Below are positions 1-60,606 of a stretch of 60,606 nt of DNA, piece by piece. Position 1 is the stretch's first letter; each line of letters begins with the position of its first letter. The notes under the pieces were generated by a model. It was not told where the DNA came from. It searched no databases and was given only the letters and a program-made list of their open reading frames with translations. Origin of the DNA: Bacteroidota bacterium (GTDB lineage Bacteria > Bacteroidota > Bacteroidia > Bacteroidales > GCA-2748055); assembly GCA_002748055.1 (NCBI GenBank), contig PDRI01000097.1, positions 1-60,606 on the forward strand, given 5' to 3'. The position numbers were made by a program, and so were the translations under genes.

Positions 1-2
1 AA

Positions 3-1016
3 AGGCTCAGACTGGTATTCGGCGGCGACATCATGGGACATGATTCGCAAATTAGCTCGGCCCTGGCCACGGGTGAACCCGGCTACGATTATTCCCCAAA
101 CTACCGCTACCTGAAAGGCTATCTCGAGGCCGCCGACATGGCCATTGGCAACCTGGAGCTTACCCTAGCCGGCACCCCCTATAAGGGCTATCCTGCCTTT
201 TCGAGTCCGGACGAAATTGCCGATGCATTGAAAGAGGCCGGATTCGATATCCTGCTCACTGCCAACAACCACGGCCTTGACAGGGGGCGAAAGGGCCTGG
301 AACGAACCATCGACCAGCTCGACAGCCGTTCCCTGATACAAACCGGCACCTTTCGGGACAGCCTCGACCGGGCCAGACGCTATCCCCTCCTGGTAGAAAA
401 GAAGGGCATCCGAATCGCAGTTCTGAACTTCAGTTACGGCACCAACGGCATCCCCGACCGACCGCCCACCATCATCAATCGCATCGACCGAAACATCATC
501 GAAGAGGATCTGAAAAAAGCCAAAAGTGCCAAACCCGATTTCATTCTTGTGGTTGCACACTGGGGCAGGGAATATGAGCGCTTCGAAAGCAAGGCACAAC
601 ACGAACTGGCAGACTTTCTCTTTGCCCATGGCGTAGATGCCATCATCGGCTCACATCCGCACGTAGTACAGCCCATCAGGGGGAGCAAACGAGGCAATCT
701 GGTAGCTTATTCCCTGGGCAACCTGATCTCGAACCAGCGCAAACGGTTCAGGGATGGAGGCATTCTGCTCGAACTGGAGCTTGTAAAAAACAAGGAGGGG
801 GCCCGTATCGCAAACCCCGGCTATCTGCCCGTCTGGGTAGCCAAGCCAAAAACAGCGGCAGGCAGCATGTTTACACTGCTGCCTGCCGCTGTTGATCCCG
901 GTAAAATACCCGGATTGGATTTAACTGCTGCCGACCGGATCCGGATGAAACAGTTTCTGGAAGAAACCCGGCAGCACCTTAGCGGACAGCGGGAAATAAA
1001 GCCTGACTGGCTCTAA
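3..1016 (+). CDS. CapA-family (PGA_cap, metallophosphatase-fold) protein; 5' end cut by window edge
   Basis: The frame stays open back to nt 3 (..LVFGGDIMGHD..). Motifs GNLE, LLTANNHGLDRG, HWGREY and GSHPHV are typical of the CapA family. Confidence 0.8.
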   Translation, partial: RLRLVFGGDIMGHDSQISSALATGEPGYDYSPNYRYLKGYLEAADMAIGNLELTLAGTPYKGYPAFSSPDEIADALKEAGFDILLTANNHGLDRGRKGLERTIDQLDSRSLIQTGTFRDSLDRARRYPLLVEKKGIRIAVLNFSYGTNGIPDRPPTIINRIDRNIIEEDLKKAKSAKPDFILVVAHWGREYERFESKAQHELADFLFAHGVDAIIGSHPHVVQPIRGSKRGNLVAYSLGNLISNQRKRFRDGGILLELELVKNKEGARIANPGYLPVWVAKPKTAAGSMFTLLPAAVDPGKIPGLDLTAADRIRMKQFLEETRQHLSGQREIKPDWL

Positions 1017-1040
1017 ACCGGCCCCCCTTCCTCCACCAGT

Positions 1041-1799
1041 TTATTCACTCATCCTGGGATCGACCAGAATGCGTCCGCAATACTCACAGACGATGATCTT
1101 CTTTCTGGAAGCAATATCCAGCTGACGCTGCGGGGGAATCTTGTTGAAACATCCGCCACAGGCATCACGCTCGACGGGCACAACAGCCAGTCCGTTACGT
1201 GCATTGCCGCGAATCTTCCGGTAGGCGGTCAGCAGACGAGGCTCGATAATCTCCTCCAGGGAGCCCGATTTCTCTTCCAGGTTTCCTTCCTCTTTGCGGG
1301 TCTCATCAATGATGTCCTCAAGCTCTTTTTTCTTGTTTTCAAGATCCAGTTTGCGCTCGTCCAAAACACCCCTGGATTCCTCAATCACGACCTTCTTCTC
1401 TTCAATCTGGACAGTGAATTCCCGGATGCGCTTTTCACAAAGTTCAATCTCCAGGGTCTGGAATTCGATCTCTTTCGAAAGGCTGTCGTACTCCCGGTTG
1501 TTGCGCACATTATTCTGCTGCTCTTCATACTTCTTAATGAGCTCATTCGAGTTCTGAATCTCCTGCTTCTTTCCGGCAATGGACTTATCCAGGTTCTCGA
1601 TGTCTTCATCGTACTTGGAAACCCTGGTCTGGAGTCCTTCAATTTCGTCCTCCAGGTCCTGAACCTCCAGGGGAAGCTCCCCGCGAAGAATGCGGATCTT
1701 ATCAATGGAAGTATCTACCTGTTGAAGGTCATAAAGGGCCTTTAACTTCTCAGCAACAGTCATTTCCGCAGGCTCTGCACCTTTTTTTGCTTTCGCCAT
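1041..1799 (-). CDS. Coiled-coil protein with C-terminal C4 zinc ribbon (COG1579/DUF164 type)
   Basis: Long Glu/Lys-rich coiled coil followed by CGGC...CEYCGR. It lies directly downstream of the Nif3-like gene, a widely conserved pairing. Confidence 0.75.
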   Translation of the reverse strand: MAKAKKGAEPAEMTVAEKLKALYDLQQVDTSIDKIRILRGELPLEVQDLEDEIEGLQTRVSKYDEDIENLDKSIAGKKQEIQNSNELIKKYEEQQNNVRNNREYDSLSKEIEFQTLEIELCEKRIREFTVQIEEKKVVIEESRGVLDERKLDLENKKKELEDIIDETRKEEGNLEEKSGSLEEIIEPRLLTAYRKIRGNARNGLAVVPVERDACGGCFNKIPPQRQLDIASRKKIIVCEYCGRILVDPRMSE

Positions 1800-1802
1800 G
1801 TA

Positions 1803-2900
1803 CTAATAGTATTTAATAGGATTTGTATCGATTTCCGCTATTCGGACTGCAAATTTAGGGAAATTTTTCGTAAGTAAATCATAAAATAAATCCCGGGTAA
1901 ACTGCTCACTCTCAAAATGCCCGATGTCCATGAGCACCAGCCTGCCTTCCGCCTCAAAAAACTGGTGGTACTTCAGGTCACCGGTCAGGAAAACATCTGC
2001 AGCTTCCCGAAGTGCAGAACGAATAAGAAAACTCCCCGCTCCCCCGCAGAGTGCCACCTTTGAGATCTTTCTGCCCAGGAGGGCGGAATGCCGAACCACC
2101 GGCACCCCGGTTACTGCCTTCAGTCTGTCCATGAAGGCCCTTTCGGAGAGGGCCTCTTCCAGCTCTCCGATCATGCCCATACCGGCCTCGTTCCAGGGAT
2201 TGTCGAGGGGGTAAAGATCGTAAGCCACTTCCTCATAGGGGTGGGCAAGACACATGGCCTCCACCACCCTGCCGACAAGGTGTTCGGGCAGGATGGTCTC
2301 CAACCTGCTTTCGGCTTCAAGATGCAGGCTTCCCTCTTTGCCCACATAAGGCCGGCTGCCATCCAGTGGCCTGAAAGAGCCCTGTCCCTCGCTGCGATAA
2401 CTGCACTGGTCATAGGCTCCGATGTGGCCGGCACCAGCATCAAAGATGGCCTGGCGAACCGGCTCCAGATGGTCGTGTGGAACAAACACCACCAACTTCT
2501 TCAATCGCCCTTTCATCGGATCAAGAATACGGGGCGACTGCAATCCCAGCCGGGAGGCCAGCATGCCATTCACACCTCCGGGCACGGCATCCAGGTTGGT
2601 ATGGGCACTGTAAATGGCAATATTACGGCGGATGGCCGAAATCACAATACGCTCGGTTTCATTCCTGCCCGTCAGGGATTTGAGCCCGCCAAAGATCAGG
2701 GGATGATGTGTAAGCACCAGATTGCAGCCCTTTCTTTCTGCCTCGTCAAGGACCCCGATGGTCATGTCGAGCGAAAGCAGTGCGGCCTCTATGGGCATGT
2801 CGGCATCTCCCACCTGCAGTCCGGCATTGTCATAAGACTCCTGCAAAGCCGGAGGGGCAAAGGCCTCCAGCACCCTGATAATGTCCTTCAAGATTGGCAT
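1803..2900 (-). CDS. Nif3-like dinuclear metal centre protein
   Basis: N-terminal YDNAGLQVGD and LTHHPLIF motifs, a central insert domain, and C-terminal GHFESE. Confidence 0.85.
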   Translation of the reverse strand: MPILKDIIRVLEAFAPPALQESYDNAGLQVGDADMPIEAALLSLDMTIGVLDEAERKGCNLVLTHHPLIFGGLKSLTGRNETERIVISAIRRNIAIYSAHTNLDAVPGGVNGMLASRLGLQSPRILDPMKGRLKKLVVFVPHDHLEPVRQAIFDAGAGHIGAYDQCSYRSEGQGSFRPLDGSRPYVGKEGSLHLEAESRLETILPEHLVGRVVEAMCLAHPYEEVAYDLYPLDNPWNEAGMGMIGELEEALSERAFMDRLKAVTGVPVVRHSALLGRKISKVALCGGAGSFLIRSALREAADVFLTGDLKYHQFFEAEGRLVLMDIGHFESEQFTRDLFYDLLTKNFPKFAVRIAEIDTNPIKYY

Positions 2901-2921
2901 CTTATTCGAATTGGGCTTGAA

Positions 2922-3257
2922 TCAAAGGCTGTCCCTGACCTCGATCAGCATATTCTTTATGCCTTCCAGTGCCTTGACAATCTCAAAATTGTGCTCGGTA
3001 TCAGCCTTGTTCTCCTTCATCTTCTTTCTGGCTCCTTTGAGGGTCATGCCCCGTTCCTTCACCAGGTGATAGATGATGTGGAAATTTTCAATGTCGCGCT
3101 GCGTAAAAAGACGGTTGCCCTTCTTGTTCTTCCTGGGCTTAATCATGTCGAACTCCTTTTCCCAATAGCGAATCAAAGATGTATTCACGTCAAACATCTC
3201 CGCCACCTCACCGATGGAATAGTAGAGCTTCTCAACTTTTGCTTCCTTATAAGGCAT
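2922..3257 (-). CDS. MerR-family transcriptional regulator
   Basis: Helix-turn-helix YYSIGEVAEMFDVNTSLIRYWEKEF plus RLFTQRDIE. Small 111-aa protein. Confidence 0.8.
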   Translation of the reverse strand: MPYKEAKVEKLYYSIGEVAEMFDVNTSLIRYWEKEFDMIKPRKNKKGNRLFTQRDIENFHIIYHLVKERGMTLKGARKKMKENKADTEHNFEIVKALEGIKNMLIEVRDSL

Positions 3258-3322
3258 AGTAAGCAGACTTGCCGATTAAAACAGACTCCAATTTAAGAAA
3301 AACATGAAGATACCCGGCCAGA

Positions 3323-4528
3323 TTAGGGTGAAAGATGCCGGCTTTCTTTCCGTCTCAGGCTCCCATCGCTGCCGATTTCCAGTTCCTGCATGGGAAAATC
3401 GGACGTACTCAGGGTCCTGATCTTCTCGGTGGCCCTCTTATACGGATCGGGACGGGGCCCGCCCTCGCCCGATTGGCAGATCGGAACAATCTGCCCCTTC
3501 AGGAAGCGCCCGGAAGGGCTTACCATCAGCTTCAGGATGGGCGCAATGCCGTTTGGGCCCGACAGATTAAAGCGGCCATAGGTTGCAAAATTCCCAAGAC
3601 TGTAACAGATGATGCGGTCTCTGTACAATTCGATGGCCCTGCTCACGTGCGGACCGTGCCCGAAAACAATATCGGCCCCCGCATCAACTACGGCATGCGC
3701 AAAGCGATAAACGGAGCCCCTGTTGTAACCCAGAAAGACCTCATCCCCTTTCACCACGTGCTGATGGTTGCGCCCCTCTGCCCCCCCATGGAAGGAAATG
3801 ATCACAACATCGCTGATGCTGTCGAGGTGGCGGGCAATATCAGCTGCCGCCCTGTAATTAAGCATGTCCATGCACCCCCGGTTGGGGGCGAAAGCCGCGA
3901 AGCCATAGCGCAGGCCATCCTTCTCCAATACCGTGTAGGGGCGCTCGAGAAAACCCGCAAAGGCAAAGCCCAGGGAATCCAGAATACCTGCGGTAATGGC
4001 CCGGCCCTCCGGACCAAAATCATTCACATGGTTATTGGCCACGCTCAGCAGATCATAACCGGCATCGGCCAGGCACTGCCCAAAACGGGCCGGCATCCGA
4101 AACACATAACAATTGCCGTTATCGCGGCAGTGCTTGGGCACACCTCCGTAGTCGCCCAGCCCCCCTTCCAGGTTGCCAAAGAGCAGGTGGCCCGACTGAA
4201 GAATGTGATGAACAGGGCGAAGCAAAGGGCTGCAGTCCCCTCCGGGAGGGAGGTAGTTCTCCGAGGGATACCAGGTTCCCAGCATAATATCGCCGGTCCC
4301 GATAATGCAGAGGCTGTCGGGCGGGGAAAGGGGAACAAAGCGATCATTGCAGCCGGCCATGATCCGAGCCCATTGCAGGCTGTCGATGCCCATTGAAAGG
4401 GCTGGGCAGCCGGAAAAAGCCGAATCCGGGAGGACCGGTGTCGCTTGCACCTTCTTCCCCCGCTGGGCATGCAAAAAGGGGCTGCCGGATAAAAGAAGGG
4501 CAGCCATCAAAAGAAACCGGAAAGGCAT
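3323..4528 (-). CDS. CapA-family protein with signal peptide (second paralogue)
   Basis: Motifs GDIMLG, GNLEG, LLSVANNHVNDFG, SFHGGAEG and GHGPHV. I prefer the start at MPFRFLLMAALLLSGSPFLHA (4528), which removes the overlap produced by the track start at 4561. Confidence 0.75.
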   Translation of the reverse strand: MPFRFLLMAALLLSGSPFLHAQRGKKVQATPVLPDSAFSGCPALSMGIDSLQWARIMAGCNDRFVPLSPPDSLCIIGTGDIMLGTWYPSENYLPPGGDCSPLLRPVHHILQSGHLLFGNLEGGLGDYGGVPKHCRDNGNCYVFRMPARFGQCLADAGYDLLSVANNHVNDFGPEGRAITAGILDSLGFAFAGFLERPYTVLEKDGLRYGFAAFAPNRGCMDMLNYRAAADIARHLDSISDVVIISFHGGAEGRNHQHVVKGDEVFLGYNRGSVYRFAHAVVDAGADIVFGHGPHVSRAIELYRDRIICYSLGNFATYGRFNLSGPNGIAPILKLMVSPSGRFLKGQIVPICQSGEGGPRPDPYKRATEKIRTLSTSDFPMQELEIGSDGSLRRKESRHLSP

Positions 4529-4532
4529 TCGC

Positions 4533-5504
4533 CTAGTTAATGTCAAAGTTCGGATCGGCATCGGCCAACATCTCGATCATGGTCTCGTATTCTGCGGCCG
4601 AGAGATCCGAAGTGTAGTAGTCGATGGGATCGACCGGGCGGCCATTTACATGCACTTCATAATGCAGGTGATGCGACTTGGACAGGCCGGTATTCCCGAC
4701 CCTGGCAATCAGTTCCCCCCTTTTGACTTCCTGGCCGGGCTTTACAAGGACCTCATCGCAATGCCCATAGAGGGTGCGGTAACCATAACCATGATCCAGC
4801 AGAACCTTGTTTCCGAAGCCTCCCGGGCGATAGCCTGCCTGGAGAACCGTGCCATCGGCCGTGGCAAAGATGCTGGTGCCACGCGGCGCAGTCAGGTCGA
4901 TCCCATTGTGCGGCCGCATGATTTTTAAGATGGGATGGTAGCGCATTCCAAAAGCGGAACCAAAGTGGACCAGGTCCTTCATACTGATTGGCTGTATCGC
5001 CGGCCTGGCAGCCAGCCTGGCCTCTTTGTTGGCAGCCATTTCGATAACCTCATCAAAGGAGGAGGACTGCACCACAATTTTTCGTTCAATCTGGTCTATT
5101 CCCCGAAAGACAGAGGCCAGAAGCTCACCATGTTTCCGGTCTTGCAGATAGTCGTAACGCCTCGATCCTCCAACCCCTGCAAAGCGCTGGGTCTCGGGAA
5201 AGGCTTCGACCTCGAAATACACCCGAAAAATACGGTCATCATGGAAAGCCACATCCTGCAGGACCTGCTCATAGTGGCGGATATCCCTGTTCATCTGGCC
5301 CAGCTCATGGGTCATCTGCTGCTGCTCGGCCACCAGCCTGTCAACCCGCGGCGAGTTCATCCGGCTGTCCCTCAAAAGCAAAATAGCCGTACCCAGAAGG
5401 AAGGTCAGTCCCAATAAACTAAAAAACCGGATCAACTTTTGTTTCCGGGTAGTAACGACAAGCTGGTAAGACAGCGTATCGGGACTGAACTGGTATCTCT
5501 CCAT
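4533..5504 (-). CDS. M23-family metallopeptidase, N-terminal TM + coiled coil (paralogue 1)
   Basis: HNGIDLTAP (HxxxD) and HLHYEVH (HxH) motifs. Start chosen at MERYQFSPDTL by alignment with the N-termini of the two paralogues. The track start is 5540. Confidence 0.85.
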   Translation of the reverse strand: MERYQFSPDTLSYQLVVTTRKQKLIRFFSLLGLTFLLGTAILLLRDSRMNSPRVDRLVAEQQQMTHELGQMNRDIRHYEQVLQDVAFHDDRIFRVYFEVEAFPETQRFAGVGGSRRYDYLQDRKHGELLASVFRGIDQIERKIVVQSSSFDEVIEMAANKEARLAARPAIQPISMKDLVHFGSAFGMRYHPILKIMRPHNGIDLTAPRGTSIFATADGTVLQAGYRPGGFGNKVLLDHGYGYRTLYGHCDEVLVKPGQEVKRGELIARVGNTGLSKSHHLHYEVHVNGRPVDPIDYYTSDLSAAEYETMIEMLADADPNFDIN

Positions 5505-5532
5505 AGGCCACGAATATAGGAAAAAAGTCAAA

Positions 5533-6495
5533 TTAATCAAACGATTGGCCCGACATGACCGAGATCTGGATCAGCTTGTCGTAGTCGGCCGGCCCAAGCT
5601 CCAGGAAGAAAAAGTTAATCGGATTCTGAGCTTTGCCATCCTTGTGAACCTCGTAGTGCAGGTGAGGTGCCACGCTCAGTCCCGAGTCCCCTACCGTTCC
5701 AATCTGTTCTCCGCGCTTCACACTATTCCCCTGTCTGACAGTAATCTCATCCATACAGGCGTAGAGGGTGTGGTAGCCGTTTCTGTGATTGATAAGGACC
5801 TGGTTACCCAGCCCCCTTCTCGAGCGAATCACCTTCTGCACCACCCCTTCGGCAGTTGCCATCACGGGACTGCCCACCGGTGCAGAGAAATCGATGCCGC
5901 TATGCATGCGCCGGATCTTATAGATCGGATGAATCCGGTAGCCAAAGCCCGAAGCAATGAGGGAAAGATCGGCATTGGCTATGGGCTGAATACCGGGAAC
6001 AGCAGATAAGCTTTTGCGATATTGATCGGCCCTGTAATTCGTTTTCACATAAACATCCTGCATCCTTTTTTTCTTCAGAAAAAGGGAATCGAGCCGACCG
6101 GCTGTATAATAGACAATCTCCTTATTCCCGGCCTCCATCAACTCCTGAAACTCGGCTCCGCCACCCGGATAAAACCCCGGGTCCACAGGTTCGGTTTCGA
6201 AGATGACCCGATAAATGTCTTTATCGATGCGCTCCACCTCACTCATTACCGTATCGACCATCTGCTTGCGCTGGCTCAGAATCTCGTACTGCTCGCGCAA
6301 TGCCTCATTCTCGTGCCGGATCGATCGCTCCCGGGGGGTGTCGAAGAAAAAGGAGTACAGCACATTGAGCAGGATGGCAATGAAGATGATCGCTGCTGCA
6401 TACAGCCCGATACGCCCGAGCCTGCGCTTCAGGCTGTTGTCGAGACTGGCATACTTCAGATTCTCGGGATCGAATTTAAACTGTGAACCGGTCAT
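5533..6495 (-). CDS. M23-family metallopeptidase (paralogue 2)
   Basis: HSGIDFSAP and HLHYEVH motifs, N-terminal TM helix, coiled-coil segment. Confidence 0.85.
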   Translation of the reverse strand: MTGSQFKFDPENLKYASLDNSLKRRLGRIGLYAAAIIFIAILLNVLYSFFFDTPRERSIRHENEALREQYEILSQRKQMVDTVMSEVERIDKDIYRVIFETEPVDPGFYPGGGAEFQELMEAGNKEIVYYTAGRLDSLFLKKKRMQDVYVKTNYRADQYRKSLSAVPGIQPIANADLSLIASGFGYRIHPIYKIRRMHSGIDFSAPVGSPVMATAEGVVQKVIRSRRGLGNQVLINHRNGYHTLYACMDEITVRQGNSVKRGEQIGTVGDSGLSVAPHLHYEVHKDGKAQNPINFFFLELGPADYDKLIQISVMSGQSFD

Positions 6496-6569
6496 TCACA
6501 CCATTTTGCGCGAATTTAATAAAAAGAAGTCGTTCAGGGGACAGTTTCTGTGGAGAAGCCCGGAGCCAT

Positions 6570-7532
6570 TCAGCCTTCCGGACTATTTGCAATCTTCGCC
6601 AGCAGGGTGTACTCTTCCGGCCCGAAATCGTTCGAAAAGAAATACATGGGGTCCTTGGTCTGGTTATGAAAACGCACCTCGTAATGAAGGTGGGGACCGG
6701 TAGAACGCCCCGAATTACCAAGCGTAGCAATCACTTCTCCCCGCTTAACGACCTGGCCGGGCTTTACAAGAATCGTACCCAGATGAGCATAGACCGTCGA
6801 GTACCCAAAACCGTGGTCCACAACAACCTTCAGTCCATAGCCACTGCCCGTGTTTTTAGCAAAGCTTACCCTGCCATTTCCGGTGGCGTGAACCTTCAGT
6901 CCCCGGGCACCTGCCAGATCAATCCCATGATGCGCGGTACGCCTCTTTGTGAAGGGATCGGTACGGTAACCATAGGGAGAAGTGAGCCAGTAGGTGTCAG
7001 CGGTCGAAATCGGATTGATCGAAGGCTTGCAGGCCAGGAACTCATGGGTCAGCAAGGCTTCCTTATAGACCGATTCCAGGCTCTTCGACTGAACCTCAAG
7101 CTGACCCGAAAGCTGGGTCATGTGGGAGGAAACCGCAATCAGCTCCCCGGCATCACGGACCGAAGCAATCGAGGAATAAGGGACCGAACCACCCGTACCG
7201 GCCTTACGAATACTCGGAGAAATGGGATCCAGACTGAGGATGGAACGGTAAAAGCGATCGTCCCGATCCCTGAGCCTTATAAGCTCATCTTCGTATTGTT
7301 CCAATTCGGTATTTAGTGCAGAATAGGCCTCACGCAATTCAGTATTCTCCCTCATGTAAGCCAACTCACGAGGTGTTTCGTAAACTCGCTCGTAGGCAAT
7401 CCGTAAACCGATTGCCAAAAAAACCAAACCCAGAACACAGCCTGCCGTAAAACGGAGTCGCTGATCCCTTCCCATCCTAACCTTCTCAATTCTAAGGTTT
7501 TCCGGATTTATGCGGTAGTTTCGACTAAACAT
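6570..7532 (-). CDS. M23-family metallopeptidase (paralogue 3)
   Basis: HHGIDLAGA and HLHYEVR motifs, N-terminal TM helix, coiled-coil segment. Confidence 0.85.
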   Translation of the reverse strand: MFSRNYRINPENLRIEKVRMGRDQRLRFTAGCVLGLVFLAIGLRIAYERVYETPRELAYMRENTELREAYSALNTELEQYEDELIRLRDRDDRFYRSILSLDPISPSIRKAGTGGSVPYSSIASVRDAGELIAVSSHMTQLSGQLEVQSKSLESVYKEALLTHEFLACKPSINPISTADTYWLTSPYGYRTDPFTKRRTAHHGIDLAGARGLKVHATGNGRVSFAKNTGSGYGLKVVVDHGFGYSTVYAHLGTILVKPGQVVKRGEVIATLGNSGRSTGPHLHYEVRFHNQTKDPMYFFSNDFGPEEYTLLAKIANSPEG

Positions 7533-7550
7533 ATTTCAAATTCTAAAGGC

Positions 7551-7558
7551 CAAAAATA
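7551..7558 (-). promoter_or_regulatory. Candidate Bacteroidota -7 promoter element (TATTTTTG on minus strand) for the M23 gene run
   Basis: The plus strand reads CAAAAATA, the reverse complement of the TAnnTTTG consensus, about 19 nt upstream of the 7532 start. Confidence 0.35.
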
Positions 7559-7598
7559 AAAAACCCATCACTATCTCCCAACTGTTCGTCAAAAAAAT

Positions 7599-7606
7599 TA
7601 TTTTTG
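7599..7606 (+). promoter_or_regulatory. Candidate Bacteroidota -7 promoter element (TATTTTTG) for alaS
   Basis: Exact TAnnTTTG match 48 nt upstream of the first in-frame ATG of alaS. Confidence 0.35.
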
Positions 7607-7653
7607 CATTCTGCTTGACTTCTACGTAACTTTTATATCCGGGTTACCTTAAT

Positions 7654-10320
7654 ATGAACAATTTAACTGGTAACAGCACAATGACTTCACAAGCTATCAG
7701 GAAAGCTTTCTTGGAATTCTTCGAGACCCGTGGCCATCATGTCGTCCCCTCTGCACCCATGGTGCTGAAAAACGACCCCACCCTGATGTTTAGCAATGCA
7801 GGAATGAACCAGTTCAAGGATTTCTTCCTGGGAAATAAAGAATCTGAGTACAGCAGAATTGCAGACACACAAAAGTGTCTGCGGGTTACGGGCAAGCACA
7901 ACGACCTTGAGGAAGTGGGCCACGACACCTACCACCATACCATGTTCGAAATGCTGGGAAACTGGTCCTTTGGCGACTACTTCAAGGAAGACGCAATAAG
8001 CTGGGGATGGGAATTTCTTACCGGGAAGCTTGGACTCGAAGCCGATCGGATGTATGTTACTGTTTTTGAAGGGGATGAAAAAGACGGACTGGAACGCGAC
8101 AGCGAGGCTGCCGAATGCTGGAAAAAGCATCTGCCCGAAGCCCGTATATTGGATGGCTGCAAAAAGGACAATTTTTGGGAGATGGGCGATACAGGCCCCT
8201 GCGGCCCCTGCTCCGAAATCCACATCGATCTGCGCAATGATCCCGATCGCAGGGCCATCGATGGTGCCGACCTGGTCAACAAGGACCATCCCCAGGTGAT
8301 CGAAATCTGGAACCTGGTCTTTATCCAGTTCAACCGAAAAAGCGACGGATCACTTGAAAGCCTGCCGGAAAAGCACGTGGATACAGGGATGGGCTTTGAG
8401 CGTCTGTGTATGGCCATGCAAGGCAAGCAATCGAACTACGATACGGACCTCTTCCAACCCCTCATCAAGGCCCTTGGAGAAAAAACCGGAACGGACTACG
8501 GAGAAAATGAAGCCGCCGACATCGCCATGCGGGTGGTTTCCGATCACCTCCGGGCCATTGCCTTCTCCATCGCCGATGGCCAGCTCCCCTCCAACAACAA
8601 GGCAGGTTACGTCATCAGGCGCATCCTGCGCAGGGCCGTCCGCTATGGCTATACCTATCTGAGCCGGAAAGAAGCCTTCATCCATGAGCTCGTTCCGGTA
8701 CTGATCGAAATCATGGGCGGAACCTTCCCCGAACTGGATGCCCAAAAGGAGCTTATTACCAAGGTTATCCGCGAAGAGGAACAGGCCTTTCTGGCCACCC
8801 TGGAGACCGGAATCAGCCTGCTCGACCAGCTTAGCGAAAAAGCCGAAGCAGCCGAACAAACGCTTCTATCGGGCAAAGATGCCTTCACCCTGTACGACAC
8901 CTTTGGCTTTCCCCTCGATCTGACCGAACTCATACTCGCCGAAAAAGGAATGAGCGTCGACCGCGAAGCCTTTGAAAAAGAAATGGAGGCCCAGAAAAAC
9001 CGTTCCAGAAAAGACGCGGAAAGGGAGTCGGGCGACTGGATCGTACTGGAGGAGGACGACAAAGAAGAATTTGTAGGCTATGATTGGCTCGAGACCGAGG
9101 TAAGAATAACCCGTTACCGCGAGATTACCCGCAAGAAAAAAACCTACTACCAGCTCGTACTCAACCTGACACCTTTCTATGCAGAAAGTGGCGGACAGAT
9201 CGGTGACAAAGGGGTTCTGGAAAACGACAGGGAACAAATCGAGATTATCGATACCGTGAAAGAGAATGAACTCATCCTTCATCTCAGCACTGAACTCCCG
9301 AAGGACCCGACCGCCAGCTTTCAGGCAAGGGTTGACCAGCACAGAAGGCTCTGCGCTGCAAACAACCACACAGCCACCCACCTGATGCACCATGCCCTGC
9401 GCGAGGTGCTGGGGAGCCACGTCGAGCAGAAAGGCTCACTGGTGGAACCCGGCTATCTGCGCTTCGATTTCAGCCACTTCCAAAAAATGAGTGCCGGGGA
9501 AATCCGCAAGGTTGAACACCGGGTCAATGAGATGATCCGGCTGAACAGCAAGCTGGACGAGAGGCGCAGTGTACCCATGCATGAAGCCCGGAACATGGGG
9601 GCTGTTGCCCTCTTTGGTGAAAAATACGGAGACACGGTACGGGTCATTCGCTTCGGCGACTCAATCGAGCTCTGCGGGGGTACCCATGCAAAGTCGACCG
9701 GTCAGATCGGCAGCTTCCGCATCCTTAAAGAAAGCTCCATTGCCGCCGGAATCCGCCGCATTGAAGCCATCACCGGAGAGGCTGCCGAAGAATACATCGA
9801 TGCCCGGCTCGACACCATGGCCGAAATCAATGGCCTGTTCGAGAAACAAAAGGATCTGGTCAGGGCCATCCGAAGCACCCTGGAAGACAACAGCAGGCTC
9901 TCCAAAGCGATGGAAGCCATCCACCGCAAGATGCTGGCAGAAACAGCCGCCAGGCTGGAAAGCGATGCTGAAGATTACAGGGGCTTCCGGCTGAATGCCT
10001 CCATCGTAAAGGTCGAGAATGCCGGACAGCTCCGCGACCTGGCCTTCCAACTTAAATCCAAAGATCCGGACCTGGCCCTGATCCTGGGTGCCGAAACAGA
10101 GGGCAAAGCCAACCTGGCCATCCTCCTTCCCTCCTTTTTACATGCCGAAAAGGGCCTCAACGCCGCCCAAATGATCCGTGAGGTGGCCAAGTCCATCCAG
10201 GGCGGTGGCGGTGGCCAGCCTTTCTTTGCCACGGCCGGCGGGAAGAACCCGGCTGGTTTGGAGGCTGCCATTTCGGCCGGGCGACGCGCGATTCTGGAAG
10301 CCCTTGGCCAGGCGGAGTAA
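7654..10320 (+). CDS. alaS: Alanine--tRNA ligase
   Basis: FEMLGNWSFGDYFK signature, class II core, HxxxH editing-domain motifs (HTATHLMHHAL) and C-terminal DHHA1-like GGGGG. An alternative start is MTSQAIRK at 7681. Confidence 0.95.
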   Translation: MNNLTGNSTMTSQAIRKAFLEFFETRGHHVVPSAPMVLKNDPTLMFSNAGMNQFKDFFLGNKESEYSRIADTQKCLRVTGKHNDLEEVGHDTYHHTMFEMLGNWSFGDYFKEDAISWGWEFLTGKLGLEADRMYVTVFEGDEKDGLERDSEAAECWKKHLPEARILDGCKKDNFWEMGDTGPCGPCSEIHIDLRNDPDRRAIDGADLVNKDHPQVIEIWNLVFIQFNRKSDGSLESLPEKHVDTGMGFERLCMAMQGKQSNYDTDLFQPLIKALGEKTGTDYGENEAADIAMRVVSDHLRAIAFSIADGQLPSNNKAGYVIRRILRRAVRYGYTYLSRKEAFIHELVPVLIEIMGGTFPELDAQKELITKVIREEEQAFLATLETGISLLDQLSEKAEAAEQTLLSGKDAFTLYDTFGFPLDLTELILAEKGMSVDREAFEKEMEAQKNRSRKDAERESGDWIVLEEDDKEEFVGYDWLETEVRITRYREITRKKKTYYQLVLNLTPFYAESGGQIGDKGVLENDREQIEIIDTVKENELILHLSTELPKDPTASFQARVDQHRRLCAANNHTATHLMHHALREVLGSHVEQKGSLVEPGYLRFDFSHFQKMSAGEIRKVEHRVNEMIRLNSKLDERRSVPMHEARNMGAVALFGEKYGDTVRVIRFGDSIELCGGTHAKSTGQIGSFRILKESSIAAGIRRIEAITGEAAEEYIDARLDTMAEINGLFEKQKDLVRAIRSTLEDNSRLSKAMEAIHRKMLAETAARLESDAEDYRGFRLNASIVKVENAGQLRDLAFQLKSKDPDLALILGAETEGKANLAILLPSFLHAEKGLNAAQMIREVAKSIQGGGGGQPFFATAGGKNPAGLEAAISAGRRAILEALGQAE

Positions 10321-10334
10321 GCAAAAAAGCCTGC

Positions 10335-11786
10335 TTAGCCGTCGTTTTTCCGGCTGATGAGGAAGAGGAAGCCAAACATGATGGCCCCGTTTACGATCAG
10401 CAATTCGAAACCAAATTCATAACCCCCGAACAGCAGGGATGAAAAACGGCTCAGCAGAAAAGACAGGATAGGCGACAGGATGGCGAAAACAGGCACAAGG
10501 CGGTCCCTCACCCGACGGCGGGTAAAAAGGCCGAAGGCGTAGAGCCCCAACAGGGGCCCGTAGGTATAGCCCGCAAAACGAAAAAGGGCAGAGATCACAC
10601 TTTCGTCATTAATGGCCCGGAATACCAGAATAACCAGGGCCAACACGAACGAAATAGCAATGTGCACCCGCCTCCTGGTCCGGCTCAAACGCCCGCTTTC
10701 CCAGTCTCCCGCTTCCAGAATGTCGACCGTGAAAGAGGTGGTAAGGGAGGTCAGGGCCGAATCGGCGCTGGAGTAGGCTGCGGCCACCAATCCAACCATG
10801 AAAAAGATGCCTACAACAGCAGGAAGGTAGCCCCCTGTCGCAATCATCGGAAACAATTGGTCGCTGGCCTCTGGCATGGAAAGGCCTTGAAACTGCACGA
10901 ACTGAATCAGAACCGCACCCAGAAAAAGAAAAAGCAGGTTCACCGGAACCAGGGAAAGGCTCATCAGGTACATGTTCTTTTTTGCCTCACGGATATTCTT
11001 GCAGCTCAGGTTCTTCTGCATCATATCCTGATCGAGTCCGGTCATTACTATGGTGATAAAAGCCCCGCTGAGAAAATGCTTCACAAAATGGTTCCCTTTG
11101 TGCCAATCGTCGAAAACCCAGATCCGGCTGTCGGCACTGTCGATGACGCGTCTGATCATCTCGCCCATTTGCAGATCCATGGACCGGGTAATTAAGATCA
11201 CCGAAACCACCACGGCAGTCAGCATACTAAAGGTCTGAAGGGTATCGGTCCAGATGATGGTGCGGATTCCCCCCTTGTTGGTATAGAGCCAGATGAGGGC
11301 GAGGGTGACCAGCACGGTGACGAAAAAGGGAAGATTCCAGGAATCGAAAACGGTCATCTGCAGAACACTTGCCACAAGAAAGAGGCGGAAGGAGGCTCCA
11401 ATAACCCGCGAAAGCAGAAAAAAGGAGGCCCCGGTCTTGTAAGATGCTTTTCCAAAACGCCCATCCAGATAGCTATAGATACTGGTCAGCCGGAGACGGT
11501 AATACATGGGCATCAGGACCTGGGCTATGACGGTATAGCCCACCAGATAACCCAGGACCATCTGCATGTAAGAGAACTGGCTGTCGGTCACCCAGCCGGG
11601 GACCGATATGAAGGTTACCCCGGACAGTGAAGCGCCAATCATCCCAAAAGCCACCACATACCAGGGCGATTTGCGCTCACCAATGAAAAAGGCCTCATTT
11701 CCTGCCCCTCGTGACGAAATCCGGCCGATGAGCAAAAGAAGTGCAAAGTAAATGGCGATGATAATGACAATGAGTGTAGCCGACAT
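10335..11786 (-). CDS. Sodium:solute symporter (SSF) family transporter
   Basis: About 13 hydrophobic segments and a GGIRTIIWTDTLQ motif. Confidence 0.8.
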   Translation of the reverse strand: MSATLIVIIIAIYFALLLLIGRISSRGAGNEAFFIGERKSPWYVVAFGMIGASLSGVTFISVPGWVTDSQFSYMQMVLGYLVGYTVIAQVLMPMYYRLRLTSIYSYLDGRFGKASYKTGASFFLLSRVIGASFRLFLVASVLQMTVFDSWNLPFFVTVLVTLALIWLYTNKGGIRTIIWTDTLQTFSMLTAVVVSVILITRSMDLQMGEMIRRVIDSADSRIWVFDDWHKGNHFVKHFLSGAFITIVMTGLDQDMMQKNLSCKNIREAKKNMYLMSLSLVPVNLLFLFLGAVLIQFVQFQGLSMPEASDQLFPMIATGGYLPAVVGIFFMVGLVAAAYSSADSALTSLTTSFTVDILEAGDWESGRLSRTRRRVHIAISFVLALVILVFRAINDESVISALFRFAGYTYGPLLGLYAFGLFTRRRVRDRLVPVFAILSPILSFLLSRFSSLLFGGYEFGFELLIVNGAIMFGFLFLISRKNDG

Positions 11787-11846
11787 ATCCTTGATTTAGG
11801 GCAACAAAAGTGTGGAAATTGTCAGGATGAAAAAAATAAATAGTGC

Positions 11847-11854
11847 TAATTTTG
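11847..11854 (+). promoter_or_regulatory. Candidate -7 promoter element (TAATTTTG) for recR-lysA
   Basis: Exact TAnnTTTG match 11 nt before the recR ATG, which would give a very short leader. Confidence 0.3.
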
Positions 11855-11864
11855 GCGCGAGCCT

Positions 11865-12506
11865 ATGAACATGCCCCATTCATATTCATCCAGGCTGCTC
11901 GAAGAAGCGGTCGATGCCTTCGCATCTCTTCCGGGCATTGGAAGGAAAAGTGCTCTTCGGCTGGTTTTACACCTCCTCAAACAGGACGACAGCGAAGTGG
12001 AGGGCTTCGGCAACACCATCCTGAAGATGAAAAGGGAGATTAAAAGCTGTAAAATCTGCCACAACATCGCCGATTCGGAGCAGTGCCAGATCTGCAGCGA
12101 CCCCTACCGGGACAGGGACATTGTCTGTGTGGTGGAATCGATCAGGGACGTGATGTCCATTGAGAATACCCAGCAATACACGGGCAGCTACCATGTACTT
12201 GGGGGCATTATCTCGCCCATGGACGGTGTCGGACCGGCCGATCTGACCATTGATAGCCTTGTTTCCAAAGTAAAGCAGCAAAAGGTGAAAGAAATCATCC
12301 TTGCCCTGCCCACCACCATGGAAGGGGATACCACAAATTTCTACATCTACCGTAAGCTGAGGGCCCTTCCCCTGACCATTTCCACACTGGCCCGGGGAGT
12401 TGCGATTGGTGACGACCTTGAGTATGCCGATGAAGTAACCCTGGGCAGGTCCATCCTGAACCGGACCGCATTTGAAAATACCTTCAAATCGATGGGCGGA
12501 TCCTGA
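11865..12506 (+). CDS. recR: Recombination protein RecR
   Basis: HhH motif [12 protein letters not shown]4 zinc finger [16 protein letters not shown] and a Toprim segment [10 protein letters not shown]. Confidence 0.95.
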
Positions 12507-12542
12507 GTGATGCCCTATATTTGTGAATCCAATCCCACCGGC

Positions 12543-13772
12543 ATGGAACTAAAGAATAAAACGTACTACATCGGGGGCATCGCCCTGAAGAAAATGGTCG
12601 AAAAATATGGTTCACCACTCTATGTGTACGACAGTGCCATCATGCGCCAACAGTACGAGCGCATCACCAAAGCCTTCAGCTCCACCAGGGTGAAGGTCAA
12701 TTTCGCCTGTAAAGCCCTCACCAATATCAACGTCCTTAAGCTGTTCAGGTCCCTGGGATCGGGCCTCGATGCGGTCTCCGTTCAGGAAGTGAGGCTGGGG
12801 CTTAAAGCCGGTTTCTCACCGGAGGACATTCTTTATACCCCCAATTGTGTTTCCATTGAAGAGATTGAGGAAGCCCTTGGTCTCGGGGTAAAAATCAACA
12901 TCGACAACATCGCTATTCTGGAAGAGTTCGGCGATCGCTATGGCGCATCCCGGCCCGTGTGTGTACGCATCAATCCTCACGTAATGGCCGGGGGGAACAG
13001 AAAAATATCGACGGGGCACATCGACTCGAAATTCGGAATCTCCTATCACCAGCTACCCCATGTGCACCGCATCATTGAAACCAACGGAATGAAAATCGAA
13101 GGCCTGCACATGCATACCGGATCCGACATCCTGGATACAGAGGTGTTCTTGCAGGCCACCGAAATCATGTTCGAAACAGCCATGAGCTTTAAAGACCTGG
13201 AATACATTGATTTCGGAAGCGGATTCAAGGTTCCGTACAAGGCCGATGACGTGGCTACCGACATCGAGGAACTGGGCCTTCTCCTGGGGAAGCGCTTCAA
13301 TGATTTCTGCAGCGATTACGGGAAAGAACTAAGCATGGTCTTTGAGCCCGGAAAGTTCCTGGTGAGCGAGGCCGGCTACTTTATTGCGAGGGTCAATGTC
13401 ATCAAGCAAACCACCTCTACGGTATTTGCAGGCCTGGATACAGGGCTAAACCACTTTATCAGGCCCATGTTCTATGATGCGCACCACGAGATCATCAACA
13501 TCAGCAACCCGGAGGGGAAAACCAGGATATACACTGTAGTCGGTTACATCTGCGAGACCGACACCTTTGGATGGAACCGGAAGATTGCCGAAGCCAATGA
13601 GGGCGACTATCTGCTGTTCAGAAACGCCGGGGCCTATTGCTATGCCATGTCGTCGAATTACAATTCCCGCTACCGTCCGGCCGAGGTACTGATACATGAA
13701 GGGCGTGACCACCTGATCAGAAAACGGGAAAGCATGGACGACCTTTTACGCAACCAGATCGAGGTCCTTTAA
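12543..13772 (+). CDS. lysA: Diaminopimelate decarboxylase
   Basis: Motifs GSPLYVYD, the PLP lysine context NFACKA, HMHTGS, EPGKFLV and GAYCYAMSSNYN. Start chosen at MELKNK. The track start at 12507 (GTG) and an ATG at 12510 are alternatives. Confidence 0.9.
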   Translation: MELKNKTYYIGGIALKKMVEKYGSPLYVYDSAIMRQQYERITKAFSSTRVKVNFACKALTNINVLKLFRSLGSGLDAVSVQEVRLGLKAGFSPEDILYTPNCVSIEEIEEALGLGVKINIDNIAILEEFGDRYGASRPVCVRINPHVMAGGNRKISTGHIDSKFGISYHQLPHVHRIIETNGMKIEGLHMHTGSDILDTEVFLQATEIMFETAMSFKDLEYIDFGSGFKVPYKADDVATDIEELGLLLGKRFNDFCSDYGKELSMVFEPGKFLVSEAGYFIARVNVIKQTTSTVFAGLDTGLNHFIRPMFYDAHHEIINISNPEGKTRIYTVVGYICETDTFGWNRKIAEANEGDYLLFRNAGAYCYAMSSNYNSRYRPAEVLIHEGRDHLIRKRESMDDLLRNQIEVL

Positions 13773-13785
13773 CCCGCACCCGAGC

Positions 13786-15738
13786 ATGGAACTCTCGGTC
13801 GTCATCGTCAATTACAATGTCAGGTATTTCCTTGAGCAATGCCTCCATTCGGTTTTTGAGGCAATTGAGGGCATAGAAGCTGAAGTCTTCGTTGTTGACA
13901 ACAATTCAGTGGACGGATCCATGGCCATGGTGGCCGAAAGGTTTCCCCGGGCCATCACAATCAAAAACCCGAAGAACCTGGGCTTTTCCAGGGCGAACAA
14001 CCAGGCCATCCGGGCTTCGAAGGGCCGGTATGTTCTGCTGCTCAACCCCGACACGGTGGTGGAAGAAGATACTTTTCACAAGTGCCTGGCTCATATGGAT
14101 GCCCATCCCGATGCCGGGGCACTGGGTGTAAAGATGATAGACGGGAAGGGCCAGTTCCTGCCCGAATCGAAACGGGCACTGCCCACCCCCCTTGTTTCCT
14201 TCTATAAGATGTTTGGCCTGACCCGGCTCTTCCCCCGTTCGAAGGTCTTTGGAAGGTACCACCTGGGACATCTCAACAAGGACCAGAATCACGAGGTGGA
14301 GGTGCTGGCAGGAGCCTTTATGTTTATCAGGCATGAAGCCCTGGATCGGGCAGGAATGCTCGACGAAGCCTTCTTCATGTATGGCGAGGACATCGACCTC
14401 TCCTACCGCATTACCAAAGCCGGATACAAGAATCTGTATTTTTCCGAAACCACCATCATCCACTACAAGGGGGAAAGCACGAAGAAAGGCAGCCTCAACT
14501 ATGTCAGGATCTTCTACCAGGCTATGATCATCTTCGCGAACAAGCACTTTAGCCAGCGTATGGCCCGCAGTTACAGCCTGCTCATCAACCTGGCCATCTA
14601 TTTCAGAGCGGGCCTGTCGGTCATGAAAAGGTTTGCCCGAAAACTGTACCGTCCGCTGCTCGATGCCGGGCTCATCTTCGGAGGCTATACCCTTGCCCTT
14701 CCGCTATGGGAACAGGTTCGCTTCGACATAGCCGGGTACTATCCACCCTTCTTCCTGCAAGCGGTGGTGCCCGGCTATATTCTGATCTGGCTTTTATCCA
14801 TCTACTATGCAGGAGGCTACGACCGGCCTTTAAAAACCCTGGCCTTCCTGAAGGGGCATCTGATTGGAACCCTGATCATCCTGGTAATCTATGCCCTCCT
14901 GCCACTCGACTGGCGCTTTTCAAGAGCCCTCATTTTCATGGGTTCTGCCTGGGGCATGCTGAGCATGCTCGGACTCAGGCTCCTCGGTCACCTCGCGGGC
15001 AGTGCCGACTACCGAATCGACCTGAATAAACAAAAACGGCTGCTCATTGTCGGCCATGCTGAGGAATCCCGCAGGGTTCACGAACTTCTCCTTGACACCC
15101 AGATCAAACCCGACGTCGTCGGCTACGTTTCGCCCGACACAGAAGAAAAGGGAAGCGAGTTCATTGGAAAGGCGGAACAAATCGATGAAATAGCCAAGGT
15201 GAACCGAATCGACGAAATCGTATTTTGTTCGAAAGATCTCTCTGCCCGGTCAATCATCCGGATCATGACCCGGTTTAACGGAAACTCACCCGATTTCAAG
15301 ATCGCTCCACCCGAAAGCCTCTCGGTAATTGGAAGCAACTCCATTGACACGGCCGGGGAGCTATACACCATCCCGGTAAACACCATTGGAAAGGCTTCGA
15401 ACCAACGCAGCAAAAGATTGCTCGACCTCGTACTCGGAATGGCTTTACTGCTCACCTTTCCCCTTTGGATCCTGTTTGTCAGGGGCCACTTCAAAAGCCT
15501 GGGCAATGTAATCAGGGTTATTCTTGGAAAGCGAAGCTGGGTGGGCTACATGAACCTGGACGAAGGCAAGCTGTCTGAACTCCCTCCGCTGCGAAAGGGA
15601 ATTCTCCACCCGGGAATGGGCCTGCGTATCGATCACCAAAACCCCGAACGTGTCCGAAAAATAAACATGGTCTATGCCCGGGATTACAGTGTGATCAACG
15701 ATCTGTTGATAATCACTCGAAATTTCAGAGAGATATAA
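13786..15738 (+). CDS. Family-2 glycosyltransferase fused to a WbaP-like membrane/Rossmann/PGT-like C-terminus lacking the catalytic core
   Basis: N-terminus has VVIVNYN...VVDNNSVDGS...LLLNPDTVV (GT2). The middle has several TM helices. A Rossmann-like segment follows (RLLIVGHAEESRRV...IDEIVF). The C-terminus has KRLLDLVLGMALLLTFPLWIL, then directly VILGKRSWVGY and DYSVINDLLIITRN. Confidence 0.7.
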   Translation: MELSVVIVNYNVRYFLEQCLHSVFEAIEGIEAEVFVVDNNSVDGSMAMVAERFPRAITIKNPKNLGFSRANNQAIRASKGRYVLLLNPDTVVEEDTFHKCLAHMDAHPDAGALGVKMIDGKGQFLPESKRALPTPLVSFYKMFGLTRLFPRSKVFGRYHLGHLNKDQNHEVEVLAGAFMFIRHEALDRAGMLDEAFFMYGEDIDLSYRITKAGYKNLYFSETTIIHYKGESTKKGSLNYVRIFYQAMIIFANKHFSQRMARSYSLLINLAIYFRAGLSVMKRFARKLYRPLLDAGLIFGGYTLALPLWEQVRFDIAGYYPPFFLQAVVPGYILIWLLSIYYAGGYDRPLKTLAFLKGHLIGTLIILVIYALLPLDWRFSRALIFMGSAWGMLSMLGLRLLGHLAGSADYRIDLNKQKRLLIVGHAEESRRVHELLLDTQIKPDVVGYVSPDTEEKGSEFIGKAEQIDEIAKVNRIDEIVFCSKDLSARSIIRIMTRFNGNSPDFKIAPPESLSVIGSNSIDTAGELYTIPVNTIGKASNQRSKRLLDLVLGMALLLTFPLWILFVRGHFKSLGNVIRVILGKRSWVGYMNLDEGKLSELPPLRKGILHPGMGLRIDHQNPERVRKINMVYARDYSVINDLLIITRNFREI

Positions 15739-15774
15739 GCCAGAATTCCCTAATTTTAGGGAAATTGTATCCGC

Positions 15775-18700
15775 ATGAAACGACTCCTGTTCTCTGCCGC
15801 TTTTTTATTGCTCATCGCATCCCTTCCAATGAAGGCTCAACGGGATACCCTTCGACGGGTTTTCCTCAATGCCGAGTCCTGGATGCTCTACGAAGAATAC
15901 AAAGAAGCCCTCCCGCTTTATCGCAAGCTGCTGAGTGCCGATCCAGGCAATAGCAATCTGAAATACAAGATTGGCATTTGTCTGCTTAACGACCCTTATC
16001 AGAAGGACAAGGCCATCAATTACCTGCGTGAAGCCAGCCAAAACATCAATCCCGACTGCAAGGAAAACAGTTTTAAGGAAAGAACGGCTCCACCCGACGT
16101 GCTTTACTACCTGGGGGATGCCTATCTGGTAAACCAGTTGCTGGATCAGGCCGTAGCATCCTATGAGTCCTTTCTGAAAATCATGGACGAAGCCATTTAC
16201 GATGAAGAACTTGTGCTTGACCAGATTGAGGCCTGTAAACATGCCCAGGAGCTCATTGGAAAACCGGTTGACCTTGACCTTTTCCTGCTCGACACCCTCA
16301 TCAACTCCAGATACGCCGAGCTCAATCCGGTTGTATCCGGAGACGGGCAGACAATGGCTTTCATTAAGGAGCTCCCCTTTTACGACGGGGCATTTATCAC
16401 CAGGAAGCAAGCCGATGGCTGGTCCTACCCCCAGGCCATCACCTCTGCCCTGGGTTTCGACGAAGGCGTCTATCCGGTTGCCCTGTCCCACGATGGAACA
16501 GAGATGATTCTATACTACAATGACGAGTACATCGGAAACCTTTACTACAGCCGTCTGAAAGAGGGAATCTGGCAGAAGGCCAGAAAAATGGGAGAGAATA
16601 TTTCCACCAAATACTGGGAGTCGAATGCCTGTTTCAGTCCCGATGGGAAGTACATCTATTTTACCAGTAACCGCAAGGGGGGCTATGGAGGGCTGGACAT
16701 CTACCGTTCGAAGCGGCTGGACGGGGATAAATGGGGCAGCCCGGAAAACCTGGGCCCAACCATCAATACGCAGTACAACGAGGAAACACCTGCGATCACA
16801 GAGGACGGAACGCTTTATTTCAGTTCCTACGGCCACAGCAACATGGGTGGCTATGATGTGTTCCGTTCGAGCCAGAATGAAGATGGCAGCTGGACCACCC
16901 CCGTAAACATGGGGTATCCGATCAATACCACAGATGATGACATGTCCTTCGCGCCTATCAGCAACGGCAAGGGAGCTTACTATTCTGTTTACAGTTCCAA
17001 AGGGCTGGGCCGGCACGATATTTACTACATGGACATCTACTCCGAAGACAATCCCCGGATGTATGCCGTATCCGGAAACCTGAGCGCGCGTGACAGGGAC
17101 GGGACTTCTGCCGATGCCTGGGTCAATGTCCTGGAAGCCGATGACGGAGATACCTTACTCCGATTACCGGCCGACCCGAAAAGCGGCGACTTTATTTTCA
17201 GCGTCAAAAAGGGTGACTATGCCCTTCATATGGCTGCTGAGGGCTTCGAAACCCTGGTGGTGCCTCTGGAGGTGGGTTCTCCTGAAGACAAAAACGGCAT
17301 CAGTCTGGGCGGAAATATCACGCTTACTCCCCTGGAAGCCGGGGAAGAACATCTGGTTCTGGAAGGCGACGAAAGCATAATCAGGCTGCGTGAAAACAGC
17401 TATGTGGCAAAGGCCGGCGAATCCATTAAGGTTCCGGTCAGGGTGGAAAAGGGAAGTGAACTCCTGATCCGAACATACAAGGATGGCGTGCTTATTGACA
17501 CAGATACCATTTTGGCCAGGAAGAGGCGAATAAATCTGGATCTGGAGGTACATCCGGGCGAACAGCTCATCGAAATCGAAACCAGGGATAAAGCCGGAAA
17601 CATCCACCGGAATACCCTGAAGCTGAAGGGCGAAACCATAAGTGAAGAGAGCCGCAGAGACAAAGCAGAAACAGCCCGTGATAAAGAGGCCAGTGATGCA
17701 GGGAGCAGCGCCGGCAAAGAAGATCCCCGGAAAGCAATCGCTGACAACTCCGATCCGAGTACGGAGATCCAGGCCGATCGAAACAAAGAGGCCGTGGAAA
17801 CGGCAGGCGTGAACAGGTCCGATGGGACTGAAATCCTGCAACCCGAGGAGGTGTTGAGCAGGCATCCGGGCGAGGAGCTTACCACGAAGCTCATGCTCAT
17901 GGACCTCAGGGACGAAGCCCGGGGAAAACTCAAGCAGGCACTCGATGAGCTCGACCTTGAAAAAGAAGGAATCCACTCAGGCAGAGCTCTTTTTGAGCAC
18001 CTCTACCAGCACGCTGAAGAAAAGGGTTACAGCACCAGGGAGGTAACCGACCTGTTGGCCGGAGTAATCTCGGGCGGCAACCTTGAGGCTTTCATTGAGG
18101 CCCTTATCAAGCATTCCGACGGAGCCCTGCACGACTATCTCCTTGAGTTGGATACAAAGGCATTGGGCATCGACAGTCCGAAGGCACTTCTCCTTCATCT
18201 GCAAGAGCTTGGAGACTCAAAGGGCTTTAACATGGAGCAGGTCTGGGACGCGATGATTGAGGCACTCTATAAACCGGGAATGCCGGCTTCAGCAGTGCCT
18301 GCCGCCCTGACCCTCATCGATCTGAGGCAAAGTGCAGATGGCCCGCTGCTTGAAGCACTAAAGGACCTCGATCCGACATCCGGCGATCTCTTGTCATCCA
18401 GGGCCCTGTTTGAAAAGCTCTATGAGCTGGCCGGGGAATACGGCTATACCGAGGAAGACGTGGATAGATTGCTTGCCGCACAGCTGGGCATGGATGCGAG
18501 TGCAGGCAGAGAAGCCCTTTTGGCAGCCCTGGAAAAGGAAGAAATCAGAACCCTTGCAGAACTTGCGGGAGGAGGCGACCCCGCACTTCTTTTCAGGAAG
18601 TTGCTCGAACAGGCCGATGGCGCCCTTTCGGACTTCCTGACAGAAAAGGGAGAAGATCTGGAAAAACTCGGCTCAATAGCTGAACTCGTCAGGCTCCTGG

Positions 18701-19095
18701 AACTCGAAGCCGCCAAAGGCCGGTTCGACATGCAAGACGTCAGGGACACCCTGGTTCGTGCAATGGAAAACAGACTGGCGGTTGAGGACTTGTTTGCACA
18801 TCTGCTCGAGGTCGCAGAGCCCCCGCTTAGCAAGGCCCTGGAAAAGATCGCCTTAAGACGGGACAGGATTTACGGTCCCGAAGCACTGATTACCAGAATT
18901 TACGAGATCCTTCTGAAGATGGGCCTGAGCGATGAAGAAGCCCGGAACCTGCTTTCCGAATATATGCCGGGCCACAAAGCATTCATCGATACCCTGGGAC
19001 AGATTGAATTCGCCACCGGCCTTCTGTTGGCGGCCGCCGGCATTGGATTATTGATCCTTATCATCTTGCTGGTGAGGCGCAGAAAGAAAGAGTGA
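15775..19095 (+). CDS. Secreted TPR + PD40 (TolB-like beta-propeller) protein with acidic linker, five helical repeats and a C-terminal TM anchor
   Basis: Signal peptide MKRLLFSAAFLLLIASLPMKAQ. PD40 repeats include FSPDGKYIYFTSNRKGGYGGLDIYRS and GGYDVFRS. The C-terminus is GLLLAAAGIGLLILIILLVRRRKKE. Confidence 0.75.
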   Translation: MKRLLFSAAFLLLIASLPMKAQRDTLRRVFLNAESWMLYEEYKEALPLYRKLLSADPGNSNLKYKIGICLLNDPYQKDKAINYLREASQNINPDCKENSFKERTAPPDVLYYLGDAYLVNQLLDQAVASYESFLKIMDEAIYDEELVLDQIEACKHAQELIGKPVDLDLFLLDTLINSRYAELNPVVSGDGQTMAFIKELPFYDGAFITRKQADGWSYPQAITSALGFDEGVYPVALSHDGTEMILYYNDEYIGNLYYSRLKEGIWQKARKMGENISTKYWESNACFSPDGKYIYFTSNRKGGYGGLDIYRSKRLDGDKWGSPENLGPTINTQYNEETPAITEDGTLYFSSYGHSNMGGYDVFRSSQNEDGSWTTPVNMGYPINTTDDDMSFAPISNGKGAYYSVYSSKGLGRHDIYYMDIYSEDNPRMYAVSGNLSARDRDGTSADAWVNVLEADDGDTLLRLPADPKSGDFIFSVKKGDYALHMAAEGFETLVVPLEVGSPEDKNGISLGGNITLTPLEAGEEHLVLEGDESIIRLRENSYVAKAGESIKVPVRVEKGSELLIRTYKDGVLIDTDTILARKRRINLDLEVHPGEQLIEIETRDKAGNIHRNTLKLKGETISEESRRDKAETARDKEASDAGSSAGKEDPRKAIADNSDPSTEIQADRNKEAVETAGVNRSDGTEILQPEEVLSRHPGEELTTKLMLMDLRDEARGKLKQALDELDLEKEGIHSGRALFEHLYQHAEEKGYSTREVTDLLAGVISGGNLEAFIEALIKHSDGALHDYLLELDTKALGIDSPKALLLHLQELGDSKGFNMEQVWDAMIEALYKPGMPASAVPAALTLIDLRQSADGPLLEALKDLDPTSGDLLSSRALFEKLYELAGEYGYTEEDVDRLLAAQLGMDASAGREALLAALEKEEIRTLAELAGGGDPALLFRKLLEQADGALSDFLTEKGEDLEKLGSIAELVRLLELEAAKGRFDMQDVRDTLVRAMENRLAVEDLFAHLLEVAEPPLSKALEKIALRRDRIYGPEALITRIYEILLKMGLSDEEARNLLSEYMPGHKAFIDTLGQIEFATGLLLAAAGIGLLILIILLVRRRKKE
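17899..18972 (+). repeat. Five tandem ~55-60-aa predicted-helical repeats encoded inside the 1106-aa CDS
   Basis: Units such as MDLRDEARGKLKQALDELDLEKEGIHSGRALFEHLYQHAEEKGYSTREVTDLL and IDLRQSADGPLLEALKDLDPTSGDLLSSRALFEKLYELAGEYGYTEEDVDRLL recur five times with decreasing similarity. Confidence 0.6.
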
Positions 19096-19123
19096 GGCCC
19101 TATTGCCCTGTCGATTAAATTTT

Positions 19124-19131
19124 TAAATTTG
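19124..19131 (+). promoter_or_regulatory. Candidate -7 promoter element (TAAATTTG), with TTG 18 nt upstream
   Basis: Exact TAnnTTTG match 27 nt before the 19158 start. A TTG lies at 19103-19105. Confidence 0.35.
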
Positions 19132-19157
19132 TAGTATTCACGCTAAAAGCACCCGGG

Positions 19158-21149
19158 ATGAGAAGATCAATATGGATGCTCTGGCTCTTACTTTTAGCCA
19201 GCCTGTCACACGCACAAACTGTCAGGGAGAATTATTTCGATGGCGAATTCTTCCTCGCTCAGGAAGAATATGAGGAAGCGCTCTTTGCCTACAGCAAGGT
19301 CTATAAATACGGTTATGAGGACAATGCCAGCCTAAACTACAGAATGGGAATCTGCCTGTTGAATATACCGGGCAGGAAAGCAGAATCCATACCCTACCTC
19401 GAAAAAGCTGCATTGTCGGTTTCGGATCGTTACAAAGGAACCTTCAAAGAGGAAGTAGCCCCACCCGATGCCCTCCTTTACCTGGGCAATGCCTATCGAA
19501 TCAACATGGAGTTGGAGAAGGCAATTGAGAAGTACCAGGAGTACCTGGTGTACCTGACCAAAAACCGTGACAAGCTTCAAAAGGACTATACCGAGGCCCA
19601 GATTCTCTCCTGCCAAAATGCCGTTAAAGCGATCAATTCTCCTGTCGATTTCAGCATTGGAAACCTGGGCGAAGTAAAACAAACCCATCCGGCACCCTAT
19701 AACGTGGTCTTTTCACAGGATCGCAAACACCTGGCCTATATGGGTAAAAACCCCTTTTACAATGCCGTCCTCTATGCCTATATCCAGGAAGACGGAACCT
19801 GGTCAGAACCACGTGACCTGTCTGCAGAGATTGTTTCGGACAGCAATATGGACGTGGTTGGTCTTTCCGCGAAAGGAGACCTTATGCTGCTGGCTGTTTA
19901 TGACGAGTTCGACAGCAACATTTACAGCTCGACCCGAAATGAAGATGGCAGCTGGAATCCCGCAGTTCCCCTCGGAAAACCTGTAAACTCGCGTTTCTAC
20001 GAATCACATGCCGCCCTCAGCAGCGATAAAAAATCGCTCTACTTTACCAGCAACAACAATAAATCACTCGGAGGCATGGACATCTTCAGGTCTGATCTGC
20101 AGCCAGATGGCAGCTGGGGCGATCCGGTCAACATGGGCGAGGGCATCAACTCCCCGCTGAATGAAGACTGCCCCTTTCTCAGTCCCGACGGGAAACGCCT
20201 GTATTTCAGCTCCCAGGGCCACAACACCATTGGGGGCTATGACTTGTTCTATGTCGATCGAAATACAGATGGAAGCTGGGGGAGTCCCGTAAATGTTGGC
20301 TATCCGCTGAACAGCACAGATGATGATTTCGCTTTCTCGCCCAACGGACTGCTGAAGTATGGCAGCACCCTGGTTTTTGCCAAAGGCGTAGATACCTACG
20401 ACCTCTTCCAATTCGGATTAATTGACCCGGAAGCTACTGCAAAGCCGGTTGATTTTAGCTACCCACCTGTTCCTGCCGATGAAATACTGGTACTCACTGC
20501 CGGGAAGGTTAATCCTTCACAGCATGCCCTGGCAGAGAAAGAAAACCCGGAAAAAGAGGACTCCGGGGATGTCGCAGGGAAAGAGGTATCAGAGATTCCG
20601 GAAGTGCCGGTTCAGACGGAGGAAACAGCCGTGACGGAGAAAGAGGAACCCCTGGCCCGGGCCGGGGAGCCTGCAGCCCCTGAAGAAGCAAAGCAGGCTG
20701 TGGAAAAGCCTGCGCCGGTAAGCGAAGCTTCACGCTACCTGATCAAGCCCATCTTCTTTGGATTTGAGAGCGATGCCCTTACGGCCGCTTCCAAGGCCAA
20801 GCTTGACGAGCTGTATAACCTGCTTGAGCAATTCCCCGCACTCAAACTGAGGATAATCGGACACACCGATGCCCTGGGTAGTTACGAATACAATACCTGG
20901 CTTTCGCTGAAGAGGGCGAAAGCAGTTTCCCGCTATCTGATTGCAGCAGGAATTGATGCCAACCGGCTCGAGCTAAAAGGAGAGAGCGAAGCTATGCCTG
21001 TAGCCATTAATAAAACCAGGGATGAACGGGATGCTCCGGAAGGACGAAAACTGAACCGGCGGGTGCAATTCGATGTCCTGGTCGATCTGGATGTAGTGAT
21101 TGAGATGGAAAAAATTGAAGTGCCCCAGCACCTGAAAATAAAAGATTGA
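19158..21149 (+). CDS. Secreted TPR + PD40 + Pro/Glu-rich linker + OmpA/Pal-like peptidoglycan-binding protein
   Basis: Signal peptide ...LLLASLSHAQ, PD40 repeats (LSPDGKRLYFSSQGHNTIGGYDLF) and an OmpA_C-like segment from about 20736: IIGHTDALGSYEYNTWLSLKRAKAV...NRRVQF. Confidence 0.8.
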   Translation: MRRSIWMLWLLLLASLSHAQTVRENYFDGEFFLAQEEYEEALFAYSKVYKYGYEDNASLNYRMGICLLNIPGRKAESIPYLEKAALSVSDRYKGTFKEEVAPPDALLYLGNAYRINMELEKAIEKYQEYLVYLTKNRDKLQKDYTEAQILSCQNAVKAINSPVDFSIGNLGEVKQTHPAPYNVVFSQDRKHLAYMGKNPFYNAVLYAYIQEDGTWSEPRDLSAEIVSDSNMDVVGLSAKGDLMLLAVYDEFDSNIYSSTRNEDGSWNPAVPLGKPVNSRFYESHAALSSDKKSLYFTSNNNKSLGGMDIFRSDLQPDGSWGDPVNMGEGINSPLNEDCPFLSPDGKRLYFSSQGHNTIGGYDLFYVDRNTDGSWGSPVNVGYPLNSTDDDFAFSPNGLLKYGSTLVFAKGVDTYDLFQFGLIDPEATAKPVDFSYPPVPADEILVLTAGKVNPSQHALAEKENPEKEDSGDVAGKEVSEIPEVPVQTEETAVTEKEEPLARAGEPAAPEEAKQAVEKPAPVSEASRYLIKPIFFGFESDALTAASKAKLDELYNLLEQFPALKLRIIGHTDALGSYEYNTWLSLKRAKAVSRYLIAAGIDANRLELKGESEAMPVAINKTRDERDAPEGRKLNRRVQFDVLVDLDVVIEMEKIEVPQHLKIKD

Positions 21150-21151
21150 AA

Positions 21152-22621
21152 ATGAAGCGCCTTATCCCCTTACTTCTTTTGTTATGCGGCCTGGGGCTTC
21201 AGGCCCAGAACCAAACAACAGAAGAGCAGTTTTATGATGCAGAGTTCTTTTTCAGTGAGGAGGAAGACTACGAGGAAGCGGCCTATCTGTTCGAGATGGT
21301 TTTGCTGGCCGAACCCGACAATGCCAATGTTAAATTCATGCTGGGCCAGTGCTATAACAATATTCTGGGATTGGAAGCCAAAGGCATTCCCTATTTCCTG
21401 GAGGCTACAAAGGACATCAGCCTGAAATACAAAGCAGGCCGTTTTAGCGAAAAGAGGGCCCCGCATCACACCTGGTTTTACCTCGCTGAGGCCTACAGAA
21501 AGACCAACCAGATCGACAGTGCCCTGAATGCCCTGAACCGCTTTAAAGACCTGAAAGACTTTGAAAAACACTACAACCTCAGGATTACCAACGATGAAAT
21601 TGCCGCAGTTGAGCGCTCCAAAATCATCCGGGATGCTGAGCTGAACCTGCGCACACTCTTTTTTAACAAGCCCATTAATACGGTTCAGAATGACTACAAC
21701 GGTGTAATCTCGGCCAACGGAGAAATGCTGATCTGGGTAAATTCCAAGGCCTTCTATGAGGCCGTTTACATGTCGAGGCGCGAAGGCAATAAATGGAGCC
21801 TGCCGGAACTGATCACCCCCCAAATCGTTTCCGACGGGGACCTCTTCCCCTCCGGGCTTTCGGCGGATGGCACAACCCTCCTGCTGGTAAAGCGGCCTAA
21901 AAAAGGCGATTCCGATATCTGGTACAGCCAGTTCGACGGCCTTCTCTGGAGTCCCGCTCAGCCCCTCTATGGTGACATCAACTCGAGGTCTGATGAGAGT
22001 CACGCCTCTTTCAGTCCCGATGGTAAGCGGATCTATTTTACCAGCACCCGGCGGGGAGGTGAAGGAGGATCCGACATCTGGTATTCCGACAGACAGAGCG
22101 ATGGAAGCTGGGGAAAGGCTGTAAACATGGGGCCATCCATCAACACAGACAAGGATGAAACCTGTGCTTACATGGCTCCGGACGGCAGCAGTTTCCTCTT
22201 CAGCTCGAAGGGCCACTTCAACATGGGGGGCTATGATGTATTCCGCAGCCTGAGGGAAGGCGAAGGCTGGAGCGAACCCAACAACATGGGCTATCCGATC
22301 AATACCACTGCTGACAATACCTACTATGTCCCCTTAAACAATGGCATGAGTGGGCTCTATACCCGCTATAGCAATGATGCTGTGGGTAAACAGGACCTCT
22401 GGTATGTTGAGGTGCTTCCCGAAGATGGTTTCATCAGCGAGGGGCTCTCACTCTCTATCGACCCCGATAAAGGACTAAGCCGTAAAGACTTTGCCATCGT
22501 TGTTGTAGATGAGGAAAACGGACAGGAAATTGAGATCATTTACAATGCGGAAAAGGACAGTTTCAGCGCCCTTTCTGCCAAGGGCCAGAAGTACAAAGTC
22601 ATTTCCTACAAGCAGCAATAA
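21152..22621 (+). CDS. Secreted TPR + PD40 protein (shortest paralogue)
   Basis: Signal peptide MKRLIPLLLLLCGLGLQAQ and PD40 repeats (FSPDGKRIYFTSTRRGGEGGSDIWYS, GGYDVFRS). The ATG at 21152 is preferred over the TTG at 21146. Confidence 0.75.
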   Translation: MKRLIPLLLLLCGLGLQAQNQTTEEQFYDAEFFFSEEEDYEEAAYLFEMVLLAEPDNANVKFMLGQCYNNILGLEAKGIPYFLEATKDISLKYKAGRFSEKRAPHHTWFYLAEAYRKTNQIDSALNALNRFKDLKDFEKHYNLRITNDEIAAVERSKIIRDAELNLRTLFFNKPINTVQNDYNGVISANGEMLIWVNSKAFYEAVYMSRREGNKWSLPELITPQIVSDGDLFPSGLSADGTTLLLVKRPKKGDSDIWYSQFDGLLWSPAQPLYGDINSRSDESHASFSPDGKRIYFTSTRRGGEGGSDIWYSDRQSDGSWGKAVNMGPSINTDKDETCAYMAPDGSSFLFSSKGHFNMGGYDVFRSLREGEGWSEPNNMGYPINTTADNTYYVPLNNGMSGLYTRYSNDAVGKQDLWYVEVLPEDGFISEGLSLSIDPDKGLSRKDFAIVVVDEENGQEIEIIYNAEKDSFSALSAKGQKYKVISYKQQ

Positions 22622-23152
22622 TTGAAAGGCCTGGAAAACAGGAGTATTCGTCTTCGGGCCCTGGAGCCTGAAGACCTCGACATTCTCTATACCTGGGAAA
22701 ACAACCCGGATATCTGGCATCTTTCCACCATTCTGGCCCCCTGGTCCCGGCATGTCCTCAGGCAATACCTGGCCCAGGCTGCCGAAGATATCTACACGCA
22801 GAAACAACTGAGGCTGCTTATTGAAACGCGGGACGACGAACGGCCACTTGGGGCCATCGACCTCCATGATTTTGATGCCCATCACCGGCGGGCCGGCGTG
22901 GGCATCCTCATTGCAGAACCGGCCGACAGAAGGCAGGGCTATGCCCGTGAAGCACTGGAAACCCTGATCTCATACAGTTTCAACATCCTGAACCTGAATC
23001 AGCTTCATTGTCTGGTGAAGCCCGACAATGAAGCCAGCCTTGCCCTGTTTAAAGGAGCGGGGTTCAAAGTAAGTGGGGAAATAAAGGCCTGGCACTTTGC
23101 CAACGGCCGCTTCCACGACATGCTTTTCCTGCAATGCCTGCAGCCTCTATAA
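22622..23152 (+). CDS. GNAT-family N-acetyltransferase (RimJ/RimL-like)
   Basis: IRLRALEPEDLD start and acetyl-CoA motif RRQGYAREALETLISYSF. The apparent TTG start directly follows the upstream stop codon. Confidence 0.7.
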   Translation: MKGLENRSIRLRALEPEDLDILYTWENNPDIWHLSTILAPWSRHVLRQYLAQAAEDIYTQKQLRLLIETRDDERPLGAIDLHDFDAHHRRAGVGILIAEPADRRQGYAREALETLISYSFNILNLNQLHCLVKPDNEASLALFKGAGFKVSGEIKAWHFANGRFHDMLFLQCLQPL

Positions 23153-23596
23153 GGCCTCAAAGTCGGGGATACTTCCCATCGGCTCAACCTTTCCGGCTTT
23201 GTGGTCAACAAAGAAGCAGTAGTGCTTCAGGCCGTTGGTCAGCATGAGATAAGGCAACTTCAGATTCAGATTATAGCGTGCAGCCTGTTCAAATACGCCC
23301 TGGCCAATCGCCACATCCGGTGCCTTACACTCGACCAGCACCATGGGGCGACCGGCTGGCTTATGCACAAGAAGGTCGCAGCGCTTCTGCATACCGTTCA
23401 AAGACAGGCTGCATTCACTCATGATCAGGGAAGCGGGATAGGACCTGTCCTCGACCAGGTAGCGTGCAAAACGCTGCCGTACTTCCTCTTCCGGTGTCAG
23501 AAGTACATATTTTTTCCGGTAAACATCCAGGACCTCACGCCGGCCTTCAAGATCCCTGTACCTGAATTCGTATTCGGGCAGATTCAGTTTTCGCAT
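23147..23596 (-). CDS. Stand-alone type I restriction enzyme HsdR N-terminal-like (PD-(D/E)xK fold) protein
   Basis: CDLLVHKPAGRPMVLVECKAP fits the D...ExK pattern, and the LTPEEEVRQ and YLMLTNG segments are typical of the HSDR_N_2 family. Start chosen at MRKLNLPEY. Confidence 0.65.
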   Translation of the reverse strand: MRKLNLPEYEFRYRDLEGRREVLDVYRKKYVLLTPEEEVRQRFARYLVEDRSYPASLIMSECSLSLNGMQKRCDLLVHKPAGRPMVLVECKAPDVAIGQGVFEQAARYNLNLKLPYLMLTNGLKHYCFFVDHKAGKVEPMGSIPDFEAL

Positions 23597-23642
23597 GAAT
23601 ATGCATATCTTCGCAGCAGGGTTCAATATAAGAATTAAGCGT

Positions 23643-24416
23643 ATGAAGACAAAGCAGGAAATCATAGCAGACTGGCTGCCCCGCTACACCGGAATACCCG
23701 GTGACGGATTCAGGAAATATGTATTGCTCACCAACTTCAACAGCTATCTCGAACTCTTTGCCGAAATACAAAAAACGCAGATCGTGAACCGAAATGTGTC
23801 CATGCCTGCAGCCAGTTCGGACGAAATTACCATGATTAACTTTGGCATGGGCAGCGCAAATGCTGCCACAGTCATGGACCTGCTTTCTGCGGTTTCTCCC
23901 CAGGCAGTCCTCTTTCTGGGCAAATGCGGTGGCCTGAAGAAGAAGAACCAACTGGGCGACCTTATTCTGCCTATTGCTGCAATCAGAGGTGAGGGAACCT
24001 CAGATGACTATCTGCCGGCAGAGGTTCCGGCGCTGCCGGCTTTCAATCTACAGCGTGCCGTTTCGACCACCATCCGGAACATGGACCGGGACTACTGGTC
24101 GGGCACCGTTTTCACCACAAACCGGCGGGTCTGGGAGCACGATAACAAGTTCAAAAAGTACCTGAGGGTGGTCAGGGCCATGGCCGTAGATATGGAAACA
24201 GCCACCCTGTTTACTGTAGGTTTTGCCAATGGCATGCCTACGGGTGCGCTTTTGCTTGTCTCCGATCAACCCATGATTCCCGAGGGGGTAAAAACCCGGA
24301 AAAGCGATAAAATGGTAACGGAACAGTTTGCAAGGACCCACCTTGAAATCGGAATCGAGTCCCTGCGGGAGATCCTGCACCATCGTGAATCGGTCAAACA
24401 CCTCAAATTCAAGTAG
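23643..24416 (+). CDS. Short-form AMP nucleosidase / PNP_UDP_1-fold nucleosidase
   Basis: Motifs GMGSANAATVMDLL, LFLGKCGGL and MAVDMETATLF. Start chosen at MKTKQEI. Confidence 0.65.
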   Translation: MKTKQEIIADWLPRYTGIPGDGFRKYVLLTNFNSYLELFAEIQKTQIVNRNVSMPAASSDEITMINFGMGSANAATVMDLLSAVSPQAVLFLGKCGGLKKKNQLGDLILPIAAIRGEGTSDDYLPAEVPALPAFNLQRAVSTTIRNMDRDYWSGTVFTTNRRVWEHDNKFKKYLRVVRAMAVDMETATLFTVGFANGMPTGALLLVSDQPMIPEGVKTRKSDKMVTEQFARTHLEIGIESLREILHHRESVKHLKFK

Positions 24417-24419
24417 TAT

Positions 24420-25427
24420 ATGGCAGGCTATGAGCAAGTGCTGAATGACTTAAAGAAAAGGGACTTCAAGCCCATCTATTTCCTCTCCGGAGATGAGCCC
24501 TATTACATTGATCTGCTCACGGACTACATCCTTGAGCATACCCTTCCCGAGGCCGAACGAAGCTTCAACCAGACCATCGCCTATGGGAAAGACACCACTG
24601 CCAGCCAGCTCATTAACATTGCCCGTCGTTTCCCCATGATGTCTGCTCACCAGGTAGTGGTGCTCCGGGAAGCCCAGGATATGAAAGACTTTGCCAGTCT
24701 TATTCACTATATAGAGGCCCCCCTGGCCTCCACCCTGCTTGTCATAAACTACAAGTATAAGAAGCCCGATAAACGGCTAAAGGTCTTTGCTTCCCTGAAA
24801 AAGCACGCGGTCTGTGTCGAGTCCAAAAGGCTTTACGACAACCAGCTGCCCGGATGGATTTCGGCTTATGCCAAAAAACACAAATACAGCATTGAGCCCA
24901 AAGCATCTGCACTCCTGGCCGAATTCCTGGGCAGTGATCTGGGACGGATTGCGAGTGAGATGGATAAGCTCTTCATCGCTGTGGGTAGCAAAAATAAGCA
25001 GATTGACACTAAGCTTATTGAAAAAAACACGGGGATCAGCAAAGACTATAACCAGCTGGAGCTTTCAACTGCACTGGGAGAACGCGATGCCTTAAAGGCC
25101 AACCGCATCGTAGGCTATTTCTGTCGGAACCCGAAGAACCATCATATCTCACTAACCATCGCCTCGCTTTACTATTATTTCTCAAAGCTCCTCATGATCC
25201 ACTATTTAAAAGACAGGAGCAAAAAGAGCGTGGCCTCTGTCCTGAAAATCCATCCCTACTTCGCCGGGGAGTATCTGAGCGCTGCAAAACGCTACAGTGC
25301 CATGAAGCTGGTAGGGATTATTTCGCTCTTGCGCGAATACGACATGCGATCGAAAGGCTATGGCGGAGATGCCACGGACCAGGGAGAATTGCAGCGTGAA
25401 CTGATTCTAAAAATCCTCTACGCTTGA
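24420..25427 (+). CDS. holA: DNA polymerase III delta subunit
   Basis: PIYFLSGDEPYYID N-terminus, a length of about 335 aa, and a C-terminal helical domain. Confidence 0.8.
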   Translation: MAGYEQVLNDLKKRDFKPIYFLSGDEPYYIDLLTDYILEHTLPEAERSFNQTIAYGKDTTASQLINIARRFPMMSAHQVVVLREAQDMKDFASLIHYIEAPLASTLLVINYKYKKPDKRLKVFASLKKHAVCVESKRLYDNQLPGWISAYAKKHKYSIEPKASALLAEFLGSDLGRIASEMDKLFIAVGSKNKQIDTKLIEKNTGISKDYNQLELSTALGERDALKANRIVGYFCRNPKNHHISLTIASLYYYFSKLLMIHYLKDRSKKSVASVLKIHPYFAGEYLSAAKRYSAMKLVGIISLLREYDMRSKGYGGDATDQGELQRELILKILYA

Positions 25428-26041
25428 TCACGCTCAGCATTGTCATCGCCACCACCCTCTTTTCCGTTGCCGCCCTTCAGCGGCGCGATCTGATGTACCG
25501 CTTCGACCTGGCCCCCTCGAAAATCGTCCACAACAAGCAGTACTACCGCATCTTCACACATGCCCTGCTACATGCCGACTACATCCATCTGGGAATTAAC
25601 ATCCTGGTTCTGTACTCCTTTGGAAGAGCTGTAGAGGCCATTTTCATGCAACTTGAACAGGAAGGGCTCATCTTTTCGGCCAGCTTCTATTACGTCCTGC
25701 TCTATGTCACAGGCATTGCTTTTTCCTCGCTGACAAGCATATTTCGTTACCGGAACAATCCGGCATACAGCTCCATTGGTGCATCGGGAGCCGTATCGGC
25801 AGTGGTCTTTACCCACATCTTTTTTTCGCCCCTGGATAAGGTGTATTTTTACGGCATACTTCCCCTTCCCGGAATTCTGTTTGGCATACTCTACCTCCTC
25901 TATTCCAGCTATATGGAACGCAGACAACAGGACAACATTAACCACTCGGCTCACTTCTGGGGAGCCGTTACCGGTTTCCTGTTCCCCTTGCTGCTCGAGC
26001 CCGGACTGATAAAAGTATTCATCAATCAGCTTAGGGGATGA
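25424..26041 (+). CDS. Rhomboid-family intramembrane serine protease
   Basis: HADYIHLGINILVLYSFG, the GASGAVSAVVF catalytic-Ser context, and HFWGAVTG. It has a TTG start overlapping the holA stop. Confidence 0.8.
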   Translation: MITLSIVIATTLFSVAALQRRDLMYRFDLAPSKIVHNKQYYRIFTHALLHADYIHLGINILVLYSFGRAVEAIFMQLEQEGLIFSASFYYVLLYVTGIAFSSLTSIFRYRNNPAYSSIGASGAVSAVVFTHIFFSPLDKVYFYGILPLPGILFGILYLLYSSYMERRQQDNINHSAHFWGAVTGFLFPLLLEPGLIKVFINQLRG

Positions 26042-26541
26042 AAGCAACGCGCAAAAACAAAGCCGTCTTCCTTGACCGTGATGGTGTGATTACCAGTAAC
26101 AAAGGGCTTTATTACGTATGGAAGCAAGCCGATCTGCAGATCAATCCGGGTGTGGAGGACAGCCTCAAAGCTCTCTCAGAACGGGGCTATCTGCTCATTG
26201 TCATCAGCAACCAGGGCGGAGTTGGAAAAGGTGAATACAGCAGAAAGGACGTAGAAAACTTCCATGCTGCAATGCTTGCCCGGCTGGCTGAAGGCGGAGC
26301 CCGGCTCGATGCCGTATATTACTGCCCCCACCACCCTTCAACGGGCAATTGTCTGTGCAGGAAACCGCTTCCCCTTCTGTTCCAAAAAGCCATGGCAAGA
26401 TTCCGGATCGACCCCGCCCGTTCGTGGATGATCGGGGATATGGACAGAGACATCGAAGCCGGCGAGGCTGCCGGTTTAAAGGGCATCCGCGTGGAGGCCA
26501 ACCAGGATCTGCGAACAATCCTGCCCCTCATTTGCCCATGA
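26038..26541 (+). CDS. gmhB: HAD-IIIA phosphatase, D,D-heptose 1,7-bisphosphate phosphatase-like
   Basis: Motifs FLDRDGVI, ISNQGGVGKG, the Zn-site-like CPHHPSTGNCLCRKP, and MIGDMDRDIEAG. Confidence 0.7.
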   Translation: MKATRKNKAVFLDRDGVITSNKGLYYVWKQADLQINPGVEDSLKALSERGYLLIVISNQGGVGKGEYSRKDVENFHAAMLARLAEGGARLDAVYYCPHHPSTGNCLCRKPLPLLFQKAMARFRIDPARSWMIGDMDRDIEAGEAAGLKGIRVEANQDLRTILPLICP

Positions 26542-27132
26542 TTAGTTCAGGCCGGGATCTTCCGGAAAATTAGCCCAGGCCTTGTATTTATTGTGATAGC
26601 CTTCCAGGGTTGAGCTCCAGAAATCCGGATCCACGCCCTGCATAACCAATCCCGGAGAGATCTTCCCTACCAACCAGGCGTGTTTCTTCATCTCGTCCTT
26701 CAGCTGTCCCTCACCCCAGCCTGAATAACCCAGAAAAAAACGCAGTTCATGGGGCTGAATACGCCCCTCAGCAATGAGCTCACAGATGCGGTCAAAGTTC
26801 CCTCCCCAATAAATTCCATCGGCAACAGCTATACTCCCGGGAATCACCGAACCCAGGGTATGAATATAGTGAATGGTATCATTGCTCACCGGGCCACCCA
26901 CGGAAACCTTGAAGCCCATGTCGGGAAAGCCTTCCATTAGATCCTTGAGCGCCACATGAACAGGCTTATTCAGTACAAAGCCCATGGAGCCTTCCTCATT
27001 GTGTTCTGTCAGATACACCACAGAGCGCCTGAAATAATTGTCACTCAGAAACGGTTCCGAGATCAGGACATGCCCTTTCTCTGCCACATTTTCATTTACG
27101 ATATGAAAGAAATCAATGTTAAGATCCATCAC
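26542..27132 (-). CDS. YqgE/AlgH-family (UPF0301) protein
   Basis: GHVLISEPFLSDNYFRRSVVYLTEHNEEGSMGFVLNKP matches the family signature. Confidence 0.8.
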   Translation of the reverse strand: MMDLNIDFFHIVNENVAEKGHVLISEPFLSDNYFRRSVVYLTEHNEEGSMGFVLNKPVHVALKDLMEGFPDMGFKVSVGGPVSNDTIHYIHTLGSVIPGSIAVADGIYWGGNFDRICELIAEGRIQPHELRFFLGYSGWGEGQLKDEMKKHAWLVGKISPGLVMQGVDPDFWSSTLEGYHNKYKAWANFPEDPGLN

Positions 27133-27212
27133 TCCATTCCTTTAATTATTGGCCATCGCTCATAAAATGCAGCCGATCTACAAGCTACGTCATTTTTACA
27201 AGAATAAAAACG

Positions 27213-28763
27213 ATGGTCGACGAAAAAATAGTATCTTGGCCGCTTATCTTTCACGAGTTGATGGACCATTCCGTGCAGCGTTCTCCAAGCCTGCTTCAGG
27301 CACTCATTCCCGTTGGGGTGCTAATTACTTTACTGATACTGAATGTTATCCATTTCGGGGATCGTACCCTGGACGGGGCGAACCAGTTTGCACTTATTCT
27401 GGCTTCCGCAGTAACCAGCATCATTGCCATCCGGCTGGGTATCCGCTGGACCGAGATCAGGAGCCGAATGGTGAAGAGCATCTCCTCGGCCATGCCCTCC
27501 ATCCTTATTCTTCTGATGATCGGAGCCCTGGCAGGAACCTGGTTGCTCAGCGGAGTCGTTCCCACCCTTATCTATTATGGGCTGAAAGTCTTCCACCCAA
27601 AGATTTTCCTCTTTGCGACAGTCATCATTGCAGGCATGGTCTCCCTGGCAACCGGGTCCAGCTGGTCGACAGTCGCAACCATTGGCATTGCCCTGATCGG
27701 TGTCGGGCAGGCCCTGGGTATCCATGAAGGGCTGATTGCAGGAGCGGTTATCTCGGGAGCCTACTTCGGAGATAAGATGTCGCCCCTTTCAGACACCACA
27801 AACCTTGCGCCCGCTATGGCGGGAACCGATCTCTTCACCCATATTCGCTACATGACCATCACCACGGTCCCTGCGATGGCCGCCACCCTGATCATCTTCC
27901 TCATCATTGGTTTCACCTACAATTTTGAATCTACCCCCGACGATATACAGATTGTGCTTTCGGCCATCGAGTCCCAGTTCCACATCACACCCTGGCTGAT
28001 GCTCGTCCCGGCTTTTCTGATCATCATCATCATCAGGAAGGTCCCTCCCCTTCCTGCCCTGCTCGCCGGCTCATTGCTGGGGGGCATCTTCGCCATTGTT
28101 TTTCAGCCACATCTGATACAGGAAGTGGCCAGCACCCTGGAACCCGGCAGTCACGGAGCTTTTAAGTCGGCCTACCTCTCGGTGATGCAATCGATCTTTG
28201 GAGACATTGCCATCGTTACCGACAATGCGATGGTAAATGAATTGCTGTGCAGCTCCGGGATGGCCGGCATGCTGAATACCATCTGGCTCATCCTCTCGGC
28301 CATGGTATTTGGGGGCACCATGGAATCGGCAGGGCTCCTGGTAAAGATCACTTCATCAGTGATTCGCTGGGCCAAATCGACCGGCTCACTGGTTACCACA
28401 ACCATAGCCACCAGCATCTTCTTCAACATCACCGCCTCGGACCAGTACATTGCCATTGTTGTCCCGGGCAGAATGTTTGCCGACACCTATCGCAAACGCG
28501 GACTGAAAGCAGAGCTGCTGAGCCGGACCCTCGAAGACGGAGGGACCATCACCTCCGTCCTGGTACCCTGGAATACCTGTGGTGCTACCCAGTCACGGGT
28601 TCTGGGCGTGGCTACAGTGGACTATCTGCCTTACGCCTTTTTCAATTTCCTGAGCCCCCTGTTCAGCATACTCTTTGCCTATCTCAATTACAAAATCAGA
28701 AGGATCGATCCGGAGGAGGAAATCCATGAAGCCATCTCCGAAGCAGAACGCAAAGACTATTAG
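27213..28763 (+). CDS. nhaC: Na+/H+ antiporter NhaC family
   Basis: About 12 TM segments. PSLLQALIPV near the N-terminus and the GAYFGDKMSPLSDTTNLA motif. An alternative start is MDHSVQ at 27261. Confidence 0.85.
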   Translation: MVDEKIVSWPLIFHELMDHSVQRSPSLLQALIPVGVLITLLILNVIHFGDRTLDGANQFALILASAVTSIIAIRLGIRWTEIRSRMVKSISSAMPSILILLMIGALAGTWLLSGVVPTLIYYGLKVFHPKIFLFATVIIAGMVSLATGSSWSTVATIGIALIGVGQALGIHEGLIAGAVISGAYFGDKMSPLSDTTNLAPAMAGTDLFTHIRYMTITTVPAMAATLIIFLIIGFTYNFESTPDDIQIVLSAIESQFHITPWLMLVPAFLIIIIIRKVPPLPALLAGSLLGGIFAIVFQPHLIQEVASTLEPGSHGAFKSAYLSVMQSIFGDIAIVTDNAMVNELLCSSGMAGMLNTIWLILSAMVFGGTMESAGLLVKITSSVIRWAKSTGSLVTTTIATSIFFNITASDQYIAIVVPGRMFADTYRKRGLKAELLSRTLEDGGTITSVLVPWNTCGATQSRVLGVATVDYLPYAFFNFLSPLFSILFAYLNYKIRRIDPEEEIHEAISEAERKDY

Positions 28764-28782
28764 GAATTCGTATATTAGCACT

Positions 28783-29001
28783 ATGTTTCTGAAGATTCTT
28801 CTACCCGCCTTCATCCTCCTGTGCATAGGCATGCTGGGCATGGCGCTGAGTATTCTGCTAAAGAAAAACGGCCGTTTTCCTGTCTACCAGGTGGGCCACA
28901 ACAAACACATGAAAAAAGCGGGAATCCACTGTGTGAAACACGAGGAGCTCCGTTGCCATAAAAAAAACCCAGAGAAGCAGGGTTGCGCCGGCTGTGTGTA
29001 G
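28783..29001 (+). CDS. Small (72 aa) single-TM protein with Cys4/His-rich tail
   Basis: One hydrophobic helix (FLKILLPAFILLCIGMLGMALSILL), then a basic tail with C50, C58, C68, C71 and five His. It lies 20 nt after nhaC on the same strand. Confidence 0.5.
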   Translation: MFLKILLPAFILLCIGMLGMALSILLKKNGRFPVYQVGHNKHMKKAGIHCVKHEELRCHKKNPEKQGCAGCV

Positions 29002-29009
29002 CCCCCCGC

Positions 29010-31040
29010 TTAATCGGGATAAATCTCAAGCTCTTTTGAAGCCTCTCCCGGTGCCTGCTCTTCCCTGAAAGCATAGGCCGCATTGCTCGACTCAAATTCC
29101 GGAACCACCTGCTTGATGCGGGCAGCAACCTCTGTGTTCCTGAGGCCGGGGACCTCATACAGGAGACTGTGGATGTCTGAAAGCACCTTTTCGTGATTGA
29201 TCCATGAGACCTCGGCCACCTTCACCTTGGGATTGTATGTGGGCAATGTCTTTTCCTTATGAGCCAGCAACTCCTCATAAAGCTTTTCGCCGGGGCGCAG
29301 GCCTGTATACACAATTTTAATCTCCTTATCGGGTGTGTAACCCGACAGACGTATCATATCCCTGGCCAGCTCATCAATCTTCACCGGATCCCCCATATCA
29401 AAGACATAAATCTCACCACCCATCCCCAAAAATGCAGCCTCCAATACAAGCTGACAGGCCTCGGGAATGGTCATAAAGTATCTGGTAATCTCGGGGTGGG
29501 TCACCTTCACCGGTCCTCCCTCCTCAATTTGCTTCTGGAAGATCGGAATGACCGAACCATTCGAGCCCAGTACATTTCCAAAACGGGTGATCACAAACTG
29601 GACCTCATTGCCGGGTTTTACCGACCTGGCCTGCAGGATCATCTCACACATGCGTTTGGATGCACCCATGATATTGGTCGGATTAACGGCCTTATCGGTT
29701 GACACCATCACAAACTTTTCGACACCATAGGTCTGACTCAGTTTCGTCAGAACCATGGTGCTTCTTACATTCACCCGCAAAGCCTCATGGGGATTCGACT
29801 CGAGCAAGGGTACATGCTTGTATGCTGCGGCATGAAAAACCATTTCGGGACGGTACTGATCGAACAGGGATTGCATTTTTATCTGGTCCGTAACATCGGC
29901 CAGGAAGGTCCTGGTCTTGTCGCCAAAACCAGCTTCCTGCAGTTCATTGTTCAGGTGAAACATCGGGGTCTCTGCACTGTCAATCAGAACGAGTTTTTCA
30001 ACATCGAAATTCCTCAACTGCCTCACAATCTCCGAACCAATGGAACCGGCAGCACCGGTTACCAGAATGGTTTTTCCTTTAAGCCCTTCTTCAATAGCCT
30101 TCAGATTCATCTGGATCGTGTCGCGACGCAGAAGGTCCTCCACCCTGATTGGGTGTAATTGCTGCATTTGAAACTGATCGTTCCACCATTCCTGAACCGG
30201 GGGAATATCCAGTACCTCCAATCCCATATCGAGCCCAAACTTCAGAATACCTCTCTTTTCCGATATCTGAATATCCTTTATTGCAAAAATCATCGTACTG
30301 ATATGATGCTTACGAAGGAATTCTTTCGAGAGATACTTGGGGCTGAAAACCGGTATCCCGTTCAGTTTCTTCCCATGCAATCGCATGTTATTGTCGACAA
30401 AGGCCTTGATATTGTATTTCCCGGAAGTGTCTTCTGCCATAACCTTCGACACGATGGTCCCCATAGAACCGGCACCAAAGATGATCACATTTTTGCGTCC
30501 TTTCCTTTGAGGGGTCACAAACTCATAGAACATCTTAATGGCAATCCTGACCGAAAACAGCACAATATTCAGGGTCACAAAATGAATGAGCAGAATCGAA
30601 AGGGGAATGTTGAATGCGCTTACGCGCCCGGAATAGCGATTGATGAGTGTAATCAGAATAAGTGTGAGCAGCCCGGAAGTACTCGCCTGGATGACCTTAA
30701 AGATGTCTTTAACGGTCGTATGCCGGATCAGCTCGGAAAAGGATCTAAACAGGAGTTCGTATCCGCAATAAACAGCGAAAACAAGGATTGACTGTTTGAA
30801 TGCCAGGGCGAAATCAATCCCGGAAGACTCAAAATTGAACCTGAGCAAATAGGAAACGAAAAAGGTCAGAAGGACAGTGCTTCCATCAAAGAGAAAGATC
30901 AGCCACCTGGGAACGGTATATTGCCGGAAGAGGTAAAACACCTTTTCCCGCAGGCTGCTTTTTTTTTGGGGTCTGTCTATGGCCATTTTAGCTTGCGTTC
31001 TAGCTATGAATTTATAAAATCTCCCTGCACTGCTTTTCAA
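29010..31040 (-). CDS. Membrane-anchored CapD/PglF/WbpM-like nucleotide-sugar 4,6-dehydratase
   Basis: Four N-terminal TM helices and two Rossmann motifs (IIFGAGSMG, LVTGAAGSIGSE). Also has the YKHVPLLE and MVSTDKAVNPTNIMGASKR core. An alternative start is at 30986. Confidence 0.85.
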   Translation of the reverse strand: MKSSAGRFYKFIARTQAKMAIDRPQKKSSLREKVFYLFRQYTVPRWLIFLFDGSTVLLTFFVSYLLRFNFESSGIDFALAFKQSILVFAVYCGYELLFRSFSELIRHTTVKDIFKVIQASTSGLLTLILITLINRYSGRVSAFNIPLSILLIHFVTLNIVLFSVRIAIKMFYEFVTPQRKGRKNVIIFGAGSMGTIVSKVMAEDTSGKYNIKAFVDNNMRLHGKKLNGIPVFSPKYLSKEFLRKHHISTMIFAIKDIQISEKRGILKFGLDMGLEVLDIPPVQEWWNDQFQMQQLHPIRVEDLLRRDTIQMNLKAIEEGLKGKTILVTGAAGSIGSEIVRQLRNFDVEKLVLIDSAETPMFHLNNELQEAGFGDKTRTFLADVTDQIKMQSLFDQYRPEMVFHAAAYKHVPLLESNPHEALRVNVRSTMVLTKLSQTYGVEKFVMVSTDKAVNPTNIMGASKRMCEMILQARSVKPGNEVQFVITRFGNVLGSNGSVIPIFQKQIEEGGPVKVTHPEITRYFMTIPEACQLVLEAAFLGMGGEIYVFDMGDPVKIDELARDMIRLSGYTPDKEIKIVYTGLRPGEKLYEELLAHKEKTLPTYNPKVKVAEVSWINHEKVLSDIHSLLYEVPGLRNTEVAARIKQVVPEFESSNAAYAFREEQAPGEASKELEIYPD

Positions 31041-31202
31041 CGAAGTCGCGTATTTGATTAATAGGCCTCAATTGTGGATTTCCAAATTAATTCTTTCAAC
31101 CAAAAGACAGCGAGACCCTCAAACGGCTGGTCCTTGATAATTGATCTTTAGACACAGGAAACAGGCCTTTTATCCTTATTACGAAAGGTTTAGCCAAAAC
31201 GC

Positions 31203-32339
31203 TTAGACAAGCACTCCCCTGATAAGGCCAATGATTCTGTCCAAATCAGCATTCCTGAGCGCAGTACCTGAAGGAAGACACAGCCCCCGGCTGAACAAAG
31301 ATTCGGATACCCCGTTCAGATATGCCGGGCAATCCGAAAACACCGGCTGCAAATGCATGGGTTTCCACAAGGGCCGACTCTCGATGTTATGCTCTTCGAG
31401 ATGAGCCATAAGCGGCTCCCAGCTATACGCTCCGGTTTTAGGGGGAAGTAATACACATGTCAACCATCGGTTTGAGAAAAACCCGGCTTCGGGTTCATCA
31501 TGGAAAACAAGGCCCGGTATGTCGGCCAGTCCCTTCCGATAGGAACTGAAAATATGCCTGGTCTGCGCAATTCGTTCATCGAGCACTTCAAGCTGTCCGC
31601 GACCAATCGCTGCAAGAACATTGCTCATGCGGTAGTTATACCCAATCTGGGTATGATGATAGTAGGGAGCATCCTCCCTTGCCTGTGACGAGAGGAAGCG
31701 GGCTTGCGCTATAAAATCCCCCCTGTTGGACAAGAGCGCCCCGCCTCCGGAGGTTGTAATAATCTTATTCCCATTAAAGGAAAGCATGCTCATTTCACCA
31801 AAAGAAGCCAGAGCCCTGCCCTTGTATTTGCTGCCCAGGGCTTCAGCTGCATCTTCAATCACCGGAATACCATAGTGACAGGCCAGTTCAAGAATCTCAT
31901 CAAGTTTTGCCGGCATGCCGTAAAGATGGACCAGAACGATGGCCTTTGGCTTCTTTCCCAGAGCTATGCGTTCTTCAATGGCCCTGTGCAAGAGCCCGGG
32001 ACTCATGTTCCAGGTCTCTGGCTCGCTGTCGACCAAAACAGGGGTAGCTCCCTGGTAAACAATCGGATTGACCGATGCCGAGAAAGTAAAGCTGGAAACG
32101 ATGACCTCATCTCCGGGCCCTACACCGAGCATGATCAGGGCCAGGTGCAGGGCGGCTGTTCCTGAACTGAGCCCTGCTGCATGTTCCACCCCACAATAAG
32201 CAGCCAGATCGGCCTCAAAGGCATCCAGCTGTGGCCCGAGGGGGGCAATCCAGTTCGAATCAAAGGTTTCGTTTACATACTGCCTTTCCTTTCCTTCGAG
32301 GTGAGGTGGGGACAAAAAAATGCGATCCTGCTTTTTCAT
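31203..32339 (-). CDS. DegT/DnrJ/EryC1-family PLP-dependent sugar aminotransferase (PglE-like)
   Basis: Motifs LSPPHL, VSSFTFSASVNP and the FNGNKIITTSGGGALL PLP-lysine context. Confidence 0.85.
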   Translation of the reverse strand: MKKQDRIFLSPPHLEGKERQYVNETFDSNWIAPLGPQLDAFEADLAAYCGVEHAAGLSSGTAALHLALIMLGVGPGDEVIVSSFTFSASVNPIVYQGATPVLVDSEPETWNMSPGLLHRAIEERIALGKKPKAIVLVHLYGMPAKLDEILELACHYGIPVIEDAAEALGSKYKGRALASFGEMSMLSFNGNKIITTSGGGALLSNRGDFIAQARFLSSQAREDAPYYHHTQIGYNYRMSNVLAAIGRGQLEVLDERIAQTRHIFSSYRKGLADIPGLVFHDEPEAGFFSNRWLTCVLLPPKTGAYSWEPLMAHLEEHNIESRPLWKPMHLQPVFSDCPAYLNGVSESLFSRGLCLPSGTALRNADLDRIIGLIRGVLV

Positions 32340-33413
32340 CTATAAACTCAACAAATCGGTTTCCTTCATAACAATGGGTTGCTCGTCAACATCTCTCAGA
32401 AAAATCAGGTCCTCCTCAAATTCATAGAGTTTGAAGTTCCTGTCAAATGCCGGATCCCCATCAATAACACGGATATAGTCCTCCGGAAGATTCGCTCCTG
32501 CAGCCGCATAGCACTGGTTAAAGGCCACAAAGCGAATATTAACCTCGGTAACCTTGGCCAGGCCTTCCGCATCTTCTTTCAGGTCTACTGTAAAGAACCC
32601 GTGCCTGGGCGCCTTCGTTTCGGCAAATAAAACATCCATGGCCTTTTCCGCAACCCGAAACACCTTTTCATCATTGACCAGTCGTCCGAAAGAAGTATTC
32701 CCCGTAATCCCCGAAGGGGCCACATTCGACATGATGTAGTTTACCCGCTCCGCAATGGCCGAACGTAAAAGCTCACCATTGTGATAGAGCATCTTGCACC
32801 CCAGGTTCCTGCCGGGGAGATACTCGCTGGCCAGAAAATGCTCAACACCCGGATTAATATGCATCCAGTTTTGCAGTTCCTCCACTGAATGCACCTTCAG
32901 CGATCCGAGTCCGCTCGACCCGGAAGCCGATCTGATCCAAAAGGGGAAATCGAGTTTCATCCCGGACAAAATGTCGGAAGGGTCTATTGAAAAAGACTTC
33001 GGAACCAGGCCGTGTGGCTCAAGAACAGCACTCATCGCCGCCTTGTCAAATAAACGCTGTGCCAGCCGGGCATCCGGTATATGGGCCTTACATGGGAGCT
33101 TGTCTGTTTGGGCCCTTTTTGCCCATTCAAGGACTTCCAGTTCGGGCAGAATCACCGCCATTTCAATGTCCTCTTCCCGGATAATTTCCTCGATGACCGG
33201 CCAGTAATCGGAATCTGATGCCGAGGGCACCAGTCTGGTCCTGTCGAAAAGATGCTTCATATAGAGCCCGAAAGCATAGGGACTCCGATCTGTACCCACC
33301 AGATAATAGTCGGCATAGCGACTGTACTTTCTAAGCGCCTGGGCAAAGCTTCTGGGTGTTGGGCCGCCTACGCCGGTAATCAGGATTCGTTTTGAGGGAT
33401 GCTTAGTTGACAT
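32340..33413 (-). CDS. ATP-grasp ligase (A)
   Basis: ILITGVGGPT pre-ATP-grasp segment, FWIRSASGSSGLG, LASEYLPGRNL, and the FFTVDLKEDAEGLAKVTEVNIRF (D...ExN) metal site. Confidence 0.7.
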   Translation of the reverse strand: MSTKHPSKRILITGVGGPTPRSFAQALRKYSRYADYYLVGTDRSPYAFGLYMKHLFDRTRLVPSASDSDYWPVIEEIIREEDIEMAVILPELEVLEWAKRAQTDKLPCKAHIPDARLAQRLFDKAAMSAVLEPHGLVPKSFSIDPSDILSGMKLDFPFWIRSASGSSGLGSLKVHSVEELQNWMHINPGVEHFLASEYLPGRNLGCKMLYHNGELLRSAIAERVNYIMSNVAPSGITGNTSFGRLVNDEKVFRVAEKAMDVLFAETKAPRHGFFTVDLKEDAEGLAKVTEVNIRFVAFNQCYAAAGANLPEDYIRVIDGDPAFDRNFKLYEFEEDLIFLRDVDEQPIVMKETDLLSL

Positions 33414-33416
33414 TAG

Positions 33417-34553
33417 CTATTGTGCATTTGTTTGCTCCCAGGAGAGCGTTTTACATATATTCAGTATTTTTTCTGCCCTTTCCCGGGCACTGTCAAATTT
33501 CTTCAGTTCCTGCAAGCCTTGATCAATCAGCCTTTCCTGCAGGGAAGAATCAGAAACCAGCCTGATAATGGCATCTGTGGCAGAAAGCGGATCCTTTGGG
33601 AAATAGTAAAGGGCAGCATCTCCACAGATATCCCTGGCAAAACCCAGATCGGTGGTTACGATCGGCTTTTTCATAACCATGGCCTCGGGATAGGAGGCCG
33701 AAAAGCACTCTGCCAGAGAAGGTTGAAAAAGGATGTCACTATCCCTGTACAATGCAGGGCAGTCCTCCGGATTAACCCGGCCAAGATTGATCACCCGGTC
33801 CCGGTATTCCGCAGGAACCAGGCCTTGATAATTGGCATCGTCAATCGTGGTAACAAAACGCAGTTTTCTATAGCCCCTTTTCTCAAGTAAGCGAAGAATA
33901 GCGGGAATAATATCCAGATTCTTGTGGGGATAATAGGAAGTGAGCGTAAGCAATCTCCACTCCCCCTCAGCCCTTGGCGGCAGAGGACTGTGCCCCCGGG
34001 CCGGTGCAAGGAAATGATTGCTGTGGTTGTTTGAAACGGTATATACTTTCTCAACGCCAAGCGCTTTCCGCAGCCTCCTGTTTACATCATCGGTCTGCAC
34101 CAGAAAGGCGGTGGCATCGCGCCGAAAAAAGTAAAAATGCAACTTCCTTTTCACAAGCACCCTGAGTCTGCGGTAGAGCGAAAGACTCCAGAAATGGGGC
34201 GAATCAGGATAAATGTACAGTGGCAGGTTGTAGCCCATGAGCTGGGGAGCCTGTGAATGCCAGTACGAAGGGCCACTGGTAGAGACCACACAATCGGGCA
34301 CAATTTGGGCTTCAAGCTTCGAAAGCGCCTTCGAAATCACCCTGCTCTTCTGCAGACTAACAGGGCCAAAAGAAAAGCTGTAGAAATGAAAGTTATCCGG
34401 ATAGTCCTCTTCTTTCAGCGATCTCGCCACCCCCTCCCCAACAAAAACATGGTACTCATGCTCGGGAAAGTGCCTGCATTCATGAATCAGGGAAAGGGCA
34501 ACCTGTATGGCCCCTCCGAAACGCAGGGTAGCCGTATTGAGAATGATCTTCAT
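33417..34553 (-). CDS. GT4 (GT-B) glycosyltransferase
   Basis: C-terminal LFQPSLAECFSASYPEAMVMKKPIVTTD, an EX7E-like motif. Start chosen at MKIILNT. Confidence 0.75.
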   Translation of the reverse strand: MKIILNTATLRFGGAIQVALSLIHECRHFPEHEYHVFVGEGVARSLKEEDYPDNFHFYSFSFGPVSLQKSRVISKALSKLEAQIVPDCVVSTSGPSYWHSQAPQLMGYNLPLYIYPDSPHFWSLSLYRRLRVLVKRKLHFYFFRRDATAFLVQTDDVNRRLRKALGVEKVYTVSNNHSNHFLAPARGHSPLPPRAEGEWRLLTLTSYYPHKNLDIIPAILRLLEKRGYRKLRFVTTIDDANYQGLVPAEYRDRVINLGRVNPEDCPALYRDSDILFQPSLAECFSASYPEAMVMKKPIVTTDLGFARDICGDAALYYFPKDPLSATDAIIRLVSDSSLQERLIDQGLQELKKFDSARERAEKILNICKTLSWEQTNAQ

Positions 34554-34613
34554 CTTTCCTCCCCTTTTAAGCAAGTTTGCCGGGCCTGATGCTCCTTCTG
34601 AGGGGCTGCCTGC

Positions 34614-36065
34614 TCAGGATAAGCCAATAAAGGATCTGACATGGGCAATCTTTCTTTTCTCAAACAACAAGACCATTGTAAAATACAGGGCAAATCCTGC
34701 TAATCCATTAATTACAAACTGTATGTAGGCTTCAAATTCGGGTAAGTACCTGTTCAAAAGAACCAGAACAAGTACCATGGGAATGCAGTAAAGCAACTGC
34801 AAAAGGAAGGTTCTGAAAAAATAATCAGCAGAGACTCCTGAAAACTCCGACCGGACCATCCAAAAGTACTTCACGAAAAAATTCAGCACCCTGGTAGCCA
34901 ATAGAGCAAAGGCTACGACAAGAATACCAAACTGCACTGAAATACCAATCGCCACCATCGTAAGAATAGTCACATAGATCTCCCAGTAAAAGGTCTTGCG
35001 TGGCTTCCCCAGGGCCAGTAAGACCGAACGGAAAGTGTCACCAAGCAGCTCAAAGAGGGCGACGAGTGCCAGAATTTCGACCAGAATGATTGAAGCTTCC
35101 CATTGCGGGCCATAAAGAATCATCACAATGGATTTTGCTGTCAGGGCTATGCCAATCATCAGGGGCGTGGCAAGCAGACTAAGGTATTCCATGGCATCGA
35201 AATAGTACTTCTTTATTTTCTCCCTGTCATCCTGGATTTTCGCGAATGACGGCAGGGCAACCCGGTTCAGAATCGGACGGACATTAAACAAAGGTTGCAG
35301 CACCAGATTATAGGCAATTTCGTAAAAGCCCAGCGCCCCCTCCCCGAGAAAACGCCCAATCAGAATCTTATCTATCCGGCTCCCAAAGTAATTCATAAAC
35401 GTAGTTCCCAGCGTATTCAGACCAAACATCACTTCGTAGCGAACCTCTCTGAGACGAAAAACCAATTGAAGCCGATAATGAATGCGATAGCCGAGCACAA
35501 AAAAGGTGAGGTATCTGAAGCCATGGTCTGCAACCAGTCCCCAGATCAGACTCACCACCCCCTTCCCCATGAAAGCCAAAAGAACAGCAATCGAGGCACC
35601 AAGCAATTTGCCGACAAATTCAATCTTTATAACCGTGTCGAACATGAGTTCTTTCTGGAACATCGACTGGTACATTTTACCGAAAGGAATTACCAAAAAG
35701 ATAATTGAACCCAGAAAAAGCAGTTCGATCAAGCCATCTGTCTTAAAAAACCGCTCTACCGGAGCCGCAGCCAGATTAATCCCCGCAAAAATCAGAATAC
35801 CTATTAACAAAGAGAGAAAAAACAATGTTGAGAATCGCCTCCTGTTCATTTCCTTACTCTGAATCACTGCACTGTTCAGGCCTGCATCTCCGAGTCTCAT
35901 AGAGAAGCCGAGAACAATGTTGGTCATGCTGTACAAACCAAAATCGGCCGGAGTCAGTATGCGGGCAAGGATGGCATACTGAACAATCTGAATGAGAACC
36001 TGCGCCCCCCGCCCTGCGGTAGACCATTTGAGTCCGCTAATTGCTTTCGATCTGATTGTGCCCAC
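34614..36065 (-). CDS. wzx: Wzx-type (MOP superfamily) polysaccharide flippase
   Basis: About 12-14 TM helices, a KWSTAGRGAQVLIQIVQYAILARIL N-terminus, and a position within the glycan cluster. Confidence 0.75.
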   Translation of the reverse strand: MGTIRSKAISGLKWSTAGRGAQVLIQIVQYAILARILTPADFGLYSMTNIVLGFSMRLGDAGLNSAVIQSKEMNRRRFSTLFFLSLLIGILIFAGINLAAAPVERFFKTDGLIELLFLGSIIFLVIPFGKMYQSMFQKELMFDTVIKIEFVGKLLGASIAVLLAFMGKGVVSLIWGLVADHGFRYLTFFVLGYRIHYRLQLVFRLREVRYEVMFGLNTLGTTFMNYFGSRIDKILIGRFLGEGALGFYEIAYNLVLQPLFNVRPILNRVALPSFAKIQDDREKIKKYYFDAMEYLSLLATPLMIGIALTAKSIVMILYGPQWEASIILVEILALVALFELLGDTFRSVLLALGKPRKTFYWEIYVTILTMVAIGISVQFGILVVAFALLATRVLNFFVKYFWMVRSEFSGVSADYFFRTFLLQLLYCIPMVLVLVLLNRYLPEFEAYIQFVINGLAGFALYFTMVLLFEKRKIAHVRSFIGLS

Positions 36066-36086
36066 TAAATCCCTGGAATTTGAAAG

Positions 36087-37376
36087 CTATTCCCTTTCGT
36101 GATAACCCATTTCCGGAGCTTTGCCCAGATAGGGCATTCCAACATCAACGCCGGCATCAATCAGGTCACTGCCTTTGGTGAGCTTCATAAAATCGACGTC
36201 GGGCAGCGAACCATCGGGTTTCCTTGGCCGGGTCAGTTGCGAAACATCCAGACTTTGAAAATCCCTGTCGTCTATATCCAGATGCCCCATTGTCCAGCTA
36301 TTGTGCTCATCCCTGGCCCTACCATAGAAAACCGCCGAGCTGCTGTCTTTATAGGAAACATTGTTTCGATAGATATTGTCTTTCATGTCGCCAATGTAAA
36401 ACTTGAAGTTCTGAAATCCAACGCGATTCCCGTAGCTTCCACAATTATAAACATGCAGATTCATATTGTAATCGTGGTTATTGTTCTCATTGTAGCCGGC
36501 GAAGCGGTTCAGCACCGAAAGACAATTGGTCAGGGACCTGGAAAGTGGCGGAACGGACTTTAACCCGCCATACTTGAATCCATTCCCATCGCCCTGATAA
36601 AGCCCATTTGCAATTGCCCAGCAAGAATCAAAATAAACCATTCCCTGGCTGTTTGTATTAAAACCGTCATCGGAACAGTTCCAGGCCCTGCATCCACGAA
36701 CATAGTAGGTCGTATTCGCATGTTCAAGGTTATACAAACCAAAACCATCGGCCTTCCCCCCAGGCCGTGCCGTGGTCGGATTAAAGGGGTCGGCACAGTT
36801 ATAGGCATCACAGTTGATCAGGTGTATATCATCCCCTTGATAGACCTTGATCCCCACGCCTCCAATATCGTGCACGCTTATGTTCTCCAATACGATCCCC
36901 TTACAGCTGTGGACCGAGAAACCAACAGCCTCGATGGATGAATCAAACTGCCAAAGCCTTCTGATAACCAAGCCTCTGAAATGAAGATAGGACATTCCCT
37001 GCAACTCTATCCCGGTGTTAAAACGCTTCGGATGATGCTTATCCCCATCCAGAATGGGAACCTCACCCGGGTAGTTAAAAAAACAAATGGGATGCTCCGG
37101 TGTTCCATCCGAATTTCTAAGCTGAATAAGATAAATAGGCTTTTCAAGTGGATATACACCTCCCCTGAAATAGACGGTATCCCCGGGTTGAGCCGTCACA
37201 AAGGCCTTATGCCAGGTGGCCCAGGGCTCATCAAATGTACCGGGATTGCTGTCGTCTCCGTCCGGAGCCACATAGTAGTCGACAGAGGGTATGTCAATAT
37301 CCAGCCTGCCCCCCTCGCAGTCGAGCAAAGCTCCGGCCAGAACCAATAGCAGTAGCAGATAAGTCTTTGTCCTCAT
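36087..37376 (-). CDS. Right-handed parallel beta-helix (pectate-lyase-fold) lipoprotein
   Basis: Lipobox-like LLDC, then YYVAPDGDDSNPGTFDEPW..GDTVYFRGGVY, followed by repeated short G/N/D-rich coils. Confidence 0.65.
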   Translation of the reverse strand: MRTKTYLLLLLVLAGALLDCEGGRLDIDIPSVDYYVAPDGDDSNPGTFDEPWATWHKAFVTAQPGDTVYFRGGVYPLEKPIYLIQLRNSDGTPEHPICFFNYPGEVPILDGDKHHPKRFNTGIELQGMSYLHFRGLVIRRLWQFDSSIEAVGFSVHSCKGIVLENISVHDIGGVGIKVYQGDDIHLINCDAYNCADPFNPTTARPGGKADGFGLYNLEHANTTYYVRGCRAWNCSDDGFNTNSQGMVYFDSCWAIANGLYQGDGNGFKYGGLKSVPPLSRSLTNCLSVLNRFAGYNENNNHDYNMNLHVYNCGSYGNRVGFQNFKFYIGDMKDNIYRNNVSYKDSSSAVFYGRARDEHNSWTMGHLDIDDRDFQSLDVSQLTRPRKPDGSLPDVDFMKLTKGSDLIDAGVDVGMPYLGKAPEMGYHERE

Positions 37377-37411
37377 AACAGCAGTATAACGAAAAATCCG
37401 GCCATAAACTT

Positions 37412-37609
37412 CTACAAAGACCAGGTATTTGACAAAGAGGTTTCAGTCATCTTTGGCTTCCCCTGGCTGTCTTCTTTCAAATCACAGCTCAATACACCAT
37501 GGGGAACTACACCCAGTTTTCGACAGATCAGGTCCACGGCTTCCCGGCAGAAATTCAGCACCGGGTCCTCATTCAGGAAACGCCCCTGAGAAGTATTTCC
37601 TGTATTCAC
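37412..37609 (-). pseudogene. Internal fragment of an ATP-grasp gene paralogous to 32340-33413
   Basis: NTGNTSQGRFLNEDPV...PHGVLSCDLKEDSQGKPKMTE aligns with ITGNTSFGRLVNDEKV...RHGFFTVDLKEDAEGLAKVTE of ATP-grasp A at about 40% identity over 60 aa. It lacks both ends, and its 5' part overlaps the 3' end of the neighbouring gene in another frame. Confidence 0.6.
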
Positions 37610-38618
37610 GGAGGTGTCGCTCCAGTACTTCCTTTAAGCCCCGATCGACGGGTAATTGCCAAACGAGTTTACACCAATCATGATTTGCTTCGATCAGGCC
37701 GGGCCCATCGCTTGTTACTGCAACATCCCATCCCACAGATCTGCACTGAGGATAGAACAGCGCCGCTTTTTTCACCATCTCAAGCGTTTCCTTCCAGAAA
37801 GGGATGCGAAATCCCGGAATACGCACGCCGGTAATCGGGTGTTTTTCTACATTTGCTTTCGTAATATCACTATATACCCCTTCGCCGGAGATCACTCCAC
37901 TTTCTTCATCAACGGGCGCAGCAATATTCCCGGCAGCAAAGTTGTCTACCACAGAATCGACCGATATACGGAGGCGACATCCCAGAATCTCCACCTCATC
38001 TTGGCTGTTCAACTGCGTGAAAATCCGAATGGTATTAAGGCCGGAGGGCGACAGGGCCATTAGATCGGGATGCTGGGTAATACATTCTTCAACCAGGTCA
38101 TTCCCCGTTTCCTTCAAGCGGCCTAAGACATCTTCAACCCCCATACCATCGACCGGAAAAAGCTCAACGCCTATCCCACATTGCCCATTGTGCTTCTTGA
38201 GCACAAGCTTGCCACTTTTGTTACCCAGCATTTTTTTGGCCAGCTCCGGATTCTTTTCAAAGCTGTCAAGATCGGCATGATCATGCCTGACAAAGTCCCT
38301 GAACAACTCCAGAAACCTACGCTTATCCTCGAGTGCCTCTCTGTACTTCCTGGGATTCATAAGCAACTGGTATTCATACATATAACCGGTGCCCGCATAG
38401 CCTTTTCTTTCTTCCGGATCACGTTCGTAAAAACGGAAGTAGAAGTATTCCATCAATGAGATGTTGTAGCGGAAAACCGAGCAAACAATGTCCCTGAAAA
38501 GCTTCGGGCCTGGCCAATGCTTCTGCGCTCTGACGACCCTGAAGAAACGCCAAAAGGTAGCTCGGTCCAGTTTCCTGCAATAGTAGACCAGATAAAGAAA
38601 TCGTCTGAAACAATTCAT
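37569..38618 (-). CDS. Sugar-transfer-associated ATP-grasp (ATPgrasp_ST-like) ligase (B)
   Basis: KLVLKKHNGQCGIGVE, LVEECITQHPDL, and the VGWDVAVTSDGPGLIEANHDW (D...ExN) site. It lies immediately downstream of the initiating sugar transferase. Confidence 0.65.
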   Translation of the reverse strand: MNCFRRFLYLVYYCRKLDRATFWRFFRVVRAQKHWPGPKLFRDIVCSVFRYNISLMEYFYFRFYERDPEERKGYAGTGYMYEYQLLMNPRKYREALEDKRRFLELFRDFVRHDHADLDSFEKNPELAKKMLGNKSGKLVLKKHNGQCGIGVELFPVDGMGVEDVLGRLKETGNDLVEECITQHPDLMALSPSGLNTIRIFTQLNSQDEVEILGCRLRISVDSVVDNFAAGNIAAPVDEESGVISGEGVYSDITKANVEKHPITGVRIPGFRIPFWKETLEMVKKAALFYPQCRSVGWDVAVTSDGPGLIEANHDWCKLVWQLPVDRGLKEVLERHLREYRKYFSGAFPE

Positions 38619-38624
38619 AAGGCC

Positions 38625-39263
38625 TCAGTTCGTACCATCAAATGGCGGCATGGTCACCTGCTCGCTTGCATTCACCCCTTCCCGGGCAAGGGCTTTTTTC
38701 AAAGTCATTAACAGAATCTTCAGATCGAGTCCGAAGGAAAGGTTTTCAAGATAGTAGACATCGTACTCAAATTTTTGTTGCCACGAAATGGCATTCCTCC
38801 CGTTCACCTGTGCCCAACCCGTAATCCCCGGCCTGATATCGTGTCTGCGTCGTTGTGTTTCACTGTAAAGCGGAAGATATCTGAACAACAGGGGACGCGG
38901 TCCAATGAGGCTCAGGTCTCCTTTGATGACATTGATCAACTGGGGCAGTTCGTCGAGTGAGCTTCGTCTGAGAAAAGCCCCGAGTGGAGTGGTCCGCAGG
39001 TGATTGGGCAGAAGCTTGCCACCGGCATCCCTCTTTTCATTCATCGATCTGAACTTGAGAACCCGTATCGCCTTCTCATGCAAACCCGGTCTGAGCTGAG
39101 TAAAGAAAGGCTTCCCTTTAAAGGCAAAAAACAAAATCAATATCAGGAAAAGAAATATCGGAATAAGGATGATAAAGGCTGTCAGGGCTACAAAAAGGTC
39201 GAACAGCCTTTTCAGACACAGCGCATAAATCCCTTTCCTAGTTTTCACAACCATTCCCCTCAA
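38625..39263 (-). CDS. Small monotopic phosphoglycosyl transferase (PglC/WecA-unrelated Bac_transf family), initiating enzyme
   Basis: Motifs KRLFDLFVALTAFIILIP, PFFTQLRPG, LKFRSM, SLDELPQLINVIKGDLSLIGPRP and PGITGWAQVNGRN. Confidence 0.85.
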   Translation of the reverse strand: MRGMVVKTRKGIYALCLKRLFDLFVALTAFIILIPIFLFLILILFFAFKGKPFFTQLRPGLHEKAIRVLKFRSMNEKRDAGGKLLPNHLRTTPLGAFLRRSSLDELPQLINVIKGDLSLIGPRPLLFRYLPLYSETQRRRHDIRPGITGWAQVNGRNAISWQQKFEYDVYYLENLSFGLDLKILLMTLKKALAREGVNASEQVTMPPFDGTN

Positions 39264-40377
39264 TACAAGTCCCCAACTGGGATGAACTCAAGAACTCCAC
39301 ACCGGGCCAGCGTTGGACAACCTCCTTTAATAGTTTCCGGAGGGCTGACAGCCCCTCTTCCCGGTTGGCCGGATCGATATGGCCACAGAAATTTACCCGG
39401 TGAGAACTGATGATGGCCGGGCGGTTCAGGCGGAAAGCAGCATCCACCTGGGCAAGTGTACGTGAAACCCAATCAAATGGCGCCTTTTCGGTCGGTTCAA
39501 AAACAGCATTACGAACCAAATAAACCATCCCCAGTGCATTCTTTTTCCCCGTGTAATTCATTACCCTTTTGTAACGGCCATATCCCTGGTGTTCATGTTT
39601 GATAAAAGGGGTGTCGATATAGCGTATGCCGTGCTCATAGAGGGTTTGATGGATCATGGGGTGTTCTCTTCCCGCCGGCGGATTAAAGTGAACAGAAGGG
39701 CAGGCATAGACACGTTCGAAAGTGGCCAGGCCATCTTCGAGGATGGGTGCAAAGGCAACATTCTCCTTCAAATCCCAGAAATCGAAAGCTGCCGTATAGG
39801 AGATGGTTCTGTACCCGGTATCGGATATGCCTGTAAATGAACGGTTTTTAAGTGCCGTTAACAGATCCGGATCTCTCTTCTCAAGTTTTTCATTAAAGAC
39901 CTTCAGATTCAAATGCTCACGCCCGTGAAACTGAGGGGCCATAAAGCCCTCACGGATGCCCTCCTGCCAGATCTCCCAGGCCCCCTTGTAGGATTCCGGG
40001 TGCCGGGCTTCCAGTTTACGAAAAGTCACAGGGAGCTCCTCCTTCCTGAATTCCCTGTAGTCCTCACCGGCCATGGTTTCAAAATCTATATTGCAGGGCA
40101 AAGCCAGGGGCGTAAAAACAGCGTGCCTGCCTTTCAGATCGCGTACCGACGAAAGGACCTCATAAAGCTGCTCCAGATCCTGCCGGCTCTCCAATGCATC
40201 GTAGTCATCAAACCTTCCCGCATTCCGTAATCCGGCCTCTGCCATTTTACGTCTTGCTTCCTCAGAATCAATTCTGACATTTCCATAGTCGTCAACAAAA
40301 AAGGCCAGAATCTTTCGCTTTGTACGCCAACCGATTAAATTCTTCAGATAGGGTACCACTTTCGCCTTCAACGCCAT
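39238..40377 (-). CDS. Cytoplasmic deacetylase-like (NodB/CE4-like motif set) protein, paralogue B
   Basis: FFVDDYG (D-D), HGREH (HxxxH-type pair) and PAIISSHRVNF. About 35-40% identical to the 43652-44779 protein. No signal peptide. Confidence 0.4.
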   Translation of the reverse strand: MALKAKVVPYLKNLIGWRTKRKILAFFVDDYGNVRIDSEEARRKMAEAGLRNAGRFDDYDALESRQDLEQLYEVLSSVRDLKGRHAVFTPLALPCNIDFETMAGEDYREFRKEELPVTFRKLEARHPESYKGAWEIWQEGIREGFMAPQFHGREHLNLKVFNEKLEKRDPDLLTALKNRSFTGISDTGYRTISYTAAFDFWDLKENVAFAPILEDGLATFERVYACPSVHFNPPAGREHPMIHQTLYEHGIRYIDTPFIKHEHQGYGRYKRVMNYTGKKNALGMVYLVRNAVFEPTEKAPFDWVSRTLAQVDAAFRLNRPAIISSHRVNFCGHIDPANREEGLSALRKLLKEVVQRWPGVEFLSSSQLGTCIEGNGCEN

Positions 40378-40381
40378 AGCA

Positions 40382-41518
40382 TCATTTTATATAAGCCTCA
40401 ACAAAGCGGTCGGCATTTCCCCTTCGAAAGTTCTCCGCCGCCTGCTCTGCATTCCGGGAATAGCTCGACCATTTCTCCCTGTCGCGGGCAAGTTCCTGAA
40501 TGAATTGCGCAGCATCCTCAAGTTCAGCATCCCTGAAACACCTCCCATGCCCAAATCTCCTGGTATAATTCATCAATTCGGAATCTTCTGATGCCAGGTA
40601 CAAAGACGGGATTCCAAAACTCATCAGATTGTAGGACTTACTTGGAACACTGCCTTTTGAGGTGCTTTCATCAAGTACCACGACGCCCAGGTCGGCAGCC
40701 GACAGTGAGTAGGGAAACATCTCATCGGACTGAAAAGGAAGAAAGACACAATTCGGAAGCCCCTTCTCTTCCACCATAGCACGGAGGTAGGGGACCCTGG
40801 GTCCCCTCCCGATAATCTGAAAGAGAATGGATGTATGAGACCTGAGCAATTCGGCGAGCCTGACCACCACCTCTACTTTGTGGGTTAAACCAATGTTGCC
40901 CGAGTATTGCACGACAAATTTATCCTGAAGCCTGTGTGCTTCAACAAAGGGATTCTGGTCCCTGGCGATCCGGTTGTTTTCCTGAAATATCGACCAGATG
41001 GGTAAGACTACAATGTCCTCCTGCGATGTGTACTGGCCAAGCAGCTCCGCCATTTTTTCGCTGATCGTAAACAACCTGAAGGCCTTTTTGAAGGATTTTC
41101 GGTTCAGCCTCCTCCAGATTCTGTAAAGCGGATGGGTTTCACGCATCCCTGTGACCTTAAATACATCGGGATACACATCCCAGACAACCATGCTGCATCT
41201 ATTCGGAACCAGAAGATTGAGCAGGTAGGCCATAGGCGGCAGAGAAACAAACAAGACCTCATGTTTCCTGTACTTTGTACGAAGCAGCCGAACGATATGC
41301 CAACAGGCCAGTAGATAGGAAGTCAATTTCTTCCGGGCCGGGCGCTCCCTCCACTTATTGATGTACCGCACCTGAACTTCCGGATCGAGGGATTCGCCCT
41401 GCACATGTATACTCCCTGTAATCAGGCAGACCTCCCTGAACTGCAACTTAAAGGCATTGCAAAAACCTATGGTCAGATAATTGGCTGCCTGATTGACAAT
41501 GACAATCCTTTCCTTCAT
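40382..41518 (-). CDS. GT4 glycosyltransferase (WbuB/WcaI-like)
   Basis: Start at MKERIVIVNQAANY, overlapping the upstream stop as ATGA. The C-terminus is GT-B-like: VVLDESTSKGSVPSKSYNLMSFGIP. Confidence 0.7.
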   Translation of the reverse strand: MKERIVIVNQAANYLTIGFCNAFKLQFREVCLITGSIHVQGESLDPEVQVRYINKWRERPARKKLTSYLLACWHIVRLLRTKYRKHEVLFVSLPPMAYLLNLLVPNRCSMVVWDVYPDVFKVTGMRETHPLYRIWRRLNRKSFKKAFRLFTISEKMAELLGQYTSQEDIVVLPIWSIFQENNRIARDQNPFVEAHRLQDKFVVQYSGNIGLTHKVEVVVRLAELLRSHTSILFQIIGRGPRVPYLRAMVEEKGLPNCVFLPFQSDEMFPYSLSAADLGVVVLDESTSKGSVPSKSYNLMSFGIPSLYLASEDSELMNYTRRFGHGRCFRDAELEDAAQFIQELARDREKWSSYSRNAEQAAENFRRGNADRFVEAYIK

Positions 41519-42621
41519 CCCTGGCCTCCGGTAATAAAGGAATAGTACTGTTCGGCAATGGCTGCAGAACTGAATTGCGAAACCGAACTCGCGGCCAGGC
41601 AAGCCATTTCCTCCCTCAGCTTGTCGTCATTCATCAGCTGTCTCAGTCGTTCTGCAAACAGTTCATCATCAAATAGCGGGATCAAAAAGCCGTTTTCGCC
41701 ATCCCTTATCATCTCCGACGGTCCGGCCACACAATCATAGGCCACCACAGGGAGCCCTGCCGACAAGGCCTCGCCAATGACATTCGGAAAGCCCTCAGAA
41801 CTCGATGTAAAGGCAAAGACCTTACTGCGAAGGTAATAGTCCTCAGGGTGCTTACTATAGCCTGCAAACTCAATCCAATCTTCCGCATTCAGGAGCTTTA
41901 CCTGTTGCCGAAGTTCAGCCATCACACCCTGATTCTGTGCATCGTTCCCAACGATGACCAGTTTCCAGTCCCGATGCCTTACCCGCATAAAGAGATCGAT
42001 CAGGCGGTCGAGATGCTTGGTCCTTACCATCCGTGCCACCGTTAGTACGGTATTCTGTCTTTCGACAAACGCAGAGGGTTGATGCAGCTGAATCGGGTTG
42101 CCAATAACCCGGATATGGCTGTTCCGGCGGCTCTCTTCTGCCACCCTTCTGGCATAATTCGTCTGTGCAACCAGGCCTTTTGCCCGGGGATAGAGCATCT
42201 TTCTAAGCCATGACTGCCAGCTCCCCATCTTCCTGTTTGGACTCGATCTGTCTGAAACAAAGACAGGTACAGCTGTTCCTGCCAAAGACAGCAATACAAA
42301 GCTGTTCCAGTATTCCCCAAAGCTCAGTAATGCAGTGGGCCTTATGCGCCTGACGGTTTTCCGGATAAAAGCGGCTGTTCTGATTGTGTTCAACAATCGC
42401 CATTTGTTATCGAAAGGAAAACCGGGCTGATGGATATGAACAGACTCCGGAAGCTGGTAAAAGATCTCCCTCTCCCTTCCATAGAGGAGCATGTGCAGAT
42501 CGACTCCCTCTTTTGCAGAAAACTGCCAGGCCAGCTGAGCCATTACCTTCTCCATTCCTCCGGGAATCAGCCCGTGAATTGCCAGGCATATTCGATGGCT
42601 ATATCCCTTTGGCCCGCTCAT
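41515..42621 (-). CDS. GT4 glycosyltransferase
   Basis: LIPGGMEKV N-terminus and the FTSSSEGFPNVIGEALSAGLPVVAYD...ENGFL EX7E motif. Confidence 0.8.
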   Translation of the reverse strand: MSGPKGYSHRICLAIHGLIPGGMEKVMAQLAWQFSAKEGVDLHMLLYGREREIFYQLPESVHIHQPGFPFDNKWRLLNTIRTAAFIRKTVRRIRPTALLSFGEYWNSFVLLSLAGTAVPVFVSDRSSPNRKMGSWQSWLRKMLYPRAKGLVAQTNYARRVAEESRRNSHIRVIGNPIQLHQPSAFVERQNTVLTVARMVRTKHLDRLIDLFMRVRHRDWKLVIVGNDAQNQGVMAELRQQVKLLNAEDWIEFAGYSKHPEDYYLRSKVFAFTSSSEGFPNVIGEALSAGLPVVAYDCVAGPSEMIRDGENGFLIPLFDDELFAERLRQLMNDDKLREEMACLAASSVSQFSSAAIAEQYYSFITGGQG

Positions 42622-43637
42622 GAATCCTGCTCCATCATCAAGTCCACCATCCAGGAGGTGGCATCTATTTTAGCTTCGTGCCATTGCAGAGATCTGTCCC
42701 AATAACCCTGACAAACGTCCGGGCCTCCCTGGGTGTAGCCAAAACCATAACTGAGCTCAAGCACCCTTGGCTTTCCATCCATATGGATGATATCGAAGCT
42801 CATCACCTGGGCCTTTATTTTATCGGCCAACGCGAAGCTCAGGCGAATAGTCGCCTCATCAATGAGCTCCTTATCAGCCAGGCGATAGCCGCTTCCGGAA
42901 GCCCTGAAATCATTTTCTCTTACCAACCTTTTAACGCCAAAGGCTTTTCCGGAAATCACATACATCCGGATATCATAGCCGCTCCCCGCAACAAATTCCT
43001 GAAAATAAACATAGCCCTTTTCCCGCCCCATCATACGGGCATAAGCAGGGGGGAGCGCAATTCTGGCTATTCCCTTGAGCACCTCAAAGAATCCGGCCAT
43101 TCCCAGCCTGTACTTGCGCCATCTTTCCTTCACACTTCCATAGGGATCATAGATCCTGATTCCCCTGCCAAAAGACTTACGCACCAGTTTTTCAGCGCTG
43201 GCTCTGTTGGGGACAAGGCGTACATTTCCTGCACTTGAGCCGCAGCGAAGCTTGAAAACCTTGGGGAAAGCTGCCTGCCTTACCCAGCGAAGGGCTTCTG
43301 CTTTGTCATAGAAAACCCAGGTGGGAATCGCCGGTGCCCCAATGGCTTCCAGCAGGTACTTTTGTCCAAGCTTGTCATCAAAGTGCCAGACCGTATCAAA
43401 ATCGGGAAACACCTTCATCCCGCGTGCCTTAGCTGCATAGAGGACCTGTTTGGCCAAGAGGAAATCACGCGTACTAATGTGGGAGAAGTGCCACATCAGC
43501 ACATCACAACCTTCCAGTTGCTGCATGATATCGCTGGCATAGCAATTGACTTCTTTCCAGTCGATTGACTGATCCTGACAGTACTGTATCCAACGTTCAC
43601 TGTAGGATCCTTTTCTTTTGTGAATAGCTATTCTCAT
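42618..43637 (-). CDS. ATP-grasp ligase (C), RimK-like
   Basis: FPKVFKLRCGSSAGNVRLV, YVYFQEFVAGSGYDIRMYVISG and MSFDIIHMDGKPRVLELSYGF. Confidence 0.65.
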   Translation of the reverse strand: MRIAIHKRKGSYSERWIQYCQDQSIDWKEVNCYASDIMQQLEGCDVLMWHFSHISTRDFLLAKQVLYAAKARGMKVFPDFDTVWHFDDKLGQKYLLEAIGAPAIPTWVFYDKAEALRWVRQAAFPKVFKLRCGSSAGNVRLVPNRASAEKLVRKSFGRGIRIYDPYGSVKERWRKYRLGMAGFFEVLKGIARIALPPAYARMMGREKGYVYFQEFVAGSGYDIRMYVISGKAFGVKRLVRENDFRASGSGYRLADKELIDEATIRLSFALADKIKAQVMSFDIIHMDGKPRVLELSYGFGYTQGGPDVCQGYWDRSLQWHEAKIDATSWMVDLMMEQDS

Positions 43638-43651
43638 TCTTCAGGTATAAC

Positions 43652-44779
43652 TTAAATCTGGTCTTTCCCGGCGACTAACCGGCCAAGCGCTTCGGAATGC
43701 ATAAATTCCACCTCCGGCCACAAGGCCAGAATCTGCCCGATCAGGGAATGCAAAAGCCTTAGGTTTCGCTCCCTGTTTTCGGGAACAAGCCGTCCAATAT
43801 AATTCAGTCTGTGGGTACTAATAATGGCTGGCTTATGAACCAGAAAGGCCTGGTTGATTTCCTTCAGGCAGCCACGGACCCAATCCTTCTGCTGCGACTG
43901 GCTGGGCTCAAAAAGCACGTTCCGTACAAGATTGTATTGACCGGCATTCGTTCGTGTACCCAGGATGCGCCATTTCTTGTCAAAGTCTCTGCTCTCCTCC
44001 CTGGGGACAAGGCCCCTGCGTGTTCCCTGCATAAAGAGAACTCCGGCCCTGAAAAGATCCGGTTCTATGCCTGGATGCCAGATGTAATTTGAGGCAATAA
44101 AAGAGCGTGCTCTATATCCAAAGACCTTTTCGAACAAGCCCAGGCCATCGGACAAAATATGAATCAATGCGGGAAGTTCGTCCAGTTTTTCCAGGTCACA
44201 GGAGGCCAGAAAATGCCGCCTTCTTGCTCCCGGATAAGTGCAGGAATGCCCCCAGAAACCGTGGCGAAATGCAAGACGGGCTTCCTCATCCCCTTCCCGG
44301 AGCGCCTTCATCCAAAGCCTGATGTTCACATGCTCGCGGCCGTGGTATTGAGGGTAAAAAAGGCCTCGTTCCATCCCCTCTAACCATAAATCGAAAGAAG
44401 AAGCACATCCCCCGGCCTTCTTTAATGATTCGGTAAATACTTCATAGTGATATGCTTCAAACTTCCCCTCTTCGATCCTTGCGAAGTCGGGATTGGCCAT
44501 CAGGCTGTTTGCTGTGAAAACGGGGCGATTGCCATTTCGATCCCTGAAGGAATCCAGCACCTGATACAGGGCACTCAGGTCATCGGGGGTCGCCAGATGA
44601 TCGAACTGATTGTACTTGCTTTGAAGTCGAAGACCGGCAGCTTCCATCGCTCTGCGGGCCTGCAATGAGGGCATCCGGATACTCCCCCAGTCATCGCTCT
44701 CAAAAACAACAATCTTCCTCCTGCTGCGCCATCCCGGCAGGTTCAACAGATTTCTCAGAAGAGTGTCCTTTATCGCCAT
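43652..44779 (-). CDS. Cytoplasmic deacetylase-like protein, paralogue A
   Basis: Motifs FESDDWG, HGREHVN, PAIISTHRLNY and WPEVEF. It is a paralogue of the 39238-40377 protein. Confidence 0.4.
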   Translation of the reverse strand: MAIKDTLLRNLLNLPGWRSRRKIVVFESDDWGSIRMPSLQARRAMEAAGLRLQSKYNQFDHLATPDDLSALYQVLDSFRDRNGNRPVFTANSLMANPDFARIEEGKFEAYHYEVFTESLKKAGGCASSFDLWLEGMERGLFYPQYHGREHVNIRLWMKALREGDEEARLAFRHGFWGHSCTYPGARRRHFLASCDLEKLDELPALIHILSDGLGLFEKVFGYRARSFIASNYIWHPGIEPDLFRAGVLFMQGTRRGLVPREESRDFDKKWRILGTRTNAGQYNLVRNVLFEPSQSQQKDWVRGCLKEINQAFLVHKPAIISTHRLNYIGRLVPENRERNLRLLHSLIGQILALWPEVEFMHSEALGRLVAGKDQI

Positions 44780-46041
44780 TACTTTATGAAATCAATCAAT
44801 GTTACATCATTGATTTCGATCACCGGTGCAATAAGCGGATTTGAAATAAAAGCATAAATACTGGCATTGTCGAAGCCTATTCTTACAGACACAAGGAAAA
44901 ATAAAGCAAATGCAGGCAGAAGCACAACCAGTACCTTATCGCTCATTGCTTCGTCCTTCTTATAGCAGAAATAGAGGAATAAAAAGGCCATGAAGAACAA
45001 AAGCCCCAGGGTATGGAAACGCATCAGAACAGGAACCAGTGAACTCAGTGAGCTAAAGCCCCCGAAGAATAACACGAAGGAAAAAAAGCGTCTCATGGCT
45101 CTTTGCTCTTCCCAGACTTCTTTTCCTTTAAAGAACACCAGTAACAAAAGAACACTGGCTGCCAGATGCAAGGCTTTTGTATGCATACGGGCATACCAGT
45201 TCCTTCCAGCCAGATCCTCCCTTCTTCGCTCAATGTTGTCCTCCTGTGTATAGCCCTCGATCCGGTTGTGAAAGGCCACCGGGGTATAGGCAATAAGGGG
45301 GTCTCTGAGCTGGGAAACGTTAAGCTCGGAGACCAGGTTACAGATGATAAAGAACAGGAGGAAGACCCTTGTCCTGCTGCCAATCAGGGCATAGAGCAAG
45401 AGCATGGTAATCGGAAGGATGTAACTGAAATGTATAAGCATTGCAGAGGCTGCAATCAGAAGAGCCGATCTTCTGTTCTCCATGAGGAAGCGAATTGTTC
45501 CATAGAAGAAAAGATGGCCCGCCGTCCAGAAACGAATCACATTCAGATTCCAGAACGGAACCGTCACCGCAAAGGTAAGCAGCAATAGTCTCGCGTAAAT
45601 CGAGTGCTCACCCGGAGCCTTGTCAATCAGGTACCAGATATTCCGGGTATAAAAATAGCCCAATACAAGCCCGAATACAGCAAATAAGACCCTGTGGTCT
45701 CCGGTGAACTGCGCAACAATAAAAGCCAACAATGGTTCAACCACATCCAGGTAACTCGTATCTTCGGAATAAAGGAGGCTGAAGAACTCCTTAAGACTGA
45801 TATTCGTAGCCCGGATATCCTGGAACCACTCAATGTAGCGAAAGGCATCATTGTTATGCCGGGCCACAAAGGTGAATCCAAAAAAGGCAATAAAAAAAAG
45901 CAGGGCATTCCTGGCATGAGAAGACCTGTAAAACCTGATCGATTTGTAGAGCAGAGCAGCCGGCCATACGAGAAAAACGGCAAAAAGGCCCATTCTTTCC
46001 TTTCTGTCAAATCCGGCTGCCTGCACCATTGTTTCTGTCAC
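44779..46041 (-). CDS. EpsG-family / Wzy-like polytopic membrane protein (candidate polymerase)
   Basis: At least 10 hydrophobic helices and no soluble domains. Its position between wzc and the tailoring genes fits a polymerase. Confidence 0.5.
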   Translation of the reverse strand: MTETMVQAAGFDRKERMGLFAVFLVWPAALLYKSIRFYRSSHARNALLFFIAFFGFTFVARHNNDAFRYIEWFQDIRATNISLKEFFSLLYSEDTSYLDVVEPLLAFIVAQFTGDHRVLFAVFGLVLGYFYTRNIWYLIDKAPGEHSIYARLLLLTFAVTVPFWNLNVIRFWTAGHLFFYGTIRFLMENRRSALLIAASAMLIHFSYILPITMLLLYALIGSRTRVFLLFFIICNLVSELNVSQLRDPLIAYTPVAFHNRIEGYTQEDNIERRREDLAGRNWYARMHTKALHLAASVLLLLVFFKGKEVWEEQRAMRRFFSFVLFFGGFSSLSSLVPVLMRFHTLGLLFFMAFLFLYFCYKKDEAMSDKVLVVLLPAFALFFLVSVRIGFDNASIYAFISNPLIAPVIEINDVTLIDFIK

Positions 46042-46053
46042 TCCGAATTTCTT

Positions 46054-48405
46054 TTAAGCCCCGGGAGTTTGCTTCTGGGAATACCTGTACTTGTAGGTGT
46101 AGGAATACCTGTAGCTACTGCGCGAAATCTTCAAATCATTCAACAAGAGACTAATTCCTGTAATCCCCATGCTAGCGGCCTCCTGAAGCGTTGCCCTGAG
46201 CATGTCCTTCTTGGTATGTTCATGCCTGACAACGATCAGGGTGATGTCCGACAGTGCAGCCAGACCAAGGCTCTCGGTGACAATGCCCATAGGTGCACTG
46301 TCAACAATCACATAGTCGAAGCGCTGCTTCAGCTGAAGAAAAAGATCCCTGACCCGCTGCGAACTCAGCAGTTCGGATGGATTTGGCGGAACAGGGCCGG
46401 CTGGTAAAATCTGGAGATTCTTCTGATCGGTCGGAAAAATAACCTCATCCAGTTTGTGCTTCCCTATGAGGTAAGTCGAAAAACCCAGCTCCGGATTCAG
46501 CTCGAAATTCTTTTGCAGGATGGGCCTGCGAAGGTCCGCGCCAAGCACCAGGGTCTTCTTGCCCGTGAGACCATAGGCCGAGGCCAGGTTAATTGAAGAA
46601 AAGGTCTTTCCCTCACCGGGCATGGAAGATGTAACCAATATAACAGGACAGGGGGTATCCTGGGTAAAAAACTCCATTCTGTTCCTGATCGCTCTGTAGG
46701 CTTCTGCAATCCTTGACCCCGGATCGGTCGATACAACATTGGCTGCCGTCACCCGGGAATGAGGAATATAGCCCACAATCGGAAGACTGGTCAGGGTTTT
46801 AAGGTCCTCCTCCGAGCTGATTTTATTCACGATGAAGTCCCATAAATAAATCCCAAGTAAGGGGAGCACCAGTCCAAGGAAAAGAGCCATAAGAAAGGCC
46901 ATCCGCTTGTTCGGAGAAATGGGGAGCGGATTTGCCCTTGCATAATCAACCACCTCATTATCGGGACGGTTCGATGCGCGCTGAATCTGCGCTTCCGATC
47001 TCTTTTGCAGAAGAAAGGTATAAAGCACATTATTCAGATTGAACTTCCTCTCAATTCCAAGCAGTTGCCTTTCCTTGGCCGGAAGCCTGGCCGCATTGGA
47101 GTTCAGAATACGAATCTGATCCTCATTCTCTTTCAGGGCCAACTGGTTGGCCTGCCTGATCCCCTCGAGGGTTTCTTTGATGCTCTGCTTCGTATTGCGG
47201 ATCCTTAGCTCGAGTTGGGTTTGCATGGGATTCCGCTCACCGATTCCACTCCCGAAGTACTGGGCCTGCAAACCCGCCAGTTCCTGCATAAGCGTTGTCA
47301 GCAGCGGATCATCTATTCCGCTGGTAGCCGGAGAGATGGGAACTTCCTTATTCTCTTCCTGAGAAAGGTATTCGTCAAGGTAATTGTAGTAGCTCGCTTT
47401 CAGTTTAAGGCTTGCCCTTTCATTCTCAAGCACAACAGCCTGATCAATAATCTGCTGGGCCTGCGCCGAGACATCCATAATCCTGTTGCTCGAACGGAAC
47501 TCCTGTAACTGACTCTCTGTAACCGCCAGAGAATCGGCTACATCGACCAATTGCTCATCGATAAAGGCAATTACATGCTGGGCCTCATGATTCTTCTTCT
47601 CAAGGTTTCGCTGCATCGACATCTCCACGAGACGATCGAGAAACAGTATGTCCTTGGTCGGATTCGTGCCGATCAAACTCATTCTGAGAATGGTTCCATC
47701 TCTGGAAGCCGCAGCAATAGACAACCTGTCCTGAAAACTCCTGGTCAGCTTATCAATGCTCGCGAATTTAAAATAAATCTTCTTCCCGCTCTTATAGATG
47801 TCTTCCAGTTCCTGCTGGGGATAAATGGTAAAGGAACTCCGGCCAAGAGAGAAACGCTGGCCAAAACGGATAATGGTATCCAGATCAATAGTTGAACGCC
47901 TCGAAGTCGAAAGCGCGAACTTTTCGCCCGATTGGTATTCAAACACGAATTCGATATCTGAGGGGGGGGGAGCTCCCGGAGAAGAGAGGACCCGGATGGG
48001 ATCAAGCGGATAATAAGATACCGTACGCCTGATTCCCCGCTTATAAACAATGGTCTTAAAGGGAAGGGTCTCCAGGGTTTCCTTGATCAGGCTCCAGGAT
48101 TTCAGAATCAGGATCTGGTTATCCAGGTTGGCTGCACCGGGGGTAATCCTGAAGCCCTCCATCAGGTTATTGTCAAGACCGGGCAGACTCGAACTTTCGC
48201 CATCCTCTACAAGCAGGCTGGAGCTCACCGAATAGGTGGGAATGGTGTACCTGAAATAGAATACCAGTGCAATCATTGCAACAAGCACGGATATCAGAAA
48301 CAGATACCATTTCCCTCTTACAACAATGAAAAACTTATTGAAATTGAATAAACTGCGCGCGCTGTTCTGCAGGTGCTCATTACTGATCTGTTTTGGCTGA
48401 GTCAT
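46054..48405 (-). CDS. wzc: Polysaccharide co-polymerase / BY-tyrosine autokinase
   Basis: Two TM helices flank a large coiled-coil periplasmic domain. Walker A is SSMPGEGKTFSSINLA, with a VDSAP Walker B-like motif. The C-terminal Tyr cluster is SYRYSYTYKYRYS. Confidence 0.9.
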   Translation of the reverse strand: MTQPKQISNEHLQNSARSLFNFNKFFIVVRGKWYLFLISVLVAMIALVFYFRYTIPTYSVSSSLLVEDGESSSLPGLDNNLMEGFRITPGAANLDNQILILKSWSLIKETLETLPFKTIVYKRGIRRTVSYYPLDPIRVLSSPGAPPPSDIEFVFEYQSGEKFALSTSRRSTIDLDTIIRFGQRFSLGRSSFTIYPQQELEDIYKSGKKIYFKFASIDKLTRSFQDRLSIAAASRDGTILRMSLIGTNPTKDILFLDRLVEMSMQRNLEKKNHEAQHVIAFIDEQLVDVADSLAVTESQLQEFRSSNRIMDVSAQAQQIIDQAVVLENERASLKLKASYYNYLDEYLSQEENKEVPISPATSGIDDPLLTTLMQELAGLQAQYFGSGIGERNPMQTQLELRIRNTKQSIKETLEGIRQANQLALKENEDQIRILNSNAARLPAKERQLLGIERKFNLNNVLYTFLLQKRSEAQIQRASNRPDNEVVDYARANPLPISPNKRMAFLMALFLGLVLPLLGIYLWDFIVNKISSEEDLKTLTSLPIVGYIPHSRVTAANVVSTDPGSRIAEAYRAIRNRMEFFTQDTPCPVILVTSSMPGEGKTFSSINLASAYGLTGKKTLVLGADLRRPILQKNFELNPELGFSTYLIGKHKLDEVIFPTDQKNLQILPAGPVPPNPSELLSSQRVRDLFLQLKQRFDYVIVDSAPMGIVTESLGLAALSDITLIVVRHEHTKKDMLRATLQEAASMGITGISLLLNDLKISRSSYRYSYTYKYRYSQKQTPGA
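47962..47970 (-). repeat. C9 homopolymer on the wzc coding strand (G9 on the plus strand)
   Basis: The minus strand reads gct ccc ccc ccc tca, encoding A-P-P-P-S in the Wzc periplasmic domain. Confidence 0.9.
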
Positions 48406-49190
48406 CGTCCGGACTGTATGTAGTTCAATACAAGAATAAAGGTGGTAATCGTGCTCAAGACAACCGTATAAGGAAACTGGGACATGGCAAAAAACTTACC
48501 CTTTAAGGGCTTGGCATAGATGACATCATTGGGCATTACATAATAGAACTCCGAATCGAGAATTTTTTTGTCTGTCAGGTCAAAATCTTTCACAATCGTT
48601 CCATCCGGGGTTTGCCGAATAATACTCAGCTCATATCTGTTGCTGAATGTGGCCAGGTCTCCGGCCATGGAAAGCGCCTGAAATATGGTCAGCTGATCCT
48701 TGTAAATTGGATAACGCCCTGGCCGATTCACCTCTCCCAGTATGGAGACATAGGTGTTTACGAGTTTGACCGTAATCGCGGCATCGGAAATATAATCGGC
48801 CAGTGCCGCATCCAGAATAACCTTCGTTTCCTGCAGGGTTTTACCTGCAACTTCAATCGCACCGAGATAGGGAATTTCGACGGACCCGTCCTGATTTACG
48901 GTATAGGAAAGAAGATTTACCGATTGTTCCGAGTGCCCGATGGTCGTAGAACCGGCAGCCACCGTGTTGAACATGGCCGACCATTGCGGATCGGGGGTGG
49001 TTACCCGGATAAAAAGATGATCGAATGGCTGAATCCTGTATGTTTCCGGGGTATAGGACTCATCGGGGTAGGATGAGTCTTTGTAAGTCTGGAGATAGGC
49101 GGTCTTTTCAGCTGTTATGCACGAATTGATCAAGGCAAGGCTGAAGACAGAAAAAACCAAAAGAAAAGCTTTGCTGCAACGATGTACCAT
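48402..49190 (-). CDS. wza: Polysaccharide export outer-membrane lipoprotein
   Basis: Lipobox LINSC, a Poly_export-like YRIQPFDHLFIRV, and an SLBB-like GEVNRPGRYPI. The ATG at 49190 is preferred over the GTG at 49193. Its stop overlaps the wzc start. Confidence 0.85.
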   Translation of the reverse strand: MVHRCSKAFLLVFSVFSLALINSCITAEKTAYLQTYKDSSYPDESYTPETYRIQPFDHLFIRVTTPDPQWSAMFNTVAAGSTTIGHSEQSVNLLSYTVNQDGSVEIPYLGAIEVAGKTLQETKVILDAALADYISDAAITVKLVNTYVSILGEVNRPGRYPIYKDQLTIFQALSMAGDLATFSNRYELSIIRQTPDGTIVKDFDLTDKKILDSEFYYVMPNDVIYAKPLKGKFFAMSQFPYTVVLSTITTFILVLNYIQSGR

Positions 49191-49317
49191 CACCGGGTTT
49201 TAAAATTTATATTGCGTTACTACTGTAAAAGCGGCATTCATCCACTCCTGGCACTGCTCCGCCACCTCGGTCCCAATAACCGAGCAAAGGCAGGCACAGT
49301 CCTAAGCAGTGAAATCC

Positions 49318-49363
49318 GGTGTTGTAAAAGGTCAGCATCGCTTTCGGCAACCTTTACAACATC
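49318..49363 (-). promoter_or_regulatory. Imperfect hairpin of about 14 bp in the 343-nt region upstream of wza
   Basis: GGTGTTGTAAAAGGT..17 nt..ACCTTTACAACATCC, with one bulged A and one wobble/mismatch. No adjoining U-run on either strand. Confidence 0.4.
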
Positions 49364-49501
49364 CATTAAATGTACTAATTAGTAATGGAACCAATGTGAT
49401 TTTGGCTTCCAATTTGATAAACAATCGAAGCGGAGGCTCACAGGGCCTACAACAGCTGTCAAACAAGCACGATTGCTCGCCAACAGGCTACAGCCTTCTG
49501 T

Positions 49502-49509
49502 CAAAGATA
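49502..49509 (-). promoter_or_regulatory. Candidate -7 promoter element (TATCTTTG on the minus strand) for wza-wzc, implying a ~300-nt leader
   Basis: The plus strand reads CAAAGATA, the reverse complement of TAnnTTTG. It lies just downstream of the stop of the 49537 gene. Confidence 0.3.
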
Positions 49510-49536
49510 TCCGCTTGTAGATGGAAATCTTCGGAA

Positions 49537-50349
49537 TCAGTTTTCAGCGCTTCCTTCAGCAACAGCAATGATAAAAGATGCAAAATCCTTTGCTGCACGT
49601 GCGGCAAATGCTGCATTGGGGTGGGAATCATTCGGTGAAGAAGCATACTTCTCCTGCAGATAGAGGCTGCCTTCTGTCTCCAGTGCATAGAAATCCCAGA
49701 GGTAGATATTGTCACCGGTTTCGTTCCATTCATCCATGATCCAATTGTAAAACGCGCGTGTCCGATCGGCCATGCCCTCGGTCAGATTGGCCTTCACATG
49801 AACAGCAGGGGTCCAAAGGATGAACTTCGTATCGGGAAAGGCATGCAATTTTTCTTTGAGCGCCTGATACTGCAACTTGTAATTCTCCAAAGTCCGCTCA
49901 TCCGAATCAATATTGGGATTCCCGGTATCCTCCTGAATCTTGCTGACCGGATAGCAGTGCTTGAAAATGATGACACCGTATTCTTTGCTAAGCATTTCAA
50001 GGGTTGGCTGCCCCATATAGGCCTCTTCTCCCGCATTCTTCACCCAGATGTGATAGTAGTCATAGGGATAATTCTTCCATCCATAGCCTTCCTTGGTCGG
50101 GAAGGCCTGCTCCCTGATCTCAAAGTTTGTCTTATGGGAGCGGTTGTACTTGTTGATAAAAGACTGCACATCTCCCTTTCCCGTAAGCTTATATACATAA
50201 CGGTTGGTCTTGCCTTTCCAGACTTTCAGTCCGGTGCTATGGTGAAGAAATACAATTTTATTCATGGGGCTTTCAATTTGATCATTGTTCGATTCGCAGG
50301 CTGTCAGGCCAATAAAAAGGGCAAATATGAATACGAGCTTTCTCATCAT
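49537..50349 (-). CDS. Lipoprotein of unknown function (possible SGNH-like hydrolase motifs)
   Basis: Lipobox FIGLTAC. VFLHHSTG near the N-terminus and NDSHPN near the C-terminus loosely resemble SGNH blocks I and V. Confidence 0.35.
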   Translation of the reverse strand: MMRKLVFIFALFIGLTACESNNDQIESPMNKIVFLHHSTGLKVWKGKTNRYVYKLTGKGDVQSFINKYNRSHKTNFEIREQAFPTKEGYGWKNYPYDYYHIWVKNAGEEAYMGQPTLEMLSKEYGVIIFKHCYPVSKIQEDTGNPNIDSDERTLENYKLQYQALKEKLHAFPDTKFILWTPAVHVKANLTEGMADRTRAFYNWIMDEWNETGDNIYLWDFYALETEGSLYLQEKYASSPNDSHPNAAFAARAAKDFASFIIAVAEGSAEN

Positions 50350-50369
50350 TTCTTGTTTAAAGTAAAATG

Positions 50370-50903
50370 CTACGAATTGGCAAAATGTTCAATGACAATG
50401 GGTTTTTTTGCCGGATCACTCATGCCTGCCGTTGGTAAGCGGTTTCTGCTTTGTTTATACATCATCTTCTGAACACGCATGGCCATCACCACCTTGGCGG
50501 GATTTCCAAAAATCACTGAATCCCTGGGATAGGTGCCTCTCAATACGCTGCCAGCCCCTACAATACAATTCTCCCCAACGACCGTACCGGGCAGAACCGT
50601 ACAATTGGCACCGATGAATACATTGTTTCCAATTTCGATTCGGGCAAAAAGATCATCCTTTGGAAAATCTTCCCTGAAACAGCGGATTCCTCCGTCATGC
50701 GTCAGAAATACAGTTCCATTGGCAATCGCGCAGTGATCTCCGATACGCACCAGATAAGGCTCGGTCGAAAACGACATCGTATTCAAAAGGCATCGCTCCC
50801 CAATCTGCATTCCCTGACGCCTCAGATACGCAATCCTTTTCTTCGATCCGCTTTTGTCGGCAATCAGGCGTTGCAGACGATCTTTAAGAGTACTCAGTTT
50901 CAT
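50370..50903 (-). CDS. Left-handed beta-helix (hexapeptide-repeat) acyl/acetyltransferase
   Basis: Hexapeptide run IGNNVFIGANCTVLPGTVVGENCIVGAGSVL. Confidence 0.8.
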   Translation of the reverse strand: MKLSTLKDRLQRLIADKSGSKKRIAYLRRQGMQIGERCLLNTMSFSTEPYLVRIGDHCAIANGTVFLTHDGGIRCFREDFPKDDLFARIEIGNNVFIGANCTVLPGTVVGENCIVGAGSVLRGTYPRDSVIFGNPAKVVMAMRVQKMMYKQSRNRLPTAGMSDPAKKPIVIEHFANS

Positions 50904-50994
50904 GGCAAGAGGAATTAGATTCAGTTAATATACGCATTTCTGCGCTATTCCCCCGCTGGCTCATCCGGATCCATCCAGCAAAGCCCGGTTGAGC

Positions 50995-52017
50995 TCAGGG
51001 CTTCTCAATGTAGTGCTTCAGTTCGTCACTCATCCATACCTGGTAGGCGCCAAACTCATCCCCATAGATCAGAAAGGCATCAACACCATCCAGATGCTGA
51101 ATAAAGTCAATGGAAGCCTCCAGGCCCTTTACCATACAGCTCGTCGCAAGCGCATCGGCAGTCATGCAGTCATCACAAAGAATGGTGACACTAAGCAGCT
51201 CCGATTCTTTCGGAAAGCCTGTTGAGGGATCAATGGAATGCGTAATGCGCTTCCCGTCTTTCATGTAGAACTTTCTGTAATTACCGGATGTGGCAAGTGA
51301 ACGATTGTGCATGCTGATAATCGCCTGTAATTCCTGTCCCGGCCACATATTTCCATAATCGGGCCGATCGATCCCTATGCGCCAAAACTGGCCGCCGGGA
51401 TTCCGGCCCCTGGTACGAATCTCGCCTCCCACCTCGACCATGTAATTCCTGCATCCCAGGCCTTCCAGATAGTCAGCCAGAAAATCGACCGCAAATCCCT
51501 GCGCAATGGCGTTCACGTTCATGCTAATACGGGGGTCCCGCTTCTGAATATGGCCCCCTTCCAAAGTCAAACCATCCATGCCGACAAAAGCCAGCATGCT
51601 GTCTATCATTGCCGTATCTACTTCCAGTCGCTCTCCGTCTCCAAAACCCCAGGCATCGATAACCGGGGCCAGGCTGATGTCGAATGCCCCCCCTGAGAGC
51701 TCGTGTATGCGTTCCGCTTCGCGAAAGACAAGCTGAAAAAGAGAATCCGCTTCAAAACTAAGGTTCCGGTTTATCCGGCTGATGAGGCTGGTCGAGTCGT
51801 AGGTGTTGAGCGACGCATCAAAAACACGCAGGAGAGAATCAATCTCGGCTTTAAGATTGAGCTGATCGGGATGCTGATAGGTCACACTGTAGCTTGTGCC
51901 CTGGGTAAAACCCTGAACGGAACAGTAAGCAGCATCACCGCCCGGTATGCAGCCCGGTACAGCGCAAAGCACCATACCCGAAAAAACAAGGGCCGCCAGA
52001 CAATCAAAGCCTTTCAT
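50995..52017 (-). CDS. apbE: FAD:protein FMN transferase
   Basis: Motifs DISLAPVIDAWGFG, SLATSGNYRKF, THSIDPSTG and MTADALATS. It lies directly downstream of nqrF. Start chosen at MKGFDC (lipoprotein-like LCAVPGC). The track start is 52047. Confidence 0.85.
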   Translation of the reverse strand: MKGFDCLAALVFSGMVLCAVPGCIPGGDAAYCSVQGFTQGTSYSVTYQHPDQLNLKAEIDSLLRVFDASLNTYDSTSLISRINRNLSFEADSLFQLVFREAERIHELSGGAFDISLAPVIDAWGFGDGERLEVDTAMIDSMLAFVGMDGLTLEGGHIQKRDPRISMNVNAIAQGFAVDFLADYLEGLGCRNYMVEVGGEIRTRGRNPGGQFWRIGIDRPDYGNMWPGQELQAIISMHNRSLATSGNYRKFYMKDGKRITHSIDPSTGFPKESELLSVTILCDDCMTADALATSCMVKGLEASIDFIQHLDGVDAFLIYGDEFGAYQVWMSDELKHYIEKP

Positions 52018-52024
52018 GCAGCTA

Positions 52025-53278
52025 TCAGCCAAAGTCGTCGAAATCAATCATCTCCGCGGGAACACCCATATCATAGAGCAGCTTCGATACAGCCGCATTC
52101 ATCATGGGTGGTCCACACATGTAGTACTCAATCTCTTCGGGCTCCTCATGATCGCGCAGATAATTGTCGTAAAGCACCTGATGGATGAAGCCTGTCATAC
52201 CGTCCCAGTTGTCTTCAGGTGCAGGTTCCGACAAAGCAATGTTAAAGGTGAAATTCGGAAATGCCTTCTCAATCTTCCTGAAGTGATCCTCGTAGAAGAT
52301 CTCCCGCTTCGAGCGCGCACCGTACCAATAAGACACCTTACGCCCTGTCTTCAGGGTATGGAAAAGATGGAAGATGTGCGAGCGCATGGGAGCCATGCCT
52401 GCACCGCCACCGATGTACACCATCTCATTGCTGGTATCCTTAATAAAGAACTCGCCATAGGGGCCCGATATCGACACCTTGTCTCCGGGCTTCCTGGAGA
52501 AAATATAGGATGAGCAAACACCCGGATTAATCTTCTTAAACCGCCCCTGGCCCGGATCCCAGGGCGGGGTGGCAATCCGGATATTCAACATCACAATGTT
52601 TCCTTCAGCCGGATGGTTGGCCATGGAATAGGCCCGGTATGTTTCCTCCGGATTCTTCATCCTCAGATCCCACATTTTAAACCTGTCCCATTCGTCCCTG
52701 TAGGCTTCCTCAACATCTATGTCCTTGCTGAAATCAACCTCAATTTTAGGAACGTCGATCTGAATATATCCTCCCGACTTAAAATTCAGGGTCTCTCCCT
52801 CGGGCAGTTTTACAACAAACTCCTTAATGAAGGTGGCTACATTGTGGTTCGATACCACTTCACATTCCCACTTCTTGATGCCCATAACCTCTTCCGGCAC
52901 CTTCACCTTCATGTCTTCCCTTAGCTTGACCTGGCAGCCGAGACGCCACTGTTGTTGCTGCTCTTTTCTGGTGAAGAATCCGGTCTCGGTTGGCAGGATG
53001 CTTCCTCCTCCCTCTTCCACCTGGCACTTACACATCCCGCAGGTACCCCCTCCTCCACAAGCCGAGGGCAAAAAGATCCCGTTCGAGGTGAGGGTACTCA
53101 GGACGGTACTCCCGGGAGAAACATTGAACTCCTTGTCATTCACCTTAAGCTTAACTTCCCCCTGTGGGGTCAGCTTTAATCTGGCGTACAGCAACATGGC
53201 CACCAGCAGGAGGATCACGATGAGAAAGACCCCGATACTGATCAATATAACGGCGCCCGTGGAAGTCAGAAAAACCAT
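52025..53278 (-). CDS. nqrF: Na+-translocating NADH:quinone reductase subunit F
   Basis: N-terminal TM helix, 2Fe-2S ferredoxin Cys motif ([12 protein letters not shown]), FAD motif RAYSMAN and NAD motif GGGAGMAPM. Confidence 0.95.
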
Positions 53279-53312
53279 AATTCCTTCTCTTTATTTCTTA
53301 GTTACTAGAAAG

Positions 53313-53930
53313 CTACAACTTGATTCCCATAAAGCTCATAAAGGCAATCCCCATGAGTCCGGTAATAATGAAGGTAATCCCAAGTCCGCGTAAGGGAGCG
53401 GGCACATTGGAGTAACGAATCTTCTCCCGAATGGCGGCAATCCCTACAATGGCCAGAAACCAGCCTACACCGGACCCCAGTCCAAAGACCGTTGCCTCGG
53501 CAATATTGGCATACTCGCGTTCCTGCATAAAGAGAGATCCCCCAAGTATGGCACAGTTCACTGCAATCAGGGGCAGAAAAATACCCAGGGAACTGTAGAG
53601 AGCCGGAGCAAACTTCTCAATCACCATTTCGACCAACTGCACCATGGAAGCAATCACCGCGATAAACATGATGAAGGTCAGAAAACTCAGGTCCACATCG
53701 GAAAGCGAGGGGCTGATCCAGGTCAGGGCACCTGCTTTTAGGATGTAATTCTCGATCAGGTAGTTGATTGGTACCGTAAAGCCCAGTACAAAGATGACTG
53801 CGATCCCCAGGCCGGTAGATGTCTTCACGGTCTTCGAAACCGCCAGATAAGAACACATGCCCAGGAAGTAGGCAAAGACCATGTTGTCGATGAAAATCGA
53901 CTTCACAAATATATTGATCAGATTTTCCAT
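53313..53930 (-). CDS. nqrE: Na+-NQR subunit E
   Basis: [11 protein letters not shown] and AVNCAILGG motifs. Six TM helices and about 205 aa. Confidence 0.95.
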
Positions 53931-53942
53931 GTCGCTGCTTTA

Positions 53943-54590
53943 CTAGTTTTCTTCAATCAGATCTTTCTTTCGTGCACGCTGTACCCAAATAATAATACCA
54001 ACCACTACCAGGGCCATAGGAGGCAGGATCATCATCCCGTTGTTCACATAGCCGGCATCGTAAAAGGCCTGGGGAATGACCTGCATATCCAGGAGGGTTC
54101 CCGACCCCAGGAGTTCACGGAAGAAGGCCACAATAATCAGAATCATGCCATAACCGGCCGCATTCCCCAGTCCGTCGAGAAAGGATGGCCAGGGCTTGTT
54201 CGCCAGGGCAAAGGCCTCAAGCCGTCCCATAATAATACAGTTGGTAATAATGAGCCCGACAAAGACCGAAAGCTGCTTACTCACATCGTAGGCGTAAGCC
54301 TTCAGGACCTGGTCAACCAAAATCACCATGGTGGCTATGACCACCAGTTGAACAATGATTCGGATCCTTGGCGGAACAGCTTTCCTCAGCAAAGAGATCA
54401 CCACATTGGAGAAGGCCATCACCACCATTACCGAAATGGCCAGCACAATTGATGGCTTCAACTTAACGGTGACCGCAAGGGCCGAACAAATGCCAAGCAC
54501 CTGAACTGTAATGGGGTTGCTCTGGCCAAGAGGCTCACTCAGGAGCTTCATATTCTTTGGGGAGAACAATGGTTCCTTTTCCTTACTCAT
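53943..54590 (-). CDS. nqrD: Na+-NQR subunit D
   Basis: VLGICSALAVT and ITNCIIMGR motifs. Its position in the operon fits. Confidence 0.95.
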   Translation of the reverse strand: MSKEKEPLFSPKNMKLLSEPLGQSNPITVQVLGICSALAVTVKLKPSIVLAISVMVVMAFSNVVISLLRKAVPPRIRIIVQLVVIATMVILVDQVLKAYAYDVSKQLSVFVGLIITNCIIMGRLEAFALANKPWPSFLDGLGNAAGYGMILIIVAFFRELLGSGTLLDMQVIPQAFYDAGYVNNGMMILPPMALVVVGIIIWVQRARKKDLIEEN

Positions 54591-54595
54591 ATCTT

Positions 54596-55318
54596 TCAGC
54601 TTTTGGCTTTAAAATGCTTTACATAACCCTGAAGACAATCTTTCAGCATATCTTCAAGCCCCTTGGAGGTAATTGTACCACCCGAGATTCCATCCACACC
54701 ATGGGGATCATCCGGATGGGCTCCCCCCTTAACCACACTAAGCGAAACAAACTCGCCATTCTCAAAAACCGTTTTCCCCCTGAAGGGTTCCTGAAACCAG
54801 TCGGCATTAATCTCTGCGCCAAGGCCGGGGGTCTCACCCTTGTGATCGAAAACCGCTCCGCTGATGGTATTCATGTCCTCCTCAAAAGCCACATATCCCC
54901 AGATCGGCCCCCAGAGCCCTTTCCCTCTGACCGGCACAATGTACTTCTGATCGGCCCCGTCGGAATAAACAAATACCGGATAGGCCCTGTCCTTTGGATC
55001 CTTATCCAGCTGCTCCTTGATCCTGAGTGTCACATTAAAAGCATCGGCATCGACCTTTTTACCATCGAAGTCGATCACGTAAGAATCGGTGATATACTTT
55101 GTGAACTCTGCATTGATATAGTCGTTTTTACTCTCCGCCTCATCAACGCCCTCGGCCTGTCCGACCGAACGCAGGATGTCCTGCTTCTTCTCAATCTCCA
55201 TATTCATGTTCTGCCTGGGCTTGAGCTGCATCGAAACAAAGGACAGCAGAACAGCCACGATGGTCACCATCACCAGCGAAAAAACAAAAATGTATCTGTT
55301 GCTAAAACTTTTCATCAC
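54596..55318 (-). CDS. nqrC: Na+-NQR subunit C
   Basis: N-terminal TM helix and the FMN-attachment motif DGISGGTITS. Confidence 0.9.
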   Translation of the reverse strand: MMKSFSNRYIFVFSLVMVTIVAVLLSFVSMQLKPRQNMNMEIEKKQDILRSVGQAEGVDEAESKNDYINAEFTKYITDSYVIDFDGKKVDADAFNVTLRIKEQLDKDPKDRAYPVFVYSDGADQKYIVPVRGKGLWGPIWGYVAFEEDMNTISGAVFDHKGETPGLGAEINADWFQEPFRGKTVFENGEFVSLSVVKGGAHPDDPHGVDGISGGTITSKGLEDMLKDCLQGYVKHFKAKS

Positions 55319-55327
55319 TCTATCTGA

Positions 55328-56509
55328 TTAATTGGCACTCCTATTTGCTCGTTTGAGACGTCTCCTGATGTTCGCTTCCACCACATAATGATCAATCAGC
55401 GGCGCAAAGACATTCATCAGGAGAATAGCCAGCATTACCCCCTCGGGATAGGCCGGATTCAGCACCCGGATCAGGATGGCCAGGAAACCCACAAGGAAGC
55501 CATAGATCCATTTTCCCTTTTCGGTCTGCGCGGCAGACACAGGGTCTGTCGCCATAAACACAGCACCAAAAGCAAAACCTCCCAGAAGCAGGTGCTCCCA
55601 AAAGGGAAGCTCCATATAGGGGTTCACGGCAAACAGGTTCAGAATCAATCCCATCAGGGCTCCTCCTGTAAATGCTGAAACAATAATCTTCCAACTGGCC
55701 ACTCCCGTCACGATCAAAACCAGGGCACCGATGAGGATGGCCAGTGTGGAAGTCTCCCCAATTGAGCCGGGAATCGTCCCAAGGAACATATCCAGCACCG
55801 TGTAGGCCTCTCCGACTCCATTCACAAAACTGCCGGCACCGGCAGCAGCCTGGCCCAGAATGGTAGCACCTGAAAAGCCATCAATAACGCCCGTCCCTTC
55901 ACTCAGGCCACTGATCCATACCAAATCGCCCGACATCTGGCTCGGATAGGCAAAGAACAGAAAAGCCCTGGCCACAAGAGCCGGATTCAGGATATTCATA
56001 CCAGTCCCCCCAAAAACCTCTTTGCCAATCACGACTGCAAAAACCGTTGCAACAGCCACCATCCAGAGCGGCACATCCACGGGCATCACTAGGGGAATCA
56101 GCATACCTGAAACAAGGTAACCCTCAGCAACCTCTTCATCCCTGATCTGGGCAAACACGATCTCTATGCTGAGCCCCACGACATACGTAACAAGAATAAT
56201 GGGCAGAACCTTAATAAATCCATGTCCGAGCATCTGCCAGCAACCAGCCTCCCGGCCAATGGCCTGAAAATGCTGAAAGCCTGTGTTCCACATCCCGAAA
56301 AGCAGGGCCGGAATCATGGCAAAAATGACAATGATCAGGGAACGTTTCATGTCGTTGGCATCCCTGATATGGACCCGTCCTTTTGTCACCGTATCCGGGA
56401 CAAATAAGAAAGTCTCGATAGCTTCAAATCCCGACAAGAACATATGAAGCTTTCCTCCCTTTTCAAAGGATGGCTTGATCTTGTCTACAAATCTTCTTAA
56501 TCCACTCAT
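55328..56509 (-). CDS. nqrB: Na+-NQR subunit B
   Basis: Polytopic protein with the FMN-attachment motif DGFSGATILG. Confidence 0.95.
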   Translation of the reverse strand: MSGLRRFVDKIKPSFEKGGKLHMFLSGFEAIETFLFVPDTVTKGRVHIRDANDMKRSLIIVIFAMIPALLFGMWNTGFQHFQAIGREAGCWQMLGHGFIKVLPIILVTYVVGLSIEIVFAQIRDEEVAEGYLVSGMLIPLVMPVDVPLWMVAVATVFAVVIGKEVFGGTGMNILNPALVARAFLFFAYPSQMSGDLVWISGLSEGTGVIDGFSGATILGQAAAGAGSFVNGVGEAYTVLDMFLGTIPGSIGETSTLAILIGALVLIVTGVASWKIIVSAFTGGALMGLILNLFAVNPYMELPFWEHLLLGGFAFGAVFMATDPVSAAQTEKGKWIYGFLVGFLAILIRVLNPAYPEGVMLAILLMNVFAPLIDHYVVEANIRRRLKRANRSAN

Positions 56510-56527
56510 GCCAGTCAGCTTATTCTT

Positions 56528-57889
56528 TTAGTCCTCCATTTCTTTTCTCAGTGCGTTGAGCCCGTCACGCAGAATTCTGGTCACCGGAGTCTTCGATGTA
56601 CACACAAACTCACAAAGAGCAAGGTCCTCTTCATCAAGCTCATAGATACCTAACTGCTCCATTTTATCAATGTCATTAACCAGAATAGACTTGAGCAGCT
56701 GAACCGGGTAAATATCCATAGGAAGCACCTTCTCGTATTCCCCGGTCATGAGGAAAGCACGCTCCCCGCCATGACAATTTGTATCCATATTGTATTTCTG
56801 TTTGGGCCGTAGCCAGGTCGAAACAAAGGACCTGGAAACTGACATCTTCCGGAAGCCCGGCTTCAGCCATCCAAACATTTCATATTCATTTCCTTCCCGA
56901 ATGGCACATAGCTGTCCATCCAAAAAACCAAGATAGCCGCTTTCGCCATCGACCTGTGTTCCGTTCAGCACACTCCCACTGATAATCCTGGTATTGCCTT
57001 CTTTCAGGCGACCTTCGAGCAGAGCAGCAACAGCCGAACCTCTGATGGTCCTCACATAAGCAGGCTCGCGCATCTGTGCACCGGTAAGTGCTACCACTAT
57101 CGACGGATCGTAACGGCCTGTTTTAAAAAGCCTCCCGATGGTTACTACATCCTGGGGCTGCACGACCCATACCACATCTCCCTTATTCACCGGATCCAGG
57201 GCATGGATCTGTATGCCCACATTTCCTGCAGGATGGGGGCCCTTAAAGGCGTGTAACTCAACACCCTGAATTCCGGCGAGAACACTCTCCGCCGAACTGC
57301 GGCCATCCAGATTCAGATAGACCTTCCCTTCTGTAAGTTTTCTAAGGGCTTTTACCCCCCACTGAAAATCCTCCACACGGTCTTTGAGGACGAATTCCAT
57401 ATCGGGTGCCAGGGGTTGGGTGCTGAAGGCAGAAATAAAAACAGACTTCGCTTGCTGGTCGGGCCGGGCAATGACAGAATAAGGGCGCTGCCTGATGAGC
57501 GGCCAGAGCCCGCTGTTCAGGAGATTTTCAACAATCTGTTCCCTGGAAAGGCCATCCGGATCTCCCTGAAGGAAGACCTCCTGGCTATCCTTCCCGTCAT
57601 CTTCCACAACCACCTCAGTTATCCTTCTGCGCTCGGCCCTGTTTATGCTTAAGAGCTTTCCACTAACCGGTGAGCAAAACTTCAGCCCGGGATTAGACTT
57701 GTCGTAGAAAAGCGGACTGCCCACCCTGACCTTGTCCCCAGGCTTTGGGACAGTCTTAGGGCTTAATCCATGCCAGTCACCGGGTTTTACAGCAAATAAC
57801 TTCGCCCTCGGAATGTCGGTATATGCCTTTCTGGCCTCGCCATTCATTCGAATATCAAGGCCCTTTTTAATCTTAATTACCTCTGCCAT
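56528..57889 (-). CDS. nqrA: Na+-NQR subunit A
   Basis: IKKGLDIRMNGEA start, about 450 aa, soluble, and first gene of the nqr operon. Confidence 0.95.
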   Translation of the reverse strand: MAEVIKIKKGLDIRMNGEARKAYTDIPRAKLFAVKPGDWHGLSPKTVPKPGDKVRVGSPLFYDKSNPGLKFCSPVSGKLLSINRAERRRITEVVVEDDGKDSQEVFLQGDPDGLSREQIVENLLNSGLWPLIRQRPYSVIARPDQQAKSVFISAFSTQPLAPDMEFVLKDRVEDFQWGVKALRKLTEGKVYLNLDGRSSAESVLAGIQGVELHAFKGPHPAGNVGIQIHALDPVNKGDVVWVVQPQDVVTIGRLFKTGRYDPSIVVALTGAQMREPAYVRTIRGSAVAALLEGRLKEGNTRIISGSVLNGTQVDGESGYLGFLDGQLCAIREGNEYEMFGWLKPGFRKMSVSRSFVSTWLRPKQKYNMDTNCHGGERAFLMTGEYEKVLPMDIYPVQLLKSILVNDIDKMEQLGIYELDEEDLALCEFVCTSKTPVTRILRDGLNALRKEMED

Positions 57890-57926
57890 GCTGTGCTTGC
57901 TATCAAAAGAATTTTCTAAAAATAGC

Positions 57927-57934
57927 TAAATTTG
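57927..57934 (+). promoter_or_regulatory. Candidate -7 promoter element (TAAATTTG) for the DUF5103 gene
   Basis: Exact TAnnTTTG match 52 nt upstream of the ATG at 57986. Confidence 0.35.
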
Positions 57935-57985
57935 CGTACCGGCACAATTTTTGATTTCCCCTGCACAAACAGAGATAGTCTTCCT

Positions 57986-59275
57986 ATGAAAATCAGCACC
58001 ATTCCTCTAATCTGCCTTTTTCTGTTGCGGCCCAGTTTTCTCAGCGTTCAGGCTCAGGATCATTACCTTGACGCCGAAGAGCATGCCCGGGAAGGACTCT
58101 GGGACAGCGAAATCGCAACAATCCGTATGTACCGTGAAGGCTGGCCCATGAGCTATCCGATCATGCGGCTTCGGGGCGATGTTCCGCTCATTCTGGAGTT
58201 CGATGATCTCGCTGAAGACAGATCCGGATTCCAATACCGGATTTTCCATTGCAATGCCGACTGGACCCTCTCCGATATCAGTGAGCAGGAATACCTCGAA
58301 GGATATCCTGAAAACAACCTCCCGGGGGGCACCCCCTCCTTTAATACCTACACAAGCTACCTCCACTATGAACTGAGCATCCCTAACGAGGACCTGAAAC
58401 CCCTGATTTCGGGAAACTATCTGTTGATTGTTTACCAGGACTACGATCCCCAAAAGGTGGTCCTGGCACGTCGCTTCATGGTGACCGAGAACAGCGTAAG
58501 CATCGATGCAAAAGCCGGCGTTCCCGTACTCAGCCGCTTTCAGGCCTGTTGCCAGGAAATCGATTTTACCGTCAGGCATCAGGGCCTGCTCTTCAATGAT
58601 CCATACAGCGAATGCCATGCGACCATCCTGCAAAACGGCGTCTGGGACATGGCGGTCGAAGACCTGCCTCCTTACCAGGTAAACCCCGAAGAACTGATCT
58701 ATGATTACCAGGAGGAAAACGTATTCCCGGGGGGGAACGAATTTCGTTTCTTCGACACCAAAAATACCCGCACCCCTACCTACTACGTCCGGCATATCGA
58801 TTACATTGCCCCCTTCTTCCACTTCGAATTAAAAGCCGACCAACTGAAGCCGGCCCATGTATACCTATCGTCCGAAGACATCAACGGACGTTACGCCATC
58901 GAAGCAGAAGGAGGACAGGATCCCGGCCTTGATGCCGATTACGTCTTCGTACATTTTACACTTGAAATGCCCAACCCCCTGGAGGGAGAGGTTTTTCTGG
59001 CCGGGGCACTGACCAACTGGCAGTTTAGCGAACAAAACCGCATGCGCTGGGATGCTTCCCGCAGGGCTTACACCCTGAGCTTATTGCTCAAACAGGGCGT
59101 CTACAATTACCGCTATCTCTTCCTTCCGCAGGCTTCCTCAAAATTTGATGTCGGGGAGATCGAAGGGAGCTTCTTCGAAACCGAAAACGAATACCTCATC
59201 CTCTTTTACCACCGGAGCCCTTCGGACCGCTACGACAAACTCCTGGGTCACCAGATCGTCCATTCAAACAATTAG
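57986..59275 (+). CDS. DUF5103-type secreted protein (sometimes annotated as a T9SS plug-domain protein)
   Basis: Signal peptide MKISTIPLICLFLLRPSFLSVQA. The IRMYREGWPMSYPIMRL and YRIFHCNADWT segments match my recollection of this Bacteroidota family. The track start at 57932 is a TTG lying inside the promoter motif. Confidence 0.5.
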   Translation: MKISTIPLICLFLLRPSFLSVQAQDHYLDAEEHAREGLWDSEIATIRMYREGWPMSYPIMRLRGDVPLILEFDDLAEDRSGFQYRIFHCNADWTLSDISEQEYLEGYPENNLPGGTPSFNTYTSYLHYELSIPNEDLKPLISGNYLLIVYQDYDPQKVVLARRFMVTENSVSIDAKAGVPVLSRFQACCQEIDFTVRHQGLLFNDPYSECHATILQNGVWDMAVEDLPPYQVNPEELIYDYQEENVFPGGNEFRFFDTKNTRTPTYYVRHIDYIAPFFHFELKADQLKPAHVYLSSEDINGRYAIEAEGGQDPGLDADYVFVHFTLEMPNPLEGEVFLAGALTNWQFSEQNRMRWDASRRAYTLSLLLKQGVYNYRYLFLPQASSKFDVGEIEGSFFETENEYLILFYHRSPSDRYDKLLGHQIVHSNN

Positions 59276-59304
59276 CCCGCTTTCAGAGAAGGGCTGCTTT
59301 TTTA
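59274..59304 (+). terminator. Possible intrinsic terminator after the DUF5103 gene
   Basis: AGCCC..TT/AA..GGGCT stem followed by GCTTTTTTA. The T-run lies inside the 3' end of the convergent mce gene. Confidence 0.35.
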
Positions 59305-59705
59305 TCGGTATCAATCAGTTCAAAGTTCAGCCCAAACCGTGCCAACATAAAGGCAATGTTCTCATTGTCAAAAGCTTCTCCCGGCTGGGGCCCAACCAAC
59401 TTAACCGCCCCCCTCTGCTTAAGGTCCTTCATCTCAGCTTCAATCTCATCGCATTTGAAGCAAAGGTGATGAAATCCCCCCCCCACAGCTACAAACTTCT
59501 GTAGTGCCGGATTGTCGGCGCAGGGTTCGATCAACTTAACCAGCAGGCTGTTTTCCTTTGTAAGGAAAACAACCTTAACCTTCTGTCTGCTGTTGGTAAC
59601 AATTTCTGTCATCTGTCGATACGCAAACAAGTTCTCCCAGTTTTGGATACCCTCTTCCAGATTCTTTACTGCAAAACAAATATGATCCACTACCATTTCA
59701 CACAA
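59283..59705 (-). CDS. mce: Methylmalonyl-CoA epimerase (VOC/glyoxalase fold)
   Basis: Motifs VDHICFAVKNLE, KLIEP, GGGFHHLCFKCDEI and the FELID end. Confidence 0.75.
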   Translation of the reverse strand: MCEMVVDHICFAVKNLEEGIQNWENLFAYRQMTEIVTNSRQKVKVVFLTKENSLLVKLIEPCADNPALQKFVAVGGGFHHLCFKCDEIEAEMKDLKQRGAVKLVGPQPGEAFDNENIAFMLARFGLNFELIDTDKKAALL

Positions 59706-59825
59706 CTTTTCGATTACAAAGCAAACTCCTCTATGAACTCCGGGACGGAAGCCAAAGCAAGCTGAAGGTCAGTCTCTCAAATCCCATGATCTGCCAGGGC
59801 CTGTCGCGGGGCTTTTGAAACCACT

Positions 59826-60606
59826 TTATTTTTGTATATGAATGACTTTGGTCTGTACAAGCTGTTTTCCGGAATAGATCCGAAAGACATACATGCCATA
59901 GCTGCGATCGCTAAGCTCAATGACCACCGGTGAAACACCATCGGCAACCTTAAGGTCGGCTATAACAGCCCCTGTCGGACTGCTCACCTGCACCCTGTCT
60001 ATTTTACCGGCCTTGTTTTGTATGAAGAATCTGCCTTCCCCGGGATTGGGATAGACCAGGGGCTTTTCGTCAGCAAATGACGGTCCACTGCTGTTGACCT
60101 CACTTATTATCAAGCTGCAATAATCCCATTCCCCGGAGCCATCCAGGGCCTCCACCATCACATTGACAAGGCCCGGCGCCAGTGCTTTCAACAATCCCCC
60201 GGCATCAAGTGAAGCAATGTCCTTGCCATCCACAATGCTCAGTTCTGTTGAAGGGTTGGTGGCATTCCCGGGCAGGACCTTCACCACCAGTTGTACCGAG
60301 TCGCCAACAGTAATTTCATTGGTGCCGGAAAGCGGATAGACCGATACCGATGTCACTAAAACCGGACGCGCGCTTATCCTGAGCTCCAGCTCACCGCTTA
60401 CCCCGCTGCCATCGTTTGCCCGCGCTATGGCCCTGACCGTTCCCGCGCTGATGGCACTCAGCTCGCCCGTGGCAGTGATGTTGGCACTGCCCGTGCCATT
60501 TTCAACGCTCCAGCTTACCGTGGGGTCGCTGGCATTGACAGGAAGGACCGTAGCCGAGAGCTGGAGGGTTCCCCCCTCTTCAACCGTTGTCACCCCCCCT
60601 GCCGAA
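59826..60606 (-). CDS. Big_2 (Ig-like) repeat surface protein with T9SS C-terminal sorting domain; N-terminus beyond window
   Basis: Repeated LQLSATVLPVNASDPTVSWSVENG and VQLVVKVLPGNATNPS Big_2 motifs. The C-terminus is LVYPNPGEGRFFIQ...YVFRIYSGKQLVQTKVIHIQK. The frame is open to the window edge. Confidence 0.8.
   Translation of the reverse strand, partial: SAGGVTTVEEGGTLQLSATVLPVNASDPTVSWSVENGTGSANITATGELSAISAGTVRAIARANDGSGVSGELELRISARPVLVTSVSVYPLSGTNEITVGDSVQLVVKVLPGNATNPSTELSIVDGKDIASLDAGGLLKALAPGLVNVMVEALDGSGEWDYCSLIISEVNSSGPSFADEKPLVYPNPGEGRFFIQNKAGKIDRVQVSSPTGAVIADLKVADGVSPVVIELSDRSYGMYVFRIYSGKQLVQTKVIHIQK

Follow-up and report, generated by a model that had tools for sequence, protein, structure and literature searches.

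A tandem trio of PorE-like paralogues with inner-membrane, wall and free forms predicted in a Bacteroidota bacterium

We analysed a stretch of 60,606 nucleotides from a Bacteroidota bacterium (contig PDRI01000097.1 of assembly GCA_002748055.1), referred to here as the window. Three open reading frames were confirmed on the plus strand at 15775-19095, 19158-21149 and 21146-22621, between genes encoding a GT2 fusion protein and a GNAT acetyltransferase:

13786..15738, + strand: upstream neighbour, a fusion of GT2 and a phosphoglycosyl-transferase-like membrane scaffold (context)
15775..19095, + strand: copy 1 (c1), 1106 aa, PorE-like head, long stalk and predicted C-terminal inner-membrane anchor (ORF, Pfam, NCBIfam, AF2)
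19158..21149, + strand: copy 2 (c2), 663 aa, PorE-like head, Pro/Glu-rich linker and OmpA_C predicted peptidoglycan anchor
21146..22621, + strand: copy 3 (c3), 491 aa, head and short CRD-like beta tail, no anchor; likely start ATG 21152
22622..23152, + strand: downstream neighbour, GNAT acetyltransferase whose TTG start abuts the copy 3 stop (context)

The GT2 fusion gene ends at 15738 and copy 1 starts at 15775, so that the 36-nt gap on the same strand described in an earlier sequence-only reading of this DNA was correct. Copies 1 and 2 are spaced by 62 nt, and copies 2 and 3 overlap by 4 nt if the TTG at 21146 is taken as the start of copy 3; the ATG at 21152 (MKRLIP..., as in the orthologues), 2 nt past the copy 2 stop, is the more likely start codon. 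A scan for sigma-70 promoters and terminators gave counts no different from the shuffle level. The trio is probably co-expressed; a Bacteroidota -7-like motif, TAAATTTG, lies between copies 1 and 2 at 19124-19131 and could allow these two genes to be transcribed separately.

Sequence comparisons indicated that the three proteins are mutually paralogous, as had been proposed (BLASTP E values of 5e-83, 1e-64 and 7e-78; 32-36% identity over ~400 aa), and the nearest relatives of each copy within the genome are the other two. Putative signal peptides were assigned to all three by reading the sequence, in agreement with the earlier reading, and no lipobox Cys was seen by eye at any of the predicted cleavage sites. 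The common head of ~400 aa consists of a TPR-like helical domain followed by a five-bladed TolB-type PD40 propeller. PD40 scored 60-62 bits in all copies (cut-off 20.9); copies 1 and 3 reached or passed the TPR_19 cut-off, and the TPR matches of copy 2 were sub-threshold only. The shared TPR-like and PD40 segments claimed previously were confirmed.

Copy 1 is the longest of the three proteins and is made of the following parts:

15775..15840, + strand: predicted signal peptide, residues 1-22 (...MKAQ/RD, read from the sequence; ...FAQ/RDS in orthologues; no lipobox Cys)
15841..16257, + strand: TPR-like helical domain, residues 23-161 (TPR_19 25.0 bits, at the cut-off)
16270..17040, + strand: five-bladed PD40 propeller, residues 166-422 (PD40 62.4 bits; Foldseek matches to TolB structures, E 3e-7)
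17062..17634, + strand: two beta-sandwiches, residues 430-516 (CRD-like) and 528-620 (strands in the AF2 model)
17644..17859, + strand: acidic disordered linker, residues 624-695 (pLDDT <50; rich in E, A, S and D; net charge -8)
17866..18990, + strand: array of five helical repeat units of ~70 aa, residues 698-1072 (self-similarity above shuffles)
19000..19095, + strand: C-terminal TM helix, residues 1076-1105, with RRRKKE tail and stop codon (AF2 model; conserved in the genus and in other families)

The AlphaFold2 (AF2) model of copy 1 (pLDDT 83.8) has seven helices at residues 23-161, and Cys69 and Cys154 are invariant across 60 orthologues. Near residues 186, 237, 286, 341 and 395 lie five blade motifs with D-G at their centre (S-N-G-K-G at 395), and the best solved Foldseek matches of the propeller are TolB structures, as expected from the TolB-type fold proposed earlier. 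The region that follows, which gave a weak CarboxypepD_reg match (E 0.042), was modelled as two sandwiches and not the single one read from the letters; the acidic linker, the five helical repeats and the C-terminal TM helix were all found as described.

Self-similarity diagonal scores for the helical repeats were 69, 55 and 53, against a shuffle maximum of 41. Modelled separately, the array formed a compact repeat domain with no long single helix (pLDDT 90.4, pTM 0.70). It had no Pfam, PDB-sequence or Foldseek match, and an exhaustive search among 1.84 billion proteins retrieved only 95 cluster representatives; the EF-hand or RecX nature implied by some JGI names had no support from Pfam, NCBIfam or Foldseek. 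Orthologues carry anywhere between 0 and 11 units, and a single genus already spans 0-5. Because this region diverges fast, the c1-specific C-terminus is a poor query for distribution and misses known orthologues. A word-based search with the C-terminal half found two relatives only, and the exhaustive search was needed.

The TM helix and basic tail are present in ~118 of the 120 c1 homologues among the matches listed. This combination places the tail, by prediction, in the cytoplasm and the anchor in the inner membrane, where copy 1 would be localised. We rejected the C-terminus as an LPXTG, PEP-CTERM or GlyGly-CTERM sorting signal, since neither an LPXTG, PEP or GG motif nor any motif conserved among orthologues precedes the TM helix, and no exosortase was found in 13 same-genus genomes (this one included) or in the relatives G022 and G025. 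The match of the LPXTG model to copy 1 is confined to the TM-plus-basic part (positions 11-33). A rhomboid gene at 25424-26041 was similarly dismissed as a rhombosortase, reaching 27.9 bits where 84 are required; it is part of a general syntenic block.

The head of copy 2 is followed by three distinct segments:

20430..20732, + strand: Pro/Glu/Ala-rich linker, residues 425-525 (E19, A16, P13; net charge -14), in the place of the PorE CRD
20754..21077, + strand: OmpA_C-like domain, residues 533-640 (PF00691, 2.5e-21; triad D571, N579, R586)
21078..21146, + strand: C-terminal extension (...VIxEMEKIEVPxHLK...), conserved in orthologues

No Pfam match was found for the linker. OmpA (PF00691) is exclusive to copy 2 among the three copies, and the domain matches OmpA-like chains in the PDB, including PorE 6TOP. 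D571, N579 and R586 are spaced as the peptidoglycan-binding residues of PorE (PorE D576, N584), and this triad is kept in 17/17 of the c2 and c2' orthologues checked. The PF00691 match and the intact triad bear out the linker and OmpA/Pal-like domain reported previously, and copy 2 is predicted to be held on peptidoglycan via OmpA_C, behind a flexible linker of ~100 aa.

Copy 3 carries a single additional element:

22421..22618, + strand: C-terminal tail, residues 426-491 (KDFAIxVVDEExGxEIEVIYD...YKVISYKQ), conserved in orthologues

This beta tail (~65 aa) had no Pfam match; its alignment partner in copy 1 is the first sandwich. Copy 3, which had been called a minimal version, does lack an anchor, but it is not bare, given the conserved tail.

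Based on sequence models, the three copies are members of the PorE/CHU_0125 superfamily, with matches spanning the TPR, propeller and CRD. They scored 145.6, 193.4 and 105.7 bits against NF052230 (PorE; curated cut-off 600) and 153.6, 182.6 and 121.2 bits against NF053607 (CHU_0125; curated cut-off 620), all far below these cut-offs; a true PorE elsewhere in the genome reached 693 bits against NF052230, and no CHU_0125 equivalog was found in the genome. The trio resembles PorE of Porphyromonas gingivalis (PG1058) in having a signal peptide, TPR, five-bladed propeller and CRD-like sandwich in identical order and with almost unchanged residue numbering; the domain boundaries agree with the published ones (TPR 25-149, WD40 167-435, CRD 441-527), the PorE model alignment to copy 1 reaches residue 492, and copy 2 ends in OmpA_C with the same peptidoglycan-binding residues. 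PorE binds peptidoglycan, for which D576 and N584 are needed. Unlike PorE, which has TPR, propeller, CRD and OmpA_C in one chain, no copy has all four: copies 1 and 3 are devoid of OmpA_C and copy 2 of the CRD. Copy 1 has the stalk and the inner-membrane anchor in place of the wall anchor, and the trio has no lipobox, whereas P. gingivalis PorE is N-terminally lipidated. Multi-copy PorE homologues in Bacteroidota have already been published (PMC7192894, PMC12773672).

These similarities raise the question of whether the trio serves type IX secretion, its heads binding PorP/SprF-like shuttles and so tying surface cargo to the wall (copy 2) or to the inner membrane (copy 1). The WD40 propeller of PorE has been implicated in the binding of PorP, an outer-membrane protein, and in Flavobacterium johnsoniae each of five operons brings together a PorE homologue, an SprF-like shuttle and a type B cargo (e.g. 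Fjoh_3950-3952), with several non-lipoprotein PorE homologues per genome acting as static wall anchors, a multiplicity shared by the trio. Besides the true PorE, the genome we analysed has six PorP/SprF-like genes; no PorE-like gene adjoins four of them, and these could provide partners. However, all six lie outside the window contig, and no PorP/SprF-like or cargo gene adjoins the trio here or in the relatives examined, whereas two other PD40 paralogues of the same genome (contigs C131 and C74) directly follow a PorP-like gene. The F. johnsoniae operons each hold a single PorE homologue with its shuttle and cargo, whereas the trio groups three heads with neither, and type IX secretion offers no precedent for a PorE relative anchored in the inner membrane. 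We consider this role rather unlikely. The best functional precedent, for a role in the envelope, is CHU_0125, an OmpA-like outer-membrane integrity protein of Cytophaga hutchinsonii, which shares the superfamily and the head with the trio and has a layout like that of copy 2; its deletion leads to outer-membrane defects and six-fold more vesicles.

The three copies were found in 18/18 same-genus genomes, adjacent wherever contigs allow, and several further Bacteroidales families, with c1 identity as low as 35%, also have the three genes side by side; the synteny in relatives that the earlier reading had put forward as a check was therefore observed. The trio carriers found here are uncultured. 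In the tree, c1, c2 and c3 formed separate clades (99-100 SH-aLRT) within one 40-row clade, and the trio is composed of three old orthologue groups. A reading in which three independent paralogues with unrelated partners stay adjacent only as tandem duplicates inside a stable housekeeping block could account for the synteny of the whole block from recR to DUF179 over large distances, for the relative (L032) that retains copy 1 alone at the corresponding locus, and for the fourth member, c2', present in some families. It fits poorly with three distinct anchor types kept together since before the family split, with the presence of all three genes in all 18 same-genus genomes and with the near-zero spacing of copy 2, copy 3 and the GNAT gene, and we regard it as improbable. 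Within the Bacteroidota PorE family, the copies are paralogues of old origin that have been inherited together.

The neighbouring genes suggested another role, namely scaffolding, in the periplasm, of a glycan that the GT2 fusion enzyme would make and the GNAT modify, comparable to the TPR scaffolds of synthase-dependent polysaccharide secretion. All these genes lie on one strand, 36 nt separating the trio from the GT2 fusion gene and 0 nt from the GNAT gene. Of ~60 loci with enough flank, ~20, from several orders, have a PorE-like gene after the GT2 fusion. The other ~40 have no PorE-like follower, their common order being recR, GT2 fusion, GNAT, which weakened the idea of an obligate functional tie. 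In other orders, the genes that follow fall into another clade of the tree, so that the linkage is not orthologous, and the block contains no outer-membrane porin or export gene. A glycan scaffold thus appears very unlikely. The GT2 fusion gene occurs at no fewer than 596 loci in Bacteroidota, the trio following in a subset only; because this gene is widespread and often stands directly before the GNAT gene where the trio is absent, its link to the trio looks largely positional.

We also compared the trio with the Tol-Pal system of Proteobacteria (TolQ-TolR-TolA-TolB-Pal-CpoB), whose periplasmic parts the sequence-only reading had seen redistributed over the three polypeptides. The inventory of domains is real: the propeller is nearest to TolB, OmpA_C corresponds to Pal and the TPR module to CpoB. 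This equivalence is not new, having already been drawn for PorE (PMC12204202). The propeller has five blades versus six in TolB; the match to TolB is limited to the propeller fold, with no TolB_N Pfam domain in the trio and TolB equivalog scores (TIGR02800, cut-off 343 bits) of 17.6 bits for copy 1 and 19.9 bits for copy 3. Similarly, copy 2 scored 55.3 bits against the Pal equivalog (TIGR02802, cut-off 125 bits) and has no lipobox.

The likeness of copy 1 to TolA did not hold. Its anchor lies at the opposite end of the chain; the TM helix is devoid of His and therefore of the SHLS-type motif seen in TolA and TonB; searches of Pfam (E up to 10) and NCBIfam (E up to 1) gave no TolA or TonB match; the helical part is a compact repeat domain, unlike the extended domain II of TolA; and the helical units, 0-11 in number and missing from some same-genus orthologues, are dispensable. 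No MotA/ExbB/TolQ gene is present on the window contig, as the absence of TolQ/TolR and ExbB/ExbD noted earlier had indicated, and the three MotA/ExbB homologues of the genome are on contigs C115, C97 and C67. A replacement of Tol-Pal, in which a TolA-like copy 1 would work with such an ExbBD/TolQR-type motor encoded elsewhere, and copies 2 and 3 would fulfil the Pal, TolB and CpoB functions in an energised stabilisation of the outer membrane at division, would accommodate these homologues, the parallel folds and the lack of a detected TolB equivalog in the genome (82% complete). Beyond the failed TolA comparison, no motor gene was found in the syntenic trio blocks of relatives and none of the copies is an outer-membrane lipoprotein, making this replacement highly improbable; the proposal that Tol-Pal is redistributed over three polypeptides was not supported.

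Domain make-up, anchor types, paralogy, the three orthologue groups and conserved adjacency are established. Sister PorE-like copies are predicted to be fastened to the inner membrane, to the wall and to nothing; we therefore lean towards the trio being a passive periplasmic scaffold or tether, and not a rebuilt Tol-Pal machine. In such a scaffold, a Sec signal peptide would export each protein. Copy 1 would present its head from the inner membrane through two Ig-like sandwiches, the acidic disordered linker and the variable-length helical array as a stalk; copy 2 would present the same type of head from the wall via OmpA_C, and copy 3 would supply it in a free, unanchored form. We infer that the three proteins associate physically and act in the envelope, where they may couple its layers or position a partner. 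Since no copy has an outer-membrane anchor, a tether from the inner membrane to the wall would need a partner to reach the outer membrane. The widely varying length of the stalk counts against a scaffold, being a poor fit for a precise spacer. A more specific version, which we consider a long shot, is that the trio forms one complex in which copy 1 supplies the inner-membrane arm that a compact, PorE-type Tol-Pal-like tether was missing; this complex would link the inner membrane through copy 1, the wall through copy 2 and, via outer-membrane partners bound to the heads, the outer membrane in a Bacteroidales clade without TolB, with the copy-number-variable helical stalk setting the reach of the inner-membrane arm.

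To our knowledge, canonical Tol-Pal is absent from Bacteroidota, and little is understood of how the envelope layers of this phylum are held together. The present candidates for envelope cohesion are PorE-type proteins, and the forms described are only outer-membrane or wall-anchored. The trio, conserved as a set, includes a PorE relative predicted to be anchored in the inner membrane and thus offers a testable candidate for a link between inner membrane and wall. Copy 1 also adds an uncharacterised family of helical repeats with no solved structural analogue.

The proposal from the sequence-only reading that three adjacent paralogues carry PD40 repeats was confirmed. The ORF listing contained three co-oriented genes:

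15775-19095, + strand: copy 1 (c1), 1106 aa
19158-21149, + strand: copy 2 (c2), 663 aa
21146-22621, + strand: copy 3 (c3), 491 aa

Pairwise identity was 32-36% over ~400 residues (E-values 1e-64 to 5e-83), and within the genome the closest relatives of each copy were the other two. Pfam detected PD40 repeats in copies 1, 2 and 3 at 60-62 bits (cut-off 20.9) and TPR matches of varying strength; the OmpA-type domain predicted for copy 2 was found in that copy only. No lipobox was present in any of the three. Copy 1 follows the GT2 fusion gene (13786-15738, + strand) after 36 nt on the same strand, as described before, and 62 nt separate copies 1 and 2. TTG 21146 as the start of copy 3 gives a 4-nt overlap with copy 2; ATG 21152, 2 nt past the copy 2 stop, is the more likely start. 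The copy 3 stop is directly abutted by the start of a GNAT acetyltransferase gene (22622-23152, + strand). Bacteroidota -7-like motifs occur 27 nt ahead of the copy 2 start (TAAATTTG, 19124-19131) and 11 nt ahead of recR (TAATTTTG, 11847-11854). Since this motif is not enriched in the whole window (20 found versus 29 expected), these sites only hint at transcription starts.

NCBIfam placed the trio within the PorE / CHU_0125 superfamily, with 106-193 bits versus cut-offs of 600 and 620. A bona fide PorE is encoded on a separate contig of the same genome (2.5 Mb assembly, 82% complete) at C84:2365-4350 and scores 693 bits. Because the trio scores far under the curated cut-offs and the bona fide PorE is encoded elsewhere, these proteins are neither PorE nor CHU_0125; they form a separate branch of the superfamily. 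The signal peptide region of the true PorE contains no Cys and, judging from its sequence, this protein is probably not a lipoprotein, unlike PorE of P. gingivalis. Multiple non-lipoprotein PorE homologues in one genome have already been described (PMC7192894, PMC12773672).

The trio was present in 18/18 same-genus genomes and adjacent wherever contigs allowed. In the seven genomes examined closely, recR, lysA, the GT2 fusion gene, c1, c2, c3 and GNAT formed a syntenic block, and the recR-to-GNAT block was also syntenic in a relative with a c1 identity of only 35%. A tree of the heads (the ~400-aa TPR-like domain plus propeller common to the trio; 64 rows) contained one 40-row clade (99 SH-aLRT) made of c1 (99), c2 (99), c3 (100) and c2' (100). 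The c2' group is a fourth, OmpA-bearing one (head plus OmpA_C), found in other Bacteroidales families and absent from the window's genus. Its genes lie between c1 and c2 in four loci of relatives:

L023:9363-11354: c2' gene
L024:9074-11074: c2' gene
L043:15140-17134: c2' gene
L074:15483-17501: c2' gene

From this clade structure, the duplications took place before several Bacteroidales families diverged. The trio occupies a narrow lineage; a copy-1-specific query, which is insensitive, found 0/300 class-wide genomes and ~10/251 in the order. The genome encodes at least five further paralogues. That the three trio members are independent paralogues seems quite improbable.

An AlphaFold2 model of copy 1 (60 homologues as input, pLDDT 83.8) gave the following organisation:

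residues 1-22: signal peptide
residues 23-161: TPR-like domain, seven helices
residues 166-422: propeller, five blade motifs ~50 aa apart
residues 430-516: beta-sandwich 1, aligning with the CRD of PorE
residues 528-620: beta-sandwich 2
residues 624-695: disordered acidic linker
residues 698-1072: all-helical region
residues 1076-1105: terminal TM helix, then RRRKKE

The blade motifs are centred on D-G, the fifth having S-N-G-K-G. The domain limits lie close to those reported for PorE (TPR 25-149, WD40 167-435, CRD 441-527; PMC7192894), and TolB structures were the model's best matches among solved structures (E 3e-7 to 1e-6, ~250-290 columns, 18-19% identity).

The helical region consists of five units of ~70 aa (diagonal scores 69, 55 and 53 versus a shuffle maximum of 41) and, modelled separately, was confident and compact (pLDDT 90.4, pTM 0.70). 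It had no match in Pfam, NCBIfam, PDB sequences or Foldseek (top Foldseek E 0.12). When 1.84 billion representatives were searched exhaustively with phmmer, just 95 carriers emerged, nearly all with the architecture of copy 1. A unit HMM counted 0 to 11 units per copy 1 homologue (n=120), and unit number explained protein length (r = 0.99); counts within the window's genus were 0, 1, 1, 3, 3, 4, 5 and 5. These counts mark the repeat array as a dispensable stalk whose length varies. In P0124, a metagenomic protein of 2108 aa that lacks a C-terminal TM helix, 19 copies of this unit come after a repeat-rich N-terminus of another kind, not TPR/PD40; use of the unit is thus not confined to the copy 1 family.

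The C-terminal TM helix and basic tail were found in essentially all full-length copy 1 homologues. Ahead of the helix there is no conserved LPXTG, PEP or GG motif, the LPXTG model matched the TM-plus-basic part only, and exosortase was absent from the 13 searched genomes of the genus (own included) and two other carriers. We read this helix as a plain anchor rather than a sorting signal. A rhomboid protease gene at 25424-26041 belongs to the conserved syntenic block, including in relatives with 35% c1 identity; it was ruled out as a rhombosortase, scoring under the rhombosortase cut-off. Given its signal peptide at the N-terminus and the positive-inside rule, copy 1 would have its whole ectodomain periplasmic and attached to the inner membrane. 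The long homologues P0121, P0122 and P0169 (the last an N-terminally truncated record) share a conserved Glu within the TM helix (..EGL..); the window's genus has small-residue motifs (AGAG or AAAGIG) instead. This position may be a helix-helix contact site in the membrane.

In copy 2 the head is followed by a Pro/Glu/Ala-rich linker of ~100 aa, at the position of the CRD in PorE, and by the OmpA_C domain. Its D571, N579 and R586 were kept in 17/17 orthologues checked, with the spacing of D576 and N584, which are essential in PorE (PMC12773672). Copy 3 combines the head with a conserved beta tail of ~65 aa, alignable to the first sandwich of copy 1.

The correspondence of PorE TPR, propeller and OmpA_C to CpoB, TolB and Pal is already published, and PorE has been proposed as a compact Tol-Pal-like tether (PMC12204202). 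We found no description in the literature of an inner-membrane-anchored PorE relative, the trio or the helical repeat, and trio homologues bear generic names only. On balance, we lean towards a passive periplasmic scaffold, in which three PorE-type heads would be presented, one from the inner membrane, one from the wall and one unanchored. The earlier interpretation was partly supported: the inventory of Tol-Pal-type domains stands; a Tol-Pal system redistributed over three paralogues, with copy 1 as the TolA-like member, was not supported. An energised replacement of Tol-Pal is very unlikely. No TolB equivalog was detected in the 82% complete assembly, and its three MotA/ExbB genes all lie on contigs other than the window's.

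The trio may be functionally linked to the GT2 fusion gene, though the association looks largely positional. At least 596 Bacteroidota loci carry this gene. Of the ~60 with sufficient flanking sequence, ~40 show no PorE-like gene after it, the common order being recR, GT2 fusion, GNAT. The GT2 fusion and GNAT genes are direct neighbours in many Bacteroidota, for example at L036, L041, L046, L048 and L060; the trio thus sits between two usual neighbours, and looks to have been inserted there or lost from between them elsewhere. In other orders, too, PorE-like genes follow the GT2 fusion gene, but these belong to a different clade of the tree. A scaffold for glycan export, suggested by this neighbour, has little probability.

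Membership of the PorE superfamily could also point to type IX secretion accessories, which we consider unlikely for the trio, none of the six PorP/SprF-like genes of the genome being near it. At C131:9941-12255 and C74:24441-27021, two of the six lie directly upstream of other PD40 paralogues (467 and 579 aa, without an OmpA domain), a shuttle-plus-PorE-like pairing of the kind known from F. johnsoniae.
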